DNA of 62,279 bases, filler included, from Basidiobolus ranarum (lineage: Eukaryota), in the NCBI GenBank assembly GCA_040143965.1. It is 28 parts of 28 records of this genome, joined end to end, with 100 filler letters (N's around TTAATTAATTAA, not from the genome) between each part and the next. Parts side by side here need not be neighbours in the genome. Positions count along the whole stretch, not along the records: positions 24,580 to 26,709 come from JASJQH010010615.1; positions 26,810 to 28,939 come from JASJQH010010616.1; 26 more parts are not named here. One strand, 5' to 3'. The translations under genes were made by a program, and so were the position numbers. The notes under the pieces are model-generated. The model had not been told where the DNA came from and made no database searches. It worked only from the letters and a program-made list of their open reading frames with translations. Positions 1-62,279 of the stretch are shown piece after piece; the stretch's first letter is position 1, and the number at the start of each line of letters is the position of its first letter.

Positions 1-331
1 CAGACCTTCCATGGAAGATCACCTGATCATCCTTACATCATCCCTCTTTGTATTGGTCCTTGTAGTCCCTTACACCCCAACTCTTGAACTTGCCACAGTA
101 TATTCCCTATTCAGTATATTATGTTTCAACTTGCAATATCTATGTTAGCCCCATGTATTCCTTGATCAGACCTCAGTCTGATCAATGCCAGTTATCAATA
201 AAGATTCTTGTCTAAGTATCTTCCCTGTCCAGTCTTGTCTTTTCTTGTCTTGTGGTCTACACCCAAGTACTCTCCTGCCTTCTAGCCTCTTGTCATTATT
301 TCCAGTCCTTGTCCAGTTCCCTATTGTGACA
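1..331 (+). mobile_element. Ty3/gypsy LTR (family C), 3' part
   Basis: Ends ...CCTATTGTGACA; homologous to 5930-6462, 29952-30474(-) and 42667-43210. Confidence 0.8.
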
Positions 332-362
332 TCTTGTTAGCAGTAGGACATGTTGGTAGGTG

Positions 363-1023
363 TCATCCAAGGCTTCCATACCTTCTTGGCATCTTTAGCC
401 CTTGTGTATTGAAGTAGCTATTTGTCTTTGACATTAGGACAAATTGTGTTAAAGGAACTTTATTGTTTGTTGACCTGGAGTAAAACTTTGGTTTTGGATA
501 GTTTTGTATTGTCTTCTTGTCTACAACAGTATCCCAAAGTTCTTTTTCTTGCTGCAACTGTTTCATTAAAATGATCCAAACACAATTATTTATTTGATTC
601 AATTTTTCAGAAAAGGGAAAAGTTCCAAAACTTGAGATAAAGACATTAAAGAGAGTTCAAGATTGGTATTCATAACCTGTTGAAGTATTTGGGAGCCTGT
701 TGGAAGTGGTTTGGGGAATTAGAGAAACTAGTGGTTTTGACTTGTTGATATATTGAGTAGAAAGTTGGCATTTATATATTTGTCAGGATGTAAGCAAACT
801 AACATGTAGAATGTTCTAAGAAAGGGCCAAGGAACTTGTGTGCAAACTTTGAGGCTTTTTGCACAAGCTTGAAAAGTCTCTATATGAGAGCTTTGAGGTT
901 AATAAAAATGTTGTAAGTAAATGCCAATTGAGATTAATTGAGAATATCTTGGCATGATATAAGATAACTGGGAAATAAGCTAAATGTGACTATATTGGTG
1001 TTTAGGGAATGCTAATTCCAACA
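363..1023 (-). mobile_element. Decayed Ty1/copia 5' end: LTR-A (678-1023), degenerate PBS, gag fragment
   Basis: LTR homologous to 10072-10419; QQEKELWDTV matches copia gag LQEKGLWDTV at 10496. Confidence 0.8.
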
Positions 1024-2139
1024 CCATCCCACCACAATTGGACATCATGATTTTTTGGAAATATTGTGCCAGCTGGTACCAAGTTACCTAACTAAGCTTT
1101 TGAATATCTGAAACTGCAAGTTCATCCCCTAGTTTGTAAGTTATCTATAATTGAATGTGTGGCAAGAAACAATTTATACTGTAAACTATGTAATCAAGTG
1201 TGTACTCAAGACATTTGCATGTTGATAGGCTAAGCATTCATCTCTAACTTGTACCATGTGATGGTCTTCAATTGGGCCCCATGGTTCCTGCATTACCAGT
1301 AGTTTTTGTATACCAGTGTTAAATCACAGCACTTTGTAATGGATTGATCTGCTGTAGGCTAGTCTTGATTAGGAATACTTAATAAGTCATTTTCAGAATA
1401 GCAAATTACCTACTTGATCATGTAAGATTGTAATTAGGTGACAATTTGAACAAACCAATCCAAAATGAGCAAAAACAGCTGCATAAGCTCTTTATTGAAA
1501 AACATTTTTCATTTAAATGCAGTTGAATTGCTTGAACTAATAGGATTTCATTGCACTTTTTTAATATATGGCAACTTCACACTTTCAGTGTTTCCAGAAG
1601 ATTTAAGAAATCATAATCTAACTGAAGTATTTCTGCTACATTTAACTTCAATCCATTTGATTACCATCAATCATGTGCTAAACAATAGACTTGTTCCATT
1701 TTATTGAGCCAGATCATGCCAGCTAAAAAGTGTGCCAGCACAAATTGGCACAATTGGGCACTATCCGGCATGATATTATGTACTGTTTTGGAAACTGTTT
1801 ATTTTACTTTTGTGGTATATTTAAGAAAGGTACCTTTAGGCATTATTGCTCATTCAAAAAATGATGAAAGCTTTATTCATAGTGTCTTAAGTCTAGAGCT
1901 CTCAATGGATATCTTTGAGTATGAATGTATTGATAATTAATCAAGATTTTTACTACTTTGCCTAACTTTGATTGAGGCCCACAAAATGATTTTTCACTAT
2001 ACTTTCCTGCTATAATGCTATATCTCTGTAGGAAACCAAATCTATGTTCTACTCTTGCTCTAAAATGGGAAAATATGTCATTATAAAGCTTTTGCCTCTC
2101 TGTGAGTATCTCTACCTCTGGGCCTCTTGTTAGCAGTGA

Positions 2140-2239
2140 NNNNNNNNNNNNNNNNNNNNNNNNNNNNNNNNNNNNNNNNNNNNTTAATTAATTAANNNNN
2201 NNNNNNNNNNNNNNNNNNNNNNNNNNNNNNNNNNNNNNN
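2140..2239. other. Assembly linker N44-TTAATTAATTAA-N44 (first of 27, recurring about every 2.2 kb; last at 60063-60162)
   Basis: Identical 100-nt spacer with a six-frame-stop core. Intervening contigs shrink from 2139 to 2117 bp, indicating concatenated size-sorted contigs. Confidence 0.98.
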
Positions 2240-4377
2240 ATCTAAATAAAGGCATGCATATTAATTTGAATTCCTACAGCAGTAAACCCATTAGTTTGCC
2301 ATTCAAAAATTATATTTTTGCAAAAATTGCTGGATATTGAATAATGCATGACAAATTTGAGGATCAATATTTAAACATGTATGAATACCGCTAAGATACC
2401 ATCAAGAAACCACCTTCACATCAGCAAAATGCCTGGCAGAATGCAAGCCAACAATATTGGGACGGTTCTCTGACGGTCTTGCTATTTTGGAGGGTGGATC
2501 TGATCCGGATCAAATTGATTTTATTTTTGTTAGGGATTTTACTAGGACTCCCATCAATATCCACTCATCTAGGTGTTTATTCAAATGCAAAGACTGGAAG
2601 TATTGGATTTGTATGTATTCAAGTGGAATTTTGAAAAGATTTCTGCCTGATAAATATTGGCAACATTGGGAGATGTTTGTTGATATTGTTAATATATTCT
2701 TATGGCATCAACCCACATTGGCAGATCTCAGGCAGATACAGTGACTGTGCAAAGATTTTGTAATCAGATATGAAAAACTTTATTACAGATTTAAAGAAGA
2801 TAGACCAAATCTATGCCAGTATTCAATATGTTCCCTGCTGCATCTTTCACAATGCTTAGAGATTATAGGCCCTTCCTATACATTCTGGGTGTTCCCAATG
2901 GAGCACACCTGTGGTGCAATGATGCTCCATGTGAAATTGTCAGTATTACTGTATGCTAATCTGATTAACAATGTATCAGCAAACTCAGTGATGGATGCAA
3001 TGCAATGGGCTAAGGAGACTCCAGAGTATATTAACCTTCCAACAAAGGGCTCTTGTCAATGTGCTTATGGGCTTTTGCATTGTTTGAGCACAATAACAGC
3101 AACAAAGCCCAATCCATGGACACAGAGTAAGTACCTCTATAATTTGGACTAATTTGTTTGTGTGATAATCTGATGGTACTTCTAGGAAAGCTGCAAGACA
3201 GACTTCTTGGTGAGATAGATCAAGATATACAGTATTATTGTTTTAGCCATGGGGTAATCTATTCAAGCTATGACACATCTACTTGTGGCAGGACATTTGT
3301 TGACTCCAAGTTGGGATATATTGGTTTAATTCTTTAAGGAAATTTGAAAAAATCCAAGAGCTAATTCTCATTGTGAATGGTAACAACAGTAAACTATTTA
3401 CCCAGTGTCAGTGCTATTCTAAATTTCAGATGTTTAGCATTTTTCCACCATTAGTTTGCTGTAAAGCATATTAGTGTTGATGATTTATGTCTAATCAGTC
3501 AAGTACATGCATTTGTAGAGACTAAACACAAAAAGTTTCTTGTAATTTTTGATTCTCACTATGGCTGGAATACAAAGCCTAAAATATCTAAACAAAGGCC
3601 TGCATATTAGTTAGAATTCCTACAGCAGTAAACCCAGTAATTTGCCATTCAAAAATTATATTTTTGCAAAAATTGCCCAATATTGAATAATGCATGCCAA
3701 TTTTGAGGATCAATATTTTAACATGAATGATACCATCAAAATGCTGTCTAGAAACTGCCATCACACCATTAAATCCCTGGCAGAATGCAAGCCACTGATA
3801 TTATGATGGTTCTCTGATGGTTATGACATTTTCAAGGGTGGATCCAATCTGGATCAAACCAATTTAATTATTGTTAGGGTTTTTACCAGGACTCCCATCA
3901 ATATTCACTCATCAAGGCATATATTTAAATGCAAAGATTGGAAATATTGGATTTGTGTAAAATCAAGTGGAATCTTGAAAAAATCTTGCATGATCAGTAT
4001 TGGCAACATTGCAAGTTGTCTCTGGATATTGTTAATATACTTTTATGGCATCAACTCACATTGGCAGATCTCAGGCAGATAGAGCTACTGTGCAAAGATT
4101 TTATAATTGGATATGAAAGACTTTATTATAAGTTTAAAAGAAGACAGACTGAATCTATGCCAGTTTTCAATTTGAGAGCCAAATAACCATTTGGACATGA
4201 AGGTAGTTCAATTACTGAAGGATTATAAGTCATATGATTGACAAGTGTTTTCCACTTATACCAGGTCTGTGGCAAGCAACATTTGCCAATCAACTGTGGT
4301 AAAAGTATAAGAAAACCAATACACACCTGGTTGCTATGAATGGATTGAACTCTCCACTCCTCAATAATCAAAGCTGC
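2240..4377 (+). mobile_element. CACTA/EnSpm-like transposon remnants: transposase 3' part with right termini at 2535 and 3879
   Basis: FKCKDWKYW, LLHLSQCLEIIGP and FPMEHTCG (DUF4218-like) motifs; termini ...TTGTTAGGG; multiple stops; inverted fragment after about 4170. Confidence 0.85.
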
Positions 4378-4477
4378 NNNNNNNNNNNNNNNNNNNNNNN
4401 NNNNNNNNNNNNNNNNNNNNNTTAATTAATTAANNNNNNNNNNNNNNNNNNNNNNNNNNNNNNNNNNNNNNNNNNNN

Positions 4478-5929
4478 CGCTGGAGCCCGATCTATTTTTT
4501 GGTTTTTGGTGAAATAGTCTGATTCCTAACATAAACTCTGTATCTTATCACCAAGCAACAGTGTGTCTTCATATAGATCGTATGTGTGCATTCAGATTAA
4601 AGTTGTCACTGCACAGCTGAGTAAGTGGTATTGGAATATTATTGAATAGTAAGTGCATAGTGGTTAATGAGAAGCTCTGGCTCTATCTGATCTCCTTCAG
4701 CAATATAATCCTAGGCTTATGGCTAATCTCAAGTTTGATGTTAGACTTTTTATTTGATGAAATGATATCAGTGAGCATGTTAAATTTGACTGCGCTCTTG
4801 ATGTTAAAGTTACTGTGCTTAGTGCTGTATTTGAATAGTAGTAACACTTATGAATGGTAGAGTAAACTTCATAGCTTTGACAAAATCTACAGCAAGATAG
4901 TGCATTGTGCAGGTGAAGACCTCCAAGTTTACTGATGGCAAGAGTGTTATCAATACATACAATGATATTAGCTTTAAAATCTATTCACACATCTGAACCC
5001 CATTAGCTAACCATTCAAATTCCACAATCAAGGGCTTCAAGAAGCTATCTATAAGCATTGGTGATTTAGATCCAGGAATGATTAATAGTATCAAGATATT
5101 ATGACTCTTATACTGTTCAGAAGAAGGAAGATATAAGTTAATAAAAGTTATTGGCTAGCAAGCCTTTCCAATAATATATATGTTTAGTGCAAAACCATCA
5201 AGAGCCAATGTAAATGTATCAGTGTAGGTGTTCTCAAAGGAACCCTGAACTTTCAGATTCTGGTAGTGATATCTATCAAGTGATTTGGTAATATCATAAG
5301 CATCAAGATGATTACTCTGGTAACAGATCAATGAACTATATTTGGGTGACTTCATCAAAACTATAAGATGGGGAATCATTGGTATGTATGCCAAATATAA
5401 ACAATCTTTTCTGGACTCAGTAATTCTCAATTTTATGAGAATGGTACATGACTTCAGGTTTTTCAATCACTGGTGAAAACTAAACAACCATTAGGACATG
5501 AAGATAGGTTAATTACTGAAGTATTCTAAGACAGGTGATGGCAAGTGTTTTCCACTCTTACCAGGTCTGTGGCAAGCAACAGTTGCTAATCCACTATGGT
5601 AAAGGTTTAAGAAAACCAATTAACACCTGGTTACTAAGGTTGGATTGAACTCTCCACTTCTCAATAATCAAAGCTGCTTCCTTCACTGTAAGTGTTATGA
5701 GTGGACTAATGCTCGCCAGTAACAAAGAGTCCACAACAAAACCATTGTCTTCTTCTTCATCTTGTAATAAACTACCATCAGTCATGGAAAAACCAAGGTC
5801 TTCATCTAGCAGCATATCCTCAAAGTTGTCCAGATTTACTGATTTGAGCAAAGTTGCATTTATACCTACATCATCCTAGTTATATCACTGTGATGACTCC
5901 ATGCTATCCAGACTTTCAGCAGTGTTACC
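4478..5929 (-). mobile_element. CACTA/EnSpm-like transposase pseudogene (Transposase_21 region)
   Basis: LALDGFALNIYIIGKAC motif and acidic N-terminal region shared with other copies; disrupted. Confidence 0.8.
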
Positions 5930-6462
5930 TGTTATGTTATTGATTTTGGCATACTCATCCACCACAAATTGAATTCTTCTATTATTAGATTATGACATCA
6001 TAATTGCTGGGCCATACTTTCTTTGCAATCTTGTGCTATTGCATCCAGGTTACCTTCTATGGAAGTCATGTTCTTTGGAACATTCCATTAAACCTAACCA
6101 TACATATCATCCAACAAATAAGATATTTGTACCAAGATCTTCCATGAATGGTTACCAGCTTATCCTTAAAACATCCCTCTCTGTACTGGTCCTTGCAGTC
6201 CCCAACACCCCAACACTTGAATTTGCCACAGTATATTCCCTGTTCAGTATGGTATGTTTCACCCTGCAATATCTATATAAGCTCCCAGTTTTCCTTAAGC
6301 AGATCTCATTCTGATCAATGCCAGTTATCAATAAAGACTCTTGCCAGAGCAGCTTTCTAGTTCAGTCATGTCTTGTCTTCCTTGTGGTCTACTCCTAAGT
6401 AACCACCTGTTTTCTAGCCTCTTGTCACTGTATCCCATCCTTGTCCAGCTCCTTCTTGTGCA
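5930..6462 (+). mobile_element. Gypsy LTR-C nested in the CACTA copy, followed by a copia gag start (6463-6613)
   Basis: TG...CA bounded, about 530 bp, homologous to 42667-43210. Confidence 0.8.
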
Positions 6463-6743
6463 TTTATGGAACTTTTCTCTCTTCTGAAAAATTGGATGGA
6501 ACCAATTATCAAATTTGGAAATTTAAATGAAAATGCTGCTGCAAGAAAAAGGACTTTGGGACACTGTTATAGGAGAAGAAAACAATGCAAAACTATCTGA
6601 AACCAAAGTTTTANNNNNNNNNNNNNNNNNNNNNNNNNNNNNNNNNNNNNNNNNNNNTTAATTAATTAANNNNNNNNNNNNNNNNNNNNNNNNNNNNNNN
6701 NNNNNNNNNNNNNAAGTGGTTGATGATGAGTAACAGTATTTAA

Positions 6744-6861
6744 GATTTAATTATTTGCTTTATCTATCTGATTTAACTATTTGCTTTAACTATCTGATTT
6801 AACTATTTGCTTTAACTATCTGATTTAACTATTTGCTTTAACTATCTGATTTAACTATTTG
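6744..6861. repeat. Minisatellite, 26-bp unit TATTTGCTTTAACTATCTGATTTAAC (13+13 dimer), about 4.5 copies
   Basis: Read directly from the sequence. Confidence 0.9.
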
Positions 6862-7360
6862 AACTTCGGTGTTGATTCTAGTGCGATATGAAAGCTCTTA
6901 ATTTGGTTTTTTTGGTAAGTAGAACTGAAATATTGTATGTAAAAGCCTCTCTAGTTGTTAAACAGATTCGTATTCAATCCAATCTTTATCCAAAATGCGT
7001 CTCTCTATTGCTACTTTACTAAGCACCATCTTAGCTAGAACTGTTATATCCAGTATCCCTTCCGCACTTAGAATAGCAGTGCCTCCCACTATTATCAAGA
7101 TACTAACTTTTACGTTTATCAGACTTTCATCAGCACATGGACTGTTGCAAAATGTCAGTGCTGGAGACTGTTATGCTATGCCAACCTATGCAGCATACTA
7201 GATAATCAAATATTACACTGTCGGTCATCTGACTCGATAAAATGAAACCTCAATCTTTGACAACATCCAAAAGTCACATTGAGTGGACAGTAATATGAGA
7301 AAGAAAATAAAAGAGCGAATATATTTGAGTAAGTAATCATAGGTTTTACATTGGTGGAGA

Positions 7361-7846
7361 TCAGAATTTGGGAAGAATGGTGAAGGGACCAGATATAGCA
7401 AAAAGTGTGGGTTGTTGAGGGTTTGACTTGGAACTGGTAGTAACACGGATGTAGTATAGATTCGGGTTTACGCCTTTCTCCTTAATATCAGGAACTCTCC
7501 AAGTGTAAGTGAAGGTTGTGCTCGGAATATGATCAACTATTTTGGTGCTATAGGCGCTTTTGATTAAAGGTGCTCCACTCGCAAAGCCGTACTCGAGACT
7601 GTTGTACAAACGTAGATCAAAATCCCCAATTTTATCGCCGCTAGCGCCACATTCACCTATTGCCCACTTAAGTTCGATCTTCTCTCCAACTCTCAATTTC
7701 GAGCCAATTTTAGGCGTATCAAAGATCAAGCAAGAGTAGTCTCGCTTTCCCCAAGCCAATTTCTTGTCAAACTCAGCGATTGCCTCGGCAGGCCAACAAA
7801 AGCAAACGGTCATGAGCAGAGCTAGGAACAGATTGAACTTGATCAT
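7361..7846 (-). CDS. Small secreted protein, Kre9/Knh1-type (PF10342-like) Ig-like domain, 161 aa, intronless
   Basis: Hydrophobic signal peptide, KR site, GEKIELKW...TYTWRVP...YYIRV...SGPFTI pattern; CpG retained. Confidence 0.8.
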   Translation of the reverse strand: MIKFNLFLALLMTVCFCWPAEAIAEFDKKLAWGKRDYSCLIFDTPKIGSKLRVGEKIELKWAIGECGASGDKIGDFDLRLYNSLEYGFASGAPLIKSAYSTKIVDHIPSTTFTYTWRVPDIKEKGVNPNLYYIRVTTSSKSNPQQPTLFAISGPFTILPKF

Positions 7847-7944
7847 GGTAAAGGAAGTGATTTCTTGCTCGTACTCCTAGGAGTTGTTAATCATTTATAC
7901 ACTACCATCACATGTTAGTAATCCACGACGCTTGGCTTGAGAGA

Positions 7945-8305
7945 GAAAGAATATTGTTCTTTTAATGAAATCCAAGTTTGATAAATGATTTTGTGGCACT
8001 ATCAATACGATAGTCTTTTTCACTAAGTTTCTCTTATTTGATTCCAGAAGGTTTGGAGGTCTTTTGATCATATAAGCAAAATTATAATGACAATTACAGT
8101 TGTATATTCATCTTAACTCCAGGTTAAATTCACCACATCACTTCGCACTAGAATTCAATAAATATTGTGCTCACCTAGTTGCGGTAGACTTTAGAAAAAC
8201 CAACGAAGAACAAAATCCCTCTGGTGAAAGAATGTTGTTCTTTTAATGAAATTCAAGTTTGATAAATGATTTTATAGCAACAACAATAGGATAGTCTTTT
8301 TCACT
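7945..8305. repeat. Two ~80-bp direct repeats (7945-8024, 8226-8305) upstream of the secreted-protein gene
   Basis: GAAAGAAT(A/G)TTGTTCTTTTAATGAAAT...GATAGTCTTTTTCACT occurs twice, 281 bp apart. Confidence 0.85.
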
Positions 8306-8572
8306 CCATTACTGAGAATCTGTGACTACTGAATTCCTCATTTGATTATCTATTCTAAGCTATTACACAAACTCCCGAATATCTCAAACAAATGACTTCT
8401 CTTCGTTGTAAGTAACCATATTCTGTTAAGGATAAACGAACTAAAACAGTGTGATAAATTGTCTCTAAATGTGAGGTATATCCTCATTGAGACCAGATTC
8501 TCCAACAAATAAGATGTGGTATATGTGATAGCCACAACAATAGTCATACGTTCTATAGAGTTATGTTGTCCA

Positions 8573-8849
8573 TGTTAAAGTATTTGGGAGCCTGTTGGAA
8601 GTGGTTTGGAAAATTAGAGGAATTGGTGGTTTTCACTTATTGAGTTGACATTTATAGTTTTGTCAAGATGTAAACAAACTAACATGTAGAATATGTTAAG
8701 GAAGGTTCCAGGAACATGTGTGCAAAGTTTGGGGCTTCTTTGAAAAATCTATATATCTGAGAACTTCTAAGTAAATTCCGCATGGGAATAATGGATAATA
8801 TCTTAGTGAACTATAAGATAACTAAGTACTAAGCTATATATGACTATAT
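8573..8849 (-). mobile_element. Copia LTR-A, truncated by contig end
   Basis: Starts TGTTAAAGTATTTGGGAGCCTGTTGGAAG, as at 27298. Confidence 0.85.
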
Positions 8850-8949
8850 NNNNNNNNNNNNNNNNNNNNNNNNNNNNNNNNNNNNNNNNNNNNTTAATTA
8901 ATTAANNNNNNNNNNNNNNNNNNNNNNNNNNNNNNNNNNNNNNNNNNNN

Positions 8950-9207
8950 AGCAGTAAACCCAGTAATTTGCCATTTGAAAATTATATTTTTGCAAAAATT
9001 GCTGGTTATTGAATAACGCATGCCAAATTTGAGGATCAATATTTTAACATGTATGAATACTGTTAGGATACCATCAAGAAACCGCCGTCACACCATTAAA
9101 ATCCCTGGCAGAATGCAAGCTGGCAATATTGTGACGGTTCTCTGACGGTTTTGCTATTTCGGAGGGTGGATCCGATCCGGATCAAATCAATTTTATTTTT
9201 GTTAGGG
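8950..9207 (+). mobile_element. CACTA-like transposon right end (CpG-rich copy)
   Basis: Ends GGATCAAATCAATTTTATTTTTGTTAGGG, as at 2535, 3879 and 42599. Confidence 0.85.
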
Positions 9208-10071
9208 AAAAACAGGCTCAACTACATGTAATACTCATGATCCAGATGGACTATATCCCTTGCACAGAGCCTATTACTTCTATATACACAAAGGCTCTAA
9301 TCAGAGATATTATATTTATATATCCAATCAACATGCCATCTACATATGTAAGGAAACCATATATTAACTATATGAGAGGGAATACTGTTCACTTTCTGTG
9401 TTTAACCAACTAAACACTTGTTATATAGTTAACCAAGATGCCAAGTAAGTCTAGTAGACCCCAGCAGAATCAATTGACTATGGCATACCTAAGCACTCTT
9501 GGGTGTTTTCAAGCATAGCCAAGTGAGAATCAGGTATTCACATGTTGTACAACTGCAAAATCAATCCTAAGTTGAAATTAGTATTGCTTGAGGACCTATA
9601 GAATCATATATAGCTTAGTATTTAGTTATGTTGTACAATTAACATTTTTCCACAGTTTGGCTAAACTCAGTTATAATACATATATCAGAAGCAGAAAGCA
9701 GCATATCTATGGGCCCTGTATTCTGTTTGGAAAATCTCTATATCTTTATAATCAGTGTGTTTTATTATCCTCACTTATCTATTATATTTATAACATAGAC
9801 TGCTGAATATCTTGGACAATTAATTTTCTCCTTGGCTATATAAGTGACCATATTCTCTTATAGATAATGTTACTAAAACACTGCCTCTAGTACATAAAGT
9901 CTACCAATTGATGTCTGGTTCTTCCAATAAGGTATCCTATATTCTACTAAGACATCCCACATAATTCTCAATTGGAATTTACTTGTAATATCTTACTAGC
10001 TTAGAAGTTTGATGATTTCTACACTTTGAGAACTGGTGCTAGAAGCCCCAAACTTAAACACATGTTCCTGG

Positions 10072-11084
10072 TGTTGAAATTAGCATTGCCTAAACATCTA
10101 TATAGTCATATATAGCTTAGTACTTAGTTATCTTATATTTTGCTAAGAAATTATCCATTATTCTCAATTGGAATTTACTTGGAATATTTTTACCAACTTA
10201 AAAGTTCTTGGATATATAGATTTATCAAACCTATGCTAGAAGCCCCAGACTTTGCACACATGTTCCTGGGACCTTCTGTAATAAATTCTACAAGTTGGTG
10301 TGCTTACATCTTGACAAAACTAGATATGTCAACTTTCTACTAAATAAATCAATAAGTGAAAACCGCTAATTCCTCTAATTCTCCAAACCACTTCCAACAG
10401 GCTCCCAAATACTTTAAAAGCTTATGAGCCCAAAGCTTGTGCTCTCTGTAATGTCTACTTCTCAAACTTATGGAACTTTTCCCTCTTTGGAATAATTGGA
10501 AGGAGCCAATTATCAAGTTTGGAAAGTTAAAATGAAAATGCTGCTGCAAGAAAAAGGACTTTGGGACACTGTTGCAGGAGAAGAAAAAAAGCAAAACTAT
10601 CTGAAACTAAAGTTTTACTCCAGGTTAAAAAAGAATAAAGTTCCTCTAACACAATTTGTCTTAATGTTCAAGACAAATTGCTAATTCAATGTTCAAGAGC
10701 TAAAACTGCCAAGAAGGTGTGGAATGCCTTGGAAGATACCTCCCAAACAAGTACTACTGCCAACAAGAATTTTCTAAGAAGACAATTGCTTAACTTAAAG
10801 ATGAAGCCAGGAGACAACATTAAATCACTGATTAACAGAGTCACTATTTTAGTTGATGAAATGAAATGCATGGAAGTACCTACTACTGATCAAGATATCA
10901 TAGTTACAGTCCTGAACAGCCTGCCACACAAGTTTTAGAGCTTAGTAATGGCTCTAGAATCAAGAACTGAAAATTTGACCTCAAATTATGTATTGAGCAG
11001 ACTTCTGGATCAAGATTTATACAAATCAGGATCCAACCTAAAGAATGAAGAAAATCCTTTAATAGGCTATGGGAAACCTTCCTA
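10072..11084 (+). mobile_element. Ty1/copia 5' LTR-A (10072-10419), PBS (10420-10431), frameshifted gag
   Basis: NYQVWKVKMKMLLQEKGLWDTV; AKKVWNALE...LLNLKMKPGD...VLNSLP (UBN2-type gag). Confidence 0.9.
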
Positions 11085-11184
11085 NNNNNNNNNNNNNNNN
11101 NNNNNNNNNNNNNNNNNNNNNNNNNNNNTTAATTAATTAANNNNNNNNNNNNNNNNNNNNNNNNNNNNNNNNNNNNNNNNNNNN

Positions 11185-11639
11185 ACAGAGTGCCACAATA
11201 TTGCAGGGTATCTGCCAGATAGCTAGAAGAATGTTGATTCAGCAACATTAATACAATGGTGGGCTTTGATAGAGGTATTGATACAAACTTGTGTGGGGTA
11301 TGAGCTAAATATTGGGTATGAAGAACTCTATAATAATATTCAGGAGAATATATCAAAGAGACCAGGGATTTCAAAGGTGATAAATTAGCATTCAAGCAAT
11401 AATTGTGTAAAATATGAGTTTTGTTTCTCACACATGTGTTGATCCATAGTTTGCTGAGATTGTAGCCAATCATATGCAACTATTTTGCAAGATCTTGAAA
11501 TTTCACTCCTGAAACTGGAAAATTGATTAAAATCAAATCTAATTTGACAATTTTATGACAGTAAGTAAACAGTCAACACCAAATGGATCAAAAATGTGAC
11601 AGGTTTCCTACAATAGCAATCCTCAAATTTCTGTTAGGG
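11185..11639 (-). mobile_element. Probable left end of the CACTA-like element
   Basis: Reverse complement begins CCCTAACAGAAAT; homologous to 46525-46744. Confidence 0.6.
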
Positions 11640-13318
11640 TGTTGATAGATAGTTCTAGATTACAAATATGGCCTAATTCCAGTATCTATTTCCAATGTAT
11701 CTTTTTCCAAGTTGGTCTGAGTACTTGTTAGCTCAAGATTGGTTTCAGAACTTGCTAACTCAGAATTTGAGTTATTGACAAATTGATTTTCAGCCAAAAT
11801 CAAATTCCCTTGATTAGAAGATTTGAGATTTTCTTTAATGAATATCGTATCTCTGGAGTTGATGATTTGATTTGTGCCAGCAATTAGGAGATGGTAGCCT
11901 TTGTTCTGATATCCTAATAGGATACATTTAATTTCCTTTTTGTCCAATTTCCTATGCTAGGGTTTAGGAATATGAGCACATACTATTGATTCAAAAATTC
12001 CAAGGTGATTCAGATTAGGCTTGTTTGCAGTCCAGATTTCAATAGGAGTTTTTGAGTCATGGTTGCTATATGTTGGACTTCTATTTTGGAGATATGTAGC
12101 TGTTAAAATAGCTTCACCCCAATGGGTCTAAGGCAGATCTGAATGAATCAGTATTGTACATGCTTTCTCTACTAAAGTCCTATTTATCCTTTCTGCAACT
12201 CCATTTTGTTCTGAACTATATGTAATAGTAAATTGCTGCTGAATTCCCTTTTGTTGAAAAAAGCTAAATATCTTTATACTACCAATATTAAGTTTCATAC
12301 AGATCATCATCCAGTCATGCTCGATAATAAGTTGGTGGGAACAATAGATAATAACGGTACTTATGACCTTACTAAATCCAAAATTGGAGAAGCTCAAATC
12401 TATGGTCTTATTTAAAGATTTTTTTTTTAAAAAATTCAAAAGGTATAAAACTAACTAGATATAGTATAATACCAATATTAAATATTTTTAAGATTGATAC
12501 TAATATAAATTATATAATTATATATACATAAAGAAAAATACGTTCCTAATGAAATGTTCTGTAAATTCAGAAAGAATACAGAATTTTATTTTCATAAGGA
12601 GCTTTTCTTCTCTTTTCTTCATATATATCTATATATAATTTATATCTACCAACCTTATCCTTTATCTCTGACCTTATTGAATATTTTAACATTAGAATAA
12701 TTTTATGTGCAAAATGTATTTTGTCCTTTTAAAAATCAATATTATATTGATATAGTTTAAAATATTTTTTTATCTTAAAATGCTAATCATGGCTTCATTG
12801 CTAAATTCAGTTCCAATATCACTGTGTAGGTATTTGATTTTTCTTCCTGTTATGGTTGTGACCATTGAAACACTTCTCCTTTGCTTGACAGAAGATATGA
12901 AACTGTCAAGTGCAATTTATCTTAAATAAAGATGAGTAAATATTGTCACTTACTTGGTGTCAGAGTTTGCATTGGTCCACATAAGTCTGTATGAATATAA
13001 TCCAATAAATCTTTGGCTTTGCTAGCTCCTTCTTTTGTATATTGTTTTCTGGTGATTTTCCCCTGAATACAGATTTCACATTTAGTAATATCTGAGGGCT
13101 TAAGATCAATTCCAGTACATAGGCTATTTTTATATAATAGTTTCACACTATTATAGTTTCAATGACCCAAGTGCTGATGCCAAGTCATCAAGTTTCCGGA
13201 AGTAATTGTTGCAAAGTTAGAAACAGTCTCAGTTATTGGTGCAATATCCAGGTGATATAGATTCCCAATTCTTGTTCCAGTTGCTACTATCAAGTCCTTT
13301 GATTTGTATATGGTTGCT
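11640..13318 (-). mobile_element. Copia GAG-pre-integrase/integrase pseudogene interrupted by a ~520-bp AT-rich insert
   Basis: WHQHLGH, CEIC, IHTDLCGPM, EQNGVAERINRTLVEKA and CILLGY motifs. Confidence 0.9.
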
Positions 13319-13418
13319 NNNNNNNNNNNNNNNNNNNNNNNNNNNNNNNNNNNNNNNNNNNNTTAATTAATTAANNNNNNNNNNNNNNNNNNNNNNNNNN
13401 NNNNNNNNNNNNNNNNNN

Positions 13419-15551
13419 GAGCACATTGAAGAGAGCCCTTTGTTGGCAGGTTAATATACTCTGGAGTCTCCTTAACCCATTGCATTACATCCATCACTGA
13501 TTTTACTGATACATTGTTAATCAGATTAGAATATGGTAATACTGATAACTTACTCTGTGTCTATGCATTAATATACTTGATGGATATCACTACCAGAATC
13601 TGAAAAGTCAAGGTTTCTTTGAGAACATGTATGATCATGCATTTACAATGGCTCCGGATGGTTTCTTGCTAAACAAATATACCATTGTAAAGACTTGCTT
13701 GCCAATAATTTTAATCAGCTTAAATCTTCTTCCTCTGAATGGTATAAGAGTCATAATATTTTGATACTATCCTCATATCTGGACCTAAATCACCAGTGCT
13801 TATAGATAGCTTTTTTGACCCATGATTGCGGAATTTAATGGTCATCTAATGTGGTTCAGATGGGTGAATATTTAATTAAAGCTAATACCATTGTATTTAT
13901 TAGCGACACTGCTGCCATCAGTAAACTTGGAGGTTTTTGTTGGTACAAAGCACTATCTTGTGGCAGATTTTGTCAAATCAATGGAGTCTACGCAATCCGG
14001 CAAACACATTACTACAATTCAAATACAATACTAAACTCCATGATTAACATCAAGAGCTTGGTCAGATTTCAATACAATCATCAATATTAATTCACCAAAT
14101 AGTCAGTCTAACATAAAACTTAGTATCAGCTGTAAGCCTAAGATTATATTGCTAAAGGGGTTCAGTTGGAGCCAGAGCTTCCCATTAGGCACCATGCACT
14201 TACTATTAAACAACATTCTGATACTATTTACCCAGCTATATAGTGGAAAACTCAATATGAATGAGCCATTTAAGATAGGATCAAAGTTTGAATTGATTTG
14301 GAAACTGCATGGAAACGTTAAGATACAATCATATTTTACCAGGCCTCCCATCAATATCAACTCATCTAGGTGCTTATTCAAATCCCAAGACTGGAAGTTT
14401 TGCATTTGTATATATCCAAGTGGAATCTTGAAAAGATTTCTGCCTGATAAGTATTGGCAACATTGGGAGTTGTTTGTAGATATTGTTAATACATTCTTAT
14501 GCCATCAACTCACTTTGGCAGATCTCAGGCAGATACAGCAACTGTGCAAATATTTTGTAATTGGATATGCAAAACTCTATTACAGGCTTAAAGAAGATAA
14601 AATGATTCTATGCTGGGATTCAACACACTCCCTGCTGCATCTTTCCTAATGCTTAAAGATTATAGGCCCTTGCTATGCATTTTGGGAGTTCCTAATGGAG
14701 TGCACCAGTGGTGAAATGATGCTCTGTATGAAATAGTCAGTATTACAATATGTTAATATGATCAATAATGTATCAGCAAAATCAGTGGTTGATGTAATGC
14801 AATGGATTAAAGAGACTCCAGAGTATATTAACATTTCAACAAAGGGCTCTTTTCAATGTGCTCATGGGTTTTCACATTGTTCAAGAACAATAACAGCAAC
14901 AAAGCTCAATCCATGGACACAGAGAAAGTGCCTTTATAATTAGGACTAATTTATTTGTGTAATAATCTGCCGGTACTTTTAGGAAAATTGCAAGGCAGAC
15001 TTCCTGGTGAGATAGATGGAGATGTGCAGTATTATTGTTTTAGCCATGAGGTAATCTATTCAAGTAATGACACATCTACTTGTGGCATGACATTTGTTGA
15101 CTGCAAGTCAGGGATATATTGGCTGAATACTTTACAGAAACTTGCCAAAGTCCAAGAGCTAATTCCAATTGTGAATGGTAACAAGTATTAGCTATTTGCC
15201 AAGTGTCAGTGCTGTTTGAAATTTCAGATGTTAAGCCATTGTTCACTATTAGTTGGCTGGTAAAGCATATTGATGTTGTTAAGTTATGTCTGATCAGTCA
15301 AGTAAGTGCATATGTAGAGACTAAATACAACAAGATTCTTGTGTTTTTTGATTCTCATTATGGCTGGAATACAAAGCTTATGTTCAATCTAATCTTAGCA
15401 ACCAGATGTTTGTTGGTTTTCTTACCCTTTTACCACAGTTGATTGGCAACTGTTGATTGCCACAGACATGGTACAAGTGGAAAATACTTGTTAAGTGTAT
15501 GACTTATATTCCTTCTGTAATTAGACTACCTTCAAGTCCAAATGGATTTTT
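13419..15551 (+). mobile_element. Rearranged CACTA/EnSpm transposase pseudogene
   Basis: DTAAISKLGGF..CRFCQING, FPLGTMHLL, LPDKYWQHW and HSLLHL motifs; inverted piece at 13419-13555. Confidence 0.85.
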
Positions 15552-15721
15552 NNNNNNNNNNNNNNNNNNNNNNNNNNNNNNNNNNNNNNNNNNNNTTAAT
15601 TAATTAANNNNNNNNNNNNNNNNNNNNNNNNNNNNNNNNNNNNNNNNNNNNGTACAAATACGGATATGAATAGCATTGTTCTGAATGCCACTACTTTATA
15701 TTACAAGTGTTTTACATGAAC

Positions 15722-16120
15722 CTAAAGCTCTTGAGACTCTCCTTCTTTCTTGGATTTCTTGGGAAGTAATGAGCCATGAATATTGGGTAAAACACCTCCT
15801 TGTGCGATAGTCACATTCGACAATAACTTGTTGAGTTCTTCGTCATTTCTGATTGCGAGTTGTAAATGACGGGGGATGATTCTCGTCTTCTTGTTGTCTC
15901 GAGCAGCATTGCCTGCTAACTCAAGAATTTCAGCAGCAAGGTATTCCAACACGGCGGCCAAGTAGACTGGAGCACCAGCAGCAATACGTTGTGAGTAGTT
16001 ACCCTTACGCAAGTGACGATGGATACGACCAACGGGAAACTGAAGACCGGCCTTAGAGGAGCGAGATTTAGAGCCACCACTGACTGCTTTACCGCTTTTA
16101 CCACCAGCTTTGCCAGACAT
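15722..16120 (-). CDS. H2A: Histone H2A, 132 aa, intronless, C-terminal SQEL
   Basis: [41 protein letters not shown]. Confidence 0.99.
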
Positions 16121-16289
16121 ATTTAATCAATGAAGTATGAGAACAGGATAATTAGATTGGTGAATTTGGAAAATGTTGATGGTTCAGCATGTAATATATA
16201 TAGCGTGGATATCGGTATTAAACCAATGGAAACTCATAATTGAAATAACCAAAAAAAATATATTATTCAGTCATGGTATTCAAAAGTGG

Positions 16290-16324
16290 ACGCGTGTCGT
16301 AATTGAATCTCATCATATACGCGT
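16290..16324. promoter_or_regulatory. Two ACGCGT (MCB/MluI-type) boxes in the H2A/NELF-B divergent promoter
   Basis: ACGCGT at 16290-16295 and 16319-16324 in AT-rich DNA; TATA-like run near 16195 and CCAAT near 16223. Confidence 0.55.
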
Positions 16325-16634
16325 TATCAAGATCGAAATTAAATCATAGCATGGGCTCCTGTTTGATCAAAATCTAATGATGATTAAACATTCATATTTT
16401 GATTTTAAGTGATTTTTATAAAAAAAGGTAACTAAGAGATATTGTTGATTTTGTTTGAAAATTCCTTTGAATTTAATTTGTCTGAAAAATAGTATTGCAC
16501 AACATCTTTGGTTAGTGAAGAGCTTGGTTTCAAACAATTCATTGAAAATTGTTTGAGGATATTTACTTCCATAAAATACTGTCTAAATAGAGTTTACACG
16601 GACACATTACCTCTCCTCAAGTATTGATTCAACG

Positions 16635-17784
16635 ATGACTGATCCAATGGAGACCGAACCTAAACGTTACTTGGTTGGTATAGAAGGCGGACAACACGTG
16701 AAGAATTCCTTATCATTGAATGATCCCAAGATAGTTATCGCTGAAATTCGAACAAAATATGGTTTAGATGATACCTTTCGTCTTCAAGAGTTTACATTTT
16801 CAATATCTGAAGAGTTTTTACTTCGTTTTTATCCTAGATTTATTTGACGTGAGATTGTTTTTTTGTTTTTACTACCCAATATACAGGCAATATATCCGCT
16901 ATTAGATCATCTGGAATATACCCGCGCAGAGGTTCACAGCTCGTTTTTGGATTCATTGAAACTTCGAATGCTGGAGAAGATCGAAAAAGAAGATTTGGAT
17001 GAAGAACGGTACTTATTGTCTTTTCTATTATATATTTTGGAGGTATTTAAACTTGACCTAAACTACCATTAGTTTTCACAAGCTTTTAAAGAAAACACTG
17101 CCTTACATACACCTGAAAGAATTACGAGAAGTTCCGGTGAAACTATTAAGTAAACACCCGGAACGTATACCTAAAGAGGTGCTGGAAAGTATTGCACAGC
17201 AGAGCGATGTATACGCAGAATGTCCGGTGGAAGTTAAGCGTCAATTATGGTTGAATGACAATACGTTATTTAGAGATTATGTTGTGCCGAAGTTACAGCG
17301 GTACCATTACGATATGGATCATTACGGCATAGGCAGAGAGTTAAGACACAAAGATGTAGTTAAGATAACCAAACTACGGTAATATTTGCTTTTCGTATAA
17401 TCTTTAAAAGCTAGTCATCTAATGCTATAGTGTAGTCGTGAGCATTCAACCATCAAAGATTTGGTTAGTGTAATTGGAACAAACATCACTTTATACGATT
17501 TGGTTTTAGGATTTTTGAGAACCTTGTTTCTTAGCACCGGATACACTAATTATTGTACCCTGAGATTTGACTTGTTAATGGCTATGCATGAGGCGGATGT
17601 AAATGAGGTGAGAATAGATAGTGCAACTCTCTCAGATGACTTTCAGTAGTGGTTATTTATGCCAGTGGTTTTGTTGTAGATTTATGAAAAAGACCCATGC
17701 CATCAGCTTGTATGGGCATTGGACGCGTGTATTCGTACACAGTCCATGGATGAGCGTCGAGTGCGTGATATGCAGAAGTTCTTC
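16635..17784 (+). CDS. NELFB: Negative elongation factor B (COBRA1) homolog, 5' part; exons 16635-16770, 16873-17008, 17073-17378, 17436-17607, 17680->17784
   Basis: Spliced product has EVKRQLW, LYDLVLGFLRTLFL, YCTLRFDLLMAMH and DPCHQLVWALDACIR, matching NELF-B as I recall it. Introns 2-4 are GT-AG and restore frame; intron 1 is best modelled as AT-AC. Confidence 0.9.
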
Positions 17785-17884
17785 NNNNNNNNNNNNNNNN
17801 NNNNNNNNNNNNNNNNNNNNNNNNNNNNTTAATTAATTAANNNNNNNNNNNNNNNNNNNNNNNNNNNNNNNNNNNNNNNNNNNN

Positions 17885-18350
17885 TAGTACTTAGTTATCA
17901 TATAATTCACTAAGATGTTATCAATTATTCTCAATTGGAATTTACTTGGAATATTTTATCCAACTTAGAAGTTCTCAGATATATAGATTTTTCAAACTTG
18001 TGCTAGAAGCCCCAAACTTTGCACACATGTTGCTGGGACTTTTCTTAACACATTTTACATGTTTGTTTGCTTACATCTTAACAAAACTCTAAACGTCAAC
18101 TTTCTACTCAATAAATCAATAAGTGAAAACCACCAATTCCTCTAATTCTCCAAACCACTTCCAACAGGCTCCCAAAACTTTAACACTTAGTACAAATGTT
18201 TTTGGGACTTCTCATAATGCATTCTACATGTTACTTTGCTAAATCTTGACAAAACTATATACTTCAACTTTTTACTCAATAAGTCAACAAGTGAAAACCA
18301 TCAATTTCTGTGGTTCTACAAACCACTCTCAACAGGCTCCCAAAAAATGT
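17885..18350 (+). mobile_element. Copia LTR-A 3' part (to 18185) plus a second degenerate partial LTR
   Basis: ...CCACTTCCAACAGGCTCCCAAAACTTTAACA followed by a similar diverged segment. Confidence 0.8.
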
Positions 18351-20116
18351 ATTAGTACAACATACATATATTATCTTGTTAATTAAATTCTGGAAAGGAA
18401 CATAATGTCGACTGGTAGAGATATATAGCAATGATAGGAACTCTTAGGTGAATCAAAGCATCTCCTCAGTGATTTGCTAATTCTGAGGTTAGAATGAAAT
18501 ATCCTGTGATGGCACTTTTGACAATTAAAGTAAATTGCATGGCAACTGCATATACAGCAAAGGAGACCATGTGCCCAAGTAAATTCTATAAGATTTTCAG
18601 TATTTGTCTAATTTTACTCACTCTAATCTTCAATGATCAGTGAATCTTTATGTTAGCAACTAAATATTCAAAAACCTGAACATGAAGTAAGAACTTCATT
18701 TAACTTATTCTTATTAGCACATCCTGGGAGCATACTGCTCATTTGATGATAGGCTACTTGACTATAGAAATGTCAATACCTGTATTGCTCAATTTGCTCT
18801 CGATAAATTTATGCACGTGCCTTTCAAATGCACTATATTGGAGTATGGTATATGGTATTTGGAAAAACAACTTGACTTGTGGAAATTGAGCATGTTGTTT
18901 TGATGCATGACATTGCCAAAACTTGGGAATGCTGGACCTTATATTTCCAGGTCATTCAAGCCTTAGCCTAGTATACATTAAATAGTCTAATGCTATAAAT
19001 ATTGCTTTCTCTGCCAATTTACACTGAAAAATCAGAATTTTTTATTTGAGGTCAATTACTAAAGTGAACTAAAACTTGAAATATTGCATAAGCTCCTTCC
19101 TAGTTTGCAAAATTATTTCATCAGTCATCTCCAGTAAAATAGTTCTCTCAACTTTAACATATCAATCTACTTGAAGTATCATATCAAATCTAGCAAAGAT
19201 TCACTAGTTACACATCACAGAGTGCAAAATTGAATTATAAATTCGTGATATATATGAGCTATCCAAGAATTAGCAACATATTCCCAAGTCTTTAGCCACT
19301 ACAGGATGAAAAGTTGCATAGTAAAAATTACTCGAAATGTTTTACATGAAGGCACTGAATTCGCTTATCAACATATGACATGTAGCTGGATATAAGCAAC
19401 GACTGTCCAGCTATCTCTTTTCCAGTGGGATCCGTAAGCTCACATACAAACAAGCGGGACCCCGGTTCTTCACTCCCTATGCAATGATAATTCAATACTA
19501 GCATTCTAACGGTCACTAAAACTACGGATCCTTTAGAAATTGTGGAGCGGTTAAGCACGTAAGATGTGCAATGAATTTAATTGGAAGCAAGGAGGTCATT
19601 AAATACCAATTGTAATAACTCTCCAATTTACATAGTTTATTTTATTGGTTCCATATTGAAACGAACTTACAATAAGCCGGGCACTACTCTTGTTTGCTTT
19701 CTACATTTGATAATGAGGAATTCAGGAACTGGACTGAGCCTTCATATTCAAGGAAAAGTTTCATAACACCCGACTGACGTATGCAATATATCCTAAACCG
19801 ATGGATATATCTAGTTGACAGAAATGAATGGAATTCTTCATGGGCATAAGTAGCGGATAGACGCTGCAAACTAGTTGGCAAATGTCAGCAATTTTCGAGA
19901 CAACCTTAGGCATGTGACCGCCCAAAACTGACATATATTGTAAGCAGAATCCCATAGCTGAACATCTAACCTTGCCAAGAACTGAAGCTCAATAGTTTAA
20001 TATTTGATGTAACCTCNNNNNNNNNNNNNNNNNNNNNNNNNNNNNNNNNNNNNNNNNNNNTTAATTAATTAANNNNNNNNNNNNNNNNNNNNNNNNNNNN
20101 NNNNNNNNNNNNNNNN

Positions 20117-21200
20117 AATCTGTGTGCAAAGTGTGGGGCTTCTCACCCAAGTTTGAAAAATCTATATATCTGAGAACTTCCAAGTTGGTAAGAAAAATTT
20201 CAAATATATTCCAATTGAGTATAATTGATAATAGCTTAGTGAAATATAAGATAATTATACACTATGCTATATATGACTATACAGGGGCTTAGGAAAAGTT
20301 AATTTCAACACCAGGAATATATGCACAGAGCTTGGGGCTTCTAGCACAAATTTGAAGAATCTTTATATCTGAGAACATCTAAGTTGATAACAATATTCCA
20401 AATAAACTCCAATTGAGAATAATTGATCATATCCTAGTGAAATATAAGATAATTGAACACTAAGCTATATATGACTATATAGATGTCTAGGAAAAGCTAA
20501 TTTCAACACCAGGAACATATGCGCAAAGTTTGGGGCTTCTAGCACAAGTTTGAAAAATATATATATCTGAGAACTTCACAGTTGGAAAAATATATATATC
20601 TGAGAACTTCACAGTTGGAAAAAAATATTCCAAGTAAATTCCAATTGAGAATAATTGATAATAGCTTAGTGAAATATAAGATAATTAAACACTAAGCTAT
20701 ATAAGACTATACAGGTGCTTGGGAATAGCTAATTTCCACACCAGGAACATATGTACTAAATCTGGTGCTTCTATCACAAGTTTGAGAAATCTTTATATCT
20801 CAGAAATTCTAAGTTGATAAAAATTTTCCAAATAAATTCCAATTGAAAATAATTGATAATATCCTAGTGAAATATAAGATAATTGAACACTAAGCTATAT
20901 ATGACTATACAGTTGTCTAGGAAAAGCTAATTTCAACACCAGGAACATATGCACAAAGTTTGTGGCTTCTAGCACAAGTAGGAAAGTATATATATCCGAG
21001 AGCTGCTAAATTGGTACAAATTTCTAAGAGATTTCTGATTGAGAATTATAGGTAATATGTTATTGAAATATTGGGTAGCTAAATACTATGCTATATATGA
21101 AAATAAAGGTGCTTAGGTGATGCTAATATCAGCAATGTCTTAGTGTGATATAGGATCACCAAATACTAAGCTATGTATGACTATATAGGTGCATAAGCAT
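20117..21200 (-). repeat. Tandem array of about five ~198-bp units derived from the 5' (U3) part of copia LTR-A
   Basis: Unit junctions TTT(C)AACA|CCAGGAA at 20310, 20508, 20740 and 20938. Confidence 0.85.
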
Positions 21201-22248
21201 CTATAAGTCTCTTTTCTATTTTCACTCTAATAAAACACAGTCTAATATATGTATGCTTGCTTCTAGTATAAAATGTGAGATTTCAACTAATATCAAGCTA
21301 TATTGCTTAACTGGAAATATTGTGGCTAGTGAGTTTTCAAAATAGCCCAAATCATTTAAGAGCATTCTTAACCATGTTACTTTTTTTATTCCTTTGCAAT
21401 TAGCCATTAGCTATGTTTCTGTTGTTGAAAGTGCTAGAGCAGGTTGTTTCTTTAAATTTCAAGAAAAAACTCCATTACAGCAAAAAAACAAATATCCTGT
21501 TGTAGATCACCTATGCACAATGTCTCTTCCTCAATTTGCAACTGCACAGCATTTCAGATCAATATTTAATACAGAGTATTTCTAACTTAGGGACAGATCC
21601 ACAGTTCTTTTCAAATATCTGAAAATCTTCTCAACTGCTGTGATTTAATCCAATACATAATTTTGAAAATATTACTTAAAACTCCCAGAGAATATGCAAT
21701 TTCCAGGCATGCCTAAATCATAATATACATCAAACAATCTACCATTATATTAATTTCACAATTTTTGGCTTTGATTTTTGCTCAAGGCTTTCCACACCTT
21801 GTTGGTAGTTTTGACTCTTGAAAATTGTATTAGCTATTTGTCATTGACATCAAGACAAATTGTGTTAAAAGCACTTTGTTCTTTTATAACCTGGAGAGAA
21901 ACTTTGACTATGGGCTTAGACTATGCTAATTTCAGCAGCTACATGGCCCTAAACTATGCAATATGGACTAACTTGGATTTAGTGTTCAGGTTGGTTTGGT
22001 CTGTGGTGACAGGACAGAAAAATATGACCAAACAAAAAACTTTGTCAAAAAGTAGTGGAATAATCTGGTTAGTATCCAAACTTGTTATTAAGGCTCTGAT
22101 TGACCTATGTGACAGTATTTGTTAAAGTATTTGGGAACCTGTTGGAAGTGGTTTGGAGAATTAGAGGAATTGGTGGTTTTCACTTATTGAGTTGACATTT
22201 ATAGTTTTGTCAAGATGTAAACAAACTAACGTGTAGAATGTGTTAAGG
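21200..22248 (-). mobile_element. Copia RT/RNase H and gag fragments, partial LTR-A (22120-22248)
   Basis: STTGYLF, ALSTTE and WLRMLLNDLG motifs. Confidence 0.75.
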
Positions 22249-22348
22249 NNNNNNNNNNNNNNNNNNNNNNNNNNNNNNNNNNNNNNNNNNNNTTAATTAA
22301 TTAANNNNNNNNNNNNNNNNNNNNNNNNNNNNNNNNNNNNNNNNNNNN

Positions 22349-23540
22349 AAATGTCAAGATACCATCATATTTTACCAGGACTCCCATCAATATCCACTCA
22401 TCTAGGCGTTTATTCAAATGCAAAGACTGGAAGTATTGGATTTGTATATATTCAAGTGGTTGCTTGAAAAGATTTCTGCCTGATAAGTATTGGAAACATT
22501 GGGAGTTGTTTGTGGATGCTGTTAATATATTCTTATAGCATCACTCACATTGGCTGATATCAGGCAGATACAGCAACTGTGCCAAGATATTGTAATTGGA
22601 AATGAAAAACTTTATTTCAGGTTTAAAGAAGATACACTGAATCTATGCTGGTATTCAATACATTCCCTGCTGCATCTTTCACAATGCTTAGAAATTATAA
22701 GCCCCTGCTATAAATTCTGGGAGTTCCCAATGGAGCACACCTGAAGTGAAATGATGCTTTGTGTGAAATTGTCAATATTACCACATTGTAATCTGATTAA
22801 CAATGTATCAGCAAAATCAGTGATGGATGTAATGCAATGGGTTAAGGAGACTCCAGAGTATATTAGCCTTCCAACAAAGGGCTCTTTCAATGTGCTTACA
22901 GGTTTTTGCATTGTCTGAGCACAATAACAGCTACAAAACCCGGTCAATTGAAACAGAGTAAGTACCTCTAGAGTTCCAACTGATTTGTTTGCATGATAAT
23001 CAGACTGTTTTTTGGGGAAAGCTGCAAGACAGACTTCTTGGTGATATAGATCAAGATATGCAGTGTAATTGTTTTAGCCATGGGGCACTCTATTCAAGCA
23101 ATGACACATCTTCTTGTGGCAGGACATTTGTTGAGAACAAGTTGGGGATATTTTAGCTGAATTCTTTATAGGAATTTGCTAAAATCCATGAGCTTATTCT
23201 CATTGTGAATGGTAAGAAGAGTCAGCTATTTGCCAAGTTTCAGTGCTATTCTAAACTTCAGAGGTTTAGCAATTTTTCCACCATTAGTTTGCTGGTAAAG
23301 AATATTGATGTTGTTGAGTTATATCAGAACAGTCAAGTATGTGCATATGTAGAGACTAAACACAACAAGATTCTTGTATTCTTTGATTCTCATTATGGCA
23401 TGAATACAATGCCCAACATATCTAAATAAATGCATGCATGATTCCACAGTAATAAGCCTGGTAATTTGCCTTTCAATAATTAGAATTTTGCAAAAAATGC
23501 TGGAAATCAAAAAAACATGCTAAATATGAGGATCAATAGT
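22349..23540 (+). mobile_element. CACTA-like transposase 3' remnant
   Basis: Homologous to 2536-3710 (LLHLSQCLEIISPCYKFWEFPMEHT). Confidence 0.85.
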
Positions 23541-24479
23541 CTGACATTCTTGCTTAATTCCATGAACTTTGCAAAAGTACTTAAATAGTGTTGAAGTATA
23601 TTCTCCACCATTATGACTATATATCTTCTTGATTCTAGTTCCAGCTTCAGTCTCCACAAGTGTTTTAAACTTCCATAAGATAGAGAGAGCTTTTTGATTT
23701 CTTTTCATAGAGCAAACCCAAGTGTATCTTGTATAATCATAAACAAATGTGAGTCAATCCCTTTTTCTGCCTAAAGATACATTTTAGATAGGTCCACAGA
23801 AATCTGAGTGAATTACATCCAATTTTTTGATAGATTTGAATACACCAGAGCTCTTGAATGGTTACCTGGCTTGTTCTGCATATATACCTCCCTCACAAAC
23901 TTCCATTTTAGTTGGGGAGGTTAATTTGAATTATAGAAATTTGGGGATTGTTGATCATTTTGCTTAAATAATGAAATCCAACAAGGCCAATTCTCTTATG
24001 CCACAACTGAATAATATCTTGATTGAAATAAGTTGGATTCTCAAATAAGTCTTTTGGATTATATGTAAGTTTATATAGGTTCTGACCATTTTCTCCCAAT
24101 GATTAATAATTTCCATTTTGATCAGCAATATTGTATCCTGACTTATCAAAATTGAATTTAGCCCATCTGAGCCAGATATTAAATTCTTGGCAATTTATGA
24201 AACATGTAGTACATCCTTAAAAGTATACACTTTCTCTTCAGAAGCTCCAGTTAAGTGGACTTGAAATGTTCTCATTCCAATGAGGTGTCCTTGCATGGAG
24301 ATTTTGAATTCTTGGTAATAACTTGAACATATATTACATGATAGTCAGTATTCATCTTTTAGAGTTTGAGTATTTCCAAAAAATCATCTATGTAGCTATT
24401 CCAAGCTCTTGGAGAATGGCATTGTTTTGGGTGCTAGAGGAGGTAGACTTCTGGTTGAAGGGTACAGAGGATTGCTATT
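23541..24479 (-). mobile_element. Copia protease/pre-integrase/integrase pseudogene
   Basis: LWHKRIG, IHSDFCGP, FKTLVETEAGTRIKKIYSHNGGEY. Confidence 0.85.
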
Positions 24480-26964
24480 NNNNNNNNNNNNNNNNNNNNN
24501 NNNNNNNNNNNNNNNNNNNNNNNTTAATTAATTAANNNNNNNNNNNNNNNNNNNNNNNNNNNNNNNNNNNNNNNNNNNNGAAAATGTGATTGGATAGATA
24601 GATAGATAGATAAGTGAGTCATGCATCAGCTGAAGTCTTGGCAGTGAAAGATCATTGGTTAGGAATCTTGTGACTCAAATTGATTTGTGTTTAGGCAGAT
24701 GACTCAGAGATTAATACTGATTGGGAATTAGCAATGTGTCTTCAATATAAAGACAAATTATGTTAAAGGCACTTTGTTCTTTTTTGACCTAGAGTAAAAC
24801 TTTGGTTTCAGATAGTTTTGCATTGTTTTTAGAAATTCTAAGTGTAGTGACAATGTTCTAAGTAAATTCCTTATGAGAATAATGGATAATATCTTAGTGA
24901 AATAAAAGATAACTAAGTAGTAAGCTATATATGACTATATAGGTGTTTAGGCAATGCTAATTTCAACAACTATGAGTATACATTCACAAACAAAACTAAC
25001 ATGAACATTTAAGTATCATATGTTGATTACTTGCCACATCTCTTAAACAGAAGGGGTAAAATTAGTGCTTGAAGTGGGATAATAACAAAGAGGCACTCCC
25101 ATAATATAGATGAATCCTATACCTACCAAAGCCTCTTATGTTTAGGAGGTATTTAGCTTGAACCATATGAAAGGGACATAATCATTCAAGGAAATTGTTT
25201 ATTCGACAATAAACAAAGTTGTTGCCCTAGGCTGTTACATGGACGTACATCTTCGTAGTAGATATTTGAATGTTGAAGAGAATCTATCAACTGAATTCGG
25301 GAATAAGCCTCAAAAAACGAACGTTATGTACATGTATAGAAAATGGAAAGTGGGATATGGGGCAATCGAGGATCATGTGAACACATTCATTCTTGATGCT
25401 CACTGTTTCCCACAGCTAGTCCAGTTTGTTATCAGAGCTCTAGTCGCGCGACAAGTATTAGTGGGAAGATTTTTACAGTCAGCAATGTTCCGCTTGCTTA
25501 TTCATCCGGCTCCACTCCACCATCCAACATTGCCGCCCGACTGTACTTGAAGGAGACAATAGCCATTTATGGACGATGCTTAAATTGAATAGTGAGATAT
25601 ACCAAGATGTCCATAGTATCTCTGTCGCCCAGCAGCACTGTTTTGGAAGTTCAACAAAGATGTCAAATTAAAGCTCATCAACCCATTTGTTACCAACATT
25701 CGAGAACAGTAGTTCTGGTTCCATTCCACTCACAGCAGGTTTTATACTTATCTGGATGTAAAAACTGCTCTAATTAATTCCAATTTGGGGTGCCTACCTT
25801 AATTGACAACCATTGTGGTGGGTTCCATAGCTGTCAAATTAGAAATGGTAGTCGCTAGGATATATTCGTTCTCCCACGCAGGAGACAAAACATTTGAAGA
25901 CGCATTTTGAATGCAGAGCTGTCTGAAGAACGTATATCCATTGTTATGAACGATCCAAATGGTAATGGGCGAGGAATATGAATGGCCAGGCTCTCCTCTA
26001 AATTGATGACCAAAAAGGCTCTTTACTGATCTCTAACTAGACATGCCTATCTGTATCAACCATTGCTTGCTGCTTTTCCTCTTAGCTACCTGTGCTGTTT
26101 AACGAAGGAGACCAATTAAAGGGGATTCCTGATATTCTGTTTTAAGCTTTCGTTAGCAATTAGATTTGCATGTGTTCTCACTAAACAGTCGGAACCACTC
26201 AAAACAATGGTCAAATCCAGACAACAAGCATTGGATCTGTGCTAGATATCACCTGACCAACAACCGATCCGTGACTTCTGTGAGACCCACTCGAATGTTC
26301 AACACCAATCACCAAGGACTGGGCTTGTACAAGCTGGGAAAGCGAGGAAGGTGTTTGTGGTGAAGCGTGAGAGTTATGCGCAACAGATGCACTTAGCCTT
26401 GTTTTTAATCTCATGCAGCGTTCGCACAGTAGAGGAATTTTCGAGATCTGTCCTGGGATCAGAAACCAGGATAGGATGCTAAATATAGACATGGCCATGG
26501 TTTCAACGGGATGATTGGACAGAAACAAAAAGCAAAACTAGTATTTACTAGTAAGGCACGACGAGGGGTGTGGAAGAGACCGAGAGCACGAATGGAAGCG
26601 TTCGAATCGATCTCGCCTCCCCACCCACTTCCTTAAGAACACGCGGTCACTGCAGGAAATATAAGGGCATCTGAGCGATTCCACCGAAGCACCCATTCGT
26701 AGTGGAGATNNNNNNNNNNNNNNNNNNNNNNNNNNNNNNNNNNNNNNNNNNNNTTAATTAATTAANNNNNNNNNNNNNNNNNNNNNNNNNNNNNNNNNNN
26801 NNNNNNNNNCAACAGTGTCCCAAAGTCCTTTTTCTTGCAGCAGCATTTTCATTTTAATTTTTCAAACTTGATCATTGGTTCCATCCAATTTTTCAGAAGA
26901 GGGAAAAGTTTGATAAATTGGAGAAGCAGACATTACAGAGAGTGCAAGCTTGGGGCTCATAACC

Positions 26965-27297
26965 TGTTGAAATTATTTAGGGAGAAATATTGGTCTGGCC
27001 AGGATTTGAACCTGGGGCCTCCTTCACTCTAGCAAGGTGCTCTAACCACTGAGCTACCAGTCCTTGTATGCTATGCCTATATTGCTAGGGAACCTTAACC
27101 TAGTCTGTCAATGTATGGTACTTTGGCATTTCAGCTATACAAGCAACTGATTGGCCTTAGACTTTGTGTTCAGATGCAGTCACCATACTCCATATTTTCC
27201 TCTTTGGGAATTACTGCTTGTACCACAAGTCACCAGACTTTCAACATTCCCCCTCAAGCAGGATTTCCGGATTTAGCACTAACCGGGGCTCATAACC
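26965..27297 (-). mobile_element. TRIM-like unit: PBS (27285-27297), short spacer, PPT (27247-27258), 282-bp LTR-B (26965-27246) containing a tRNA-like sequence
   Basis: LTR bounded by TGTTGAAA...TTTCAACA; PPT CTTGAGGGGGAA; PBS GGTTATGAGCCCC on both sides. Confidence 0.8.
26991..27063 (-). tRNA. tRNA-like sequence (pseudo-tRNA, nominal anticodon AGA) inside LTR-B
   Basis: GGACTGG TA GCTC AGTGGTTA GAGC A CCTTG CTAGAGT GAAGG AGGCC CCAGG TTCAAAT CCTGG CCAGACC A, 73 nt. Perfect D and T stems and intact A/B boxes; one mismatch each in acceptor and anticodon stems; short variable arm unlike true tRNA-Ser. Confidence 0.8.
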
Positions 27298-27645
27298 TGT
27301 TAAAGTATTTGGGAGCCTGTTGGAAGTGGTTTGGAGAATTAGAGGAATTGGTGGTTTTCACTTATTGATTTATTGAGTAGAAAGTTGACATTTATAGTTT
27401 TGTCAAGATGTAGACAAGCTAACATATAGAATGTATTAAGGAAGGTCCCAGGAACATGTGTGCAAAGTTTGCGGCTTCTAGCACAAGTTTGAAAAACCTA
27501 TATATCTGAGAACTTCTAGGTTGGTAAGAAAATTCTAAGGAAATTCTGATTGAGAATCATGGATAATATCTTAGTGAGTTATAAGCTAATTAAGTACTAG
27601 GCTATATATGACTATATAGGTGTTTAGGCAAAGCTAATTTCAACA
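27298..27645 (-). mobile_element. Copia LTR-A (5' LTR); gag start of the same family at 26810-26950
   Basis: Full 348-bp TG...CA LTR adjacent to a PBS. Confidence 0.9.
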
Positions 27646-27764
27646 AGATCATGCCACACAATCCAGCCTGCTAACACACTATCTGGCACAATCTGCCAGT
27701 TACCATGGCTAGGCCCTATAACACACAATCAGAGACTATAAGGAACAATATGGCACTATCCCAC

Positions 27765-28939
27765 TGTTAAAGTACTTGGGAGCCGGTTGGAATTGGTTTG
27801 GAGAATTAAAGGAATTGGTGGTTTTCACTTATTGACTTATTGAGTAGAAAGTTGACATTTATAGTTTTGTCATGATGTAAACAGACTAATATGTAGAATG
27901 TGTTAAGGAAGGTCCCAGCAACATGTGTGCAAAGCTTGGGGCTTCTAGCACTAGTTTGAAGAATATATATATCTGAGAAATTTTAAGTTGGTAAAAATAA
28001 TTGAAGTAAATTCCAATTGAGAATAATGGATAATATCTTAATTCAATATAAGATAACTAAGTACTAAGCTATATATGTCTATATAGGTATTTAGGCAATG
28101 CTACTATCAACACTCTCCCTCAACTAAATAGTCATATAAACTAATCCTAATAAAGGTCTGAATTTCTCAAATTTGTGTCTAGCTAATGGTTTGGTTAATA
28201 TATCAGCAATCATGTCTTCAGCAGAAAAAAAAGTTAAGTCAATAAACTTATTCTCTACAGTCCTCTGATGAAGTGATGCTTAATATTTATATGTTTGATT
28301 CTATTATGAAACATGGGATTTTTTGCCAATATTATACAACTTTGATTATCTTGAAATATTGTAGTTGGTGAATTTTGAGAATAACCGATATTTGTTAAGA
28401 GTCTTGTTAACCATATTGCTTCTTTTGTTGCTTCTCAGGTAGCCGTGTATTCTGCTTCTGTTGTTGAAAGTGCTACAGTAGGTTTTTTCTTTGAATTCCA
28501 ACCAATAGCTCCATTACAGCAAAGATATAAGTACCCTATTGTAGATTTCCTGTCTTGAATATCTCTTGCCCAATTTGCATGTGAATATTCTATCAGAACA
28601 GAGTTTGATCCAGAATATGTGTATTTTAAGCACAGAACCACTGTATCTTTCAAATATCGGAAAATCCACTTATCTGCTATGATTTGATCAGATCCATAAT
28701 TTTGAAGATATTGGCACATACCTCCCACAGAATATGCAATATCTGGCCATGTTCTAACCATGATATACATGAAGTTACCAACCATAGATTGATAAGGAAA
28801 TTTCTGGCTTTCACTTGAATTCAAAAATATCTGATTTGAGCCATTTTTGGTCAAGTTAAGATTTGTCTCCATTGGGGTAGATACTGGATTACATTCTTCC
28901 ATTTTAAACTTCTTTAGTATATCTAGGATATACTTAGAC
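27765..28939 (-). mobile_element. Copia 3' end: RT/RNase H pseudogene, PPT (28113-28125), 3' LTR-A (27765-28112)
   Basis: MEECNPVSTPME, PYQSMVG, DRKSTIGY, VALSTTEAEY, MIADILTKPL; PPT AGTTGAGGGAGAG. Confidence 0.92.
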
Positions 28940-29039
28940 NNNNNNNNNNNNNNNNNNNNNNNNNNNNNNNNNNNNNNNNNNNNTTAATTAATTAANNNNN
29001 NNNNNNNNNNNNNNNNNNNNNNNNNNNNNNNNNNNNNNN

Positions 29040-29147
29040 TTAGAGCAATAAACACACGTTTTTGAATAACAGAATTGAGTGCTAAATAATCAGAATATGA
29101 ATAAACTAACTACTAAATAATGAGTTGCTATTTACCTAATTTCAACA
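29040..29147 (-). mobile_element. Copia LTR-D fragment inserted in gypsy gag
   Basis: Reverse complement of TGTTGAAATTAGGTAAATAGCAACTC... Confidence 0.8.
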
Positions 29148-30474
29148 ATGCACAGAGCTTTGTGGCTGAAGCTCTCTCCTTATCTGCATTTCCAAATGTC
29201 GCTTCCAGGTCAGCAAGAAAGGCAAAGAAACTTGAAAGAAGTGGAGATTAACTTTTCATCAAAGGAGCAAACCAAGGCAGAGCTGTTCCTGATAATAGTG
29301 TCCCACTGAGCCTACTTTTGTTTGGTCAGAGGGGTAGCAATGGGGATGTAACTCAATGATGAGCTTTACTTGGTTAATAAAACCATGATAGTTTTGGCAA
29401 GTGCCATCAAACTTATTTGGTAGGGAGATTTTGGGTTCAGGAGTTGGATTTGCAGTGTAGTTGGGTGGAGCTGGATTCTGCACTTGAGCAATAGAAGTAC
29501 AAAGTTCTTGGTTTTCTTGCTGAAGCTGAGTAAGAGCTTGCATAATATCCTCCATTGTGGGGGCTGGTGTAGACATAATACTTACTGCGTTGGCAGGGGG
29601 AAGTTTCAAAAACCACAAGTTTCTCTAGGAATGATAATCACAATGCAATGTCCAACTTTTGGTTGAAGAAATGATTAGCACTTTGACAAAAGAATATGCT
29701 GGTATTAACATCCTTTGATCTTGGTCAAGTACTAAAGCTTCTTTGATCAAAAACAACTGTAAACTCGACCAGTAATGTCTTGACAAGGATGCACGTAGAG
29801 CAATTATCCAAAGGTGGAAGGTACCTTTGCCTTAGCAGGGAAGCTTGGGAAAGATGGAAAATAAGAGGAAAGCCAACCCTGGGGGGTTTCAGGGTTGGAG
29901 AACAGGGATAGAGAGAAGTCTACAGGCAAGAATAAGTAGTATGATCAAACGGTCACAATAAGGAACTGGACCAGGACTGGAAACAATGACAAGAGGCTAG
30001 AAGGAAGGAGAGTAGTTGGGTGTGGACCACAAGACAAGACTGGACAGGGAAGATACTTTGGCAAGAATTTTTATTGATAACTGGCATTGATCAGACCTCA
30101 GTCCGATCAAGGAATACATGGGGCTTATATAGATATTGCAAGGTGAAACATAACATACTGAACAGGGAATATACTGTGGCAAGTTTGAGAGTTGGGATGT
30201 TGAGGACTACAAGGACCAATACAAAGAGGGATGATGTAGGATGATCAGGTGACCTTCCATGGAAAGTCTTGGTGGAAGTACACTTTGTGTGGGATGACAC
30301 AGTTGGTTAGGTTTTATAGAATATTACAAAAAACATGAGTTCCATGTAAGGTAATCTGGATGAACTGAAAGATGATTGCCAAGAAGGGATGACACAGCAG
30401 ATATGATGTCATAATTTAATAATAGAAGTGTTCTATTTGCAGTGGATCAATATGCCAAGATCAGAATCATGACA
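29148..30474 (-). mobile_element. Ty3/gypsy 5' end: LTR-C (29952-30474), leader, gag pseudogene (about 29148-29573)
   Basis: EPKISLPNKFDG...GFINQVKLIIELHP..YP is typical chromovirus-type gag. Confidence 0.85.
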
Positions 30475-31167
30475 AAATTTTGCATAGTTCCACACAAATC
30501 TGAATGAATTGGATCCAGTTTTTTGACAGATTTGATTAAACCAGAGCTCTTGAAAAGTTCCCCGGCTTGTTTTCCATATATATAACCCTCACAAATATCT
30601 ATTTTGATTGGGTGAATAATTTGAATTCCAGAAATTATGCAATTTTGATCATCTTGCTCAAATAATCAAATCCAATATGGCCAAATCTCTTATGCCATAA
30701 TTGAATAGTTTCTTGATTGGAATAACTTATATTTATACATAAATCTCTTGGATTATATGTAAGTTTGTATATGTTCCGAACCTTTTCTCCCAAAGACAAA
30801 TAATTCCCATTATGATCTTTGATAATGCATCCTGACTTATCCAAACTGAATTTTAACCCTTCTGTGATGGGCTTGCATACAGATATTAAATTCTTGGCAA
30901 TGTCTGAAACATGTAGTACATCTTTAAAAGTTTATAGTGTCTCTTCAGAAGCTCCAGTTAAATTGACTTGAACTATTCCCATTCCAACAGCAGCCAATGA
31001 GCAGTCATCTCCCATAAAAACGTTTTAATTGGGATTGCTTGAAAATCCACAAACCAATGTTTTTCATTTGTGAAATGTTGGGAAACTCCAGAATCAATAT
31101 ACCATGTCTGAGAATCCTTGTTGGTAGTCATAGATAGAGCAGATATGAACAAGTGATCTTCTGTTGT
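30475..31167 (-). mobile_element. Copia protease and pre-integrase pseudogene
   Basis: WYIDSGVSQHF protease motif; LWHKRFGHIG. Confidence 0.85.
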
Positions 31168-31267
31168 NNNNNNNNNNNNNNNNNNNNNNNNNNNNNNNNN
31201 NNNNNNNNNNNTTAATTAATTAANNNNNNNNNNNNNNNNNNNNNNNNNNNNNNNNNNNNNNNNNNNN

Positions 31268-32793
31268 ATGATGAATCAAGTCATCCTGATCATAACTAGC
31301 ATACTGCAGATTGATTGTTCATCAAGTGATGTGATTTGTCACTGGTGTGCCAAAACTACTGGTGTTTCATAATGCTGGAGCTGTTGGGCTCAATTGAAGA
31401 TCAGGATATTATGTCAGTGAGAGACAAATGATTGGCCTAAAAATATGTGAATGTCTAGGTTATGCATTTGATTGGGTAGGTTACAGTATAAATTGCTTAT
31501 TGTTATACATTCAGTAATTAAGAAGTTACAAATTAGGGGATGAACTTGCTTTGTCAGTTGCCCAAACTCTTAAATTGGCAATACTAAATTGGATAACTTG
31601 GTATGGGCTGGCATAATATCTCCAAAAAAAGCATCATGTCCTATTGTGATGGGATAGTGCTATATTGTTCCTTATAGTGACCAATTGAGTGCTATAGGAC
31701 CTAGCAATGGTAATTGACAGATTGTGCCAGATAGCAAAGTAGCCATTTTGATAGTTGATGATCTTAAATATGTTTCTGTTAAACTTTGCTCAACTATTGA
31801 TTTACTATGCAATTAGGGGATTACAATCTCTCCACTTACACTATTGCTGGAAAGGAACAAATCTAATAAGTTGATCAATGCTTTTTCATTAATTGAGATT
31901 GTTTCCTGCATATTAAAACCCTCCAAAGTGGAGAGTGGATTGCTAGGCTGCTCATCAATTAAGTACTCTGTTCTTGCTGGTTTTTCTCCTTTGGTGCCAG
32001 CAGGCTTTTGCTTTGAAGGTAATTTTTATTTAGATTTTGAATGCCATTTGAATGACATTGAAATTTTCAGATGGTAAACTTGCAGTAATGAAATTGCTTA
32101 GAAACAGTTTATAATAAGCCAAAATTGCAATCCATTACCAGAAATATCTTGCAAATTCCCTGATGACTCAACTGTGGCACCATCTCAGAAGCAGCTAATG
32201 ATACTGATGAGATATACCTAAACTACCAACTTAACATGCAAGGTATTCTTAGTTCTACAATATCCTGGTCATGCTGCAACATAAACATTTTGAGAAGCCC
32301 TGCTATTGTTGTCACAAATTCTGTTGCTATGAAAGCTGGAGGCTTCAAAAAAAAAATCACAAGGATGGTCACTGTACAAAGCCACCAGCTGCACAAAGCC
32401 TGGTGAATATCAACAGTAATAAGTGCACAGAATTGACCTTAGTTTTACCCACTGAGTCTACTGGCTGTGCTTTGCCTCAAAGTTTTAATTACATTGCCAA
32501 AAGTCAAGATACCATGGAGTTGCCACAGTAATGTGATCATAATGATGTAGGTAGAAATTTAACTTTGATCAAAACACTGAGTCCGGACCACTTAGAGGAC
32601 ATGTTGCTTAATGTTGACCTCAGTTATTCCAGTACTGATAGTAGTATATCAGAAGTTGAAGAAGATAATGGTCTTTTTATGAACACTTTGTTAATGGCAA
32701 GCATTAGTCCACTCATAAGACTTACAGTAAAGGAAGCAGCTTTGATTATTGAGGAGTGGAGAGTTCAATCCAATTGTAGCAACCAGGTGTTTA
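31268..32793 (+). mobile_element. CACTA-like element, upstream region and transposase N-terminus
   Basis: SPLIRLTVKEAALIIEEWRVQSN, shared with the 5594, 45996 and 51514 copies. Confidence 0.75.
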
Positions 32794-33395
32794 TGTTGAA
32801 ATTAGGTCAATAGCAACTCATTATTTAGTAGTTAGTTTATTCAAATTCTGTTTATTTAGCACTCAATTCTGTTATTCAAAAATGTGTGTTTATTGCTCTA
32901 ATTGACAGAAATATCAATTAGATCACTTTTACCAATTTTCACTATTTTCTCAAAACTTCTCCAAATCAACTCAAATTTTCACCCATGCTTAACAGTCATG
33001 TTTGTTATGATCTAAGCACGTCCAATAGTCCTATTTCATAGTAAACTATAAATAGGACATATTCAAATCAATAAAACTTAAGTGTCTAATTCACTAATCC
33101 AAATCTTGTCCAAAACACTTCCAAATCCCCTAAACACTTTTATCAGGTTATGAGCCCCAAGCAAGCTGTTAAAGGAATGTCTACCAGTACTATTACCAAT
33201 GTATTGCATCCACAGAGAAGTTTGATGGTGAAGACTTTCACCTTTGGAAGCTCAAGATGCAAATGGTGCTAGAAGACAAGGACCTTTGGGGATTTGTTAC
33301 AGGAGAAGAAATAGAGCCCAAGGGACCACCAGAAGCTATCCTTGCCTTTCACAAGAAGCAGCGGAAAGCACTCTCCACACTTTTCCTACATCTCA
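32794..33395 (+). mobile_element. Copia family D: LTR (32794-33145), PBS GGTTATGAGCCCC (33146-33158), gag start
   Basis: EKFDGEDFHLWKLKMQMVLEDKDLWGFV. Confidence 0.9.
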
Positions 33396-34600
33396 NNNNN
33401 NNNNNNNNNNNNNNNNNNNNNNNNNNNNNNNNNNNNNNNTTAATTAATTAANNNNNNNNNNNNNNNNNNNNNNNNNNNNNNNNNNNNNNNNNNNNTTGGT
33501 AAAAATGTTCTAAGTAAATTCCGATTGAGAATAATTGATAATATCTTAGTGAGTTACAAGATAACTAAGTACTAAGCTATATATGACTATATAGGTGTTT
33601 AGGCAAAGCTAATTTCAACATAGTCAACATGTATTTTGTATACCTTTCAAGTCAAATATGGTATACTTTGAATAACATTTTAACTTGCCTCACTTTACTC
33701 TCTTTGTTTTCGCTTTCAAAATGGGCTTCAATTTGCACAAGCTCTCAGCTAGTCTCAGAGAGTGGATGTTCACCAACTGAAAAGTGCTGATTATACATGT
33801 TATTCATTAAAAGCAAGTTTTGAGAGTAATATTCACAACCCACAATCAATTTTTATTTCACACCTGACTCAAGGTATATACAGCTTTTGTACCACACTTT
33901 CTATAGTAAAGAACTTGATTAGATTGTTTCTTGCCTTTCAACTAATAGCTTTATCCTACTAGCAAATCATACTACTAGCAATCTAGCTAATTAAGTTGCT
34001 TTTACTGAATACCATATAGAAGAAATATAACACTGGTCAGGATCCTCTTTAGAGATCTGCCAGACTTTTGCATAGTGTTTTGATTTAAGCATGTACCACT
34101 AGAGAGGAGTTACCATCATTGATGCATATTTGGCATATTAGTTGACTAAATCCAATATCCCTATTGTCCAATCCTACTGACATAATAACTATCTTATGTT
34201 GCTTAGTGTTGACATAGTACTCCAATCAGGTTACCATGCATGGTAATCCAGCTCTTGATAATGTTTTCTTCAACCCACCTAAACCTATCATGCCAAAAAT
34301 AGTATTTTTTCTGTTACCTTTCTGAAAACACCTAGATATAAAAACCAATTTGATATACAGAGGAAGGCTTGGTACATATTTCCATCATTTACCAATTGCC
34401 ACTTGCCCAGTAAATGCCAGAGCTCACATTTATGAGGTCTGGAAATCACATATAATAATGACTCTGAAATGTTTACTGACTGCCAAGCTCTCTAATAAAT
34501 CATGAGGGAAAAAATTGGTTTACTAATTGTTTAGTTCATTAACTTTGAACAGTCTTTTTGAAGACAATTCTCCAATGGACATCTTAAAAACAGAATATAT

Positions 34601-34947
34601 TGTAAGTGCTTTGGGAGCCTGTTGGAAGTAGTTTGGAGAACTAAACATATTGGTGGTTTTCACTCATGGATTCAATGAGTAGAAAGTTGACATTCATAGT
34701 TTTGTAAAAACATAAGAGAAAAACATGTTAAATGCATTAACAAAGGTCCAAGGAACATGGGTGCAAAGCTTGCAGCCTGTAATACAGGTTCAAAGAAATC
34801 TATATACTAGAGAACTTCCCTGTTGGTAGAGTTGTTCTGAGTAAATTCCAATTGGGAATAGTGAGTGATATCATAGTGAAAGAGAGGATAACTGACTGCT
34901 ATACTAAATGCAACTACACAGGTGTTTAGACAAAGGACACTTTAACA
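34601..34947 (-). mobile_element. Old solo LTR-A with 5-bp TSD TATAT
   Basis: Degenerate LTR-A; TATAT at 34596-34600 and 34948-34952. Confidence 0.7.
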
Positions 34948-35235
34948 TATATTGTAAACAACAAAAATTTAGCTCTGAAAGAAATACTAATGCTCAAGGA
35001 TGTATAATACATACTAGCAACTACTAATAAATTGCTTTCTGCTAGAAAATGTGCTGCTGAGTTACTACCATTGCAATTTTGTGGTAATAGGTGCTTATTT
35101 AATGCTCAGAATACTGTATATATGGCAACTGCATTTGTAGCATAGCAGAGCCAGTTTCAGCATAATCAAGGCCATGTAAGAGCCTTTGTTTTCAATTTTC
35201 TGTGAATTGATATAGAGTGTTGAAGAATAAAGTCC

Positions 35236-35622
35236 CCCTGACAAAAATAAAATTGATTTGATATGGATTGGATCCACCCTTCTGAATCACAGAACTGTCA
35301 GAGAACCATCACAATACTTGTGGCTTGCATTCTTCCAGTGATTTTGATGGTGAGATGTTGGCTTATTGATGTAATTTCACTGTACTCATACATGGTAAAA
35401 TATTGATCCTCATATTTGGCATGCATTATTTAATTTCCAACAATTATGGCAAAAAACTATTTTTCAAATGGCAAATTAATGGGTCTAATGCTATAGGAAT
35501 TCAAATTAGTATGCATGACTTTATTTAGATATTTTTGGCTTTGTATTCCAGCCATAATGAGAATCAAAAAATACAAGAATCTTGTTTTGTTTAGTCTCTA
35601 CATGTGCCCATACTTGACTGAT
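35236..35622 (-). mobile_element. CACTA-like right end
   Basis: Begins CCCTGACAAAAATAAAATTGATTTG. Confidence 0.8.
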
Positions 35623-36109
35623 NNNNNNNNNNNNNNNNNNNNNNNNNNNNNNNNNNNNNNNNNNNNTTAATTAATTAANNNNNNNNNNNNNNNNNNNNNN
35701 NNNNNNNNNNNNNNNNNNNNNNTTTACTAAGCACACATTTTGATATCACCAGATCAATCAAGATTTTCATGAAGTTGTTTTATTTATTTCCAACTCTATT
35801 CTGGTGTAGAATAATAAATCCATATATTTACCTGTTATGTTATGTGTATTGGCCATATCGTTGAAACAGCTATCTGCGAAACTAACAGCATAGTGGTAGT
35901 GATGAATTAGTTTTTATGTGCTTCGATTTTCCGAACACTCTTTCTACTCACTTAAAAGCATCTAACAGTCAAAGATTATCATTCAAAATCAAGTGGATAG
36001 CTAGAGAAGTTATCAGATAATATGTATAGTGTAATGTGACTAGGCCTAGATTAACAACACTTGTTTGGATAGTGTGTAATAGATCTTGGATGATAGAAAC
36101 ACCACTTGT

Positions 36110-36430
36110 TGTTGAAATTAGCATTGCCTAAACACCTATATAGTCATATATGGCTTAGTATCCAGTTATCCTATATTCCACTAAGATATCGCCCACTATT
36201 CTCAATCGGAATTTACTTAGAAGTTCTCAGATATATAGATTTTTCAAAGAAGCCCCAAACTCTGCACACATGTTCCTGGGACCTTCCTTTACACATTCTA
36301 CACGTTAGTTTGTTTACATCTTGACAAAACTATAAATGTCAACTGAATACTCGATAAATCAATAAGTGAAAACCACCAATTTCTCTAGTTCTCCAAACCA
36401 CTTCCAACAGGCTCCCGAAATACTTTAACA
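36110..36430 (+). mobile_element. Solo copia LTR-A
   Basis: TGTTGAAATTAGCATTGCC...TACTTTAACA; no clear TSD. Confidence 0.85.
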
Positions 36431-39400
36431 GAAACAACATGTGCAAATCACATATTTTTCCAATTAATTGCAAATACTCATAACAAATACCACCACGTTA
36501 TTCACAAGAAGACTCTAAAATGCAATGGGCAGATTGTATGTATTCATGTACTGATATTGACCCATTGCTACATATATCACCAATCCTTTCAAATTGAATT
36601 CATCACCTTGGCAGGCATAAGCAATAGAGAGTGGTAAAGTAGATGAATGCCAGCTAGAATTAATCTAATTGTTTCAAAGGGAACTAGCTGTCACGAGAAA
36701 TAAAGCAAGTTCATTAGGTGAGGAGCTAAGTATTGGCAAGGAAACCGCATAATTTGTGATATCAGCTAGTTTGTTACATTATCGAAGAAATCAGGGCCAA
36801 AACTCAACTCTGGACATATTTGGCTATATGACTATGACCTAATTCATAGCCTGTTCCTATGCACACTTCGGAGAATACTGCATCATTGGAATATTGATCA
36901 AGACATTGCATTAATAAATTTTGTTTCCAGTCAATATAAATGTAAAATCCAAGCACATTTCTTGGCTTCTACATGATAATATTGTAGTGCCTATTATTCT
37001 CTGGTATTGTTCACATTATGAAGCAGTTTTATGGGTAAAAAGTTAATTTGATTCCTTATAGTGAGATGTTGGCATATCCCATGTGTATGAGCACTGTTGA
37101 AACACAAAAAGAATGCCATTATCGACACATATATTTATTAGTTTCATACAGTTAGCATGTCTGAGATATATCTGAGGAGTATTAAGAACATCGTAAACGT
37201 ATGCAAAATCCATTTAGCTTTCCTAGAGTCCTAACAATGAATTAAGGGTATTTTCTTTTCTTCACGTGACCAAATTAGGCAGTCCAACACACATCGAATT
37301 ACTTGGTTTATCTTAACACTATCTCAAATACACATTCAAGGCCTCTCTTTGTACACTAAGCAGATCACAAGACTATTGTATTGACCAATCACACAGTATT
37401 AATAATGGAATTCATGGGCAATGGTTACTGCTGCTGCTTTAGAACCAAGTCGAGAGTTTTCCCAATAAATCTACAAAATGTACACGAAATTTGAATATAT
37501 ATGTTAGATGTAAATATTTTTGACACAAGGAGTTCAACCTTTCTGGTCAAGTAAAAGAAAGAGACATCAGGGTTCGTACCTTTATTGGCGAATAGGTGAA
37601 ATTGAACAGTTTGGGTAGATTACAATCTTTGTTAATTCTCGTTGAAGATCCTCCGCTCTCACAACGAGTTATGTCATCAAGTGGTACCAAATAGTTCGAT
37701 CCCATATGGATTATCCTATGCCCCATGCCCCTAGATCTTGAGAGTACATATGGATGCTTGGTGGAGGTGATTACGATATTACGAGTTTATTTACATTGTA
37801 CTCTGGACAGGCTTTGATGGAGGCAACCCAATTTGGATTTACAAGGTTNNNNNNNNNNNNNNNNNNNNNNNNNNNNNNNNNNNNNNNNNNNNTTAATTAA
37901 TTAANNNNNNNNNNNNNNNNNNNNNNNNNNNNNNNNNNNNNNNNNNNNCCCCATATCCATTATTACCTAGGTATTCATATCCGTAACCGGAACCGCATTC
38001 GTATTGGTGAGCTAAGTCCTATTATAAATGAGTTTTGGTAACCCAGTAGTATAAAATTTACAAGATCACTAGAGATAACAACTTGCACCACGTATATAGT
38101 CTAAGACCGCCTATGAGATCACGGAACAGATGACAGGAGTACGTGTATTTTTGACTTGATATTGCAAGCAATACGGATCAGGGTTGTGTATCTTGACCCA
38201 GTAATTGATTTCATTTTCATAACTGGAATAGCTTCGGGTGGTGTGTTCATGCTCAATCAGGCTCTTGCGAGTCAAGACAAGTCGGGATATATGGAAGCGT
38301 ATTTTCCTCCGTGTGTAACAAGATCGTTAATAGTTGGGTACTTTGTGATTTCCAGGCATGGTTTGTACCGGGCTTATTGACATGGTTGAGAGTTAGAAAA
38401 TAACTTTTCTGATACTCCAAGCATATACGTCTTCTTTCTTACAAATGATGATCCTTTCAGCGAGTCTACTGGATTCAAATTTGTGTCTTGCCAGTTCCCA
38501 CTTGTTATGTAGCAGATATCTGGGGCCTGCATTGCCTACATTATACTAAGCATCTTCTATGGTAATAATTTAAATTAACCTGCATGTTTCACGTGTGTAA
38601 CAGAATTCATTGAGCTCAAGTTGATCTTAAGTAACCCCATGTTATGTTCGTCCAGATAATGCTTCTTGCCTTACCATTCGATAGGCGTTTCATGCCTAGG
38701 ATTAATAACTTACGATATTTGCTACAGCTCAACTAAGAGCAGTTGGGCCATATATAGATGCACGAATACGTAATATTGATCAAAAGTGTTGAACATCTAC
38801 TTACACGTATATACTTTACTGTACTTGAAGAACTTATTAAACTTAAGTCCACAATGAATAGGCCTCGAATTTTGACTCAAGATAGTAGTGAAGATGAATA
38901 CTTCTGAATAATTTGAGAAGACCTCTAAAGTATCTACCTGCTAGTGTTGAATAGCCATTTGGTGTAAATAGAGTGATCTCGAATCAATTGGAAATATTAC
39001 TGTTGTAACTCCAGCGGCCCTTTGTTTCTTCATGTTCTTAATACTTGCATGCAGTATTTGCAGAATAATTTTAGAATAGTTCCCGGCAGCACTTTGACTT
39101 TTCTACAAAAAGAAACCATTGTTGACTGTGGTATGAGGTTTGCATTGACTGAATTCACTGCCTTCATTTTGCTGGTTTCTTTAGGTTGTTGCTGAGGTGC
39201 ATACTGATGGGTAGGCTCTTTCAGATTTTTATCTGATTTCCATTAAGCATTCATTATATGCCATCATTAGTGATCCAACTTTCAACCCCCTTGTGAATTT
39301 ATAGAGGATGGGGTAGAGAGTTAAACTATGGGCTTGCCTTTGGTGTTATCTCTACCATTCACAAGGTCGCCATGGTTTTATACGTCTTTCATGCATCAAA

Positions 39401-40173
39401 ACAGTCCAATAGATATGTTACTGAGGGCTCCTTTACGTACAAATTACCCTCGCACTAAGTATTCGAAACGTATAGAGACTCTCAAAGAATCTAGAGACAG
39501 AAGTTTATTACTCTTTAGAGACTTGGGGATAGCAAAGCGTAACTAACAACAGGTCCATCTAGCCTGAGAAGAGCCATGTTTATGCACCCGGTATTCGTAT
39601 GGTCTGAACAATGCAAACTTTCTTGATGATATGGTGAATCTATCCAATATTTGAGCGGACAAACAAATATCTACGTGCCCGATAGGTAGAACATTAGGGA
39701 GCATAGGAAAGGGCAAGCATAACTAACCTTTGACCAACACAAATCTGATCAAGTCCTAGGTTGTGTTTATGGTTAGTAAATGTCGGAAATGTGGTAAGTT
39801 ACCAAGCCGGAGTCCAATGAAAAGGCCAATACAGGATCTATCTGTGGAGACTATTTTAGGAAGAACTCATTCATTATTCGAGGTTAATCAAGTTAAATTC
39901 CCATGTCTCTTTTGGGGAATATCAAGAATGCCAGTCAGTGTGAGATGAGAGGACTTGATAGGAGGATGAAGACAGTGCCCCAGAACACCATTGCAGAGAT
40001 GTACTAGATCACTCCAAATCAAAGAGACTCCTGATGAGGTTTCTATTTCACAAGAGGAATCTATACAACTCACNNNNNNNNNNNNNNNNNNNNNNNNNNN
40101 NNNNNNNNNNNNNNNNNTTAATTAATTAANNNNNNNNNNNNNNNNNNNNNNNNNNNNNNNNNNNNNNNNNNNN

Positions 40174-42298
40174 CTCAATTTGGCATGCATTATTCACTAT
40201 CTGGCAATTTTTACAAAAATATAATTTTTGAATGGCAAATTACTGGGTTTACTGCTGTAGGAATTTGAATTTATATGCATGCCTTTATTTAGATATTTTA
40301 GGCTTTGTATTCCAGCCATAATGAGAATCAAAAAATAAAAGAATCTTGTTGTGTTTAGTCTCTACATGTGCACATATTTGACTTATTAGACATAACTCAA
40401 CAACATCAATATGCTTTACCAGCAAACTAATGGTGGAAAAATTGCTAAACATCTGAGATTTTTAATAGCACTGACACTTGGCAAATAGCTGACTCTTGTT
40501 ACCATTCACAATGAGAATAAGCTCTTGGATTTTTGCAAATTTCCGTAAAGAATTCAGCCAATATATCACCAACTTGCAGTCAACAAATGTCCTGCCACAA
40601 TTAGATGTGTCATTGCTGGAATAGATTACCCCATGGCTAAAACAATAATACTGTGTATCTCCATCTATCTCACCAAGAAGTCTGTCTTGCAGCTTTCCTA
40701 AAAATACCATCAGATTATCACACAAGCAAATTAGTCCAATTATAAAGGTACTTACTCTGTGTCCATGGATTGGGCTTTGTTGCTGTTATTGTGCTCAAAC
40801 AATGCAAAAACCCGTGAGCACATTGAAAAGAGCCCTTTGTTGGCAGGTGAATATACTCTGGAGTCTCCTTAACCCATCGCATTACATCCATCACTGATTT
40901 TGCTGATACATTGTTAATCAGATTAGCATACGGTAATACTGACGATTTCACACGGAGCATCATTTCACCGCAGGTGCGCTCCATTGGGAACTCCCAGAAT
41001 GTATAGCAAGGGCCTATAATCTCTAAGCATTGTGAAAGATGCAGCAGGGAATGTATTGAATACCGGCATAGATTCAGTCTATCTTCTTTAAACCTGTAAT
41101 AAAGTTTTTCATATCCAATTACAAAATCTTTGCACAGTCGCTGTATCTGCCTGAGATCTGCCAATGTGAGTTGATGCCGCAAGAATATATTAATACTTCC
41201 AGTCTTTGCATTTGAATACATGCCTAGATGAGTGGATATTGATGGGAGTCCTGGTAAAATATGAGGGTATCTTGACATTTTCAAATATCTACCCAATTGA
41301 TTCAAACTTTGATCCCATCTTGAATGGCTCATTCGTATTAAATTTTCCACTATATATCTGAGTTAGTAGTATTGGAATGTTGTTGAATAGTAAGTTCATA
41401 GTGACTAATGGGAAGCTCTGGTTCCAGCTGATCCCCTTTAGCAATATAAACTTAGGCTTATGCTAATACCAAGTTGGATGTTAGACTGACTATTTGGTGA
41501 ATTCATATTAGTGATCATGTTGAAATCTGACCAGGCTCTTGATAGTAAAATCATGAAGTTTAGTGTTGTACTTGGATAGTAGTAATGCATATGCCTGTTA
41601 GAGTAAACTCCATTGATTTGACAAAATCTACAGTAAGATAGTGCATTGTGCCCACAAAAACCTCCAAGTTTACTGGTGGCAGGAGTGTCACCTATACATA
41701 CAATGATATTAGCTTTAACAAAATATTGACCCATCTGAACCCCATTTCATAACTGTTCAAATTCCGCAATTCAAGGCTCCAAGAAGCTACCTATAAGCAC
41801 TGGTGATTTTGGGCCAGAGATGATGGATAGTATCAATATATTATGACTCTTATACCATTCAGATGCAGGAATATTTAAGTTGATTAAAATTATTGGCCAG
41901 CAAGCCTTTCCAATGGTATATTTGTTTAGTGAGAAACCATCCAGAGCCAATGCATATGTATGATCATACATGTTCTCAAAGAGACCTTGACCTTTCAGAT
42001 TCTGGTAGTAAGCTGCTTCCTTTACAGTAAGTGTTATGAGTGGACTAATGTTTGCTGATAACAAATAGTCCATTACATTACCATCATCTTCTTCTTCAAC
42101 TTCTGATATATGATCATTGGTATGGGAATAACCAAGGTCAAAATCTAGCACCAAGTCCTCAAAGTTGTCTGGACTTACTGGTTCAATCAAAGTTGCATTT
42201 TGACCTACATCATTCTGGTCATATAACTGTGGTAACTCCACAGTATCTTGACTTTTGGCAGTGTTACCAAAGCTTTGAGGCAAACTACAGTCAGTGGA
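40174..42298 (-). mobile_element. Best-preserved CACTA/EnSpm transposase pseudogene, with internal deletions
   Basis: LALDGFSL..KACWPIILINLNIP..ILILSIISGPKSP, GDTPATSKLGGFCGHNALSYCRFC, FWEFPMERTCG. Confidence 0.9.
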
Positions 42299-42398
42299 NN
42301 NNNNNNNNNNNNNNNNNNNNNNNNNNNNNNNNNNNNNNNNNNTTAATTAATTAANNNNNNNNNNNNNNNNNNNNNNNNNNNNNNNNNNNNNNNNNNNN

Positions 42399-42599
42399 TA
42401 TTGAATAACGCATGCCAAATTTGAGGATCAATATTTTAACATGTATGAATACCATTAAGATACCATCAAGAAACTGCCATCACACCATCAAAATCCCTGG
42501 CAGAATGCAAGCCAGCAATATTGTGACAGTTCTCTGATGGTTTTGCTATTTTGTAGGGTGGATCCAATCCGGATCAAATCAATTTTATTTTTGTTAGGG
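42399..42599 (+). mobile_element. CACTA-like right end abutting gypsy pol 3' end
   Basis: Terminus TTTTGTTAGGG at 42599. Confidence 0.85.
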
Positions 42600-43210
42600 T
42601 TCATGAAGCCTATCCAGAAAACCTGGCCCTATGATGTCAGGAAGCCATCACAAAAGGAGGGGATACTGTCATGATTCTGATCTTGGCATACTCATCCACT
42701 TCAAATAGAATTCTTCTTCATTAGATTATGACATCATATATACTGTGCAATCATTTCTTGGCAATCTTATGCTAGTTCATCAGGGTTATCTTATATGGAA
42801 GTCATGTTCTTTGGAACATTCCAGGCAACCTAACCAATACTGTCATCCCACACATAGTGTATTTGCACCAAGACCTACCGTGGAAGGTCACCTGATCATC
42901 CTTACATCATCCCTAAATCTAACCTCTTTGTATTGGTCCTTGTAGTCCTCAACACCACAACACTTGAATATGTCATAGTATAATCCCTAGTCAGTATATT
43001 ATGTTTCAACCTGCAATATCTATATAAGCTCCATGTTTTCCTTGGTTGGACCTCAGTCTGGGCAATGCCAGTTATCAGTAAAGATTTTTGCCAAAGTATC
43101 TTCCCTGTCCAGTCTTATCTTGTCTTGTCTTGTGGTCTACACTTAAGTACTCTCCTGCTTTCTAGCCTCTTTTCATTGTTTCCTGTTCTTGTCCAGTTCC
43201 TTATTGTGAC
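42600..43210 (+). mobile_element. Gypsy 3' end: chromodomain-tail-like HEAYPE(K)PGP, PPT AAAAGGAGGGGATAC, 3' LTR-C (42667-43210)
   Basis: PPT immediately precedes TGTCATG. Confidence 0.75.
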
Positions 43211-44410
43211 CCTACAATTACTTTGAAAGCATTGCAAAAGAAGAAAACATGCTTAATCTGGAAATGTAAATAACACAAATGATGCCTTGCTCATATATGC
43301 TCTGTCTATTACTACAAACAAAGATTCTCACATGTGATTTTCTAAATCTGGAGTTTCCACATTTTCTTGAAAATATAATCATTTAGTAGCTGATTATGGA
43401 GTTATGCCTTTTGGAAGGTTTTGATGGGAGAAGATTATACATTTGATGCTGTTTGAATGTGAACAATTTAGTCAATTTAATTGATGCTTCTGAATAGTAA
43501 GAATATAATATTAAGAATATATTATATTTTTTAGATTTTGTCAATAATATAATATTCATATGCAAGGTAACCACAAGTAGATGAAATTCAATTTTGTTAA
43601 TCAGTATGCATCAACACTAATTAAAAAGGGAATTTTTTAGGTTGAGGAGCAAAGGATTGGACTTGAGTATTCAACCAAAATGATCAAAACTGTCTAATAT
43701 CTCAAATTCAAATTAACCCCAAACAAATGTGGAAACTAGTGTTGAATATATTTGGCTAACTAGCGAGGCAACTGTAGAAGAGTCATGGTTTAATCAAGTA
43801 TGTCAAAAATTACCTTGTTCATTGAGATTTGTATTGATCTGAGAAAAATATATCTTCAGGTGGTATTAGATATTTAATTTCAATTATTAAGTATTATAAG
43901 TAATAAACTTGGTGCTGCTTTAGGGAAAGAGCACAACAAGCTCTCTATATTTTGGGGTTTTAGAACATTGGCATGAGCTGAAACTGGAATCAAAATCATG
44001 AAAACTAGTGCTGAACATGTCAGAGCACAAACTTCAATACCATTTAATCATTTTGGTAAAGGTCATGGAACTAAGCTAGAAACTATTGACCTCAATTCAT
44101 CTGAACAAAGTGGATTTGCTCAAGGAGCTACCAGGACTATAATTGAAACACCAACATCTAAAATAAATGCTCAAAATGAATGTCATAATTTTTGGGCAAT
44201 TCTGTTACTATAGCCATATATCTGCAGAATATGATTTATACAAGAAGTCTGGCTCCTCTACACCATATTAAGGTTGGTTTGGAGCTAAACTTGATGTAAA
44301 ACATTTGATGATCCTCAAATATATTTCTTGTGTTGGAATCATGACCAAATATTGATCAAATTTTTCCAGAATGATAGAAATTTGTATTTCTGGGTTATTG
44401 TACTAAAACT
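43211..44410 (+). mobile_element. Heavily decayed copia protease-integrase region
   Basis: SSEQSGFAQGATRTIIE...NFWA resembles PEQNGVAERxNRTIVE...FWAEA. Confidence 0.6.
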
Positions 44411-44621
44411 ATGTTGAAGTTTATTGTCTTTATCATATATGTTATCTCTATCTTTATACACCTAACTATTTCATATATCACATATTAGTTAGTCAACATT
44501 ATTTAGTCAAATATCACTTAGNNNNNNNNNNNNNNNNNNNNNNNNNNNNNNNNNNNNNNNNNNNNTTAATTAATTAANNNNNNNNNNNNNNNNNNNNNNN
44601 NNNNNNNNNNNNNNNNNNNNN

Positions 44622-46500
44622 AAATTCTACTTAAATATATACAAATCCATTACTTCCAGTCTTTGCATTTGAATAAATGCCTAGGTGAGTGGATATTGAT
44701 GGGAGTCCTGGTAAAAATATGTTGGTATGTTGACATTTTCAAGCATTTTCCCAAATGATTCAAACTTTGATCCTATATCAAATAGCTCATTCATATTGAA
44801 TTTTCCACTATATAGCTGTGCAAGTTTCATTGGAATGTAGTTGAATAGTAGGTGCACAGTACCTAATGGGAAGTTCTGGCTCCAGCTGATCCTCTTTAGC
44901 AATATAATCTTGGGTTTACAGCTAATACTAAGTTTGATGTTAGACTGACTATTTAGTGAATTGATATCATTAATCATGTTGAAATCTGACCAAATTCTTG
45001 ATGGTAGAATTATGGAGCTTAGTGTTGTGTTTGGATTGTAGTAATGCATATGCCTGAAAGAGTAAACTCCATTGGTTTGACAAAATCTAAAGCAAGATAG
45101 GGCATTGTGCCTGCAAAAACCTCCAAGTTTAATCATGGCAGGAGTGTCACCAATATATACAATGATATTAGCTTTGATAAAATATTCACCCATCAGAACC
45201 ACATTAGATTACCACTCAAATTCCACAATCAAAGGCCCCAAGAAGCTATTGATGAGCACTGGTGATTTAGGTCCTGATATGATGGATAGTATCAAAATAT
45301 TATGACTCTTATACCATTCAGAAGGAGGAATATTTAAGTTGATTAAGATTATTGGCCAGCAAGCCTTTCCAATGGTATATATGTTTAGTGAGAAACCATC
45401 CAGAGCCAATGCAAATGCATGATAATAAGTGTTCTCAAAGAAACCTTGACTTTTCAGATTGTAGAGGAAGAATTAAGTTTATTAACACTATTGGCCAGCA
45501 AGCCTTTCCAACAGTATATTTGTTTAGTGAGAAGCAATTCAGAGCCAATGCAAATACATGGTCATATGTGTTCTCAGAGATACCTTAACTTTTCAGACTC
45601 TGGTAGTGATATCCATCAAGTATATTGGTTATACCATCAGCTTTATGGTGAGTACTTTGGTATTGGATCAAAGATCTATATTTGGGAGATTTCATCAAAA
45701 CTTGAAGATGGCAAATCAATGGTATGTAAGCCCAATATGAACAATATTTACCTGATTCAGTGATTGCCAATTGTGTGCAAACAGTACATGACTTCAGGTT
45801 TTTCAGATCACCAGTCAAAGCCAAACAACCATTTGGACATGAAGGTAGTTTACTTACTGAAGGATTATAAGTCATACAATTGATAAGTGTTTTCCACTTG
45901 TACCAAGTCAGTGGCTAGCAACAGTTGCCAATCAACTGCAGTAAAAGTGTAAGAAAACTAATAAACACCTTATTGCTAAGATTGGATTGAAGTCTCTACT
46001 CCTTAATAATCAAAGCTGCTTCCTTTACAGTAAGTGTTATAAGTGGACTTATGTTTGCCAATAGCAAAGAGTCCATAATAAAACCATCATCTTCTTCTTC
46101 AACTTCTGATATACTACCATTGGTACTGGAATAACCAAGGTCAACATCTAGCAGCAAGTCCTCAAAGTTGTCTGGATTTGCTGGTTTGACCAAAGTTGCA
46201 TTTCTACCCACATCATTCCAGTCATATAACTGTGGTAACTCCATGGTATCTTGACTTTTGGCAGTGTTACCAATACTTTGAGGCAAAGCACAGTCAGTGG
46301 ACTTAATGAGCAAAACTAGAGTTGATTTAGTGCACTCATTACTGTCGTCATACACTAGGCTTTGGGCAGCTGGTGGCTTAGACAGTGACCATGCTTGTGA
46401 TTATTTTTTTTATGAAGCCTCTGGCTTTCATAGTACAAGAAATTGTGACAATAATAGCAGGACTTCTTTAAACATTTGTGTTGCAGCCTGAGAAGGCTAT
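44622..46500 (-). mobile_element. CACTA/EnSpm transposase pseudogene with an internal ~130-bp duplication
   Basis: Same motifs as the 40174 copy; the LALDGF-CWP segment occurs twice at 45330-45600; left-end-like terminus at 46525-46744. Confidence 0.85.
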
Positions 46501-46844
46501 TGCAGAAAAAAAAACACCTCCTATTCCTAACAAAAGTTTGAGGATAGTTATTGTAAAAAAACCATCACAATTTTAATCTATTTGGGATTGACTGTTTACT
46601 TTCCATCATAAAATCATCAAGTTAGATTTGATTTTAATCAATTTTTTCAGTTTTAAGAGTGAAATTTCAAGATCCTGCAAAATAGTTATGCATGATTGCC
46701 TATAATCTCAGAGAACTATGGATCAACACATGTGCAAAAAGCGTNNNNNNNNNNNNNNNNNNNNNNNNNNNNNNNNNNNNNNNNNNNNTTAATTAATTAA
46801 NNNNNNNNNNNNNNNNNNNNNNNNNNNNNNNNNNNNNNNNNNNN

Positions 46845-47354
46845 AGTTCGCTGTTGGCCAACGGCTTCCAATGCCTTGATGACACCGTCAGTGTCACCAT
46901 TCATGTCCCGATAGCACCGCCCAAGGTTAGCGCCAACAACGGTTCCAACAGCTTTAATGCGACGCTCGGTCATAGCAGCGTTTACGGCGTAGCCTCCGCC
47001 AGCACATACACCCAATACACCAATTCGATTTTCATCAACGTATGGAAGCGTTATGAGGTAATCTACTGCGCAACGGATATCTTCTACACGTGCTGCCGGT
47101 TCTTCAATATACCGAGGGTTACCTTCGCTCTCACCTTGATACGAGGCATCGAATACTAATGTGATATAACCAATTTCTGCTAGTTTCTCGGCATAAAGGC
47201 CTGCTGTTTGATTTTTGCAGCTGCTACCAGGGTGAACACAAACAATTGCGGGAAGTTTGTCAGTTTCTTTTAGATTGTGTGGAGTGTTCAAGATACCAGC
47301 GATTTTGAGACCATGGTGGTCAAAGGTCACATTTTGCTTTTTTACGTTCGTCAT
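46845..47354 (-). CDS. Alpha/beta hydrolase, bacterial YcjY/COG1073-like, 3'-truncated by contig end
   Basis: PAIVCVHPGSSCKNQTAGLYA, FDASYQGESEG.PR, nucleophile elbow GVCAGGGY; no introns. Confidence 0.9.
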
Positions 47355-48033
47355 TATCTTCTTGCTTTACTTAGGTGTGACTAGGGAAAGATACTGTTTT
47401 AAGATACAAGAGTCCCTGAACTGGTTGGCTTATATGGCGTTTTATATCATGTGATAGTGATGATTCACTGCGGTATGTTGATTGGCTATTTATCAGAATT
47501 TTCTTTCCACGATGGGCCTAGTCATTTCAAGACAGTATCCTCGAAATTAGGCCAGAAATTAGGTCAAGAATTTTACCGCTTGGTCATGACAACAAATAGG
47601 TTGAGAATAATAAGTTTATAAAACAGTAATTAACAAATATCTGAGATATAGATATTTTTGAATATTCTGGAACGATTTGGTTTCCCGATACGTACCATGA
47701 AATGCTAGATGTGTGCCATATTTCAACTGGATGCTATAACTGGATGTTTCAACTATACCGGATGACGTGATATCTGTATCTGGTGACTTTTCTAAATTCG
47801 CCCTAGTGATTTCGCACTACGTGATGGCAGGGAAAGTAAATTTATATCTTTGTTACCTCGTAATGTAAGAATCAACGTTTGAGCTGTGTATGATAAGAAC
47901 TATAATCCGTATGTTCAGTCGGATAAAAAATTCTAATTTAGTCCTGCTTCAGTGTTTCCAGAACAAGATACAGAGTCCAATTGCAATAGTATTGATGCAC
48001 TAGGAACAAATATCTCCATTTTGCCTCTTAATA

Positions 48034-48966
48034 CTATTAAAGTATTTTGGGAGTTTGTTGGAAGTGATTTGCAGAACCAGAAGAAGTGATAGTTTTTACT
48101 TGTTGACTTACTATACCACATGTGCCAGGCTGCTCTTGCAGTAAGAGTGCAAAATCAGAGCATTTGTTTAGCCACAGTGGGTTAAGAATAGGCTCATTCC
48201 AGAACAATATATTAAGTCTATAAAATTGTTCTCTATAGTCTCTCTAATGAAGTGATGTCTAACATCTATATGTTTGCTTCTATTATGAAACATGAGATTT
48301 TTAGCTAATTTGATACAACTTTGATTATCTTGAAATATTGCAGTTGGTGAATTTTGAGAATAACCTAAATCTGTTAAGAGTTTTCTTAATCATATTGCTT
48401 CTTTTGCTACTTCACAGGCAGCCATGGATTCTGCTTCTGCTGTAGAAAGTGCTACAGTAGGTTATTTCTTTAAATTTCAAAAGAAAGCTCCATTACAGCT
48501 AAGAAATAAGTATCCTGTTGTAGATCTCCTGTCTTCAATATCTCTTCCCAAATTTGCATCTGAATATCCCATCAGATCAAAGTTTAATCCAGAATATATG
48601 TATTTTAAGCATAGATGCACAGTACCTTTCAAATATCTGAAAATCTGCTTACCTGCTATGATTTGATCAGATCCATAATTTTAAAGATATTTGCACATGA
48701 CTCTCACAGAATACACAGTATCTGGTCATATTCCAACCATTATATACATCTAACTATCAACCATAGATTGATAAGGAAATTTCTGGCATTTATTTGAATC
48801 CAAAAACATCTGATTCATGCCATGATGAGATAAGATTTGTCTTCATTGGGGTAGATACAAGATTACATTCTTCAATTTTAAACTTCTTTAGTATATCTAG
48901 GATATACTTAGATTGGTTTAAAGTTATTATTTTGGTAGTTCTATCTATCTTAACTTGGATTCCAAG
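48034..48966 (-). mobile_element. Copia RT/RNase H pseudogene with partial LTR-A
   Basis: Homologous to 28113-28939; DRRSTTGYLF, VALSTAEAES. Confidence 0.85.
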
Positions 48967-49066
48967 NNNNNNNNNNNNNNNNNNNNNNNNNNNNNNNNNN
49001 NNNNNNNNNNTTAATTAATTAANNNNNNNNNNNNNNNNNNNNNNNNNNNNNNNNNNNNNNNNNNNN

Positions 49067-49570
49067 GGAAAGGATAGTAGTGTGAGTAGTACCTATCCCA
49101 GTGTAAATCCAGGTGATAAAGGTAGTTCAATGGGACATCAAAACCCAGCTGGTGGTGGAACTAGTAATAAATACACTGCTCCTGCTAAAGGTAGTAGTCC
49201 CAGTGACTATGAAAGTCCAAATAACCATGGCGATTCTAGTGCTACTCCTGATAGTGGCAACAAAGGCAGCAAGGACAATGATAGCTACAAAAGTCCGGCT
49301 CCAGGTGGTGATACTGGAGGCTCTGCAAAATCAAGTGGCAACGCTGGAGGCTACACTAAGGGAAGTAAAACTGCCCCTCCGCCTTCATGTGTTGATGTTT
49401 GTAACAGTCTAAGTCCCCTTGGAGTTAAGGTTGATGCTAGCATATGTCTCAGCAAGAAAAATATAGGCCCCACAGCACCAGTATTATCCGCTGATACAGG
49501 TTGTGTAACTCTAATTGCCAATGCCAAGCTATTAGGATTTGCCCATGTCGATGTGTCTTTATGCCACTAA
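49067..49570 (+). CDS. 3' part of a Gly/Ser-rich low-complexity protein with C-terminal Cys-containing hydrophobic domain (probably secreted)
   Basis: Frame open from contig start; CVDVC...VKVDASICL...CVTL...VDVSLCH-stop. Confidence 0.7.
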   Translation, partial: GKDSSVSSTYPSVNPGDKGSSMGHQNPAGGGTSNKYTAPAKGSSPSDYESPNNHGDSSATPDSGNKGSKDNDSYKSPAPGGDTGGSAKSSGNAGGYTKGSKTAPPPSCVDVCNSLSPLGVKVDASICLSKKNIGPTAPVLSADTGCVTLIANAKLLGFAHVDVSLCH

Positions 49571-50409
49571 GTAGAAGATATGATAATCGTTTTGCAGGTC
49601 AAACGAATCTACATGCTATTCAGATAAAGGAGCCAAAAGAAAATGAATTGTGTGAACCAAGAAATAACTGTTATACTTTGGCGATTCATAGCCATTCCTC
49701 TACAATAAATATGGTTTTATAAATGTAGTGAAACATAGTAAGAAAATTAAAAGGACGAGTGAACCACTTGCACTCAGAATATTCGAGATTTTTGCTACTA
49801 TGTAAGCAGTATACTTTTGGAGATGATAGTGGGTAACAAATATCAATTTCATTTGCTTTATGTATTGGGATTGTATATGTGAGATCCTGTACTTTATTCC
49901 TTACTATGTAATAATTCAAATACTCTGGTCAGAAGTACGTATTTGTTATTATACTATTCAAATAAACCATTTTGTCTTATAAGAGTACAGATTGTTGGTG
50001 TGCTACTATTTTTATTGACCGAAATATTTTCCATCATGAACGAGAGAGATATACACGGTCAATATTGAAGAGAAATAAATAAAATCAGTATTGATGGATC
50101 TAGCTACCTTGATGGATCTAGCTACCGTTCAGAAGTTCATTATTAAAGACTATATACCTTAAGAAATAATTCATTTGTACCATTTCACAAGACAATCATG
50201 AATACTAAAATAACACCATGTGAATGTCGTGAGTATTCTTTCAGGAATTCGAAATTAGGAGTTTTTGGAAGAACCTTATAACTGTCCTATGTGGCAAATT
50301 TGTATGACCACTATTGTAACTTCAAATGAACTCATGATGAAATTTGTCGATTTATTGGCAAAGATATTTATATATTACATTCTAGAAGGTACACAGCAAG
50401 AGTTGGAAA

Positions 50410-51187
50410 TTAGGAGCGATTAAGAGCAGCAGATGCTTCAGCTTGCTTGACCAAGTTCTCAGGAGCATCCAACCAGTCCATCATCAACTCCACAAGATTG
50501 ATCTTGTCACTGTGAGACTCGATCTTCTTCAAGACTTGTTCGAATTCACCAGCAGTATTGGCACGACCTTGGAAACCAATCTTGTCTTGTCCAGCAACAC
50601 CACCGAAGTAGTCAAGAGTCTTGCTGAAGTCCCAGTTGTCAATGTCGTTGTAGGTACGCTTGACTCCATGGATCAAACGTTCAATGGTGTATCCGTTGTT
50701 GTTCAACAAGAAGATGACTGGACGGAGACCAAGACGAATCATGACAGACACTTCTTGGCAAGTAAGTTGGAAACTACCATCACCAACGAACAAGATCACA
50801 CGACGAGATCCACCACCAACAGCAGCTCCGAGAGTAGCTCCAACAGTGTAACCAATGGAACCCCAGAGAATTTGAGAGATGAAGGTAGCTCCTTCAGGCA
50901 AGTGAGAGTTCAAAGCACCGAAGACTGAAGTACCAGTCTCAGCGACAACAATATCGTCAGCCTTGAAGAACTTGCTCATTCTAGGCCAGAACCAAGCTTG
51001 AGGAACCATCTCCTTCATATCAATTTGAGGAAGCTCCTTAACGGGAACAGCGGGGCACTTGAACTCACGCTTAGGAATGGCAGCAGCAAGCTTAGGCAAC
51101 AAGTACTTCATACCAACAGCCTTGTAGGTACCGAAGAAGACATCAGTGTAGTCAGAGTGAATCTCAACAGTCTTCTCAGTATCCATA
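50410..51187 (-). CDS. PDC: Pyruvate decarboxylase, C-terminal part
   Basis: AETGTSVFG, SQILWGSIGYTVGA, TPP motif GDGSFQLT...NNNGYTIERLIHG; strong codon bias. Confidence 0.95.
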
Positions 51188-51287
51188 NNNNNNNNNNNNN
51201 NNNNNNNNNNNNNNNNNNNNNNNNNNNNNNNTTAATTAATTAANNNNNNNNNNNNNNNNNNNNNNNNNNNNNNNNNNNNNNNNNNNN

Positions 51288-52865
51288 AAGGAGGAAGATT
51301 TAAGCTAAACAAAATTAGTGGCCAGCAAGCCTTTGCAGTGGTATATTTGTTTAGTGAGGAACCATTCATTGCCAATGCATATGCATTATTATTCATGTTC
51401 TCAAAGAAACCTTGACTTTTCAGATTCTGGGAGTGATATCCATCAAGTATATTGGTAATACCATCAGCTCTATGGTGGGTACTTTGGTAATGGATTAATG
51501 ATCTATATTTGGCTCATTTCATTAAAACTTTCAAACAAGAATTCAATGTTATGAAAGCCAAATATGAATGATACTTACCTGATTTAGTGATTGCCAATTG
51601 GGTGCTAACAGTACATGACTGCAGGTTTTTCAGATCACCAGTAAAAGCCAAACAACTATTTGGATATGAAGGTAGTTTCATTACTGAAGGATTATAAGTT
51701 ATACAATTGACAAGTGTTTTCCACTTGTACCAGGTCTGTGTCAAGCAACATTTTCCAATCAATTGTGGTAAAAGTGTAAGAAAGTCAATAAACACCTGGT
51801 TGCTATGATTGGATTGAACTCTCCACTCCTCAATAATCAAAGCTGCCTCCCTTACTGTAAGTGTTATGAGTGGACTAATGCTTGCCAATAACAAAGAGTC
51901 TGCAACAAAACCTTTGTCTTCTTCTTCAACTTCTGATATACTACCATCAGTACTATAATAACCAAGGTTAACATCTAGCATTATGTCCTCAAGGTTGTCT
52001 GGACTTACTGGTTTGATAAAAGTTGCATCTCTACCTACATCATTCTGGTCATAAAATTGTGGTAACTCCCCTGTAACTTGACTTTTTGCATTGTTACCAA
52101 AACTTTAAGTCAAAGCACAGCCAGTGTACTCAGTGGGCAAAACTAAAGTTGAAGTTGTGCACTTATTACTGTTGATATTCACTTGGGTTTGTGCAGCTGG
52201 TGGCTTTGTATAGTGACCATGCTTGTGATTAGTTTTTTTATGAAGCATCCAACATTCATAGCACCAGAATTGGTGATGATGATAGTATAAAAAAAATATT
52301 TTAAAAAGTTTTAGTCCGAGACAAAGTTTTGGATTAAAAAAAAGTTTAGTTCAGAAAAGTTTTAGTCCGCTACATAAAGGAAGTATTTGAGGTATTGCCC
52401 ATCAATATCATCAGCTGATTCTGAGATGGTGTCATAGATGAGTCATCTAGGGATTTACAAGATATTTCCTGTAATGGATGGCAATTTTGATTCATTATAA
52501 GCTGTTTCTAAGTAATTTCACTACACCTAGTTTATCATGTGAAAGTTTCAATTCAATTCAAAAAGCATTCAAAATCAAAATTGGTTTCTAAGCAACAGCC
52601 TGCTGGGACAAAAGGAAAAAAGCAGCAACAACAGAGTACTTCAATGTTGAGCAGTCTAGTGATCCACTATCCAACTCTGGAAGGCATTAACCTGCTGGAA
52701 ACTAACTCAAGTCATGATGAAGCATTGATCAGTATACCAGATGTGTTCCTTTCTACTGATAGTGCAAGTGAAGAGATTGTAATCCCCAAAATATGTAGTA
52801 AATCAATAGTTGAGCAAAGTTTAAGAGACACACCATCAAGATCATTTACTTCTCAAATGGCTACT
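51288..52865 (-). mobile_element. CACTA-like transposase 5' half plus divergent upstream ORF remnant (52539-52868 +)
   Basis: Collinear with the reverse complement of 31740-32793. Confidence 0.8.
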
Positions 52866-53507
52866 TAGCCAACTATTGAGCAACTCTTTGTAGATAATAT
52901 GGATGGAACTATTATAAGGGAATTGCAGGCTGACACCACAATAACTTGTATGTGAGCATTAGTGAAAATTACAAAGTCCTATGCAGGCCATGACAAGCAA
53001 TAATGCCACAATATTGCAATTAATGCAGCATTTGGAGGCAGCTTGTCAGCAGGTAGAGAGTCACTCAACAATGATACAAGACCTTGAGAATGCTGTACTT
53101 GAGCTACAGCTACATGCTGCACCCTCCATCTATTCTCATATGGGATTTCAAGCAATCCCACACCATTCATATGAACATTACCATGCCAATCTAGCAGAGC
53201 AGAATATGAATTGGACCATCAAGCCTACACAACAACCCAAAATTGCTTAGGCACATGAAGTTAGCACTCTCATAGGAAAACCAACAAACCAAAAGACTCT
53301 GAATGTCAGAGCTGCCATCACTTGCTCTGATGATGAGTGGTTTAAAATTTTGGAAACTGTGTGGAATCTTGCCCATAACCACTTCAATTAAAGCCAATGG
53401 TGAATATNNNNNNNNNNNNNNNNNNNNNNNNNNNNNNNNNNNNNNNNNNNNTTAATTAATTAANNNNNNNNNNNNNNNNNNNNNNNNNNNNNNNNNNNNN
53501 NNNNNNN

Positions 53508-55626
53508 CATAGTAAACTATAAATAGGACATATTCAATTCAATAAAACTTAAGTGTCTAATTCACAAATCCAAATCTTGTCCAAAACACTTCCAAATCCC
53601 CTAAACACTTTTATCAATACTGCAGCTTTGTCATCCTTTTGATGATCAGGTTTGCAGAAGCATCCAAATGCTCTTTAGCTGCTACAACAACTTCCTATTC
53701 TTCCTCAAAACCAATGGTGTGCTGATCCTGAACATTGCACCATTTTTCATCTAAGATCACATCCTTGCTGTTGAGCATAGTCCTGGCTTGAATATTGTAC
53801 AGATGATATATCTGCATTCCAGGGAAGTATCCATAGGTAGGCTTTCTCTTGTCTGAGAGCCCAGCTTCTTTTCTCCTTTGGTATGTGTTCATAAGCTCTA
53901 CAGAAACTCAATAGATATGTGTTCCCCGTTGTGGTCTTTTCTTGGATCCTCAATAATCTTACCGGTTTCATTCTCACTGCAGCTTTAAGTTCCAAGTACA
54001 CTTTTAGACTTTGACTGTTGTGCCCTAAGTACACAAATGGAATATTGGCAAGCCATTGGTAAATTCATTGAAGTGTCTTTTACCTGCCAATGAGATGGTA
54101 TTTACAGTCACTATATATCACATTGACAAGTCCAAACAATTCCTTAGCTTTGGTAGCTCTATCTTTGCAAAATAAATATCCAATGTTGTTTCTCATGTAA
54201 GCATCCTACACAAATGCTTTAGCAGTGGAATTTACTAGTTCATCTCTTAAGACCATTGTACTCTCTTGGATCTTGGCTCTGCCAGCCCTGGTGACCTAAA
54301 CATTATTGTGACAACAATAACTTGTTGAGATTATCTTCAGCTATGCTTATATATTTAGAGTTTCTAACTCTAGCATGCAGATAAGAGGGATCTTACTTCC
54401 ATATTTCTTGAGCAATATCTGTGTTGCACTTGTCATTCTACATAATATGGTAATTGCAATCAAAAACTACAGTTGACCTCCTGTAAGTGTACCTGTACTC
54501 ATGGAAAACTGTTTCTTAGCAATTGCAGGAACTTGAAAAGTATTGGCTCATATTCCATGCAACACACTCATCAATTTTTATAGCCCAACAAAATTGAATC
54601 CCACAACATCATCTGTATGTGTAGCACCCTTGTGGACTTTCCTGCCTAGTATATACTAGTAACCACTAAGCTAGTCCCTCTGGTGAGTGATATTTACAGA
54701 TGCCCCAGAGTCAACTGACTACTGTTGAAATTAGGTAAATAGCAACTCATTATGTAGTAATTGGTCTATTTGCATTCTGATTATTTAGCATTCAATTCTG
54801 CCATTTAACTTCATGTGTTTATCGCTCTCATTGATAGCAATATCAATTAGATCACTTTTGCCAATTTTCACCATTTTCTCAATATTTCTCTATATCACTT
54901 CAAGTTTAAACCCATGCTTAACAGGCATGTTAGTTATGATCTATGCATATCCAATAGTTCTATTTTATAATATACTGTGAATAGGACATATTCAGCTAAA
55001 TAAAACTTAAGTGTCTAATTCACATATCTAAACCTTGTCCAAAACACTTCCAAATCCCCAAACACTTTTATCAGGTTATGCCACCCAAACTACCTGTTAA
55101 AGGAATGTCTAACAGTACTATTACTAACATTTTTGCATCCACAGAGATGTTTGATGGTGAAGAATTTCACCTTTGGAGGTTCAAGCTGCAAATGGTGCTT
55201 GAAGACATGTACCTTTGGGGATCTGTTACAGGATAAGTATCAGAGCCAAAGCTACCACCAAAAGCAATACTGGCCTCTAACAAGAGGCAGTGGAGAGTGT
55301 TGAAATTAGGTAAATAGCAACTCATTATTTAGTAGTTAGTTTATTCATATTCTGATTATTTAGCACTCAATTCTGTTATTCACAAACGTGTGTTTATTGC
55401 TCTAATTGATAGAAATATCAATTAGATCACTTTTACCAATTTTCACTACTTTCTCAAAACTTCTCCAAATCGCCTCAAATTTTCACCCATGCTTAACAGG
55501 CATGTTTGTTATGATCTAAGCACGTCCAATAGTTCTATTTCATAGTAAACTATAAATAGGACATATGCAATTCAATAAAACTCAAGTGTCTAATTCACAA
55601 ATCCAAATCTTGTCCAAAACACTTCC
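53508..55626. mobile_element. Nested copia cluster: LTR-D end (53508-53616), decayed copia pol (-), LTR-D 54723-55073 with PBS and gag stub, second LTR-D from 55298
   Basis: Homology to 32794-33395; CRAYEHIPKEKR integrase C-terminal motif. Confidence 0.8.
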
Positions 55627-55844
55627 NNNNNNNNNNNNNNNNNNNNNNNNNNNNNNNNNNNNNNNNNNNNTTAATTAATTAANNNNNNNNNNNNNNNNNN
55701 NNNNNNNNNNNNNNNNNNNNNNNNNNAAAATTCATATATTTTCTGCAAAAAATGCGTAACATATATGGAACATAAATAAAATGGTGTACCTCATAATTGC
55801 AACTAGGTTTAGCCCCAACCTTGCCCACCAAAAATAATTTTTTC

Positions 55845-56470
55845 TAAAAAAGTTTTCCCGAAAAGGTTTGGAGAAAGTTAGATGCACGCCCTAACTTAGC
55901 AACTATGCCATGATCCAAAGTTTGCAACCTGAAATAAATATTTTAAAAAAAGTTTTCCCGAAAGGTTCGGAGAGAGTTAGATGTACGCCCTAACTTAATA
56001 ACTATGTTATAATCCAAAGTTTGCAACATGAAATAAAAAAGTTTCTAAAAGTTTTCTCGTCAAACCATTTTTGTATTTAAGATTAAAAAGTTTTCCCGAA
56101 TGGATTGGAGAGAATTAGATGTACGCCCTAACTTCATAATTATATTGCAACTTAAAGTTTGCGATCTGAAATAAATATTTTTAAAAAAAGTTTTCCCGAA
56201 GAGTTCGAAGAAAGTTAGATGTACGCCCTAACTTAAAAACTATATTGCAACTTGAAGTTTGCGATCTGAAATAAAAAAATTTAGAAAAGTTTTCCCGAAA
56301 GGTTCGAAGAAAATTAGATGTACGCCCCAGTTTAAATATAGTTATTTAAATTGCGGTTTGCCAGATTAAAAAAATTTAGAAAAGTTTTCTCGAATGGTTT
56401 AACAAAATTAATACCCAGATTATAGTTTAACCAACTACGTCTAACCCAAAGTTTGCAACCTGAAATAATA
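55845..56470. repeat. Tandem array 1: about five 99-100-bp units plus degenerate copies
   Basis: AGTTTTCCCG at 55851, 55951, 56089, 56189 and 56288, each followed by TTAGATG(T/C)ACGCCC. Confidence 0.92.
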
Positions 56471-56569
56471 TTTTAAATTAAGTTTGGAAAAGTTCTCAAA
56501 CCAAGATCTGAATCAAGTTATGATTTTAATTTTAATTCGAGTTCTTATTCAAGTTTGAAATTAATTTTT

Positions 56570-57140
56570 GTACGAAATAATTTTAAAAATTTTAAATTAA
56601 GTTCGAATTAAGATCTAGATCAAGTTTGTTACGAAATAATTTTAAAAAATTTAAATTAAGTTCGAATCTAAGATCTAAATTAAAACTTTCCCGAAGATAT
56701 TTGAAAAATTTTAAATTAAGTTTTAATTAGGATCTAGATCAAGCTTGTCACGAAATAATTTTAAAAAATTTAAATTAAATTCGAATTAAGATCTAAATTA
56801 AAACTTTCCCGAAGATATTTTAAAAGTTTTAAATTAAGTTCGAATTAAGATCTAGATCAAGTTTGTTACGAAATAATTTTAAATTAAATTCGAATCTAAG
56901 ATCTAAATTAAAACTTTCCCGAAGATATTTTAAAAGTTTTAAATTAAGATCTAGATCAAGTTTGTTACGAAATAATTTGAAAAAATTTAAATTAAGTTCG
57001 AATTAAGATCTAAATTAAAACTTTCCCGAAGATAATTTGAAAAAATTTAAATTAAGTTCGAATTAAGATCTAAATTAAAACTTTCCCGAAGATAATTTGA
57101 AAAAATTTAAATTAAGTTCGAATTAAGATCTAACATCAAG
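56570..57140. repeat. Tandem array 2: about ten ~59-60-bp units of two alternating types
   Basis: AAATTAAGTTCGAATTAAGATCTA core followed by GATCAAGTTTGTTACGAA (A) or AATTAAAACTTTCCCGAA (B); 57001-57120 is two identical 60-mers. Confidence 0.92.
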
Positions 57141-57358
57141 TTCTAAACAAAAAAATAAATTTTCTCAAAGATTTAACCTCGAACTAAAAAGGTTTCTATG
57201 AAATAAAAATTAGAACAAATTTAATCTCAAACCCGAAAAGTTTCTTGGCCAACAAAAAAAATTTGTAACACAGAATGGAAATAATATACATGCCATAAAC
57301 AAAACACTTATATATCATTGACGTTTATATATACCAAAATTACTATATCATAGCGAAC

Positions 57359-57845
57359 ATGTCTTATAATACACGATCTGGACGATCCTCAAGTGGAAAA
57401 CTTGACGATATTAAGCAACTTCCAAGTAGTGCCAGCGAATTTTATCCAATACACAGACGCTCGCTTAATCTAAAGTATGTTAATGCCGATAATGCAAACA
57501 TACTTTTTAATGTAGTTTCCCCAAGTATAAAACCAAGCAACTATTTGCTTATCAGCAACTTGACTAGAGATGAATTATCTCTTGCTGGGCACAGATCTGA
57601 TATATTAGATAAGTTAGCTGATGACGACGAAAAGACTCTCGCCCTTTATCTTTATAAAGTTATTCAGAACGACCCTTTGACTACAGGTATACGCGAAAGT
57701 TTAACCGATTCTTTCGTTAATTTCATCCTTACCGATCTGCGCTTTAATAGATACCCATTCCTTCTAAACCTGCAACCTGACTATAGTTTCGAAATTTTAG
57801 GAAAAAAAATCTCCGCCAAAGTCGAATTTAGCATCGAAAAAGGTG
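57359..57845 (+). CDS. Intronless protein, 3'-truncated; probable PD-(D/E)XK restriction-endonuclease-like family
   Basis: Clean ORF. ESLTDSFVNFIL...F..YP......Y.F....KKISAKVEFSIEK resembles the helix-strand-strand start of REase-like proteins in early-diverging fungi (recognised from memory, not searched). Confidence 0.55.
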
Positions 57846-57945
57846 NNNNNNNNNNNNNNNNNNNNNNNNNNNNNNNNNNNNNNNNNNNNTTAATTAATTA
57901 ANNNNNNNNNNNNNNNNNNNNNNNNNNNNNNNNNNNNNNNNNNNN

Positions 57946-60034
57946 ACTTGGAAATCAGTCGATTACTGACCCCTAGTCCAGTTCTATCTGAACCTAATCC
58001 GATTAAGGGTTCTTCAGGTCCAGATTCCGGAAATGTGTCTTACACTAATCGAGTCTATGGTCCCTCACAACTACAGGCCCCTTCCAATTTCAAACTCGAT
58101 AGTGAAAAACCTAGTGATACGAAAACTTACATGAATTTAGGAGCCCCTGCACAGCAATTAAATATCACAAGTAATAATACTACCAGTTATAATATCACAC
58201 CATTATCCAATTCACCACCAAGTAGTAGTGCCCATTTCGAATCAAAGAACTGGAACTATCTACAAAACTCAACTACTCAAAGTGAAAGTATCTCGGTCAG
58301 TACTAAACCGTCCAAGACAGAACAAATACGTCAATTTGGAACTTTCCTTCCTCTTAGTCCAGAAAAGAACCAACATTGTGAGTCAACTGAACCTGAAATG
58401 GCAAGAGCACAGCTTTTGAAACAAACTTCACCAGTTAATAATTTCCCTTCTCCCCTTGATAACTCTCGAAAATACACTGGAGGTACTCGAACTGCAGAGA
58501 GTTTGACTAATTTCATGAACTCTGACTTCACACCATCTCCCTCCACGCAAGGTACTCCTGTATATGAGGCATATTCAGAGGAAAAACCTTATCACACAAA
58601 CAGTTTCAATACTTCGGAGAATACCTCGACAACTAAATTTGGTACCCACGTGAACTCTTCGACCTTATTGAACACATGTCCCGAAAACGGCAACTCTATA
58701 TTCGAGGAGAGGTTATGTAGTGAATTTGATGAGGAGGAAGACGACAGACACTCCAGTGATAAGTTCGACACCTTGAAAAAGTTCCCAGTGACCGAATTCC
58801 TTCCTGAAGCCGAAATGTTCCACACACACAAGGAAGTCATAAATTATAGCGCTACGTCCAAAGCCGTTCTGTGGAGCAATGTACAAAAAGTTGTATCAGA
58901 GAAAACGGAATATCTGACCAAAGAGGACTCCACTTCCCCCAACTTGAAGACATTACAAAAGAAACAAACTGATCCAGAGAAAATCAAACTCCTTCAAGCT
59001 CTGCTTTTATTGAAAGAACAATTGACTAAAGCTCAGGTTGACCTTCTATACCAATGATCATAAGAAAAGCACCCTTTATTGAACTTTAATCCTTTCATCC
59101 TTAGGTAAAAGTGACTCAAAATTGTGACTATGCCGCTCAAAGAATCTCTGATGGAGAGAAACACCGTCAGGTGGCTCTTCAAGAGGCAGCTTATCTTAGA
59201 ATGAAAATCTCAGCCATGAATAGTTCTTCCACAGAAAGCCTTTGTAAAATTGAACAAGATCGAATCATCGAATTGGAAAAAAGACTTGCTAAAGCACTCG
59301 CTGAGAATCAATCTCTTCTATCTAGAATTGATCTTCAGGCGCAAGCGTCTGCTAAAGATCATGAGAATCGGTTGCTTGCTGAAGAAAGCTCTAAAACTAA
59401 CTTGAATAGAGCCATTGAGGCGGAGAATAGTTGTCGCGATGTGAAAGAAAAATCTATAGCTTTGGAAGATACGCTGAAAAAATCCCAACAAGCGGTCTGC
59501 GAAGCTAACAACCAAGTGTCCAAAGCTGAAGCAAATCTGCATGCTAAAGAGACTGAAGTCACAGTAATACTTGAACGTTTAGCCTCGTTGGAGGAAACCT
59601 CGGCTCAAGAAATGCAGGCCAGAGAATTAGCCTCCAATGTGGTCAATGCAGCTAACGAGCGAGCCAATGAGGCCGAAAGGATGTGGATGGACGCACAACA
59701 AGAAATCCAGGCACTTGAGAAAGAGTCCATAGAACTTCGCAAAACAATCGAGCAGAAATCTGAAGAATTGGCCAGAACACATTTCCAAGCAGGCGAAATG
59801 GAAACTCTATGGCTCACTACCAAGAAACAACTAGAGACACTGGACTCAATTTCACAAGTTTTCCATAACTCTAAGAATCATTCTGAAGGAGGAATTGAAG
59901 AGAAATTGACGCGTGCCAACTATCGTATAGCAGAGCTTGAGGCTGAATTAGTGCTGTACTCCCAAGAGAGGGGGTGGAGAATGATCTACTTCAATAGTTT
60001 TCGCGGAATACCAGCTATTTCCAAGTTCGATTAG
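57946..60034 (+). CDS. Ser/Thr/Pro-rich plus long coiled-coil protein, Tea1/Kel1-like C-terminal region (partial); intron 59037-59104
   Basis: GT...TAG intron joins the 369-aa and 307-aa ORFs in frame. LLQALLLLKEQL...AAQRISDGEKHRQVALQEAAYLRMKI...RIIELEKRLAKAL resembles fungal kelch cell-end markers; no kelch repeats are in this contig. Confidence 0.65.
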
Positions 60035-60163
60035 CTTTTCACTCCTTACCACAATTCATCGGNNNNNNNNNNNNNNNNNNNNNNNNNNNNNNNNNNNNNN
60101 NNNNNNTTAATTAATTAANNNNNNNNNNNNNNNNNNNNNNNNNNNNNNNNNNNNNNNNNNNNG

Positions 60164-60511
60164 TACGAACGTGGTGTGTCTCGCAGAAATGGTCAACAAA
60201 ATTATCCTCGCTCTCGTTATGGCCGTCAATACGAGCAAGATAAATAGGACCACGACTAAGACCGCGGTGTCTCTCGCAGAAATGATCAGCAAAACTATCC
60301 TCGTTCTCGTTATGGTCGTCAATACGAACAAGACGAGTATGATAATGAATATGAGCGTGGTATCTCTCGTAGAAATGGTCAACAGAACTATCCTCGCTCT
60401 CGTTACGGTCGTCAATATGAGCAAGATGAATATGACAACGAATATGAAAGAGGTGTCTCCCGCAGAAATGATCAACAGAGCCATTCTCGTTCTGGTCGTC
60501 AATACGACTAA
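60164..60511 (+). pseudogene. 3' end of a Tyr/Arg/Gln-rich 31-aa repeat protein with two in-frame stops
   Basis: 93-bp repeat encoding YERGVSRRNGQQNYPRSRYGRQYEQDEYDNE; variation is mostly synonymous in this frame; TAG at 60245, TAA at 60257, terminal TAA at 60509. Confidence 0.7.
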
Positions 60512-61810
60512 ATTATTGAGAATTCCAAGCTGTTCAGTATATTGGTTTCTGAATTGAATAATTATTAAAGTTTATTCTGTAAATGATCTTAAAACTTCAC
60601 ATTTATTTCCTGAAAGGGAGGATTCCTTAACTTAGCACATTGATGCTCGCCATGAAAATCCTTGAACAGAAACTATCATGATCATGGATGGGTTTAATTG
60701 TAAGACATAATATTGAATAGTTGAAGAAGCCCAGTTATTTTCATTAAAGTAACAATTATGCGAACAATCTTAGATCTGTTCTAGCAGGAGACATTAGCAG
60801 AGCAAATCCGAGTTAATATGGGTCCTGAGAGTAGCAGAAATTTGCTATTTTACAGTAGAGTGGTGGTTTGCTAGGCAGCAAGGTTTATTGTTAAACATTA
60901 TTATAACATTGCGCTTCTTATTGAAAATTAGTGTTGGGGGAATGAACAGGGCCCGCTGGTGTCAATTTTGTTTAGCTTAAGTCTTAAACTCCAAATAGTA
61001 ACGATTGAGACAACAATCTCTTGGTATATTGCGACAGATAGAATCACTTCCATACTAAGCTTGCCAACATATTAAAGTACTGAGAAGATAAATATAATGT
61101 TTATGGGTAAAGACAATAACTAGCAGGATACCAAGTAGTTTATATCAATCAATTATTTCGCAGAAAACTGAAATGATAGGAAATCAAAAATGAGATTTAG
61201 AATCAAGAGTTCATATACAACCTACTTGCCCTAATCAGGGACATTATCATCCACCTTTAAGAGATCTGGAGCTTAGACAAGTACAGGTGTAATAAAGAGA
61301 GAAGACCAGTGACAGAAAAAAATACTTATTGGAGTGTAGTTTGTCATCTAAAAAAGTGTGATACATATGAATACTGATTCAAATTGGGTGGAGCAGCATT
61401 TGATTATTTCTGAAGGACTAGTGTGGTAGCAATGTGATGGTAAATACAGAGCATTAGGTTACTATTGATACATAGCATCAAGTACATCATAATAAATGAA
61501 CCTTTCTTTTAGCATACATCCTAAAGAATATATTATCCTATTCTCATGTCTATCCATAGCCTGATCTACTGATTTGGATATGGGTCCGAATTTGTACTAC
61601 TAGTAACTCCTGCTTAAACAGGCCAGCAATTCAGCACTGTTTCTTTGATTTAGTAAAGTACGATGCTTCCTATCACTTCTCTCTTGGACAGAGGATTATG
61701 CAGACAAAAGAAATAATGGATTGCATAAGAAAATAATAGACACATGAAAAGATATTTAGTAAGAATAAAAAGACCGCTTGGCTTGATAAAGCAGAAAACG
61801 AATTAGTAAG

Positions 61811-62134
61811 TGCTGAAGTATTTTTCTGTTGGAAGTGGTTTGGATGACTGGTAGTATGGGTGCTTTTGACTTTCAGTTTATTGAGTGGGAAGTTGACTTT
61901 GATAGTTGGTCCAAAGGTAGCAAACAGACATATTGAATATGTTAAGGAAGGTTCTGGGAACATGGATGCCGAGTTTGAGGGCTCCATAACTAATTGGAAT
62001 ATCAATATACCTGAAAACTTATAAATTCCTCTTGAGAATGGCAAGTAATATCTCAGTGAAATACCAAATACAAAATTACCAATTAATAAGCTAAATATGT
62101 CTATATAGATGTTTATGCTATATAAATTTCAACA
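61811..62134 (-). mobile_element. Old solo LTR-A with 5-bp TSD GTAAG
   Basis: GTAAG at 61806-61810 and 62135-62139. Confidence 0.8.
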
Positions 62135-62279
62135 GTAAGTGCAATCCCAAGCATAAAACATTGATGAGTGTTGTGTCCAAGAGAAAAGTGGATAAAAAGT
62201 CTTGAACTTTACTGAACCAAAGAAACAGTTAAGTGCAGAATCTTAGAACTGTTTAAGCAGGATATATCAGCAGAGCAGG

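Follow-up and report, generated by a model that had tools for sequence, protein, structure and literature searches.

A circularly permuted Helenus-type monomer between the 5′ LTR and the primer-binding site of a Copia element in Basidiobolus ranarum, a probable fossil of recombination at a shared primer site

On an unplaced 2,130-bp contig of Basidiobolus ranarum that consists only of repeats, one circularly permuted monomer of a Helenus-type element lies between the 5′ LTR of a Copia element and that element's primer-binding site (PBS), and is probably the fossil of a recombination event at the primer site that the two elements share. Read along the minus strand, the order is a Copia LTR (LTR-A), a PBS, 27 nt, a PPT, a second LTR (LTR-B) that carries a tRNA-like sequence, the same PBS again, and then the Copia leader and gag. 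The kind of element is already known, as its design is that of Helenus, while the arrangement may be new, with a single permuted Helenus monomer that meets Copia in 17 nt common to both and with no target-site duplication (TSD). We consider it likely that this is a genuine structure produced by some kind of PBS-homology recombination; as to the route, we favour a template switch, and place recombination of a one-LTR circle second.

The whole stretch of DNA analysed here (the window; 62,279 bases) is made up of 28 contigs of 2139-2117 bp with linkers of N44-TTAATTAATTAA-N44 between contigs, and all neighbourhood of the chimera is bounded by its own contig, 26810-28939. The parts of the chimeric element are all on the minus strand. 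Its 5′ LTR, LTR-A (27298..27645; 348 bp, TGTTGAAA...TTTAACA), matches two canonical copies at their LTR ends in alignment, and is followed by the first PBS copy (27285..27297; 13 nt, GGTTATGAGCCCC) and by a 27-nt internal spacer of Helenus type (27258..27284), both read directly from the sequence, the spacer having no further copy in the window. Next come an 11-nt PPT belonging to the Helenus-type unit (27247..27257; TTGAGGGGGAA, compare TTGAGGGAGAG in Copia) and the Helenus-type LTR, LTR-B (26965..27246; 282 bp, TGTTGAAA...TTTCAACA), with an 8-nt terminal inverted repeat. The second PBS copy (26952..26964; repeat family D20) is identical to the first and leads into the Copia leader and the start of gag (26810..26951), which are 88% identical to a copy at 10413-10574 whose downstream ORFs match DUF4219 (E 4.2e-09) and Retrotran_gag_2 (E 1.5e-23). 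In the chimera, gag opens with an ATG at 26933-26931 and meets an in-frame TGA at 26864-26862, a stop at codon 24; the contig ends at 26810, 124 nt into gag, and the 3′ LTR and 3′ flank of the chimera lie beyond it. The first-pass annotation had proposed this minus-strand layout, from LTR-A through PBS, PPT, a 282-bp LTR-B and its tRNA-like sequence to a second PBS and gag, and the boundaries are confirmed; its PBS-to-PPT gap of about 26 nt measures 27 nt, and the 51-bp PBS-to-PPT interior that it gave was correct. It was also right to call LTR-B unrelated to LTR-A: the two are 52.7% identical in global alignment, as against 49.0 +/- 1.25% for 200 shuffles, differ in GC (42.9% in LTR-B vs 33.3% in LTR-A), and are essentially unrelated except at their ends. 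What the Helenus-type unit and Copia do have in common is the PPT core and the LTR termini.

By alignment, a 333-bp insert is missing from two of the three LTR-A/PBS/leader junctions in the window, and this insert equals LTR-B plus PBS, 27 nt and PPT, which upholds an earlier suggestion that the unit is one permuted TRIM monomer with a duplicated 13-bp PBS. Both junctions are clean and fall at canonical LTR/PBS borders, the exact repeat at the two is 17 nt (AACA plus the PBS), and no 5-bp TSD is observed around LTR-B (GGGAA vs GGTTA). Clean LTR/PBS junctions with 17 nt in common and no TSD point to an event guided by homology rather than one performed by integrase; the absent TSD is also as expected from circle recombination or a template switch, the two origins put forward at first pass. 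Solo-LTR insertion of LTR-B is ruled out by the lack of a TSD, and a nested insertion followed by deletion cannot put the Copia PBS-leader directly after LTR-B, which sits here between two internal domains, PBS-27 nt-PPT and PBS-leader-gag.

The same junctions bear on whether the assembly itself made the chimera, by passing twice through a collapsed PBS node and threading a true Helenus into a true Copia. Every entry to and exit from the PBS in common is used exactly once, as in a wrong graph traversal, and the contig is a short, unplaced one of repeats only among similar contigs. Against this, a stretch of 17 nt in common would collapse only at word or overlap lengths no greater than 17, unusually low for a genome that is large and rich in repeats, and the Helenus element that such threading would have used has left no trace elsewhere, LTR-B being single-copy in the window with no second LTR-B or other Helenus piece in the 28 contigs. 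We regard an artefact of this type as quite improbable.

The other end of LTR-A looks like that of an ordinary insertion. Upstream, also on the minus strand, lies a decayed Copia represented by a C-terminal pol fragment taken from the ORF list (28438..28938), which was nearest to 'Pol polyprotein from transposon TNT 1-94' clusters in an Atlas feature search (score 0.95), had no Pfam match in the profile search, and runs into an in-frame stop and a frameshift ahead of the PPT of this element. That PPT (TTGAGGGAGAG; 28113..28123, read from the sequence) adjoins the TG at which the 3′ LTR of this upstream element, LTR-A′ (27765..28112; repeat families D5/D7/D11), begins; LTR-A′ is 87.4% identical to LTR-A. 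Between LTR-A′ and LTR-A is a 119-bp spacer (27646..27764, minus strand), a piece of another repeat, of which 85 nt are 87% identical to 31650-31734 (+); judging from this match, both Copia elements are inserted into the repeat that the spacer represents. LTR-A meets this unrelated repeat exactly at its TG, the pattern expected of an integrated element. Among the profile matches in the window, one to Kre9/KNH was borderline (24.5 bits vs a cut-off of 24.6).

The primer-binding site on which the proposed recombination centres recurs in this window beyond chance: its 12-mer, with at most one mismatch, occurs four times vs 0.17 expected, none of 100 shuffles reached four, and all four occurrences are directly 3′ of an LTR end. 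The reverse complement has CAT in anticodon-loop context, and by sequence the PBS matches tRNA-iMet's anticodon loop rather than the 3′ end of a tRNA. This PBS and the LTR start (TGTTGAAATTAG) recur in a second Copia family (32786-33158), so that these signals do not single out LTR-A and the partner is not uniquely identified; an earlier claim that the chimera points to the helper family is weakened to that extent.

The tRNA-like sequence of LTR-B was located by ARAGORN at 26991..27063 (minus strand), in sense orientation, with anticodon AGA and a short variable region, its 3′ end 26 nt before the end of LTR-B. Rfam gives a tRNA match at 27063-26991 (58.6 bits, E 4.2e-10, two non-standard pairs), and by both methods this is the sole tRNA match in the 62,279 bases. 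The sequence is complete from the acceptor 5′ strand to the 3′ strand and its MFE fold is a cloverleaf, yet the energy is no better than that of shuffles (z -0.03). As a functional tRNA gene it fails on its AGA (Ser) anticodon with a 5-nt variable region and on two non-standard pairs, located in its acceptor and anticodon stems; serine tRNA requires a long extra arm, so that this combination is a poor fit to serine tRNA. An Rfam match to 'Plastid-ycf2' on the opposite strand (27.2 bits vs a gathering threshold of 65.7) corresponds to the tRNA-like sequence read in antisense and was set aside. Motifs resembling box A (TAGCTCAGTGG) and box B (GGTTCAAATCC) are present, and TAGCT..TGG and GGTTC agree with the box A (TRGCY...YGG) and box B (GGTTC) definitions of Kojima (2024, PMC10886601). 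Of the Pol III promoter once proposed to stand ahead of PBS-gag, these A- and B-box-like motifs hold up, but LTR-B contains no T4 run, the first T4 falling in gag codons 9-10, and gag has its stop at codon 24; no functional consequence of Pol III boxes in this position is evident from the sequence. With that gag stop, and with an LTR-B that lacks a T4 terminator, the chimeric copy is decayed. Self-priming by the embedded tRNA-like sequence was rejected, as its anticodon region has no complementarity to the PBS, and published Helenus families likewise lack complementarity between the tRNA-like anticodon and the PBS (Kojima, 2024, PMC10886601).

Taken together, LTR-B, PBS, 27 nt and PPT very probably constitute a Helenus-type unit. 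TRIMs bearing tRNA sequences have been published under the name Helenus (TRIMp3) in Pucciniales (rust fungi), among which such elements are common; they contain predicted 'tRNA-Ser-AGA' pseudo-genes and are dependent on Copia (Kojima, 2024, PMC10886601). The first-pass annotation was right in naming Helenus. In the portions of that report compared here, Helenus LTRs are 110-285 bp long, of the form TGTTGA...ACA, with a tRNA-like sequence near the LTR 3′ end, and Pucciniales PPTs end in GGGGGAA or GGGGGGG. The unit in B. ranarum shares with these elements the box A/box B tRNA-like sequence near the 3′ end of TGTTGA...ACA LTRs, an internal portion that begins GGTTATGAGCCC (a PBS for the tRNA-iMet anticodon loop) and closes with a G-rich PPT, the absence of coding capacity, a PBS type in common with Copia, and an AGA anticodon at odds with the tRNA body. 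The PBS directly follows LTR-B (26964-26952) and the PPT directly precedes it (27257-27247), which is the placement expected of Helenus. Our comparison with the published consensus sequences, within the part of Data S1 covered, was by exact-word search and by eye: the PBS 12-mer occurs 48 times in Data S1, with 29 of the 29 occurrences listed at the beginning of an internal-portion record, and by eye the 3′ part of LTR-B resembles Helenus-4_PGr, Helenus-2_MLP and Helenus-4_CroRib in the pre-tRNA flank, T arm and tail. The unit differs from Helenus in having only one LTR-B, without flanking TSDs where fungal Helenus families have TSDs of 5 bp (PMC10886601), in its 51-bp interior vs a minimum of 75 among the Table S1 rows examined, in the 13th PBS base (C here, A in the Helenus records compared), and in lacking the T4 that follows just after the tRNA-like part in the published consensus sequences examined. 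The exact 13-mer PBS ending in C and the anticodon-arm 12-mer are both absent, by exact-word search, from the portion of Data S1 covered, which argues that, by exact words, no identical family is published there.

If LTR-B were not a TRIM LTR, an alternative would be a variant Copia leader that contains either a tRNA gene region captured from the host or a SINE of tRNA origin, and both the single-copy state of LTR-B in the window and the completeness of its tRNA-like sequence would suit such an origin. LTR-B has, however, TG...CA ends and its 8-nt terminal inverted repeat, is directly preceded by a PPT and followed by a PBS, and lacks any A-rich or LINE-type tail, while AGA with a 5-nt variable region is unfit for a host serine tRNA and the whole design agrees with the published Helenus records compared; we judge a captured tRNA gene or SINE to be very improbable indeed. 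A canonical paired copy of the Helenus-type unit would measure 282+51+282 = 615 bp, the Helenus/TRIM limit being under about 1 kb, and scanning of the 62-kb window and of three public collections of DNA (viral, metagenome and prokaryote genome) turned up no such LTR-B/51 bp/LTR-B element; this genome is not expected to be in any of the three. A 20-nt word from the tRNA-like sequence had no matches in viral contigs or in prokaryote genome contigs, and its single metagenome match (locus L001), with no tRNA and no likeness beyond the 20-nt word, was put down to chance.

A stretch of 17 nt is short for chromosomal homologous recombination and sufficient for a strand switch by reverse transcriptase. 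A reverse-transcription route, with a PBS-guided template switch between co-packaged RNAs, is our favoured candidate, one that falls just short of being probable in its own right. A Helenus-type TRIM dependent on Copia proteins would have had its RNA packaged with Copia RNA in one Copia particle, and minus-strand synthesis on the Copia RNA, on reaching the PBS, would switch at the shared 17 nt onto the Helenus RNA. Copying would then continue through U5-R, make an R-mediated jump to the Helenus 3′ end, proceed through U3, PPT and spacer, and stop at the Helenus PBS, to which plus-strand strong-stop DNA from the Copia 3′ end could anneal. The product, LTR-A/PBS/27 nt/PPT/LTR-B/PBS/gag-pol/LTR-A, would have been inserted by integrase and have decayed since. 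In its full form, with the contig as the fossil of a heterodimeric particle that packaged Helenus and Copia RNAs together and in which a PBS-guided strand switch joined them, this reading is a tentative one; the co-packaging, the template switch and the integration as one unit are all inferred.

The observed order, the duplicated PBS and the missing TSD would be produced just as exactly by a single crossover after integration, at the PBS of a resident Copia, with a one-LTR Helenus circle or a tandem array, which would insert one permuted monomer and duplicate the PBS. One-LTR circles are normal by-products of LTR retrotransposition, and tandem arrays, a possible crossover substrate, have been reported among fungal Helenus families (Kojima, 2024, PMC10886601). 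Nothing in the contig separates such a crossover from the reverse-transcription route, but with exact homology limited to 17 nt, a very short stretch on which to base a chromosomal crossover, we think it unlikely.

The template switch that we favour has precedents. Complex LTR elements that share an internal LTR have been explained by template switching between co-packaged RNAs (Sabot and Schulman, 2007, PMC1950507; likewise in the part of Kalendar, 2020, PMC7215508, consulted here), a flanking 5-bp TSD and highly similar outer LTRs being taken as the marks of one reverse-transcription event (PMC1950507), and TRIMs in tandem or chimeric form, some with LTRs donated by other families, are described in the portions consulted of Kalendar (2020, PMC7215508) and of a sugar beet study (2026, PMC13570524). 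As in those elements, two internal domains share an internal LTR here and a strand switch between co-packaged RNAs is proposed; unlike them, the chimera pairs a Pol III-type TRIM with an autonomous Copia, its internal LTR is unrelated to the outer one, and the switch point would be the PBS rather than the R region. Cassandra is likewise a TRIM whose LTRs each contain the gene sequence of a small RNA together with Pol III promoter boxes, but it carries 5S rRNA, has a tRNA-iMet 3′-end PBS (TGGTATCAGAGC) and belongs to plants, whereas LTR-B has a tRNA-like sequence and no 5S rRNA, for which Rfam gave no match either at its gathering threshold or with E values as high as 1.

A single copy, decayed and on a contig that is unplaced, is a lead and not a result. 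How the dependence of Helenus on Copia is maintained is not known, and support for that dependence is the sequence likeness of one Helenus to one Copia only (Kojima, 2024, PMC10886601). Units such as this one, with their embedded tRNA-like sequences, lead to false tRNA gene calls and make LTR annotation harder. A chimera joined on both sides at a shared PBS would be direct structural evidence for a meeting of the two RNAs within one particle, and would show the PBS as a recombination point. If true, this would be the first physical link of a Helenus family to a particular Copia lineage, and would reveal one way for TRIMs and their helpers to swap PBS, PPT and LTR-end signals and so stay matched over time.

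The 28 contigs of the window, sorted by descending length (2139 to 2117 bp) and joined by linkers in which TTAATTAATTAA is flanked by 44 N on each side (e.g. 26710–26809), are discontinuous DNA in which neighbours are uninformative about one another; the true context of the chimeric Copia element is only the 2,130 bases of its own contig (contig 13, 26810–28939). Read along the minus strand, this contig begins with the C-terminus of a decayed Copia pol (28938–28438), followed by a stop and a frameshift, the polypurine tract (PPT) of this upstream element (28123–28113; TTGAGGGAGAG) and its 3′ LTR, LTR-A′ (28112–27765). A 119 bp spacer (27764–27646), part of another repeat and 87% identical to 31650–31734, leads to the 5′ LTR of the chimera, LTR-A (27645–27298), which is 87.4% identical to LTR-A′. 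There follow a first primer-binding site (PBS; 27297–27285; GGTTATGAGCCCC), an internal spacer of 27 nt (27284–27258), the PPT of a Helenus-type unit (27257–27247; TTGAGGGGGAA), the 282 bp LTR-B (27246–26965; TGTTGAAA...TTTCAACA), a second PBS of the same 13 nt (26964–26952), and a Copia leader and gag (26951–26810) with an ATG at 26933 and an in-frame TGA at 26864–26862, truncated by the contig end. The first-pass annotation had described the layout from LTR-A onwards correctly, save that it put the spacer at about 26 nt. The two Copia elements on this contig, 119 bp apart and in the same orientation, are both inserted in the other repeat, of which 31650–31734 is an uninterrupted copy; by eye, an LTR-A-like element on contig 1 (1040–1100) apparently lies within the same repeat.

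Alignment of the three LTR-A/PBS/leader junctions in the window defines the insert. Two are canonical (contig 5 at 10420 and contig 1 near 678), while the third carries 333 bp more, with the PBS duplicated. The leader and gag after the second PBS are 88% identical to 10413–10574, a copy whose downstream frames match DUF4219 and Retrotran_gag_2. The PBS 12-mer, allowing at most one mismatch, occurs four times in the window versus 0.17 expected, a count reached by none of 100 shuffles. Judged by their alignment, LTR-A and LTR-B are unrelated, as had been noted, apart from their ends (52.7% identity, versus 49.0 ± 1.25% in shuffles).

LTR-B resembles the LTRs of Helenus, the name given, as the first-pass annotation had stated, to TRIMs with tRNA-derived sequence in the LTR (Kojima 2024, PMC10886601). 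In rust fungi (Pucciniales), 113 Helenus families with 5-bp TSDs have been described, probably mobilized by Copia elements with the same unusual PBS (Kojima 2024, PMC10886601). The 12-mer GGTTATGAGCCC occurs 48 times in Data S1 of that study and opens the internal-portion record in all 29 matches listed. Among the Data S1 records compared, internal portions end in GGGGGAA or similar, and LTRs open with TGTTGA or a near variant and have ACA as their last bases, with the tRNA-like part 20–40 nt ahead of the LTR end; the PBS 12-mer, PPT ending, LTR ends and tRNA-like placement are all present in our unit. The reverse complement of the PBS, GGGGCTCATAACC, has CAT in a loop-like context. Compared by eye with these records, LTR-B is like Helenus-4_PGr, Helenus-2_MLP and Helenus-4_CroRib in the flank before the tRNA-like start, in the T arm and acceptor 3′ strand, and in the tail, and its tRNA-like body is like that of Helenus-1_AmAr. 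Exact words revealed no identical published family: neither the 13-mer PBS ending in C nor a 12-mer of the LTR-B anticodon arm occurs in Data S1.

The insert consists of LTR-B, PBS, 27 nt and PPT, circularly permuted; its borders are clean and canonical at either end, and its two junctions share exactly 17 nt (AACA plus the PBS). This composition and the alignment with the two canonical junctions agree with the earlier proposal of one permuted TRIM monomer with its PBS duplicated. Integrase-mediated insertion, whether of a complete element or of a solo LTR, is excluded by the clean borders, the 17 nt shared at both junctions and the lack of a 5-bp duplication around LTR-B (GGGAA versus GGTTA), and nested insertion followed by deletion is unable to place the Copia PBS and leader directly after LTR-B. 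An assembly artefact is possible, as the contig is made up of repeats only, but the assembler would have had to merge on a 17-nt identity.

Both homology-guided routes suggested from the start, namely recombination with a one-LTR circle and an RT template switch at the shared PBS, yield exactly the observed product. Under the latter, minus-strand synthesis on Copia RNA would reach the PBS and switch onto a co-packaged Helenus RNA, where U5-R would be copied and, after an R-mediated jump, U3, PPT and spacer, ending at the Helenus PBS, on which the Copia plus-strand strong-stop DNA would then land. The alternative is that a resident Copia underwent one crossover, either with a one-LTR circle of Helenus or with Helenus units in tandem array. 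This we consider less favoured, as 17 nt is short homology for a chromosomal event. We favour a template switch during reverse transcription for this reason, because Helenus RNA has to enter Copia particles anyway in order to move, and because complex elements sharing an internal LTR have been explained by a strand switch between co-packaged RNAs (Sabot & Schulman 2007, PMC1950507; Kalendar 2020, PMC7215508). The published diagnostics of such a switch, namely a TSD around the element and outer LTRs that are nearly identical, would lie past the contig end.

The tRNA-like sequence of LTR-B (27063–26991) is the sole tRNA match in the window by ARAGORN, Rfam (58.6 bits, E 4.2e-10) and a permissive Rfam scan. 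Its AGA anticodon combined with a variable region of merely 5 nt, two non-standard pairs in the Rfam alignment, and a minimum-energy fold that is a cloverleaf but no better in energy than shuffles make a working tRNA unlikely. Many Helenus elements inflate tRNA gene predictions, ‘tRNA-Ser-AGA’ among them (Kojima 2024, PMC10886601). In the Helenus consensus sequences compared, a run of four T stands just after the tRNA-like part, whereas LTR-B has none, so this copy looks decayed or a poor terminator. The first such run past the tRNA-like start is at 26907–26904, in gag codons 9–10, and a Pol III transcript ending there would be within ~160 nt long. The A- and B-box motifs that had been read as a Pol III promoter upstream of PBS-gag are indeed present, but no function follows from their position, and the gag downstream is already broken.

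Elsewhere in the window (GC about 34%), the LTR-A family has its 5′ portion in five tandem copies (20150–21134; period 196–232 bp), and the LTR start at 10070 is immediately preceded by a partial LTR piece. A single DNA-transposon-like family, recognized by recurring motifs, is represented on several contigs by decayed ORFs at 14044–14646, 40721–41362, 41774–42298, 44684–45208 and 51517–52104, one with a weak, sub-cut-off match to Transposase_21 (tnp2; 23.8 bits). Host gene fragments, all on the minus strand, encode a TPP-enzyme C-terminal domain (50413–51186; E 1.3e-16), a dienelactone-hydrolase-type fold (46845–47366; E 2.7e-09) and, at borderline score, a Kre9/KNH-like domain (7364–7876) suggestive of a fungal genome. 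Together with the GC content and, above all, the rust-type Helenus design, this domain suggests a fungus in or close to the Pucciniales as the likeliest source. Two long plus-strand frames at 57948–60031 (369 and 309 aa; local GC 41%) match no Pfam family, the second being rich in coiled-coil-like E/K/L/A repeats.

The element kind, its PBS type and its Copia dependence are already described for rust fungi, and tandem and chimeric TRIMs, some of whose LTRs come from other families, are reported in a sugar beet study (2026, PMC13570524). A full-text literature search of limited coverage found no report of an autonomous Copia to which a permuted Helenus monomer is joined at the PBS. A second Copia family (32786–33395), with an unrelated LTR body but the same LTR start (TGTTGAAATTAG), has the same 13-nt PBS (33146–33158) and a gag start matching DUF4219, so a tRNA-iMet anticodon-loop PBS is common to at least two Copia families here. 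As to the claim that the chimera points to the helper family, the signals that the unit has in common with LTR-A (PBS, PPT core TTGAGGG and LTR ends) are also found in this second family (32786–33158) and are not specific, but the physical linkage favours the LTR-A family as helper.
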